Shown here in pieces: positions 1-31,973 of a stretch of 31,973 nt of DNA. The notes below the pieces were generated by a model, which was not told where the DNA came from, ran no database searches, and saw only the letters and a program-made list of their open reading frames with translations. The stretch's first letter is position 1; the number at the start of each line of letters is the position of its first letter. Origin of the DNA: a virus. Taxonomy: Duplodnaviria > Caudoviricetes. The position numbers were made by a program, and so were the translations under genes. Location of the stretch: IMG/VR virus record IMGVR_UViG_3300029179_000018, positions 1-31,973 of that record; one strand, 5' to 3'.

Positions 1-17
1 GTTTCCCAGTCACGATC
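1..17 (+). other. Random-amplification (SISPA / round A-B) primer, library artefact
   Basis: GTTTCCCAGTCACGATC matches the widely used round-B primer, and its exact reverse complement ends the contig. Confidence 0.9.
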
Positions 18-332
18 AAGCTGTTCAGTGATTCTTTTGTTTGGTTCCGCTCCAATTCCGGCACCCACCCACAATGAAACAATCTGCTTCTCGCCTTCAT
101 CTGGATGGATATAGGCAATGTTGCACATCATATGTCGGTCTTCTGTTGCCACGCGCATGATTATCGCAAACAAGTCTGTCAATACTCTCATGTTGTGCAT
201 ATTGGTAGCTTTCGGGTTTTGAAATGCCCACCAACCAAAAGTGATGGAGTTCTTTACCCGCCAAAAAAACGAGAGCATAACATTGTGCTTGTTCAATGCC
301 TGTTTATCGGTCTTTAAAGTTTCTGTTTTCAT
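18..332 (-). CDS. Hypothetical protein, 3'-truncated (MKTETLKTDKQALNKHNVMLSFFWRVKNS...)
   Basis: ATG at 332 and an open frame running into the adapter. Absent from the ORF track because it has no stop. Confidence 0.7.
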
Positions 333-401
333 AGTCAGTATTTTCAGTTAATGTAGTTCATCATTCTTGGCGGCACTAAACAAGCACCGTCCGTTGTATG
401 C
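275..401 (+). repeat. attC-like imperfect palindrome 1
   Basis: GCATAAC-att-GTGCTTGTTCAATGCC (275-300) pairs with GGCACTAAACAAGCAC-cgtcc-GTTGTATGC (372-401). Both internal mismatches become G.T pairs on the bottom strand. Confidence 0.7.
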
Positions 402-478
402 CATGTTTTGCCCCATCGAATACAGGGCAAGGCGCGGAGGCCAATACATTGCCCTGTACCTACCGCACTGCAAAAAAC

Positions 479-1044
479 GGCACACAACAAGGGGTTTAAA
501 ACATTGGCGCAAGTAGTGTGCATTTCAATCATGGTTCGGGGACAGAAATTTTAAAATTTAAACAAAAACCCACCGCGCTGAGGTTACATACTAAAAGGCA
601 TTTTCAAATATTTGTCATCATTAATTTTAACAGTAACAAACCCTTCAAAACTATCACCACTATCACCAACACTTCTCTGGTCAACCCATTCCCATTCTAT
701 TAATTCACTTGCCTCCTGTTTGTTACCATAAGGTTTTTTAACTATTTCAAATTCACCATGTATTTGTGATTCTTCAATCAACTCACACAATTCGGCATAC
801 CAATCTTCCCCCTTCTCCTGTTTTATTATTTCTAAAATAGGTGCATTGTGAACATCAATTCTTTTGTAATATTCTTCCATGCCTTTTGTGTATTCATCCA
901 TCATGCGGTTGAAATCATCTTGCTTTTGTTGTTCAGTTAAAATTGCCATCGCTTTTTTGTTTTTAATTTAAACCTTAATTCAGTACTTCTAATTTCATTC
1001 AGTGCTACTTATCGGCTACTGTTTAAACACCCGTCCGTTATGCA
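479..1044 (+). repeat. attC-like palindrome 2 with a gene in its loop
   Basis: Left arm GGCACACAAC-aa-GGGGTTTAAAACATTGGC (479-508); right arm GCTACTGTTTAAACACCC-gtcc-GTTATGCA (1015-1044). It shares CCGTCCGTT with element 1. Confidence 0.6.
584..949 (-). CDS. Hypothetical acidic phage protein (121 aa)
   Basis: Clean ATG ORF with AT-rich, protein-like composition. Confidence 0.8.
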   Translation of the reverse strand: MAILTEQQKQDDFNRMMDEYTKGMEEYYKRIDVHNAPILEIIKQEKGEDWYAELCELIEESQIHGEFEIVKKPYGNKQEASELIEWEWVDQRSVGDSGDSFEGFVTVKINDDKYLKMPFSM

Positions 1045-1082
1045 CAATTGGCAACGCTAACGAGGCAAAGCTGCCAGCGGAG

Positions 1083-1403
1083 CTACCCACGTGCTTTTTC
1101 TTTACACACCTTTTCTGCTCCATTATTATCCATACAAACACCATATAGGCAGTTGCATAAAACCTCGCGCACGTTTTGCCCATCCGCACTGTTGCCAACT
1201 GCCGCCCCCTTCGCACCGTACGACCCTTCGGCTTGCATAACAACAGGTTTATGCAATTGGGCTTGATGCTCAGTATATTCACGCAAAAGTTTTACAACCT
1301 CATCAAAAGTGAAGGTGTCTTTCACTTCGCAAACCATCTTATCAGGTGTTACAAAGTATTTTTTTCTTAAAAAATTTATCTCATCCATAGGTTTCTGTTT
1401 CAT
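1083..1403 (-). CDS. Hypothetical protein (MKQKPMDEINF...QLHKPVVMQ...)
   Basis: ATG at 1403 lies just after the upstream stop; the frame reads through the left arm of palindrome 3. Confidence 0.65.
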   Translation of the reverse strand: MKQKPMDEINFLRKKYFVTPDKMVCEVKDTFTFDEVVKLLREYTEHQAQLHKPVVMQAEGSYGAKGAAVGNSADGQNVREVLCNCLYGVCMDNNGAEKVCKEKARG

Positions 1404-1420
1404 ATTTCGCCCAACTGCAT
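1234..1420 (+). repeat. attC-like palindrome 3 (right arm truncated)
   Basis: TGCATAAC-aac-AGGTTTATGCAATTGGGC (1234-1262). GCCCAACTGCAT (1409-1420) is 11/12 complementary to 1251-1262 and then breaks off at the end of the upstream gene. Confidence 0.55.
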
Positions 1421-1422
1421 CA

Positions 1423-2160
1423 CTAAACAAACACCTCCATGTAAAACTCCCTTGCATCGTCCTCGCTGGGCGCTATGATTACTTGCCCCTCAATCTCAAA
1501 GGTTTTAACTTGGTTAAGTTCCAGTTTATCCCAACCGCGCGATTTGATGGCCTTGGCTTTTCGTTCTAAAAGCAACACATATTCGGGGTTAGGCTTAAAT
1601 CCTCTCATTGGTTTCTTGCCATCAAGTCTTTCTTGATCTTCAAGCCTTATCCGGGCCATTTCTGAATCAATGTCTTTGTAATCGTTTTTTACATTGCCAC
1701 CAACTAGCATTTCCTTTAGTTGGTTTAGGTACTTGTCGGCAACCTCAGGAGGTGCTGGATTACCTTGCTGTTCAACTTTTTGTTCGGCTTTTTTTGCTAG
1801 TATATCCCCATGAAGCTGCATGTGATTGTTCAACCACTTCCAAATAATCCGGCAGTTAAACCCAGGAAGCTGGCCGTAGGGTGGACGAATAAAAGCATCG
1901 TCTTTGATTATCTGCTCTTGAATAATTCGCTTTTTTGTTGCTGTTGGTATGACGGAAAATGAATGATCGCAGGCGGCTTGTGCCCATTGCAGTGTTACGG
2001 TGTTGATGATTTCAATGGCTTGGCTTTTCTCCTGGCAATCGCGGATAAGAAGCTCGGCCTGGGCTACCCCGGTTTTGATGGCCAGCGTTTCAAGCTCGGA
2101 TTTGAAAAACTCCTGCATATCACTTACCGAATACGTCTGCTGTTGTGAATGACTTTCCAT
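1423..2160 (-). CDS. Hypothetical protein in the replication module (helicase-loader position)
   Basis: Long ORF directly downstream of the initiator, with a likely start at MESHSQQQ (2160). Function is inferred from position only. Confidence 0.65.
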   Translation of the reverse strand: MESHSQQQTYSVSDMQEFFKSELETLAIKTGVAQAELLIRDCQEKSQAIEIINTVTLQWAQAACDHSFSVIPTATKKRIIQEQIIKDDAFIRPPYGQLPGFNCRIIWKWLNNHMQLHGDILAKKAEQKVEQQGNPAPPEVADKYLNQLKEMLVGGNVKNDYKDIDSEMARIRLEDQERLDGKKPMRGFKPNPEYVLLLERKAKAIKSRGWDKLELNQVKTFEIEGQVIIAPSEDDAREFYMEVFV

Positions 2161-2827
2161 TTGCCTTGCCGTTGATGTGTGGTTGTTTTCGGAATTGGTT
2201 GAATGCGTTGACCAGGTGCCCAAAGTCGTTGAACACCCCGCCAGGGCGGGCCTCCATGAACTCGCGAGCTTTGGGTATGTCGGATTCGCGAATGAGGCTG
2301 CCGTGAGACTCGTAGTAGGCTTTTAGCCCGTCCAGCCCGTTGATGCGGCACTTTTCAGCGTTGAGCAGGCCGGACGAGATCAGGAAGAAATTTTCGGAAT
2401 CGGTGGGTCCGTAGGTTTCAATCCTCCCCTGCACCCCTCCTTTATCATCTTCATTTATATCTTCATTTTCATTTCTATTTTCCATATGTACATTCATATC
2501 ATTTTCATATGATTTATGATATGATTTTTTCTTACCCTTTTTATTGGCTGATCGACTCTCTACAAACGCTTTCCTCTTTTCAACTTCAGTTGCCAGTTTT
2601 TGATTAAAAAACCTCCCACTATTATCTTTTTGAAACTTGTTTTGGAGGACTGTCCATGTGGCCTGATCTTGTCCAAGTACAAGTTTGATTTGATCTAGTG
2701 AAAGTGGGCCGGAGTTAAACTGAGCCATTAGTAAATCCATGTAGCAACCCTTCTGATGCCTTGTGAGCGTCATGGTGCCACCAAGCCAATCGCCAGGATA
2801 AAATAGGAAGGCTGGGTCCTTAGCCAT
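2120..2827 (-). CDS. Phage replication initiator-like protein (DUF1376/YdaU-type N-terminus)
   Basis: N-terminus MAKDPAFLFYPGDWLGGT...GCYMDLLMAQF followed by a low-complexity charged linker. Confidence 0.75.
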   Translation of the reverse strand: MAKDPAFLFYPGDWLGGTMTLTRHQKGCYMDLLMAQFNSGPLSLDQIKLVLGQDQATWTVLQNKFQKDNSGRFFNQKLATEVEKRKAFVESRSANKKGKKKSYHKSYENDMNVHMENRNENEDINEDDKGGVQGRIETYGPTDSENFFLISSGLLNAEKCRINGLDGLKAYYESHGSLIRESDIPKAREFMEARPGGVFNDFGHLVNAFNQFRKQPHINGKANGKSFTTADVFGK

Positions 2828-3005
2828 TTTTATCAACAAACGCTAAAGCCAGTTTTATTTGATCGAATGGTATTGAAATGGCAATGGTATTACTACCATC
2901 ATACACTTCAACAAATACATTATTGAGGTCTGCATCAGGGTCTTTAACAAAAGAGACGTAGCAACCAGAAAGCTCAATTGGGTCTTGTAAAATTTTTACT
3001 TCCAT
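2820..3005 (-). CDS. Hypothetical protein
   Basis: ATG ORF packed into the minus-strand operon. Confidence 0.65.
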   Translation of the reverse strand: MEVKILQDPIELSGCYVSFVKDPDADLNNVFVEVYDGSNTIAISIPFDQIKLALAFVDKNG

Positions 3006-3011
3006 ATTTTT

Positions 3012-3296
3012 TTATTGTTTAATCATGGTTTTGTGTTTTTTCACCCTCCACCGCAGCCACCGGTAGCCGAGGCCACCGCACACCACCACGGTGAGCGCAA
3101 GCCACCAGGCCGGGTGCACGGCATCAATGGCGGCAAACAATGGCCCCAGCTTGCTGGCAAAGGCGGCAATAAGGGCCAGCAGCAGGGTGATAACACCGGG
3201 CAGTACGCGTGTGAAGAAGAACCTAACCTCGCGGTTGTACTGCGGGCAGTAGTGTGCCTGGCGGGGCTTGTGGTGTGGGTATAGTTGGTATTTCAT
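3012..3296 (-). CDS. Small membrane protein (2 predicted TM segments)
   Basis: Hydrophobic stretches VLPGVITLLLALIAAFA and WWLALTVVVCGGLGY; ATGA overlap with the MTase stop. Confidence 0.65.
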   Translation of the reverse strand: MKYQLYPHHKPRQAHYCPQYNREVRFFFTRVLPGVITLLLALIAAFASKLGPLFAAIDAVHPAWWLALTVVVCGGLGYRWLRWRVKKHKTMIKQ

Positions 3297-3964
3297 TCTA
3301 TTGACATTTGTAGACCTAATACTTTTTTACTATCAAACAGTGTTGGGGCACTTAGATATTGCTTAAAGCGCTTTTCTTGAGCATCAAAATATTCTTTGTC
3401 AATCTCAAACCCGACAAAGTCAAGGCCGGCCTTGTGAGCCGCAATGCGTGATGAACCTGAGCCCAAATGGGTATCAAGAATCCTATCACCTACTTTCGCG
3501 TAATTCTTCAAAGTCCAACTATAAAGCATGATTGGCTTTTGATGCGGATGAACTCGCTCACCTTTTTCACAGACCACACAACCGTTCCAATCTAGTGCTA
3601 TCTTAACTAGGGGGAACTTGGTCAGTGATGTCCATGCTATTTCACCGGCAGAGCCAAACTGTGTCATAGCATCTTTGCCTTTATCCCAGAAAATCAAATT
3701 GTTGGACGGACGCAGATAGTTCCAGTAATAATTCGCTCCCCAAATGATTTGATGCTGGCTTACTCTGAACAGTTCGGTGAAATATTCATCCCCTGGTATC
3801 GAGTTGTTGAATGTATTTCGGTGTTTGTAGAATTGGCCCTTCCGGTCTTTAGACCAATTTTGTCCAATACCATAAGGCGGGTCAACAATTGCCAATTCGA
3901 AGTGCTTGTCTGGAAATTGCTTCATTCCCTGTATACAATCCATCAAATACACCTCACTATTCAT
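3293..3964 (-). CDS. DNA N6-adenine/N4-cytosine methyltransferase (beta class), orphan
   Basis: DPPY catalytic motif, HPHQKP, SAM-binding LDTHLGSGS and GFEIDKEYF. Confidence 0.93.
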   Translation of the reverse strand: MNSEVYLMDCIQGMKQFPDKHFELAIVDPPYGIGQNWSKDRKGQFYKHRNTFNNSIPGDEYFTELFRVSQHQIIWGANYYWNYLRPSNNLIFWDKGKDAMTQFGSAGEIAWTSLTKFPLVKIALDWNGCVVCEKGERVHPHQKPIMLYSWTLKNYAKVGDRILDTHLGSGSSRIAAHKAGLDFVGFEIDKEYFDAQEKRFKQYLSAPTLFDSKKVLGLQMSIE

Positions 3965-4287
3965 GCTGCCTTGCTTTTGGTTTGGGTTAGGCTCAATATT
4001 TTTATCCCTTCCGGGTAGTTCATGTCGATAAAGTTTTGTGCCCTCCTTACTAAGTTAATTACCGTGCAGTGGTTACGGTTGCCCAGGTCATAACCGATTC
4101 GATAATAGGTTGCGCCCGCGCTCCTCATGATATAAGCGTATGCCATCCGAGCTGAGACAAGGGTTGATTCTTTTGATGGGCCGCGAATTTCAGAAATGGT
4201 AACGCCAAACAATCGTGCAACCCTTTGAATCAGGGTTTTATCTTCTGTAAAATCCCAAACGTAGCCACGTGAATCGATCGTTGTCAT
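3961..4287 (-). CDS. Stand-alone DnaA C-terminal (domain IV)-like HTH protein
   Basis: VARLFGVTISEIRGPSK...ARMAYAYIMR...IGYDLGNRNHCTVINLV resembles the DnaA domain IV consensus (ARQIAMYL...IG..FGGRDHTTV). Confidence 0.85.
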   Translation of the reverse strand: MTTIDSRGYVWDFTEDKTLIQRVARLFGVTISEIRGPSKESTLVSARMAYAYIMRSAGATYYRIGYDLGNRNHCTVINLVRRAQNFIDMNYPEGIKILSLTQTKSKAA

Positions 4288-4472
4288 TTTCTTTTGATTT
4301 TACTTCGCACCCATATTTTAACTTCCTGATCGTGATACATGAACACGACCTTATCCTCTCGGTAGTTAACTTCCCGTACGTTCATCTCCCGGATGATCTT
4401 ATCAAGCGCGGGTTTAAGTTTATCAATAAGCCGGTGGGCTATCGGTTGCTGTACTTCGGCAATGGTACTCAT
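4284..4472 (-). CDS. Hypothetical protein
   Basis: ATGA-coupled to the downstream gene. Confidence 0.65.
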   Translation of the reverse strand: MSTIAEVQQPIAHRLIDKLKPALDKIIREMNVREVNYREDKVVFMYHDQEVKIWVRSKIKRK

Positions 4473-4502
4473 GCGTGTTTCAGGTTTTGGCGTAACAATA
4501 GT

Positions 4503-4766
4503 TCAATATACGGGCAGATATATCTTATACTTGTCCATAATAAACTTGATGTTGGCCGCCCTCATGTGTTCCGATGAAAGATTGATTGCTTGATCAAACA
4601 ATAACAATGCGGCAAGGTCATTATCTTCAACCATTGTTTCCGCTGGTGCCTGGTATGTATAATGTTTTGTCGCGAGATTTTCATCACCAGTTTGTTCAAC
4701 AAGGTCTAACCCGCTCCAGCTTATTTTAACCGGGGCATTGCATGTAGGACATTTATCTGTACTCAT
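4503..4766 (-). CDS. Hypothetical protein with N-terminal CPTC
   Basis: ATG ORF in the operon. Confidence 0.6.
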   Translation of the reverse strand: MSTDKCPTCNAPVKISWSGLDLVEQTGDENLATKHYTYQAPAETMVEDNDLAALLLFDQAINLSSEHMRAANIKFIMDKYKIYLPVY

Positions 4767-4773
4767 TATTATT

Positions 4774-4971
4774 TTATTTACTTGACCATGTTTTCACCCA
4801 CCCGTTTGCCCCTTGTCGGTAAATGGTAACTGATTTAGATACGTTGCCATTCTGTGAATCATCACGTATGCGCACAATTTTTGAGCGGAGGCGATCTGCA
4901 ACCGGAACACCGGCTAAGTATGGATGATCTTTGCTGTTATCGCCCGAACTGGTTTTTACTTTAGTTGCCAT
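4774..4971 (-). CDS. Hypothetical protein
   Basis: ATG ORF in the operon. Confidence 0.6.
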   Translation of the reverse strand: MATKVKTSSGDNSKDHPYLAGVPVADRLRSKIVRIRDDSQNGNVSKSVTIYRQGANGWVKTWSSK

Positions 4972-5018
4972 TGCTTATCTCAGTTTACCTTTTGTCGGGT
5001 AGGTTAGTTCGCTGTCTT

Positions 5019-5180
5019 TCATCGTCCTGTTTTCGGGTTATACCGGTTGGTATCCTGTTTCACTACCTTGCTTTGTGCCGGGTAGGGCTGGCAGCTTACC
5101 AGGTGCATGATTATCATTGCCGTAAATAGTAACACTATCCATACGCGCAGTTTGTTGTAGTAGTCGGTTGATGGTTTCAT
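5019..5180 (-). CDS. Small membrane protein or putative lipoprotein (53 aa), not in the ORF track
   Basis: MKPSTDYYNKLRVWIVLLFTAMIIMHLVSC... has a lipobox-like LVSC and ATGA overlaps at both ends. Confidence 0.6.
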   Translation of the reverse strand: MKPSTDYYNKLRVWIVLLFTAMIIMHLVSCQPYPAQSKVVKQDTNRYNPKTGR

Positions 5181-5371
5181 GATTTTGTTTTGTATGCGTA
5201 AAAATCAAACCCGCTACCATCACCATATTTCTTTACCCGAAGGAGCTTTCCAAGCCGCACCTTTGCTTCTTTGTGTGCCTCTATATTTTGGCAACAGCTA
5301 CATCCTTCTGAAGCATAGTAATCCGCAAACGCTTGCCTGACTTCAGCGAGAAATGATCGTTTCTTTTTCAT
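5177..5371 (-). CDS. Hypothetical protein (YASEGCSCC motif)
   Basis: The MKKKRSF start overlaps the upstream stop (ATGA). Confidence 0.7.
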   Translation of the reverse strand: MKKKRSFLAEVRQAFADYYASEGCSCCQNIEAHKEAKVRLGKLLRVKKYGDGSGFDFYAYKTKS

Positions 5372-5697
5372 TGGTTCTTCTTTAATCTCCATACGTTGTT
5401 GTTTCGGCCGTAGCCGCCTAATCGTTTTTCTTCAGTTACTTCCAAAAATTCACCGGTCAGGTTAGTAATTGCACGCCTTACCGAGGTAATAGGCCACTGC
5501 TGGCCCAGCCGCAACCACACTTCGTAAGGTGTAAAGGAGGCGGTGGGGTGTTGCTGAAATAGTTTAAGAACAATCTCGTCCTGATGTTTGGCCTTGTGCT
5601 CGTATTGATCAGCTAGCGCCACGGATTCGATAACGGTATCGTGGTAGTGGTTTAGCCCGAACATGGATAGCTGGCGGTTACCTACTCTATTCTCCAT
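5368..5697 (-). CDS. Putative winged-helix DNA-binding protein
   Basis: FTPYEVWLRL..WPITSVRRAITNL..EFLEVT...GRNNNVW fits a wHTH pattern. Confidence 0.65.
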   Translation of the reverse strand: MENRVGNRQLSMFGLNHYHDTVIESVALADQYEHKAKHQDEIVLKLFQQHPTASFTPYEVWLRLGQQWPITSVRRAITNLTGEFLEVTEEKRLGGYGRNNNVWRLKKNQ

Positions 5698-6020
5698 AAC
5701 CGATAACCATTGGGTTCCTTACGTTCTTTGAACTTCCTATTGCCACCATAAAATACACCCGAAATGTACCGTGCATGAGTACTCAGTCTTTTTGTGTTTA
5801 TAATGCTGTCACCGACCTCCATTCTTTTAATTAGACTTGCCGTTTCTGCTCTTTCGTTTCCTGATGGAACGGGAACGTCTTTGTCAATTTTTAGGGTGTA
5901 TTCCTCATCCCAAACGCCTTCAAATTCCTTAGAAAGTGCTTTTAACTGATTAATCTGATCAGGTGTAAGCTTCTTAAATAAATAATACATGTACTGTATT
6001 TCTTCTTTTGTGGCGCTCAT
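5682..6020 (-). CDS. Hypothetical protein, possibly DNA-binding
   Basis: IDKDVPVP...MEVGDSI...GYRLWR pattern; overlaps its neighbours. Confidence 0.65.
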   Translation of the reverse strand: MSATKEEIQYMYYLFKKLTPDQINQLKALSKEFEGVWDEEYTLKIDKDVPVPSGNERAETASLIKRMEVGDSIINTKRLSTHARYISGVFYGGNRKFKERKEPNGYRLWRIE

Positions 6021-6169
6021 AACACCTTCTGTTTGTTAAGCCACTCGGTACGTTCCTTTTCATGTTTGAGGCGCTTGTTTAAACCGACAAGCCATATAAT
6101 CCCGAATGCCGACACGGTTACGGCTATGCCCGCAATCACTCCCAGGAAAAAGGCGGTGTGGATGGTCAT
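6017..6169 (-). CDS. Small single-pass membrane protein
   Basis: AFFLGVIAGIAVTVSAFGIIWLV followed by a basic tail. Confidence 0.65.
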   Translation of the reverse strand: MTIHTAFFLGVIAGIAVTVSAFGIIWLVGLNKRLKHEKERTEWLNKQKVL

Positions 6170-6170
6170 A

Positions 6171-7064
6171 TTAAAAACTATGTTTGTAATACAGTGGAAT
6201 TTCCGCAACCAATATGCCGTGCGGGTTATCGGCTCGTTGTGTGTAGCCAGGCCAAAGGTTTTCTTTCTCAGCCCTACTTATAATGCCAGTGAGGTAATCC
6301 AATTCATCCATTGCGGCCGGAATATCTGTTTGGCTGAACTCGTAAATTGTTGCGTTGTATGGTGCAATCTTTTCAACCACAAGCCAGAAATAGGCATCGA
6401 CAGAATCCAATAATCCAGCAGCCACACAGCCGCGCATTTCTACACAAGCCTGAAGCGGGTAATCGTATTTCGCTAACTCCCGGCTAAAGGCTTTAGGGCT
6501 TCCATCCTCGGCAGTCTTCACATTGACAATCACTTTCTTTTTACGCTTGCATATATCGGGGCGGGTTTTCATTTTTAGCCCCGTTGCTTCATCCGTCCAA
6601 AAAAGACTTAGCTGATATTCAGTACCTTTAATAAGGGATTGAATAACCCTGTCCTGGTAGCAGCTTTCCAGCATGTTTTGAATAGTGTCGTAACTCTCCT
6701 TACCGCAATCGCTAATGATGTACTGGTTTGCGTTGAGGTTCAAAAATTCCGTTTCACTTTCTTGATATAATTTCGATGTTGTTGGCCTTACCAGCTTAGG
6801 GTTAGCAGCCATTGCTTGGTCAATCCAGGCACGGGTTGGCATAACCGAAACAGCCTGTGCAAATCCGTCTTTATCAAGCAGGGCCAACTCAAAGGCATTG
6901 CCAAAATCAAAGTGTGATTTGGCCCCCGCTTCCATACGGCCCGTTCGGTGCCAATGAAACTCTTTAAGGCTGCGCTTTGCATACTTAATTGAAGTAGCAC
7001 TGACGTGTGTGGTGTTGGCGTGGTAGTCCGTTATGGTGATGCTATTGTAAATGCCGTCTTTCAT
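6171..7064 (-). CDS. RecE/exonuclease VIII-like PD-(D/E)XK nuclease (DUF3799 type)
   Basis: YHA..VSATSIK, FGNAFE..LL, EYQLSLFWTD..TGLKMKTRPD, VNVKT and YDYPLQA motifs; adjacent to an annealase. Confidence 0.85.
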   Translation of the reverse strand: MKDGIYNSITITDYHANTTHVSATSIKYAKRSLKEFHWHRTGRMEAGAKSHFDFGNAFELALLDKDGFAQAVSVMPTRAWIDQAMAANPKLVRPTTSKLYQESETEFLNLNANQYIISDCGKESYDTIQNMLESCYQDRVIQSLIKGTEYQLSLFWTDEATGLKMKTRPDICKRKKKVIVNVKTAEDGSPKAFSRELAKYDYPLQACVEMRGCVAAGLLDSVDAYFWLVVEKIAPYNATIYEFSQTDIPAAMDELDYLTGIISRAEKENLWPGYTQRADNPHGILVAEIPLYYKHSF

Positions 7065-7639
7065 CCTTGAACTAATTTGGTGTAACGATCTTCAAGTTCA
7101 GCATCCATGCCGTGAGGCAGTACGTCTCGCCTATTCAAGTCACGCCCAAATATTTTACCGAAGTGATCACAGGCGTCTTTCACGGCAAGCGTCTTAGCTA
7201 TTGGTAGTGCCATTGAAACAGCACCGTTATTGATTTTACCAAGATCAGCCGGGCTTGCGCCTTTTTCAGTTTGAAGCTGGCAGGCACCAACGCCATCATT
7301 ATACTCCATTTCGCCAGTTACTGGGTTGAGCACGTAAACCCGCACGGCTACGTAAACTGCATTAAACATTACCCCTTCTCGCAATACCTCAATACGGTAT
7401 TTGGTGAAAATGCGATTGAGTAAATACTCCACCTTGTCGATCGGCAGGTAGCGATGATTTTTTATAAATGGATGCTCCTTAACCCATTCTTGTTTAGGTT
7501 CGCTGTTCAGAATTACCGACAGCCTTGCCAGTGGGCCAACTGTTTTAATCGACTTCTCATTCATTAAGTCAACTAACTTAGGCAGCGCCACCTTTTTGGG
7601 TGGCTGCACTTGAGGCAAACGTGGCGTTTTGATTTCCAT
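7061..7639 (-). CDS. Sak/Rad52-like single-strand annealing protein
   Basis: RYLPIDKVEYLLNRIF, AKTLAVKDACDHFG and FGRDLNR motifs; paired with the exonuclease. Confidence 0.75.
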   Translation of the reverse strand: MEIKTPRLPQVQPPKKVALPKLVDLMNEKSIKTVGPLARLSVILNSEPKQEWVKEHPFIKNHRYLPIDKVEYLLNRIFTKYRIEVLREGVMFNAVYVAVRVYVLNPVTGEMEYNDGVGACQLQTEKGASPADLGKINNGAVSMALPIAKTLAVKDACDHFGKIFGRDLNRRDVLPHGMDAELEDRYTKLVQG

Positions 7640-7640
7640 A

Positions 7641-7898
7641 TCAATCTTGTTTCTGCAATTCGGTCAGGCGTTGTAAATAGTAATCTTCAAAATCGTTCTT
7701 ATCCCAAACCAAATGGTCATTCATCTTCTCTTCATTGCCAAACGGTAGCGGGGCATTAAGGCTTTCGTTGATGGCATCGGCCAACTTTTTCATTTCTCCC
7801 GCCACTTCGGGTAGCTTGGTTTTAAGTGCTTCGTAACAGGCGGCAGTCGCTATGTGCGCAAGCTGCAATTCATCACGGGTGCCAAATATTTGTATCAT
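7641..7898 (-). CDS. Hypothetical protein
   Basis: ATG ORF abutting the annealase gene. Confidence 0.65.
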   Translation of the reverse strand: MIQIFGTRDELQLAHIATAACYEALKTKLPEVAGEMKKLADAINESLNAPLPFGNEEKMNDHLVWDKNDFEDYYLQRLTELQKQD

Positions 7899-7909
7899 TC
7901 TCGTGGGTG

Positions 7910-8089
7910 TTAATGATTATCAGCAAAGCCACCACTCCATGCGCCCGGCTCTGTGTACGCCCTTTCGTATGCGGCCTCGTTTTCATTTTCTTCTAGCCTG
8001 TTAATTACTTTTTTTAGTTCACCCCAGCCGCCATAATATTTGCATATCTCGCGCAGGTCAGCCTCATTCTCTGCCTCTATCCCTTCATG
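7910..8089 (-). pseudogene. Open frame without an in-frame start (HEGIEAENEADLREICKYY...WSGGFADNH*)
   Basis: A 59-codon protein-like frame fills the only gap in the operon. It continues in frame after the TAA at 8090-8092, and an out-of-frame ATG lies at 8088. Confidence 0.5.
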
Positions 8090-8332
8090 TTAAATGGTTG
8101 CCATAGTAATGATTTCAATGTTTTGGTATAGCTTGTTAAACTCCTTGCTGTAATGATTTTTAATGCTCTCTACCTGTTCGGCTTCGGTAAGCAGTTCGGG
8201 GTTTTCAACCACCTCAATCTGGTGCCATACCTCGCCACCCTCTGGCTCCGTGCTGTGGTGAATAGTCACCCGCATTTCCTTTTCGGGGTTATACCATCCG
8301 GGTATTGATTCGGTGCGCTGCCAGGTTTTCAT
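8090..8332 (-). CDS. Hypothetical protein
   Basis: TAATG-coupled to the upstream gene. Confidence 0.7.
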   Translation of the reverse strand: MKTWQRTESIPGWYNPEKEMRVTIHHSTEPEGGEVWHQIEVVENPELLTEAEQVESIKNHYSKEFNKLYQNIEIITMATI

Positions 8333-8538
8333 TAAAATTCTTTTACAAAAAACAGTGTATAACCCTGTTGGTGTGTCAAGAAATCAATTTTGCCCCACGA
8401 TTTATTGCCCAAGTCGTTTTGCTTATTCTTGGCAGAAGGCGACAAGACTTTAATATGCTTATGAAAAATGTCCACCATAACATCTTTCTTTTCAAAGAGT
8501 GACGCTAAGACTTTATGTTCTGTATGTTTTCGTGCCAT
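8332..8538 (-). CDS. Hypothetical protein (DLGNKSWGKIDFL)
   Basis: ATG ORF in the operon. Confidence 0.7.
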   Translation of the reverse strand: MARKHTEHKVLASLFEKKDVMVDIFHKHIKVLSPSAKNKQNDLGNKSWGKIDFLTHQQGYTLFFVKEF

Positions 8539-8550
8539 GATTAGTTGTTA

Positions 8551-8793
8551 TTACGATTTAGTGCCCGCCAGTTGCAGGCTTTTGATTAATGGTGCTATGC
8601 TTGCCTTGTTGCTTACCACCTTTTTTATTAGTGGCCGCATGAGATAAATTGGTAGCTTTTTACGCTTGCCCTTTAAGTAATCGTACAAGGCTTTCTTGTT
8701 AGATTCGACTTTAGTATTGCCTCCGGCCTCCCGCGCCACCTGGCCGGCATCGCCTCGCTGCAACCACTGCGATATTTCGCCCGGGGTGATCAT
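8551..8793 (-). CDS. Hypothetical protein, possible helical DNA-binding regulator
   Basis: Basic, helical sequence (LQRGDAGQVAREAG...LYDYLKG) in an early-operon position. Confidence 0.6.
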   Translation of the reverse strand: MITPGEISQWLQRGDAGQVAREAGGNTKVESNKKALYDYLKGKRKKLPIYLMRPLIKKVVSNKASIAPLIKSLQLAGTKS

Positions 8794-8796
8794 TTG

Positions 8797-9003
8797 TTAA
8801 AATTTCAATTGAGAAACCTTAACCCACGTTGTCACTCCAATTTCTCTACCATTAACAAGAGCGCCACTTTTCTCTGTTTTCCAATTAACACGCGCTCTCA
8901 TCTTATCATTATCCACCGCCACTATAACTCCTTTTCGTCCATCAGTGTAGTCAGATGCAATTCTCTCAACGTCAGCACCAATCAGATCATCAAGTTCTTT
9001 CAT
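8797..9003 (-). CDS. Hypothetical protein (SH3/KOW-like beta pattern)
   Basis: GRKGVIVAVD..RARVNW...TWVKVSQL. Confidence 0.65.
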   Translation of the reverse strand: MKELDDLIGADVERIASDYTDGRKGVIVAVDNDKMRARVNWKTEKSGALVNGREIGVTTWVKVSQLKF

Positions 9004-9021
9004 ATCCGTTAGGTTAGGGGG

Positions 9022-9345
9022 TTAAGCTGCTTGATGAAGTTGTAGATGATGCTCACGGCAAAGCCACTGAACCAAACGAGGATTATTATAATCCAAGTGA
9101 TGGGCCTCACTTTTGCTACTGCCGCACACTTGGCATGGCATCTTTTTTAGATGGCCCCGCTTGACAAGCACCTTAGTATATGCACGAGTGATTGCCTTTT
9201 TACGCTGGGCATCTTGAAGTTGCCTGTGCTTGGGCCGGTGCTCGCGCATGTAGCGTGCGTGACACCTATTACAATAGGCTTGCTTACCCGCCCTGTGCGG
9301 TGCTATTGGCCCTCGGCATTTCGAGCATTTGATTATAGCTCTCAT
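9022..9345 (-). CDS. Zn-binding HNH-like protein
   Basis: CxxC pairs and CQVCG...EAHHLDY...VQWLCREHH. Confidence 0.75.
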   Translation of the reverse strand: MRAIIKCSKCRGPIAPHRAGKQAYCNRCHARYMREHRPKHRQLQDAQRKKAITRAYTKVLVKRGHLKKMPCQVCGSSKSEAHHLDYNNPRLVQWLCREHHLQLHQAA

Positions 9346-9521
9346 ATAAATGTGGCTGTCTCCAATAATTTACCAGCCATCACCTTAGCGTTAAGGCTTT
9401 TGCCAGTCTTGGCCATGTACTTGCCACGCTGAAGGTTTACGTTTTTCCGGGCCTTGTCAGACCACGGCACCGTGAGCTTACTTTGTTTCTTTTTTGGTTT
9501 TTGTTTAACTTCGTCCTCCAT
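9342..9521 (-). CDS. Cro-position small basic regulator (possible ribbon-helix-helix)
   Basis: First gene of the leftward operon, divergent from the repressor; KLTVPW strand followed by two helices. Confidence 0.55.
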   Translation of the reverse strand: MEDEVKQKPKKKQSKLTVPWSDKARKNVNLQRGKYMAKTGKSLNAKVMAGKLLETATFI

Positions 9522-9560
9522 TTGGTTTCCTGTTAGGTTCTTTTTGGCCTCTTGACGAAT

Positions 9561-9568
9561 CAAAGGTA
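9561..9568 (-). promoter_or_regulatory. Bacteroidota sigma-A -7 element of the leftward early promoter
   Basis: TACCTTTG on the minus strand matches TAnnTTTG, 40 bp upstream of ATG 9521, in the repressor/Cro intergenic region. Confidence 0.6.
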
Positions 9569-9612
9569 AAATAAAAAATCAAATAGTATGGAATAAAAAT
9601 ATTCGCATAAAT

Positions 9613-10029
9613 ATGGACTTGAACGTCAAGGAGTTACGTCTAAAGTTTGGCTTAAGTCAACGTCAATTCTCTGACGAAACAGGCATTCCGATTGGAAGAA
9701 TCAATAATTGGGAGCAAGGAAAAGGCAAACCAAAGTTTGAAGACCGTAAACTATTGGAGGTATTCAGACTGAGGTGGGAAAAAGTATTGGATAAAGAAGA
9801 TAATAGCACTCCACGTGGAACCTTAGTATTGGAACCCCGGCCCCCTAATTATTCAAAAAGTGAGGATGCCGAAGTAAAGGCGTTACTTCGCGAGCAGATT
9901 AGGGTGCTAACAGCCCAGGTGGACGACATGCGTGAGCAACACCGCGACCTGCGCGATCAAAACAAGGAGCTACGAAAGCGGCTGGAAGCGGCTGAGGCGA
10001 GTGCTGATAAAGGAGGCTCGCGCCATTAG
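9613..10029 (+). CDS. XRE-family HTH repressor (CI-like) with C-terminal coiled coil
   Basis: VKELRLKFGLSQRQFSDETGIPIGRINNWEQGKGKP; divergent from the early operon. Confidence 0.9.
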   Translation: MDLNVKELRLKFGLSQRQFSDETGIPIGRINNWEQGKGKPKFEDRKLLEVFRLRWEKVLDKEDNSTPRGTLVLEPRPPNYSKSEDAEVKALLREQIRVLTAQVDDMREQHRDLRDQNKELRKRLEAAEASADKGGSRH

Positions 10030-10176
10030 CAGCTTGCGCCTTTCCCGTTCGGCCTCCGTGAACACAATATCAGTGCCCTCTATAAAGGCACTGTTTATGG
10101 AAATGTACTCTTCGCAAATTTGCCTCATGGCCGCTGCGTACTCATCTTTCCCTAGTAAATCGTCTACTTCATCCAT
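9970..10176 (-). CDS. Hypothetical protein convergent on the repressor
   Basis: 68-aa ATG ORF overlapping the repressor 3' end. Confidence 0.4.
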   Translation of the reverse strand: MDEVDDLLGKDEYAAAMRQICEEYISINSAFIEGTDIVFTEAERERRKLLMARASFISTRLSRFQPLS

Positions 10177-10240
10177 AGCTACCTAAATCATTCTACATCA
10201 GCAATTAGTCAAAAAACTTGATTCGTAAAACATTGACCCT

Positions 10241-10651
10241 ATGAAAAATTTTTTTAACAGCGCACCCATATTAGTGACTTATGTCATTGTTTTATTATTT
10301 GGAACGGGATCTGTTACAAAAGCCCAAGCGCGTGCAGAAATGAAGGCAGACACGGTTTATTACCAAGGTGCCAAAATCTATCGGGGTGGTAAGGTTGATC
10401 TGTGGTATGGCAGCAAGCAAAACAAGGATTTTGCGTTTGTTTTTATGGGCAGTGGCTTGCAGGGACTAACGCCCCTGGCTGCGGGCTGGTCAAAGCAAAG
10501 CGTGCTAATAGATAAGGTTTATAAGTCGTTCGGAAAACTATTCTGCCGAGGGGTATTGGTTGATGCCCCGGAAGTTCGAGCAATGGGCGGCAATAAGATA
10601 TTTATTGACATTGAGGGCGCTATGGATAACAAGGAGATAAGCCAGCGTTAA
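10241..10651 (+). CDS. Putative secreted or membrane-anchored accessory protein
   Basis: N-terminal hydrophobic segment (ILVTYVIVLLFG) followed by a TKA|QA-type cleavage site. Confidence 0.7.
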   Translation: MKNFFNSAPILVTYVIVLLFGTGSVTKAQARAEMKADTVYYQGAKIYRGGKVDLWYGSKQNKDFAFVFMGSGLQGLTPLAAGWSKQSVLIDKVYKSFGKLFCRGVLVDAPEVRAMGGNKIFIDIEGAMDNKEISQR

Positions 10652-10653
10652 AA

Positions 10654-10863
10654 ATGCTCGCCAACACTGAGCATGATGGCCGGCTGTATACGGTAACGTG
10701 GCCCTTCAGCCACCGCGATGACCTGACCCGCTACCTCCACAAGCGCACCGACCCGGATCCTAAAACCCGGGAAGCCTACGACTTGATAGGCGCCCGCATG
10801 ATACTGATTGAAACCACCCAGCGCGAAGTACTGGCGGCCTTTCGGCTTCGGGCAATTAAATAA
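10654..10863 (+). CDS. Hypothetical protein
   Basis: ATG ORF starting 2 nt after the previous stop. Confidence 0.55.
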   Translation: MLANTEHDGRLYTVTWPFSHRDDLTRYLHKRTDPDPKTREAYDLIGARMILIETTQREVLAAFRLRAIK

Positions 10864-10963
10864 CTATTTCTTGAAATTGGTTACGCTTGCCTTTAGCGAG
10901 GTGAAACCCTGTTTTCACCCTAATTTCAAGGGAAAAAAGGCAAAAAATATATCTTGAAAAGTG

Positions 10964-10993
10964 TTGCAGATTTCAAAATGTGTAGTATATTTA
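10964..10993 (+). promoter_or_regulatory. Bacteroidota-type promoter (TTG-N19-TATATTTA)
   Basis: TTG at 10964-66, a 19-nt spacer, and TAnnTTTA at 10986-93, 20 nt upstream of ATG 11014. Confidence 0.55.
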
Positions 10994-11013
10994 CATCATC
11001 AAACAGCAGCAAA

Positions 11014-11202
11014 ATGAAAACAATCAAGAAAATAACAAAAGGACATTTAATAGAAAAAATCAGTGATAAACTTTCGATTGTAGCTAATTCTAACGGCTGG
11101 ATAATATGCAATATGGACGGTTCTTTCTACCGTCACCCAGTTGAAGGTTATTTACAGTTCAAGAATAAAGGAATAGCCAATGAAGTTGCAGCGGCTTATT
11201 GA
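11014..11202 (+). CDS. Hypothetical protein
   Basis: MKTIKKIT start with an A-rich leader downstream of the promoter. Confidence 0.65.
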   Translation: MKTIKKITKGHLIEKISDKLSIVANSNGWIICNMDGSFYRHPVEGYLQFKNKGIANEVAAAY

Positions 11203-11425
11203 ATTGAAAAAAGAGATTGCTAACAAGCTAATCTCTTTTCCTGATCATTCATTAGTTAATGTTTGTTGTTCAGGGAATAAAATATGGTCAGAATTAGCAA
11301 TAAAAGAATGGTACAGAAGAAAAAACAGCACGGAGGCAAGCGTAAGGGTTCAGGCCGCAAAAAAGGCGAGCCAACCAAGCTCAAGCGCATACCGGTTTCG
11401 CTCGTCAAGCAGGTGGACAGGATAG
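11180..11425 (+). CDS. Hypothetical protein (3' part overlaps the next gene)
   Basis: ATG ORF whose distal half overlaps 11308-11460 in another frame. Confidence 0.35.
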   Translation: MKLQRLIELKKEIANKLISFPDHSLVNVCCSGNKIWSELAIKEWYRRKNSTEASVRVQAAKKASQPSSSAYRFRSSSRWTG

Positions 11426-11460
11426 TGAGGGAACATAGAAAGAAAACTACTTTGAAATGA
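11308..11460 (+). CDS. Small basic DNA-binding protein (GGKRKGSGRK motif plus RHH-like tail), not in the ORF track
   Basis: MVQKKKQHGGKRKGSGRKKGEPTKLKRIPVSLVKQVDRIV; ATGA overlap with 11457. Confidence 0.75.
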   Translation: MVQKKKQHGGKRKGSGRKKGEPTKLKRIPVSLVKQVDRIVREHRKKTTLK

Positions 11461-11945
11461 TTATAAAATCTAATGAATTGCGTCTTGGGAGCCTTGTTGA
11501 TGTAATAGACAGGTCTCAAAAAGTTCATTTACCTTTTAACATTGTTAAAAAGGTAGGGTATATTGATTTTTTTAAAGTCGACCTTTATGAACCTGATAAA
11601 CCTTTTGCTATCCAAGGCGAAAATTGGGAGGTAGATGTAAGAGACCTATCACCAATATCTTTGACTGAAGAAGTAATCATAAAACTTGGATTCAAGTATT
11701 GGCCTGACAATGGAAATTGCTTTACAAAAAAGTATTCACAACAAGGTGACTTTATTTTATTCAATCACAAAACATTAGTGGCCGAAGGCGCTGGTCTTGT
11801 TAATGGTGATTATTATTACATGTTTCACGGCCTTATCCATACCATTCGGTATGTTCACCAATTGCAAAACATTTTTTTTGCTATAACTGGCGAAGAATTA
11901 TTCTTGACTCATATTATCAAAGCCCCTCACTCAACCTCTTCTTAA
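11457..11945 (+). CDS. Conserved phage protein (YopX-like; ELRLG...PISLTEE..KLGF...YVHQLQN)
   Basis: Motif pattern I recall as common in Bacteroidota phage proteins. Confidence 0.7.
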   Translation: MIIKSNELRLGSLVDVIDRSQKVHLPFNIVKKVGYIDFFKVDLYEPDKPFAIQGENWEVDVRDLSPISLTEEVIIKLGFKYWPDNGNCFTKKYSQQGDFILFNHKTLVAEGAGLVNGDYYYMFHGLIHTIRYVHQLQNIFFAITGEELFLTHIIKAPHSTSS

Positions 11946-11991
11946 TCCCGAACTCGAACGAGTGTTTGTAGTTCTCCGTGGTGGCTATTGC
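11917..11991 (-). pseudogene. Relic 3' end of a second integrase allele
   Basis: Translates to AIATTENYKHSFEFGIKKRLSEGL*, which aligns with the intact C-terminus KKETTEHYTHGFEYEIMKSLSDKQ*. Confidence 0.75.
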
Positions 11992-13208
11992 TTATCACTT
12001 AAGCTTTTCATAATTTCATACTCAAACCCGTGGGTATAGTGTTCAGTGGTTTCTTTTTTCTGGTGCGCCAGTGCTGACTGTAACTGTTCCAGTGTGCCGC
12101 CATTCTGCAAAAACACATGCGAGAATGTATGCCTGAGCGTATAGGTGCGCAGTTTAACAGGTAAGCCCAGCTCCTTTTCTATAATCGAAAGCACCTCGTT
12201 GGTTTTTTTGATGAAATCCTTAATCACATAGAACTCTTGCTCATCGGTCATGGATTCGCGCAGAATTGGAAAAACATAACCTAAGCCGTTGCCCACCGGT
12301 AAGGCTCGCCTGGTTAATACCTCACGCATGCGTGGGTGAATAACTACCTTAAGCCCTTTTGATGTTTTGCTCCTTTGAAATTCTATTTCTTTGGGGCCAA
12401 TTTGAGGATACCGTAACCGGGCAAGGTCTGCAAAGTTGACACCATAACAGTAGTAATCAAAAATCGCGTAGTCAAACCACTCTGCAACAAATTCATTTTT
12501 AGGCTGATAATTCACAAACCTATCCTTATCGGCAACCGTCAAAAACTGCTTTGGCCTACCCTCTCCATCGGGTATACGATATCGATCGACCCCGAAAGGG
12601 TAAGCATCAGGGCTGACAAGCTTATTTTTAATCGCTATTTTAAACACATGCCGAATGTTTCTACAATAGATCGCGACTGTGGTTGATCTGCGGCCATTGG
12701 CGATATTCCAATCTTCATAGCCTTGTAAAAAAACGGGCGTTACCTCCTGGAAGGTAAGCTCAGAGTGGCTAAATCGGGTAAGCGATGCTAAGGTAGTCTC
12801 GTAAGATTTAATTGTCGAAATCTTTCTCTTGCCACCCTTCTTCTTCAGCAAATCAATCTTTATTGCAAACTGACTCTTAACCGTAGTCAGATCCTCTTTA
12901 GCAAAGAAGAACAACTCAAATGATTCAGGCGTGCGTATGCTGTACCGCTCGATCAGATCAGCCGCTCGCGCACGTAAGGAAAACAGTTTACGACTAGCGG
13001 CCACCAGGTCGGTACGCTTCGATCGCTCGAGCACCTTGTAATCTTCTTCAGTGAGATAAACATCGGTCGGGTATCGCTTATCAACCCGCACCTTCTTGCC
13101 GTTCCTGATGGCTCTAAACTCAAGGCGCAGCTTCACGGCATACTTACCGGCATTCTCCCCGGTAGTACTCATTCTACGCTTATCCAATATGATTAACGGG
13201 TGCAGCAA
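11985..13208 (-). CDS. int: Tyrosine recombinase / phage integrase (arm-binding, SAM-like and catalytic domains)
   Basis: IILDKRR...VKLR arm domain; GVNFADL, RSKT, YTLRHTF, LAH and TTEHY catalytic motifs. The start is probably the TTG at 13208, since the longer ORF runs over a repeat tract. Confidence 0.93.
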   Translation of the reverse strand: MLHPLIILDKRRMSTTGENAGKYAVKLRLEFRAIRNGKKVRVDKRYPTDVYLTEEDYKVLERSKRTDLVAASRKLFSLRARAADLIERYSIRTPESFELFFFAKEDLTTVKSQFAIKIDLLKKKGGKRKISTIKSYETTLASLTRFSHSELTFQEVTPVFLQGYEDWNIANGRRSTTVAIYCRNIRHVFKIAIKNKLVSPDAYPFGVDRYRIPDGEGRPKQFLTVADKDRFVNYQPKNEFVAEWFDYAIFDYYCYGVNFADLARLRYPQIGPKEIEFQRSKTSKGLKVVIHPRMREVLTRRALPVGNGLGYVFPILRESMTDEQEFYVIKDFIKKTNEVLSIIEKELGLPVKLRTYTLRHTFSHVFLQNGGTLEQLQSALAHQKKETTEHYTHGFEYEIMKSLSDKQ

Positions 13209-13220
13209 AAGTGCAACGAA

Positions 13221-13262
13221 GTAGTTACCGAAAGTAGACGAAAGTAGACGAAAGTTACCGAA
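13221..13262. repeat. Four 10-bp tandem repeats between int and the att core
   Basis: gtAGTTACCG AAAGTAGACG AAAGTAGACG AAAGTTACCG aa. Confidence 0.85.
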
Positions 13263-13354
13263 CCGTTGGTGTAAAATACCTCCAAACAATAGCCCAAAAC
13301 CATTCAAAACAGGTTAAAAAAGCAGAAATTCCACTTTTTATCCGGATTAACCCT

Positions 13355-13402
13355 TGAGCCCCCTGTCGGAATCGAACCAACGACCTACTGATTACAAGTC
13401 AG
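13355..13402 (-). tRNA. 3' half of tRNA-Thr(UGU), serving as attP core (not a complete tRNA)
   Basis: The minus strand reads CTGA-CTTGTAA-TCAGT AGGTC GTTGG-TTCGATT-CCGAC AGGGGGC TCA, giving the anticodon arm, T arm and acceptor 3' strand. There is no D arm or 5' acceptor strand upstream, and it lies next to the integrase. Confidence 0.9.
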
Positions 13403-13528
13403 GTTGGAACATACCCCGGTATTTTCTTGTAATCAACATTCTATCAGCACATTGCGTAACATTCTAATCTTTTTATTTACTTTGCCAGTGCAACGGATGT
13501 GCAACAAAATCCCATCCAAAGCCCATTT

Positions 13529-13807
13529 ATGCCAAATGTAAAGAAGGGCGAGAAATTTACCCTTGCCAATACCAACATCACCGAGTTAGTCCTTAACCAA
13601 GCGCCATCCGGTTGTGATGCCGTGGTCGTTATCGACCCTACCAACAGCGGGACAATTGCGCTTCGAGTAGGCAAAGTGGCCCCGGCTAACATGACCGGAC
13701 AAAACCTGTATGCGGCCGGTTCGAAGGCGTTTCTACGTATAGGGCGAAACGAGAAAGTCTATGCACAAGCAAGCGGGGCCAATCAGGCGTTGACGTTGGA
13801 GTATTAA
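13529..13807 (+). CDS. Small all-beta protein upstream of TerS
   Basis: ATG at 13529; beta-strand-rich sequence ending 4 nt before TerS. Confidence 0.65.
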   Translation: MPNVKKGEKFTLANTNITELVLNQAPSGCDAVVVIDPTNSGTIALRVGKVAPANMTGQNLYAAGSKAFLRIGRNEKVYAQASGANQALTLEY

Positions 13808-13811
13808 CCAA

Positions 13812-14243
13812 ATGCCCAGGGATAAGGCCATAAAAACCCCGGAAGAACTTCAAGCCCTATTCGATCAATACAGGGCATGGGCTAAAACTAATCCATTTAA
13901 AGTACACGACTTTGTTGGTAAGGACGCTCAAGAGGTTAATAAAGAGAAGGAGCGCCCATTGACATGGATAGCATTTGAGGCGTGGCTTTACCGGGAAGGT
14001 ATTGTTACTCACTTAGGGCACTATGAACAAAATACGGATGGTGCCTATGCTGAATATTTGCCTATCATACGCGCATTAAAGAAGCAATGCAGCGCGGATG
14101 TAATAGATGGTGCGCTTGCCACGGTGTATAATCAAAACATTGCGGCCCGGTTAGAAGGCCTGAAAGACCAGTCCGATATCAACCTGAACGACCACCGCAA
14201 GACCACGGCAGAAATGTTCCCGGAAGGATTGGATAAGGAATAG
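13812..14243 (+). CDS. terS: Terminase small subunit (P22 gp3-like DNA-packaging family)
   Basis: KTPEELQALFDQY..W...P, RPLTWIAF and NIAARLEGLKD motifs; directly upstream of TerL. Confidence 0.88.
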   Translation: MPRDKAIKTPEELQALFDQYRAWAKTNPFKVHDFVGKDAQEVNKEKERPLTWIAFEAWLYREGIVTHLGHYEQNTDGAYAEYLPIIRALKKQCSADVIDGALATVYNQNIAARLEGLKDQSDINLNDHRKTTAEMFPEGLDKE

Positions 14244-14250
14244 GACTTTT

Positions 14251-15666
14251 GTGGCCCGCATCGTAAACCCTAACCTACGTTTCCTTTGCCAGAATTTGGC
14301 CTACGACAGGCGCAGCGAACTACTACGGCAATATGAGGCAAAGAAAATAACCTTCGAAAACTTCAAAGAGATATGCGCGGCTGAAAAAATCCCTTCGGGC
14401 GTGTTACTTAAAGGGAGCTCCAGGTCGGGCAAGACTATTTCTTCCGTTGACTTCAAAACGTGGCTGTCCAGCGTGAAGGGCGAAAAGGCAACGGTTAACG
14501 TTATCCGGGAAACCTATAATTCGTTCAAAACATCGCTTTACAACGACTACAACAAGAGGTTGGGCGACTTCGGGCTGCTCAATCCATTTGAATCTCGCCA
14601 GGAGGTTTCATCATTCAAGATTTACGACCTCAAGATCAATCTGCTCGGAGCGGACAATGCCAACAAATTTCTTGGAGCCGGGTCGGATTACGTCTACTTC
14701 AACGAAATGCTGGACATACCCAAAGAGGTTGTAGACAATGCCATCATGCGGTGCCGAAAATTTTGGTGGGGAGACTTCAACCCAAAGTATGCTGATCACT
14801 ACGTGTTCAACAGCATCATGTCGCGGAAGGATGTCTACACGCTTACCACCACCTACAAGGACAATCCATTCATAAGCCCTAACGAGAGGGCTACCATTGA
14901 GGGCTATCAAACCGTTTCTTTCTCTGAAATTGCCATACACTTCGGCAGCAGGTCGGAAAGCGAATCGCAAAAAGCTCAGGCTATCAATAGGGCATACGAG
15001 TACAGCATTACCACCAACCCCATAAAATTCACAGAGTTTCAAATCAAAGAACTTGAACGCTGCAAGTATAACGAGGCCGTAGGCACAGCCAACGAATACA
15101 ATTGGTCGGTTTTCGGGCTTGGTAAGGAAATGGCCCCGGAAGGATTGATATTTCCTCATGTTGTTTGGGTTACTGAGATACCCGCCAACTGCGAGCGCAC
15201 TGGCTACGGGTTGGACTTTGGCTATACGGAATCGCCTTCGGTGCTGGTTGATTGGGGCATACTTGGAACCAACCTGTTTGCAAAAATATGTTTCTACCAG
15301 CCCACGCCATCACCCGATGATCTTGTGCCCCTACTCACCCGGCACGTTAAGCGAACCAATGAGGCTATTTGGGCGGATCCATCTGGCGAGGAAGGCGGTC
15401 GGGGCTTTATCAGCTACTTGCGCAGGAAGGGCTTTCAAGTTTACGGGGCTAACACTTACCCCGGCTCCCGCCAGTTCGGCATAGCGCTCTTGAAGAAGTA
15501 CAAACTCCACTTGGTAGACTGTAACCCGTGGCGCAAAGAGCAAATAGGATACACCAAGGCCACGGCCAAGGTAAACGGGGTTAAGGTGATACTGGATGCG
15601 CCCATAGACGGCAATGACCACGCATGGGATGCACTAAGGATTTCGGCTATAATGAATCATATATGA
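14251..15666 (+). CDS. terL: Terminase large subunit (PBSX-like)
   Basis: Walker A GSSRSGKT, Walker B YVYFNE, DFNP, TYKDNPF, and nuclease motifs GLDFG, WAD and NDHAWDALR. Confidence 0.95.
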   Translation: MARIVNPNLRFLCQNLAYDRRSELLRQYEAKKITFENFKEICAAEKIPSGVLLKGSSRSGKTISSVDFKTWLSSVKGEKATVNVIRETYNSFKTSLYNDYNKRLGDFGLLNPFESRQEVSSFKIYDLKINLLGADNANKFLGAGSDYVYFNEMLDIPKEVVDNAIMRCRKFWWGDFNPKYADHYVFNSIMSRKDVYTLTTTYKDNPFISPNERATIEGYQTVSFSEIAIHFGSRSESESQKAQAINRAYEYSITTNPIKFTEFQIKELERCKYNEAVGTANEYNWSVFGLGKEMAPEGLIFPHVVWVTEIPANCERTGYGLDFGYTESPSVLVDWGILGTNLFAKICFYQPTPSPDDLVPLLTRHVKRTNEAIWADPSGEEGGRGFISYLRRKGFQVYGANTYPGSRQFGIALLKKYKLHLVDCNPWRKEQIGYTKATAKVNGVKVILDAPIDGNDHAWDALRISAIMNHI

Positions 15667-15824
15667 CACTAATCACCATCAAGGAAGCAATTATTAATCA
15701 CCAGCTTTCGCGAAGCACGTTATACTACTGGATAAAAAAGGGATTTGTGTACAAGGACAAAAAGTGTTTCCGTTCCCGCGTTAGCGATGATGATGTCAGA
15801 CGGATGGTAAGGGAGAACCGATAA
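15663..15824 (+). CDS. Small Xis/MerR-type winged HTH protein (53 aa)
   Basis: LITIKEA....LSRSTLYYWIKKG; its ATG overlaps the TerL stop (ATGA). Confidence 0.8.
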   Translation: MTLITIKEAIINHQLSRSTLYYWIKKGFVYKDKKCFRSRVSDDDVRRMVRENR

Positions 15825-15830
15825 AAGCAG

Positions 15831-15858
15831 TTGTCCAACCTTGTCCAACCTTGTCCAA
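15831..15858 (+). repeat. 3x 10-bp tandem repeat TTGTCCAA(CC)
   Basis: TTGTCCAACC TTGTCCAACC TTGTCCAA in the gap between the HTH gene and the portal. Confidence 0.9.
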
Positions 15859-15911
15859 AAAATTAGCATAACCATATTCAGCTAATCCAATTTTGCGCCT
15901 ACCTGACCAGG

Positions 15912-17165
15912 ATGCGCGCTTATGATCAAGTAGTTAATTACTTCTCCAACCTGTGGACTGGCAAAAAGGTCAACGGCCAATGGTTCTACGTAGTCGGTCG
16001 TGATGCTGATACATTTAAAGAGATAGACTGCCTCAAAGCCTATCAGGAAATCCCCGAAGTTAACGCCCCAATCAACCTTAAAGCCCGGGCCTTCAGCAAC
16101 ATGAAACTGAAGGAGGTTAACAAAGAGGGTAACGAAGTATCTACAAAAGAAGGCCAGGCAGTAATCAAACTTTTATCAAACCCCAACTGGTTTCAGCAGG
16201 GCAAGGAGTTCCTTATTCATACCAAAGTACTCCGCGAAACATTCGGCAACGAATACGTCTACAAAACAACTCCTGTCGGGTTTGACGCGACATTAGATAG
16301 GGTTAAGGCGGTATACTCTATCCCGGCCAATATAGTCACGCCTAAATACGACAACAGCACTCCTTTTTTCTTCCAGACAGAGCGCCCCAAGGTAACCTAC
16401 AAAATCAAGCAGGCGTTTAAGGATGATTTACAGGTGGACTCAAAGTATGTTATCCACTTCAACGACAACCGGGTTTCAATTACTCACGCCACTGACAAAA
16501 ACCTGCTAAAAGGGGAAAGCAAGTTAGCGCCATTGGCTTGTGTGATCAACAACATCCGCATGGCGTACGAAAGCCGCGGAGTCATTCTGAAATATAGGGG
16601 GGCGAACGGTGCGTGGACAAATGCGGCAAAGGATAGCGTTGGGAATGCAGGTTTTATTAACCCGGATGAAAAGGACAAATTCCAAGAGGCATTCAGTCAA
16701 TATGGAACACTCAGAGGCCAACACCAAACCATAGTTACTAGCCTTCCGTTGGCCTGGCAACAGGCGGGTGTTAACAACCCTAAGAATCTTGGATTATACG
16801 AAGAAACCCAGGAAGGGTTCAATAAGATCATAGACTCATTTGGGATGCCTGCTGAAATGTTTGTGCGTGCGCAAGGCAGCACATTCGAAAATCAGAAGCA
16901 GGCTGAAAAGGGAATGTATGTACGCACCATTATCCCGGAAGCAAATGAGTGGATACTTGGCTTTGCGTCCGAGTTCATGGACACAAGTAAGACATCCATT
17001 GTATCGGATTACTTCCACCTACCGGTATTCCAAGAGGATTTGAAAAGCCGTGGCGATTCCATGACTACCGTAATAAACGCCCTGTCGAAAGCACTACAAG
17101 ATCAGGCGATAAGCCTTGAACAATATCAGGAAGAACTCAAAAAGTTTGGAATAAAATTTAATTGA
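15912..17165 (+). CDS. Portal protein (HK97-like)
   Basis: LLSNPNWFQ, FGNEYVY, GESKL, FGMPAEMF and STFENQKQA motifs; size and position fit. Confidence 0.92.
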   Translation: MRAYDQVVNYFSNLWTGKKVNGQWFYVVGRDADTFKEIDCLKAYQEIPEVNAPINLKARAFSNMKLKEVNKEGNEVSTKEGQAVIKLLSNPNWFQQGKEFLIHTKVLRETFGNEYVYKTTPVGFDATLDRVKAVYSIPANIVTPKYDNSTPFFFQTERPKVTYKIKQAFKDDLQVDSKYVIHFNDNRVSITHATDKNLLKGESKLAPLACVINNIRMAYESRGVILKYRGANGAWTNAAKDSVGNAGFINPDEKDKFQEAFSQYGTLRGQHQTIVTSLPLAWQQAGVNNPKNLGLYEETQEGFNKIIDSFGMPAEMFVRAQGSTFENQKQAEKGMYVRTIIPEANEWILGFASEFMDTSKTSIVSDYFHLPVFQEDLKSRGDSMTTVINALSKALQDQAISLEQYQEELKKFGIKFN

Positions 17166-17166
17166 T

Positions 17167-17433
17167 ATGGGAAAGAACAAGAATAAAAACAAGAGCCTTG
17201 CTCCTGAGCTAAAGGAAGAAAGTCCGGCTGTTGTTATACAACAACAATCAGAAGTTGATTCAGTGCCCGATCAAATCATCGAGGGTATTGAAACAAAGCA
17301 AGTACGGGCATCTAACCGCTATTCCGACATGCTAAAAGCTCGCCAGCAAAGCAGGCTTTCACCTGAAAAGATTGCGCAAATCAAGGCCGATAAACAAGCA
17401 GCCATTGAAGGCAACCAAATCGTACAGAAATGA
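17167..17433 (+). CDS. Hypothetical head-module protein
   Basis: Tightly coupled between the portal and the protease. Confidence 0.65.
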   Translation: MGKNKNKNKSLAPELKEESPAVVIQQQSEVDSVPDQIIEGIETKQVRASNRYSDMLKARQQSRLSPEKIAQIKADKQAAIEGNQIVQK

Positions 17434-18269
17434 AACCCTTGCAAATACCTGACTTTGCCGACAAATCACGCCTATATGATTGGCTGATTGAAAACAAGTC
17501 ATTGCTTATTGCGCAGAAGAAAAGCACAATCAAACATGCTGACGCGATTGCATGCGTGCCCTCTTTCGTTTCTGAAAAATCAGATGAGGTAACAATAAAG
17601 GCAGAGCAAATTCCGGCAGAGGCTACCAGATTAAAAGTCAGGTTTGTTGCAAACACCACTAAATTATTCGACTCACATGGTGATGTTCATATTGATCAGT
17701 TGTGGAATAAGTCAATCAAAGAGAACAAAGAAAACTTCCACGTAAAAGAGCATGCCTTCAATTTTGAGGGAGTAATCAGTGATAATGTCAAGGTATTTGT
17801 TAAACAAATGAACTGGCATGACATGGGCATCAATTACGAAGGCCAGACCCAAGCCCTGATTTACGATTCCATTATCGACAAGTCCGAAAACCCTTACATG
17901 TTTGAGAAATACCGGCTCGGCAAAGTCCGTCAACATTCAGTTGGCATGAGGTACGTAAAAATCGACATGGCAGTAAATGACGAGCGCTATGAGAAAGAGT
18001 TTGGCATTTGGGAAAAGTACTTTGACCTGATTGTAAATAAGGATGATGCACTGGCCACCGGGTATTTCTGGGCCGTTACGGAGGCCAAACACATCGAAGC
18101 AAGTTCGGTATTAAAAGGATCAAACTGGGCAACGCCCGTATTGAATACAGAGCAAACGAAAACGGAGCCGGTTGTCACCACTCCGCAAAAAACAGAGCCG
18201 GTAAAATCCACTCTGAAAGCAAGCGAGCTTATTAAATTTTATCAACCAATCAAACATTTATCAAAATGA
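17430..18269 (+). CDS. Prohead maturation protease (HK97-like)
   Basis: DSHGDVH, HVKEH, QHSVGM and EASSVLKGSN..TP motifs; precedes the capsid gene. Confidence 0.8.
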   Translation: MKPLQIPDFADKSRLYDWLIENKSLLIAQKKSTIKHADAIACVPSFVSEKSDEVTIKAEQIPAEATRLKVRFVANTTKLFDSHGDVHIDQLWNKSIKENKENFHVKEHAFNFEGVISDNVKVFVKQMNWHDMGINYEGQTQALIYDSIIDKSENPYMFEKYRLGKVRQHSVGMRYVKIDMAVNDERYEKEFGIWEKYFDLIVNKDDALATGYFWAVTEAKHIEASSVLKGSNWATPVLNTEQTKTEPVVTTPQKTEPVKSTLKASELIKFYQPIKHLSK

Positions 18270-19690
18270 AAAGAAAAGGATTTCGTATAAGTGAGATTAA
18301 ACTAATGCCTTCGCCAAAGATTCAAATTGGCGTCAGGTTTTTAGCGCTCGCTTTTGCATTGCTCACCCTAAATGGAGTGTTAGCAATGATTGCGCTGTGT
18401 GCGCCAATTTTTAATTCGGTGGCACCTAATTTAGGTATCACTCCAGAAGAGGATGAAATCAAAAAACTCTTTGATGACTTCTCCAAGAAGAACGGGGAAG
18501 CTATGGCAGAGGCTGCAAAGCAAGCGGTGGCCGCTGCCGCCAAAGGTTTTATCACTCCCGATCAATTCGGTGAGCAACTCGAAAAACAGGGCATCAACAA
18601 AAAAGCAATTGAAGAACTGACCAAGGCCGTTGAAACGCAAGGCTTGGAGTTACTCAAACTTACCGGAGGTGGGGAAGGCAAGAAAGCAGGTGTGCATGAA
18701 ATGGTAGAAAAGCATGCTGACGCCATTAAAAAACTGTCTGAATCAGATGGAGGCAAGGTTTCATTTAAGGTTAACAAAACCTTGCTTCAAAGGAGCGCGG
18801 TATCTAACAACACAATGGGCTATCGCGAGCCTGGCATCGGGGTGCTTCCTCACAAGGGCCTTGTTTTTGAAAACCTGTGGCCTACGATCACTCTATCTCC
18901 TGCCGACTTGGCCGCGAGTAATGGAGTGATTCGGTACATGGATCAACAGGCAAAAACCCGCAACGCTGCAACGGTAGCTGAAGCTGGAACAAAGCCTGAA
19001 ACTGCAATTACGTGGATTGAGCGCACAACGCCATTGCAGGTAATTGCCAATCATATCCCGGTAACAAAGCAATCATACCGTCACTTGTCATTCGTGGCTG
19101 GTGAGATTGATATGCTGGTTCGAGAGAATCTTGGTTTGACTCGCGATACACAACTCTATCGTGGTGATGGAGTATCGCCAAACATTCGCGGCATTCGCAC
19201 AGCAGCCCCCGCCATTGTATTGGCCAACCTGCCGAATAACGGTCAACTACAGGATGCAAACCTGTATGATCTTATCGCAAACCTTCGCGTGATGATTGCC
19301 ACCAACAAGCAGAGCAAATATGCTCCAAATGTTGTAACCATGAATCCCGCAGACGTACTGCGTTTCAAGCTAGCCAAAGGCCTTGATGGTCATTACATCC
19401 TTCCTCCGTTTGTTTCGGCTGATGGAATGAGGATTGACACTGTCACAGTTGTAGAATCGTCTGAGGTCGGAGCAAATGAGCTTCTCATCGGTGATTTCTC
19501 CAAAGGGTTGATTTACCGTGGCGAAGAAGTGACCATTACGATGGGCTTGATTGCTAATCAGTTCATCCAAAACCAGTGGACAATCCTGGCGGAAGAAGAA
19601 TTGGCATTGCGTATCCGCGATGTGGACGCTGACGGATACCTGTTTGTTTCTGACATCACCGCTGCCGTTGCAGCCTTAAACGTAGCATAA
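18266..19690 (+). CDS. Major capsid protein (HK97 fold, N-terminal scaffold/delta domain)
   Basis: AATVAEAGTKPE, GDGVSPNIRGI, MNPAD...K...GHYI and LIGDFS motifs; coiled-coil N-terminal region. Confidence 0.93.
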   Translation: MKRKGFRISEIKLMPSPKIQIGVRFLALAFALLTLNGVLAMIALCAPIFNSVAPNLGITPEEDEIKKLFDDFSKKNGEAMAEAAKQAVAAAAKGFITPDQFGEQLEKQGINKKAIEELTKAVETQGLELLKLTGGGEGKKAGVHEMVEKHADAIKKLSESDGGKVSFKVNKTLLQRSAVSNNTMGYREPGIGVLPHKGLVFENLWPTITLSPADLAASNGVIRYMDQQAKTRNAATVAEAGTKPETAITWIERTTPLQVIANHIPVTKQSYRHLSFVAGEIDMLVRENLGLTRDTQLYRGDGVSPNIRGIRTAAPAIVLANLPNNGQLQDANLYDLIANLRVMIATNKQSKYAPNVVTMNPADVLRFKLAKGLDGHYILPPFVSADGMRIDTVTVVESSEVGANELLIGDFSKGLIYRGEEVTITMGLIANQFIQNQWTILAEEELALRIRDVDADGYLFVSDITAAVAALNVA

Positions 19691-19692
19691 CC

Positions 19693-20133
19693 ATGAAAAC
19701 AAAATTTATTCTATTGCTGATCGGGTTGGTAGCCTTCCTGTCGGCAGATGCGCAAGTCGGTGATTTCTTTCAGCCTCTTGGAACAAACTTGAGGATTGAT
19801 ACCGTGACAAATACGGGCACCAGCTTTGTAACCACCCGCGTGCTGGCAGAAACACCAGCAAAGTCAACCGTTATCCAGGTAAATGTGACTAAGATTAGCG
19901 GAACAGTCGGGGGTACCATTTCGCTGTTGGGTTCGCTTGATGGGGTAAACTACAAGGCATTGGTTACAAACGAAAGCCAGACAGCACTTGCAACGATTAC
20001 GGCAGCAGACGCGACCACCTCTTATCATTGGCGGTTGACCGGAAGCCCTTATCGTTTCTATCGTGTTAGCTGGAGTGGCACCGGTACGATGTCGGCAAGT
20101 TTCTCAGCAATCTTTTACCGCAACAAAGAGTAA
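19693..20133 (+). CDS. Beta-sandwich protein with Sec signal peptide, in the capsid-decoration position
   Basis: MKTKFILLLIGLVAFLSADA|Q; LLGSLDGVNY and YRFYRV strands. Confidence 0.75.
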   Translation: MKTKFILLLIGLVAFLSADAQVGDFFQPLGTNLRIDTVTNTGTSFVTTRVLAETPAKSTVIQVNVTKISGTVGGTISLLGSLDGVNYKALVTNESQTALATITAADATTSYHWRLTGSPYRFYRVSWSGTGTMSASFSAIFYRNKE

Positions 20134-20138
20134 AGCCA

Positions 20139-20882
20139 ATGTTTGTAGCCCTAACGGATTTTGAGGTAAATCCCTACCTGATTCCATCGAAGCCAGAAAA
20201 CTCGAATGGGTTGACGGCTTTTATTGAATTAAAGGAAAGGGAGATACTTGAAAAAACGTTAGGGCTGCTTTTCTATCGTGCAATGGAGGCCGGGGTTAAC
20301 GCGCTTCCTGCAGAATGGTCATCGACAAACCCGGCAAATTATGACATAGGCGTTCAAGTCGTTTACGAAAAGGACATCTATCAATCAACGATTGCCGATA
20401 ACCCGAACGTGCCCAATACCTTAACGGGCTGGACAAAGCAGCCTGTTAACAGGTGGTTAAGGCTAAAGAAGGGTGACGTTTACACCAACGAAAGCAAGGA
20501 AAACGTGTGGGTAGGCATGAAGGAAATGCTTAAGCCATACTTACATGCCATGTACTTGCGCGATTATTCTACTTCGATAGTAGCTAATGGCTTGGTAAAG
20601 CATGTATCCGAAAACTCGGAACCCGCTAATCCTAATCAAAGGATAATGAGCGGCTACAATCGGTTTGCGGATTATGTTGGTGGCTGCGGATTCCGTGGCT
20701 ACTTCTGTGATGCGGACGTTCATTTTTGGGATGACTATTTTGAGGACTCCCTCTATGGATACCTGTATTACAACAACACCGCGTTCGATGCCGATGTAAA
20801 CACTAAGGGCTATTCTGATTTTCGGCACTATCTGGCTGAAAAGTTTTGCTTTCCGGGATACGTAAACACCATGAACCTATGA
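20139..20882 (+). CDS. Putative head-tail adaptor with an inserted CBM5/12-like module
   Basis: Position; helical FIELKEREILEKTLG; insert W....NYDIGVQVVYEKDIYQS...N.NVP....W. Confidence 0.65.
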   Translation: MFVALTDFEVNPYLIPSKPENSNGLTAFIELKEREILEKTLGLLFYRAMEAGVNALPAEWSSTNPANYDIGVQVVYEKDIYQSTIADNPNVPNTLTGWTKQPVNRWLRLKKGDVYTNESKENVWVGMKEMLKPYLHAMYLRDYSTSIVANGLVKHVSENSEPANPNQRIMSGYNRFADYVGGCGFRGYFCDADVHFWDDYFEDSLYGYLYYNNTAFDADVNTKGYSDFRHYLAEKFCFPGYVNTMNL

Positions 20883-21388
20883 TGCCGGTTGTCGAGGATA
20901 TGATCGGTGATGTAGTCGCTAAGATGAGGGCCTTGGTCAACAGCCAAACGCCCTACTATCAGTACGGCCATATCGCAGAGATCAGCGACATACTGAAGAA
21001 CATGGAGGGCGACCCGGTTAAGAAAAACCAAAAGTACCCGTTAGTCATACTCCGGTTGGATAATCCAGGAGAAGTAGAAGAAGAAATCGTAAAGTGGAAT
21101 TTGAATATCGTTATCTGTGCGTACACCAATAATGGATACCGCGCACCGGAGCGATTACAAAGTGTATTCAAGCCTGTTCTGTTCCCGCTTTACGACCGAT
21201 TCTTTGAAGCCCTGAATCTATCGAAACACTTTTTTTGGGAAGGCAACTACCCCAAGCACACAAAGATAGATCGATACTTCTGGGGGACCTCAACCGGGTT
21301 TCGTAATGCCAAGCAAATCTTTGACGACCCTATTGACGCGATAGAAATCATCAACTTAAAAATCAATTCACGAATCAAAACCTGTTAA
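20879..21388 (+). CDS. Putative tail terminator / head-tail joining protein
   Basis: ATGA overlap and KYPLVIL motif; precedes the tail tube gene. Confidence 0.65.
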   Translation: MMPVVEDMIGDVVAKMRALVNSQTPYYQYGHIAEISDILKNMEGDPVKKNQKYPLVILRLDNPGEVEEEIVKWNLNIVICAYTNNGYRAPERLQSVFKPVLFPLYDRFFEALNLSKHFFWEGNYPKHTKIDRYFWGTSTGFRNAKQIFDDPIDAIEIINLKINSRIKTC

Positions 21389-21394
21389 AACAAA

Positions 21395-22282
21395 ATGGCA
21401 GACTTATTATGTGACGATAAAAACGTCAAGAACATAGGGGTAAACAAGTGTAACAAGCTACCCCAGCAGCCGGTGCAGATCATTGAAACTAATGCTGACT
21501 TCCGGTTGACAGCAGCAGAAGCGGCCAGCCAATCGCTGATGAAAACCGCTTTTCAAAATGCAATCCGGGCCGGTAAGGCAACACGGGTTTACCTGTGGCC
21601 TCGCTTTTCTGGCTTTGAGAACGCCTCTACCGAAGCTACTTATGATGAAACAACACTTAGCAACATACTGGCCGATGCCGGTAAGTATGCGTTCCGTTTC
21701 CACATTGCCAAATCATTGTGCCTTCACAAGGCTATGTTTTCGCATAACGCAAGCGGTAAGCGGTATTTCATCCTTGATAAAGAGGAGCAGCTACTTGCAA
21801 CCGAGTTCTCGGATGGCAAGTTTGGCGGCTTACTTTCATCTTTATTGAACGTTGAGAAATTGATGTTCAACACGGGCAGTGAGGCGAGCAAGACACCGAT
21901 TTACCTGGTACTGGAGAACTACAAAGAGCTTGACGCTCGCGGTGCGCTTCTGGATGGCGCCTTTGTCGCTGAACTGTTCCCGTTAACTGATGTAGAGATT
22001 ACGCTATCAGCAGTTGCGGCCGGAACATTTACGGCTACCGTAAAGCAGAAATGCGACCAAACTCCGGTTTCTGGCCTTGTGCTTGCCGACTTCAATGTAC
22101 GCACAGCAGCAGGCGCAGCACAGCAACCAACAAGCGTAACTGAAACTCCGGCAGGCTCAGGCATCTATGTATGCCCTCGTAGCGGCAACTACGTAACGGG
22201 CACAGTTGATTTGGTGGCTGCCTCGGCTTTAAGCGTAATCGCTTACGAATCTGTTGGTCCAGTGACCTTAACGATTCCTTAA
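21395..22282 (+). CDS. Major tail tube protein with C-terminal Ig-like domain
   Basis: Position and size; Ala/Thr-rich beta C-terminal domain (PVSGL..ADF...SVTETPAGSGIY). Confidence 0.7.
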   Translation: MADLLCDDKNVKNIGVNKCNKLPQQPVQIIETNADFRLTAAEAASQSLMKTAFQNAIRAGKATRVYLWPRFSGFENASTEATYDETTLSNILADAGKYAFRFHIAKSLCLHKAMFSHNASGKRYFILDKEEQLLATEFSDGKFGGLLSSLLNVEKLMFNTGSEASKTPIYLVLENYKELDARGALLDGAFVAELFPLTDVEITLSAVAAGTFTATVKQKCDQTPVSGLVLADFNVRTAAGAAQQPTSVTETPAGSGIYVCPRSGNYVTGTVDLVAASALSVIAYESVGPVTLTIP

Positions 22283-22288
22283 ACAAAA

Positions 22289-22495
22289 ATGAACAAGTAC
22301 ATAGGCTTTCTTGCATTTGCCATAGCGGGCTATTTTTTTAATTCAGGAATAGTCTATGTACTTCTTTGGCTTTTTGGAATCAAATCGTTTGGGTTGGCTT
22401 GCGCTATTATGGCGGTGCTATTCTTTGTCGTGTTTATCGGTGGCGCAGTATACGGGTTCATTAAAGGTACGCTCACATGGTACTTCAAGCCTTAG
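22289..22495 (+). CDS. Small 2-TM membrane protein in the tail operon
   Basis: Almost entirely hydrophobic, 68 aa. Confidence 0.6.
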   Translation: MNKYIGFLAFAIAGYFFNSGIVYVLLWLFGIKSFGLACAIMAVLFFVVFIGGAVYGFIKGTLTWYFKP

Positions 22496-22899
22496 CAGAC
22501 GCAGGGAATCGGCTAAAATCGGTTGACTTGGTTGAGGCCAGTTTAGAAGCTGTTCGTGAAAATGAAGGCGCGCTAATTGAAATGAATCACGAGCAACTTG
22601 AAAATAGCATTGATCGCGATGGTGAGCCGCTTGGTGAGTATGCCAGCATTGAATACGCCAACAAGAAGGGCCGAATTGATGTAGACCTAAAGCTAACAGG
22701 TGCCTTCTATCGTGGATTTAATGTTAAAGCAGACGAGTTCCCGATCATGTTTGATTCATCGGATAGCAAAACAGAAGATTTGAAGCAAAAGTATGGCGAA
22801 GAAATATTTGGAACGACTAAAGGAAACACTGAGCGAGTGGCGCAAGAAATATGCCTACCCCGCTGCGAGCAAAAAATCCTTGACGCGCTACACATATGA
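22477..22899 (+). CDS. Putative tail completion / virion morphogenesis protein
   Basis: NHEQL...DG..L..Y, VDLKLTGAFY and KYGEEIFG motifs. Confidence 0.65.
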   Translation: MVLQALADAGNRLKSVDLVEASLEAVRENEGALIEMNHEQLENSIDRDGEPLGEYASIEYANKKGRIDVDLKLTGAFYRGFNVKADEFPIMFDSSDSKTEDLKQKYGEEIFGTTKGNTERVAQEICLPRCEQKILDALHI

Positions 22900-23416
22900 A
22901 ACCATACCACTAAAGGTCTATATCGAAATAGCCAACACTAAAAACTTAAGCCTTATCGGTGAGGGAAACGTAACAGAAGTTTGGGAAGAAATTGTAAGAA
23001 AGAACAGCGAAGCCAATCAGGATACCACATATGAAAACTATGTGTATAACTACAAACAGTATAACCGGTTTTATCGTGAATACCTGATTTTAAAAGCTGC
23101 CATTGTGGTGCTGATAGCCAAGGTAGACAAAGACTTAATTGAATACCTGGGCAAGATGGGGCACACGATTGATACCAGCAGCGAGGAGAGGTACGATGAA
23201 AGTTTGATAGCACTAGGCAAGAAGGCGGACAACCTGACAAGCAAGATCAAAACAAAGGCGAACGAGATAGTAATGATGGACGAAGAAAAAAAGGGACAGG
23301 GTTTTGAGGAAGTGATGGCGGTTTTGTGTTCATCAATGGGCTTTCATGTGCCAGATGACATCACCCTGGCCCGGTATAACGAATACAAAAAGATACTGAA
23401 GGCAAGGAAGAAATGA
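22880..23416 (+). CDS. Hypothetical protein preceding the tape measure (possible tail assembly chaperone)
   Basis: Helical ORF with a likely TTG start at 22880 (ATG 22793 would overlap the previous gene by 107 nt); ATGA overlap with the tape measure gene. Confidence 0.6.
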   Translation: MTRYTYETIPLKVYIEIANTKNLSLIGEGNVTEVWEEIVRKNSEANQDTTYENYVYNYKQYNRFYREYLILKAAIVVLIAKVDKDLIEYLGKMGHTIDTSSEERYDESLIALGKKADNLTSKIKTKANEIVMMDEEKKGQGFEEVMAVLCSSMGFHVPDDITLARYNEYKKILKARKK

Positions 23417-25665
23417 TTACCCGTCAGCAAATAATTGAAGAATCCGCTATCAAAGCCCCCTATGAGATGGGCGAGGGTTTCATATTTGCTGCCAATAACG
23501 CGGAGAAGTTAATAACCCAAATGCGGGCTATGGGTAGTTCAGGGGCTAGTCCGTCTAAACTGGCTAAGGAGACAGAGCAACTGACATCGGCACAAAACGA
23601 ACTTGAAAAGATTCAGAAACAGCTCGCTGCCGCACATGCCAAGCAGACGGACGAAATAATTAAGCAACAGCGAGAACTAATTAAAGACAAAGAAGCAATA
23701 AAGCAAAAGATTGCCCTTGGTGAACGTGACGCGAAAACCGTTAAGGCACAATCTGCCAGTATAGAACAACTTAAGGCCGCATTGCAAGCAAATCAAAAGG
23801 CGTATAACCGTCTTACCACCGAGGAAGAGCGCAATAGCAAAACCGGGCAAGAACTTCTTGCGATCATCACTGAGCAAAAGTCAGAATACGACAGGCTCCG
23901 CAAAACAAGTGGCCAGTATACCGATGCAATGGGTGAACTGCGTAATGAATTAAAAGCCGCCCGCGGTGAAATGGTAAGCATTGCCGAGACCCTTGGTCAA
24001 AGCTCAAAAGAGTACCAGGAAGCTGCCAAACGTGCGGGTGAAATCGCAGACCGGATTCAGGACGCAAAGGACGAGGCTAAGGCATTTCAGGGTGATACTG
24101 CCATCGAGAATTTAGGCACTCGTTTCGGAATGCTGACCGATAAGGTGCGCACACTTGATTTCCGTGGTGCGGGTGTTCAACTTCAGGGCATAGCAGAAAT
24201 CAGTCGGCAGATGACATTTAAAGAAGCCATTGCCGGGCTTAGTGGTTTCGGTAGCTCACTGGCAACGTTAGGCCGAGCATTGCTAACCAATCCCCTTTTC
24301 TGGATAGCTGGTGCCTTGGCTACCGCAGTAGTAGCATTCAACTATTTCAGTTCACAAGCGGAGAAGGCAAGCCAAAAGGCTATTGACAGATCGAAGCGTG
24401 AAATGGATGCTTTGACAGAGCGGTATGATCACGAAATCAGGCTAATGGAGATTGCGGGTAAGCAGACGTTTGAACTTCAAAAGATTAAGCAAAGAGAAAT
24501 TATACGATCAGCAGATCAGGCAATAAAGACATCTGGTGATGTGACCAAGTTCGATTTATTGCAATCCATACTTCAAAGAAGCTACGTGCGCACGGTAAGC
24601 GATGACAAGGTATCGGCCATAAAGGAAATATACGATAGCCGCAAAAAAGCGCAGCGAGAACTTGAAATTATTGATGCCGAGGAGGCCGCATTTACATCTA
24701 AAAAACAAGAGGAGACTACTAAGAAAATTCAGGAAGAAATTGACAAAAGGATAGAAGCAGCTATTCAGGCTGATATTAGAAAAGCAGATTTAGAAATTCA
24801 GGCACGCATTAGGCAACAGCAAGAACTTGATCAAACCATAAAGAACCTCGATACCGCCAAAACATGGGAGGAACAGGTTCAGGAATCAATTAACGCATAC
24901 GGACAAGAGCAGACAGATAAGTTTTTGAGCATGTCAGAGTTGCGAGAAAAAAGACTTAACGAAGAAATAACCACATCGCAAGCCCTTATAAACGATCTAT
25001 CAAATGTTATCATAAACGCGGCAGTTGATAACGACAATTTCCTAAAGTCACTTAGTAAGCAGTTTTTGATTTTCTCACTTAACCAAATTGAGAAACAACT
25101 GCTTGCCGTTCAGGCCGAAACTATCGCGAAAGCCACCGCACAGGCATTGGCTCAACACGATTCTGTTGCAACATTTGGGGCCAGCGGTCTTGCCCGTGCC
25201 CTAATTATAACTGGCTTGATTAAAGCCGGATTTACGATTGCTAAACAGCAGATTGCACGATTTGAAGTAGGCACACAATCCGCCCCTGGGGGCCTTGCCT
25301 TTGTTGGCGAAGCAGGTACCGAATTGATCAAAACCCCATCGGGCCGCATGGTTTTAAGCCCCGATACGGCCACACTGGCCAACCTACCTAAAGGGTCTAA
25401 AGTATTTCCGCATGAAGAAACCATGCGCATGATAGCCTTAAACGGTCTTGATGGAGGCAACATGATGAGCAGCAATGAGCAAAACCTGTTGTTCCTCGGC
25501 CAAATATTTGAGAAGGCCAGCGACAAAAGCACGGCTAAAATCATTGATGCGTTGGGCAAGAATAAGCCCGGCAACCTGTATCGCCAGGGTTCACTTGTGT
25601 ACGAGGCCCAGGAAGATGCCAACCGTAACCGAAAACTAATCAGACGTAGTTCGTTAAGCAGATGA
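23413..25665 (+). CDS. Tape measure protein (750 aa)
   Basis: Long Ala/Glu/Lys/Gln-rich helical protein with a hydrophobic LLTNPLFWIAGALATAVVAF segment and C-terminal FEVGT...AFVGEAGTELI. Confidence 0.9.
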   Translation: MITRQQIIEESAIKAPYEMGEGFIFAANNAEKLITQMRAMGSSGASPSKLAKETEQLTSAQNELEKIQKQLAAAHAKQTDEIIKQQRELIKDKEAIKQKIALGERDAKTVKAQSASIEQLKAALQANQKAYNRLTTEEERNSKTGQELLAIITEQKSEYDRLRKTSGQYTDAMGELRNELKAARGEMVSIAETLGQSSKEYQEAAKRAGEIADRIQDAKDEAKAFQGDTAIENLGTRFGMLTDKVRTLDFRGAGVQLQGIAEISRQMTFKEAIAGLSGFGSSLATLGRALLTNPLFWIAGALATAVVAFNYFSSQAEKASQKAIDRSKREMDALTERYDHEIRLMEIAGKQTFELQKIKQREIIRSADQAIKTSGDVTKFDLLQSILQRSYVRTVSDDKVSAIKEIYDSRKKAQRELEIIDAEEAAFTSKKQEETTKKIQEEIDKRIEAAIQADIRKADLEIQARIRQQQELDQTIKNLDTAKTWEEQVQESINAYGQEQTDKFLSMSELREKRLNEEITTSQALINDLSNVIINAAVDNDNFLKSLSKQFLIFSLNQIEKQLLAVQAETIAKATAQALAQHDSVATFGASGLARALIITGLIKAGFTIAKQQIARFEVGTQSAPGGLAFVGEAGTELIKTPSGRMVLSPDTATLANLPKGSKVFPHEETMRMIALNGLDGGNMMSSNEQNLLFLGQIFEKASDKSTAKIIDALGKNKPGNLYRQGSLVYEAQEDANRNRKLIRRSSLSR

Positions 25666-27821
25666 CCCCGGCATTACGCACTACATATTACCATAGCAGC
25701 CTGCCCGGTGGCCAGTTGGTGGTTAAGAATCCGATTGGATGGCAAGAAATTACTATTTCGCTTGACCGCGACCCGGATTTTCATTCGTTGGTAGAATATT
25801 TTAAAGGTGACTTTGGCTGGTATGGCAGCGCCAGAACAACACTAAAGGCAATCGAAAACGCCTCCGGGCTAAACACAGAGGTTCGGGTAGTACTTGAGGT
25901 GAGCTTTAAGGAAGGCGTTTGGAAGTTATTGCATGATGGGCTGATGAAGCTGTCGCAGATCGAGGAGATTTACAAAGGCACCCGACCATACAAAGCCTTG
26001 TGCCCCATTACGCGCGATGACTTTTGGAGCAAGTTTATGAACCGGAAAGACAATCCGGTTAACCTTGAAGGCACGACAGATTTAGATGGTGGCACGCGGT
26101 CGGCAGTTGCTAAGACAACTGTATTGATGCGCGGGCAGACTATTAGAAAAAGAACGTTTGGAAAGCGTGATAATAACTTTAGCCCTGCCGTATTCAGAAG
26201 CAAATCGCGCATTTACGCACAGGGAAATTACTATCTCGATAATATAAATGAGGACAGTGGGGACTTTGCGTCATACGAATACATTGGAACTGATGAGCCA
26301 ACGGTTAATAATTACTTTGGCCTTAATGTAAATCAATCCAGTCAGGGTGATTATACTGCCGAGGTTCAACATAAAGTCAAACTAAAACTGGATGCCATTG
26401 GGTTATTTTTTAACGATGATACGGTCACCTGGGATCATGTTATAAAACTCGTTCGTACCAACGGGACAATAGAAACAAGAACCAAAAACATACTTAACGC
26501 TGCCGTTATTGGTACGGGTGGAGGTTCTTCAAATTATGATAGTGGATACCAGACGTTTACACACAATGAATCATTCACCGGGGTAACCGTTGGTGATAAG
26601 TTTTACTCATACTTCACTTGGTTGGTAACTGATGCCAACGTTCAGGCTGCTAATATTGATAACTCGTTGCAATTTGACGGCAGTTATACTAATCAGTATT
26701 TCCAAACTTCAGCGTTAACAAATTTTATAAACACATCCACCGATGCCTACCTGCTCAAGGATGCTGCTGAAGCCATTATCAGCAAGTATGTAGGGGCTGA
26801 TAACGTTGTTACTTCAACCAAGTTCACCAATACTACATTTAACCGCAATGCAACGTTCAGAGGTAAGCATAATCGCGGGTTCTCTTTTTCACAGAAGGAA
26901 TTTTCGCTGTCATTGAAAGATTGGTGGGAAGCGTTTGAGCCAGCCTTTAACCTATCATTAGGCTATACTAAAGTAGCAGGTGTCAATAAAATATTCATCG
27001 AAGATAAGTCCTTTGTTTACAATCCAACACCAGTTGTTAACCTCCCCTACTGCGATAACCTGGTCAGGCGATACGACTTAGAGCGTTACTTTAAATCCAT
27101 AGAAATAGGTTACAAGAAATGGAGTGCCGAAAGCAATTCCGGTATTGACGACCCCCAAACAAAGCAAACCCGCAACAGTGGGTTAAAAACCTTTGGCAAG
27201 GATGAAAAGATACTCAGTGAAGCTATTACGGCAGCCCTGGCTATTGAACGGAGTCGGAGGAACCGTGTAGAGCAAGGCAACGACGACCGCCTTGACGAGG
27301 ACTTAATGTTGGTTTCAGTGATACCGGATGGCGGCAACTGGCAGCTTGAGTTCGATGAGAACTTTGACACGATTACCAATGTGCTGAACCCAACCAAGCG
27401 GGCCAATCTACGGCATACGGTCATGCGTTTATTCAGGCGCTGGGCCAACTACCTTAATCCTTCACTGAATGCCGGTCAACCTTTTACGTTTGGCCGTGGA
27501 GAAGGAAACTATGACGTAACCACCCGGTTAAAACCAACCGACTACGAAGCAACGGCCAACCCGGATCCATTGGTGGACGAAAAAGCATCGGTAAACTCGG
27601 CATCATCACCCCGTCTTTGGGAGCCAAAGATTTACGTTCATGAAAATTATGCCATGAGTTTTGCCACCTATGAGCAAATCAGGGATAACCGTAATAATGC
27701 CCTGGGGATATCGCTATCGAATAGCGGTTTCGTGCCCATGCATATTCTCAATTTAGACTATCAGGTTTTTAAAGGAAAAGCTAACCTAACCTTACTGCAA
27801 GCCACCAATGCCACGATATGA
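25662..27821 (+). CDS. Tail tip/hub structural protein
   Basis: Follows the tape measure gene with ATGA overlap; beta-rich; NPIGW...R and IEIGY motifs. Confidence 0.7.
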   Translation: MTPALRTTYYHSSLPGGQLVVKNPIGWQEITISLDRDPDFHSLVEYFKGDFGWYGSARTTLKAIENASGLNTEVRVVLEVSFKEGVWKLLHDGLMKLSQIEEIYKGTRPYKALCPITRDDFWSKFMNRKDNPVNLEGTTDLDGGTRSAVAKTTVLMRGQTIRKRTFGKRDNNFSPAVFRSKSRIYAQGNYYLDNINEDSGDFASYEYIGTDEPTVNNYFGLNVNQSSQGDYTAEVQHKVKLKLDAIGLFFNDDTVTWDHVIKLVRTNGTIETRTKNILNAAVIGTGGGSSNYDSGYQTFTHNESFTGVTVGDKFYSYFTWLVTDANVQAANIDNSLQFDGSYTNQYFQTSALTNFINTSTDAYLLKDAAEAIISKYVGADNVVTSTKFTNTTFNRNATFRGKHNRGFSFSQKEFSLSLKDWWEAFEPAFNLSLGYTKVAGVNKIFIEDKSFVYNPTPVVNLPYCDNLVRRYDLERYFKSIEIGYKKWSAESNSGIDDPQTKQTRNSGLKTFGKDEKILSEAITAALAIERSRRNRVEQGNDDRLDEDLMLVSVIPDGGNWQLEFDENFDTITNVLNPTKRANLRHTVMRLFRRWANYLNPSLNAGQPFTFGRGEGNYDVTTRLKPTDYEATANPDPLVDEKASVNSASSPRLWEPKIYVHENYAMSFATYEQIRDNRNNALGISLSNSGFVPMHILNLDYQVFKGKANLTLLQATNATI

Positions 27822-29524
27822 AGAAAATACTGCTATTATTTATGATTCTCTCGTCTTGCGTGTGCGAGCCGGAAGAAAAACCAATATTAAACTGCTTTAA
27901 GATGATCAGGATTTCAGATGCCAACCCTATTCAGTTTTGGATAAACGGAGTAATCAGCTTCAACAACAAAGAAGAAGCTGGAGTTAATCACGTTTGTTTT
28001 GAACAGCCCTTTAACTGTACGGATGACATAAAGATTCAGGTTAAAGATGATGCAGGGAAAACATTGTTTATATCCATCACTGACAGTGATAACGTTGAAC
28101 TTCAAACATTAGGTTTCTCTGAGGTATCTACGGGGGTTTATCAGCTAACCTTCAAGCCAAGTTCGCTGAATATTTGCCAGAAAGTAAAAATAAAAATCAA
28201 AGACGGTTCATTTGGAGCGCCTCAAATTGGCAGTATTGCAGACCTTATTTGGAATAAAAATGTATTCGGCAATGGCGTTTTTGTTGCTGTTGCCAGCTCG
28301 GGCACAGGCCAGCGCGCGGCAACATCAGCAGATGGGTTAACCTGGACTTTACGCAACACACCGGCAAACAACAACTGGTCATCCGTAGCCTTTGGCAATG
28401 GGCTATTTGTTGCTGTTTCTACCGATGGTACTAACCGGGTAATGACATCCCCGGATGGGATTACCTGGACGGCCAGAAACTGCCCGGCTTCGTCTTGGTT
28501 TGCGGTGACTTATGGAGGTGGCAAATTTGTAGCGGTGTCATTGGCTGGTGCTGCCATGTATTCAACGGATGGGATTACCTGGACACTTGGCACGGCCCCA
28601 ACGGAAACTTGGTATTCAGTAACATACGGGGCTGGTAAATTCGTATCCATTGCAAACAATGGTGCCACCATGTACTCGGCTGATGGTATTACGTGGACGG
28701 GTGGTTATGAAGATAATGATGGTATTTGGAATGACATAACCTATGGTAATGGCCTATTTGTCATTGTGGGCGAACGACTTACTGCAGGAGTGGCCCTATA
28801 TTCTACGGATGGTATCAACTTTACCCGCGTAAACACACCAAACAATCGCAAATTCAGATCAGTTGCGTTTGGCGCTAATCACTTTATAGCAGTTACAAAT
28901 ATATCTGGACAAGGTGAGTTTTACCAAAGGTCAACTGATGGAGTAATTTGGGTCGAGTCAAACAACCTTAATGATCGTGGATGGACAAGTGTTTGTTTTG
29001 GTAACAACCGATTTAGCTGCGTGGGGCCGGATTCTTTTGTTACTCAAAAGGCTTCAATTATTCCCTTTACTGTTGGGGCGGAGCTTGCTTATACTGACAC
29101 CATTTATTTTGCCGAATCACATGCTAAGACAAGACTGATAGAATATACCAACCCTATCGACTACGCTGGTTTGGTTTACGAAGGAGTTTCTCCTATGCCA
29201 GTATTTGGTATCCGTGTCAAATCTAAGTTTTACGAACAACGATTCCCGGAAGAAAATGAAAGCGAGCCAGATGGAGGGGGCAACGTAGACAAGCTCTCAA
29301 GTGAAACGCGCGTTCAACGCCTTTTGGAGATAGACCCTTTGCCGCCACACATGCACAAGAAGCTAAAGTTAGCCTTGCAACACGGCACCATTACTATTGA
29401 TGGTGAGCAATGGGTAAAAGAGGAGGCTTACGAAACCGAACCCGTAGCGCCTAAAAACCCCTTCTTTAAAGGTAAGGTTTGGTTAACACTTAAGGATGGA
29501 AACCACTTTATTAACGTGACATGA
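27818..29524 (+). CDS. Tail protein with a beta-propeller (Asp-box-like) insert and a lipoprotein-like N-terminus
   Basis: Six S-x-D-G-x-x-W/F repeats alternating with (F/Y)G(N/G/A)GxFV; N-terminus MKKILLLFMILSSC. Confidence 0.8.
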   Translation: MKKILLLFMILSSCVCEPEEKPILNCFKMIRISDANPIQFWINGVISFNNKEEAGVNHVCFEQPFNCTDDIKIQVKDDAGKTLFISITDSDNVELQTLGFSEVSTGVYQLTFKPSSLNICQKVKIKIKDGSFGAPQIGSIADLIWNKNVFGNGVFVAVASSGTGQRAATSADGLTWTLRNTPANNNWSSVAFGNGLFVAVSTDGTNRVMTSPDGITWTARNCPASSWFAVTYGGGKFVAVSLAGAAMYSTDGITWTLGTAPTETWYSVTYGAGKFVSIANNGATMYSADGITWTGGYEDNDGIWNDITYGNGLFVIVGERLTAGVALYSTDGINFTRVNTPNNRKFRSVAFGANHFIAVTNISGQGEFYQRSTDGVIWVESNNLNDRGWTSVCFGNNRFSCVGPDSFVTQKASIIPFTVGAELAYTDTIYFAESHAKTRLIEYTNPIDYAGLVYEGVSPMPVFGIRVKSKFYEQRFPEENESEPDGGGNVDKLSSETRVQRLLEIDPLPPHMHKKLKLALQHGTITIDGEQWVKEEAYETEPVAPKNPFFKGKVWLTLKDGNHFINVT

Positions 29525-29766
29525 TAGACAAAATTATAGGATGGCTGAACAAAATTGACTTGTTGTACTACGCAACAGGCTTTGCCATCATCACGGTGTT
29601 TATGACCATGAGCTACGTGGTGATGTTTATGACGGTACCCGAAGAAAACAAGGAGGCATTTGCCCACTTGCGGGGTATGATTGACGGAGCATTTGTAACC
29701 GGATTAGTAGGTTACTACTTCGTGAAGTCAAAAAAACAGGATAACGAACCTCCAAAAGAAGTATGA
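29521..29766 (+). CDS. Holin-like 2-TM membrane protein
   Basis: TM-VPEENKE-TM-GYYF followed by a charged tail. Confidence 0.6.
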   Translation: MIDKIIGWLNKIDLLYYATGFAIITVFMTMSYVVMFMTVPEENKEAFAHLRGMIDGAFVTGLVGYYFVKSKKQDNEPPKEV

Positions 29767-31322
29767 AAGCCGCAATAAAACATCTTTTGATGAATCAATC
29801 GCAGGCGGCTTTTGACCCTATGGGGTTATCGCCATTCTTTGGTTTTGATGCTAGTAAGGTTGACTATGCCAGTACTGTTGACAACATGCCCACCCCTGCA
29901 ACGGTGAAGGATCGAAGGGGAAAGATTGTCAATTCAGCAAATGCACTCACGGGGCAAGCCATAATAGTGGGTGGCACGGTAGCAACAAGGCCCATACACA
30001 ACGGGGAGGGCTGGCTTTTTAAAACCACTTGCGAAGCTACAACGGGCAGCGTATCGGATTACAATTTCATTCATAACGGTAGTGATTTCGACATATTTCT
30101 AGCCTATCATCAAATGCCTGCTTCGGCAGGGAACACGCGGGCAATTTTGAATAACAACGGGTTCAGCAACACAGCACGGGGTATTCTTCTTTACTATGAT
30201 AACACGAGCAGCTTGAATGCGCTGAAACTACGGATTGGAAACGGAACAGTAGGCGTAATCAGCCGGGATGCCAATAACGTACTACCTCAAAACCAACTTC
30301 ATAAAATCAGGGTTAACAAATCCGGCAACACAGTAACTGTTTATGTGAATGGCGTGCAGGTAGCCCAGCAGACAAACACCGGGTGGAATACGGGTGATGC
30401 GGTACAAATCATGGACATATTCAGCCTTGCGGCCGCCACCGCTCGGGGCTGGCTTAACGACCTGTGGGTGTTTAACCGAAGCCTGAACACCACCGAGGCC
30501 GCACAGATGGATGGCCGCACGGTAACGCAAATAGCCGTTACCGCAATTGATGCTGACGCGATATTTGGAGACAGTAACACCGAAGGTCAGGCACCCAATG
30601 CCGGAATCGCAAGTGAGCTAAACGGCACCCACAATACATTGATGTTCAATATGGCCACGGCCGTAGTGGCTAACTCTGATTATATCGAGAGGTTGCAACT
30701 GGCCAAGAATAATAAGTTAGGTTACCAGGTACTGACACAGCACGGCATGGAAATGCGGAGGGGCTTTACAAAAGCAAATAGCACCTACACCAATGCTATT
30801 TTCAAGTTTGGCCAGGGCAGTACAGATTCCCTCGAATGGTTTTCCGGAACTACTGGCACTCGCTGCCTCAACGCATTAGCCGAGTTTTACGCCTTGATGA
30901 TTGCCACGCATAGGCGCAAGCCCGTGTTCAAGTCAATTACCTTACTGCATGGGGCCAATGACTGCCAGGTGGGCGAAGGGGGAAGCTACGAAACTCGCAT
31001 GGCTGATTTCATTAATAGGTTTGTCAATCAGATTACCACCTCGGCCACGCTTCACGGCCAAACCGGATCCGTTGATGTTAAGCTATTCTTCCCCCGCACG
31101 CGTAGCGGTGGAGCTGGCTTTGATGCCACCGCTTACAACCTGGTTGTAACAGCCCAAACCAACATGGGCAACGGCAGCGTGGAGACGGCCTTCCCGGCTA
31201 TTGATCCGGTCGTTCGTGGTAACTTTGGGTTTAGCACTGAAGCCTACGCAACCATCGACACGATACACTATGATTCGGCTGCTTATACGAGCATTGCCGG
31301 AGTAATTGAAAGCAACTATTAA
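29763..31322 (+). CDS. LamG/concanavalin-like domain plus SGNH hydrolase (acetylesterase-like), putative virion protein
   Basis: TVYVNGVQV and WVFNRSL (LamG); SGNH blocks GDSN, GQGST, HGAND and DTIH. Confidence 0.82.
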   Translation: MKAAIKHLLMNQSQAAFDPMGLSPFFGFDASKVDYASTVDNMPTPATVKDRRGKIVNSANALTGQAIIVGGTVATRPIHNGEGWLFKTTCEATTGSVSDYNFIHNGSDFDIFLAYHQMPASAGNTRAILNNNGFSNTARGILLYYDNTSSLNALKLRIGNGTVGVISRDANNVLPQNQLHKIRVNKSGNTVTVYVNGVQVAQQTNTGWNTGDAVQIMDIFSLAAATARGWLNDLWVFNRSLNTTEAAQMDGRTVTQIAVTAIDADAIFGDSNTEGQAPNAGIASELNGTHNTLMFNMATAVVANSDYIERLQLAKNNKLGYQVLTQHGMEMRRGFTKANSTYTNAIFKFGQGSTDSLEWFSGTTGTRCLNALAEFYALMIATHRRKPVFKSITLLHGANDCQVGEGGSYETRMADFINRFVNQITTSATLHGQTGSVDVKLFFPRTRSGGAGFDATAYNLVVTAQTNMGNGSVETAFPAIDPVVRGNFGFSTEAYATIDTIHYDSAAYTSIAGVIESNY

Positions 31323-31334
31323 ACCCATAAAACC

Positions 31335-31427
31335 ATGTCAAAAAAGAAAGCTAAGAAGCCCCGCAAAAAGAAGGTGAGCACGGCCGATACGGTGAACCCG
31401 GACCCGCCCCCACCCAAGAAGCCGTAA
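31335..31427 (+). CDS. 30-aa Lys/Pro-rich peptide, not in the ORF track
   Basis: MSKKKAKKPRKKKVSTADTVNPDPPPPKKP*; A-rich leader, and its stop directly abuts the next ATG. Confidence 0.6.
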   Translation: MSKKKAKKPRKKKVSTADTVNPDPPPPKKP

Positions 31428-31781
31428 ATGAAAACTAGGCTTATGATATTGATTGTGTTGGGTGCGGCCTACGTGCTTAACTCGGTCGTGCTTAAAAAGG
31501 TATATCCACTTGTGAGCGATAGCTGGGATCAATACGTATCGTTTGTTGCCACCCGCAACATCGTTTACGAGTGGATGTTCGCGTTTTTCTTCCTGCTGGT
31601 ATTTCTATCCACCCATAAACTGGTAAGGGCTGTGGCCTGTTTTTTTATGGTGCTGGCTTTCGGCAGCGTGGTGGATAAAACTTTTTTCGGCATCACCTGG
31701 TATTTAGTGAGTGATGTGTTGCTGGTAGTGGTGGCCTTATTGTTATCAATTTACGTTTATGTTCGAGAAAATAAACGATGA
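31428..31781 (+). CDS. Multi-pass membrane protein (about 4 TM)
   Basis: Four hydrophobic segments. Confidence 0.75.
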   Translation: MKTRLMILIVLGAAYVLNSVVLKKVYPLVSDSWDQYVSFVATRNIVYEWMFAFFFLLVFLSTHKLVRAVACFFMVLAFGSVVDKTFFGITWYLVSDVLLVVVALLLSIYVYVRENKR

Positions 31782-31956
31782 GGTTCAAACCTGGGTGCAT
31801 AAAATTATTATACCGGCACTGGTGGCGGTTTCCATCAAGTTGGCCATACAGGCCGGGCAGAAGAAACTAACGATTTTCCAGGTTGTTGCCTCCTTTATTA
31901 CTGGTGTAGGTAGCGCATATCTGTGTGGCAGTTATGTAATGGCCCACATTTCAAAT
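31759..31956 (+). CDS. Holin-like membrane protein, 3'-truncated
   Basis: MFEKINDEVQTWVHKIIIPALVAVSIKLAIQAGQKKLTIFQVVASFITGVGSAYLCG... runs into the adapter. Confidence 0.55.
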
Positions 31957-31973
31957 GATCGTGACTGGGAAAC
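31957..31973 (-). other. Random-amplification primer, library artefact
   Basis: GATCGTGACTGGGAAAC is the reverse complement of 1..17 and interrupts a holin-like ORF. Confidence 0.9.

Follow-up and report, generated by a model that had tools for sequence, protein, structure and literature searches.

Phages have been reported to carry clusters of attC sites without intI, among them Polaribacter phage P12002L, and in the accessible text of that report IntI1 recombined five of six phage attC sites, P12002L_attC1 having no verified recombinant (Qi 2023; PMC9892861). In integrons themselves, attC sites bear two or three extrahelical bases near L'', and top-strand cleavage by IntI at the second core is known (Nivina 2016). 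Integrons are almost unknown from Bacteroidetes according to the accessible parts of two surveys, in which recombinases near attC sites were not accepted as IntI when they lacked the IntI insertion (Cury 2016; Neron 2022). In gut Bacteroidales, the accessible text of Ross et al. (bioRxiv 10.1101/471110) describes rAID-1 as a chromosomal arrangement in which a XerD-like recombinase heads co-directional low-GC genes with immunity cargo, separated by integron-like intergenic repeats. For the Polaribacter phage Freya isolates, the main text of Bartlau 2021 uses neither “integron” nor “cassette” and takes the Freya enzyme to indicate a temperate lifestyle.

Here we describe an array at the end of a phage contig that is quite probably, as judged from sequence comparison, a worn three-cassette array of a mirror-image Bacteroidota integron-like system, in which an insertion-less Xer-like recombinase would cross over at AAC. 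The sequence-only reading that preceded this analysis knew of no description of such an arrangement in phages. That was too strong, as the phage attC clusters reported in the accessible text of Qi 2023 include one member of the site family to which the window belongs: P12002L_attC1 scores 22.8 bits (E = 1e-4) with the model of this family. Earlier publications cover phage attC-like sites as well as rAID-1, the recombinase lineage of hosts; in the openly readable literature we found no paper on the inverted system and no account of the inverted layout.

The phage contig and its three hairpin sites

The window is an entire linear viral contig of 31,973 nt, with an estimated completeness of about 90%. 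Its genes include those for a phage integrase, a DNA methyltransferase and a protein of primosomal type; its terminase has a Cellulophaga phage as best match, and the majority of matches are to Bacteroidota phages. The cassette array is the terminal part of a leftward early operon directed towards nucleotide 1. An identical 17-nt tag, presumably a random-amplification primer, stands at 1-17 and 31957-31973. The tag is an artefact, because the source contigs run beyond it, by 87 nt on the left and 1950 nt on the right, and its presence at both ends together with these extensions means that the array is cut at nucleotide 18; at least 2 kb of the genome lie unseen. Two sequencing runs, which may be the source, and no RNA run were listed as containing the sequence; the contigs of these two runs show no joints and no variants, and contigs of this kind cannot reveal rare circles. 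Against GenBank phages, blastn with positions 200-1500 gave two matches, both by chance, and an Rfam search of the array region gave none. A capsid query found no relative among five array-bearing records, so these five are not close kin of the window phage.

On the minus strand each unit consists of a hairpin head (AAC, spacer, arm, loop, arm, shorter spacer, GTT) and a body that extends to the next AAC. The three imperfect palindromes of the sequence-only reading were found where it had placed them, with the third truncated as it had said. Site E1 (272..402, minus strand) is intact, with AAC at 395-393, arms at 388-371 and 301-284, GTT at 281-279, spacers of 5 and 3 nt, and a start codon at 332 in the loop. 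Site E2 (479..1046, minus strand) is worn; its AAC lies at 1039-1037, its arms at 1031-1014 and 508-491 and its GTT at 488-486, with spacers of 6 and 3 nt and a loop of about 500 nt. In the host-family register of the signature scan, 16 of 18 arm positions pair in E1 and 13 of 18 in E2. Both E1 arm mismatches are G·T pairs on the minus strand, in agreement with the earlier claim for the bottom strand, and the arms pair without a bulge, leaving no extrahelical base. Site E3 (1232..1422, minus strand) has its GTT at 1241-1239, a right arm at 1261-1244 and a left-arm remnant at 1422-1410, with 12 of the 13 inner positions paired; its outer arm and AAC are replaced by the end of an upstream replication-region gene, and it is therefore considered truncated. 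Thus both the AAC inverse core and the GTT core are present in E1 and E2, and one only in E3. The G·T pair that is invariant in the site family occurs in all three (376/296 in E1, 1019/503 in E2, at 1415 in E3), and the family's paired position 21/128 is paired in E1 and E2 and lost in E3.

A scan of positions 18-1500 with the family signature gave two matches, whereas dinucleotide shuffles of the same stretch gave one match in 24 of 1000 cases and two in none, so that the pair of palindromes is not common by chance. Because two further 13/18 matches occur in the rest of the 32 kb, the pairing of E2 is marginal by itself and needs outside support; heads in four other phages (L009, L081, L116, L369) share 74-91% identity with its left half. 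A covariance model built from host sites only detects E1 with 31.7 bits (E = 6.8e-6), the next match reaching 9.9 bits, and does not detect E2, with its long loop, or the truncated E3. On these models, E1 is shown to belong to the same site family as host chromosomal array sites. Its length falls within the 57-141 bp range of attC, and the approximately 570 nt of E2 fall outside it; the 5/3 spacing of E1 is that of a minority class (19 of 243 sites).

The ends of the bodies are complementary to each other. As noted previously, positions 393-402 are complementary to 479-488 at nine of ten bases and 1037-1044 to 1234-1241 at eight of eight. For the seven bases flanking the 3-nt core, complementarity is 6/7 and 5/7 across the two bodies versus 2/7 and 3/7 with each site's own partner, and the same holds across the family (119 of 167 across the body versus 12 of 243 with the own partner). 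This part of the integron-like cassette signature is upheld, as are the exact indels at the core described below.

The genes lie on the strand opposite to that in classic integrons and partly within hairpin loops, as had been proposed, with starts at 332 and 1403 inside loops. The E1 gene (18..332, minus strand) starts in the loop, crosses the arm, reads the GTT core as an in-frame Val and runs off the contig; it has relatives in eight records (L001, L002, L415-L420) and no match in Pfam, PHROG or PADLOC. The E3 gene (1083..1403, minus strand; 106 aa) likewise starts in the loop and reads GTT as an in-frame Val, and a protein search of viral contigs returned no relative. The E3 body (1037..1241, minus strand) has complementary cores at both ends, and the same body start is seen in L004-L007. 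A gene of 121 aa (584..949, minus strand) lies entirely within the E2 loop and has a weak match to phrog_11125 (E = 0.0012); over 958-582 it is 86% identical in nucleotide sequence to a copy in the AT-rich phage L003 (L003:3984-4359), which has an internal stop, no visible site, and homology confined to the loop gene and its leader. Since the boundaries of this gene are not at cores, further routes are also at work. Searches of the cargo proteins against ESM Atlas and PADLOC gave nothing.

The E2 body (393..488, minus strand) is a 96-nt rod hairpin closed by both cores, with a predicted fold of -22.7 kcal/mol (z = -3.84; 0 of 200 shuffles). Its largest frame, a 54-aa TTG frame (512-348), is in frame with both cores, and the ATG frame of E2 does not keep phase with the core. 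Palindromic bodies also occur in L064, L071, L339 and L392 (about 29 nt), so that two hairpins can make up an entire cassette, which may bear on the origin of cassettes. A second recurring GC-rich inverted motif is present on the minus strand at 1188, 1082, 578, 467 and 439, within bodies and immediately behind the E2 loop gene. It is also found in L004, L005 and L007, and a rearrangement in L004 appears to end near it.

Breakpoints at the AAC and GTT cores

Differences between related phages fall at the AAC core. Among pairs compared there, 225 have a common head and different upstream sequence, 13 show the reverse and one shares both, with identity falling at the core. The near-identical phages L091 and L011 differ by a 648-nt indel joined within AAC, between flanks that are 100% and 99.9% identical. 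Seven of the ten isolates of Polaribacter phage Freya were compared: in Freya_1, _2, _5 and _9 all four junctions relative to Freya_10 overlap by AAC only, Freya_6 carries a different unit of about 470 nt at the same place, and the 902-nt shortfall of Freya_8, compared at its start, fits one unit. In the window, the homologue of the E3 body in L007 covers 1259-1037, and homology stops exactly at 1037. This is the break that the proposal of a crossover at G|TT had predicted for related phages, and the Freya and L091/L011 indels likewise join within the core. Across the Freya isolates (L422, L424-L430), the series of genome lengths from 44.0 to 48.9 kb is explained by cassette indels exactly at AAC, before the annotated integrase.

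At the second core, GTT, the hairpin heads and gene bodies of the window recur in swapped pairings, a pattern that the sequence-only reading did not notice. The E1 body begins at GTT behind differing sequences in five relatives, in frame in four of them. The arm in L415 is identical to the window E3 arm at 19 of 22 positions, the E3 body itself occurs behind arms identical at 16, 14 and 5 of 22, and the arm in L417 matches an arm on an unrelated body at 18 of 22. The stop codon in L415, L417 and L420 is the TAA of the distal core, and L002, L418 and L419 possess the body and lack the head. Exchange at the second core thus appears likely from these pairings. It is less firmly shown than at AAC, because breakpoints are blurred across the family, where 143 pairs share heads, 9 bodies and 5 both, with gradual decay of identity.

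Site family, recombinase and alternative readings

About 260 viral stretches contained a match to a 15-nt seed, whose matches in bacterial genomes were mostly due to chance. Within viral loci, 50 of 119 seed matches had a well-paired partner arm (pairing score of at least 9), 44 of these 50 at an offset of 3. A scan of offsets from -6 to +6 over 122 sites gave 51 at offset 3 and 22 at offset 4, and 224 of 243 phage sites show one of these two values. In Bacteroidales bacterium CF, the seed also found a chromosomal array that is headed by a 283-aa recombinase and has its genes on the opposite strand. Across 31 aligned host sites, pairing in the arm helix reaches 92.8%, a percentage inflated by the partial selection of sites with a pairing detector, and 16 of 18 pairs show compensatory changes; a T-A pair is present in 31 of 31 sites and the G·T pair in 30 of 31, and the fixed G·T is not inflated by this selection since the detector scores G·T below a Watson-Crick pair. 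The 18 paired columns include no extrahelical base, with a detector that favours ungapped stems. The host-only covariance model recovers 93 sites in 42 loci.

Phage body genes lie on the hairpin strand (47 of 52 and 159 of 167 in two counts) and host body genes on the other strand (31 of 40). With the wobble of hosts thus placed on the non-coding strand, a role for it in mRNA structure is unlikely. In phages, 108 of 243 heads have a start codon whose frame crosses GTT, with GTT in frame in 77 of the 108. A rule by which AAC would be read as an in-frame Asn was not general (11 of 19 and 8 of 16), and the E3 AAC is out of frame. A single cassette of phage polarity was seen within a Bacteroidales chromosome (L144:5886-6022), and a contig assigned by binning to Dehalococcoidales carries a phage-like array (L178).

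Of 121 Bacteroidota genomes, 40 encode a homologue of the host enzyme. At least two sites lie downstream in 10 of 35 host recombinase flanks, versus none of five for other tyrosine recombinases. Host and phage enzymes are Xer-like tyrosine recombinases without the IntI insertion: the host enzyme has 46 residues where VchIntIA has 88, and against the 265-bit cut-off of TIGR02249 it scores 167 bits and the phage enzymes (263-267 aa) 102-158 bits. A single host-recombinase query found nothing in viral contigs; a search with an alignment of phage enzymes was confirmed in 196 viral stretches. Among the best 80 of these 196, sites lie upstream of the recombinase in 55 of the 58 loci with at least 1.5 kb upstream, on the recombinase strand in 256 cases versus 7 on the other (22 versus 13 downstream), and an attI-like motif, variable to the left of AAC and conserved to its right, stands just before the recombinase start codon in 78 of the 80. 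In one Bacteroides genome (G136; L436, L439-L442), 11 near-identical copies of a tyrosine recombinase of about 304 aa were also seen; this is probably an insertion element.

The absence of an integron integrase from the window, noted by the sequence-only reading, holds for IntI and for the family recombinase, within a contig that is incomplete where such a gene would sit: the array is cut on the side on which relatives carry the recombinase, and no attI-like site is present in the window. The phage integrase of the window scores 26 bits with TIGR02249 (cut-off 265). Many relatives have the recombinase in cis, directly downstream of the array, and six other array-bearing records, including the complete P12002L and a complete phage of 30.5 kb, gave no recombinase in a search in which three positive controls matched. 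We think it likely, somewhat less so than the assignment of the array itself, that the recombinase is supplied in trans rather than in cis.

The unit inserted or excised would be a hairpin head with its gene body, through crossover inside AAC catalysed by a Xer-like tyrosine recombinase of about 265-290 aa without the IntI insertion. The substrate would be the folded minus strand, as the invariant G·T pair and its place on the non-coding strand in hosts suggest. New cassettes would enter at the left, which would make E1 the youngest and E3 the oldest; the decay from E1 to E3 fits such insertion, on three points only. Occasional crossover at the second core would swap heads and bodies in frame. 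The unseen part of the genome could supply the enzyme; the host or a co-infecting phage is the likelier source.

Other readings of the array differ in how well they account for these data. If the sites were canonical attC processed in trans by a host IntI, the shared AAC and GTT cores, the complementarity of cassette ends and the activity of IntI1 on the phage sites of Qi 2023 (accessible text) would follow, and IntI inserts cassettes at non-att genome sites according to the accessible part of Loot et al. (bioRxiv). Against this stand the lack of a verified IntI1 recombinant for P12002L_attC1, the member of the present family in the same text, the lack of an extrahelical base, spacers of 5-6 and 2-3 nt versus 5-6 nt on each arm, the absence of a match above the IntI cut-off in five of five Bacteroidota genomes, and arrays that adjoin a non-IntI enzyme; we regard this reading as improbable. 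The suggestion that the array was assembled by attC-type recombination therefore stands for the cassette signature and the crossover at G|TT and falls for the sites as integron attC served by IntI, given their spacer geometry, the missing extrahelical base and the family enzyme without insertion. A slightly poorer prospect still is that the hairpins act in mRNA, in translation coupling, termination or processing, and that modules shuffle by homologous recombination between repeats as with the PeSL of T4. As this would predict, the G·T pair of phages lies on the strand of the mRNA and start codons occur in loops; identity decays gradually after the second core, and PeSL recombination shuffles modules and yields mini-circles (Arbiol 2010, accessible text; PMC2839356). 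It is opposed by the wobble on the non-coding strand in host arrays, by Freya junctions with 3 nt only in common, by the Rfam result, and by counts of promoter-like (3 versus 4.5 expected) and terminator-like (1 versus 3.0) motifs from a sigma-70 scan that is unsuited to Bacteroidota promoters. A secondary RNA role of the hairpins may exist.

Compatible with the integron-like reading, and of the same origin, is a relic array in which E2 and E3 have lost the ability to recombine and the enzyme is out of reach. The missing AAC of E3, the 13/18 pairing of E2 across a 500-nt loop with its ATG frame off the core phase, the complete array-bearing phages without enzyme and the uniformity of the two sequencing runs all point this way, yet E1 is intact, the complementarity of body ends has been kept (6/7 and 5/7) and the L091 and L011 arrays still differ by an exact indel, so that we give the relic state a little less than an even chance. 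Chance palindromes would explain why whole-region folding energy is unremarkable (z = -1.1 for E1, +1.3 for E2), a measure that was not informative. With no shuffle of the 1000 giving two matches, an independent model detecting E1 at E = 6.8e-6 and homologues breaking at the cores, chance is exceedingly improbable; at the level of sequence it is refuted for E1, and E2 and E3 rest on homology.

Comparison with described systems

A broader proposal, which we put forward tentatively, is that Bacteroidota phages may run their own mirror-image integron with an insertion-less recombinase, in which one core of each hairpin adds or drops whole cassettes and the other swaps protein N-termini (heads) against C-termini (bodies) in frame. 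If true, this would be a natural device for site-specific protein shuffling and gene capture, with the E1 and E3 halves of the window among the shuffled parts. The presence of the IntI insertion is taken to identify an enzyme that acts on folded single-strand sites, and integron logic without it would test the need for this domain. In the mirrored layout each phage cassette brings its own start codon and can join an operon in frame, and the layout bears on the origin of cassettes. Cultured phages (Freya, Ingeline) and their hosts show natural cassette variants, which makes the mechanism testable now. Most of these arrays seem to escape standard integron searches.

The accessible text of Qi 2023 on phage attC clusters makes no mention of genes on the hairpin strand or of starts in loops, unlike the family found here, and gives two sites in P12002L where about ten were found in the present analysis. 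The IntI1-active attC2 of P12002L (L008; 29170-29240 and about 37200-37260) is a repeated segment at the array end, of the other polarity and outside the window hairpin family.

rAID-1 elements are defined in the accessible text of Ross et al. by a recombinase more than 44% identical to BF9343_RS08045; none is present in the window, and the comparison was made through Bacteroides homologues (368-372 aa), which share 41-42% identity with the enzymes of hosts and phages. Enzyme matches occurred in 6 of the 41 genomes searched, some of the gut Bacteroides homologues heading low-GC clusters. The host-built model had no match in five gut Bacteroides loci, where repeats of about 50 nt run from TAAC to ATT rather than GTT (L443-L446); these repeats form a second site class of the same enzyme lineage. 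The T4-type PeSL, as described in the accessible text of Arbiol et al. 2010, resemble the present sites as repeated stem-loops that bound small swappable early genes. They differ in being promoters and terminators, whereas the window family has AAC and GTT cores, 3-nt junctions and a dedicated recombinase.

With integrons the system shares a recombinase, an adjacent insertion site, a cassette array, crossover at AAC and complementary cassette ends. It differs in an enzyme without the IntI insertion, in sites with an invariant G·T pair and no extrahelical base, in the asymmetry of the spacers relative to those of attC, in loops of up to about 600 nt that contain genes, and in the inverted polarity of phage genes: the gene of an attC cassette lies on the top strand, upstream of attC, whereas the window genes lie on the hairpin strand. 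Departing from attC in three defining features and in the IntI test, the system works like an integron and is not a member of that class.
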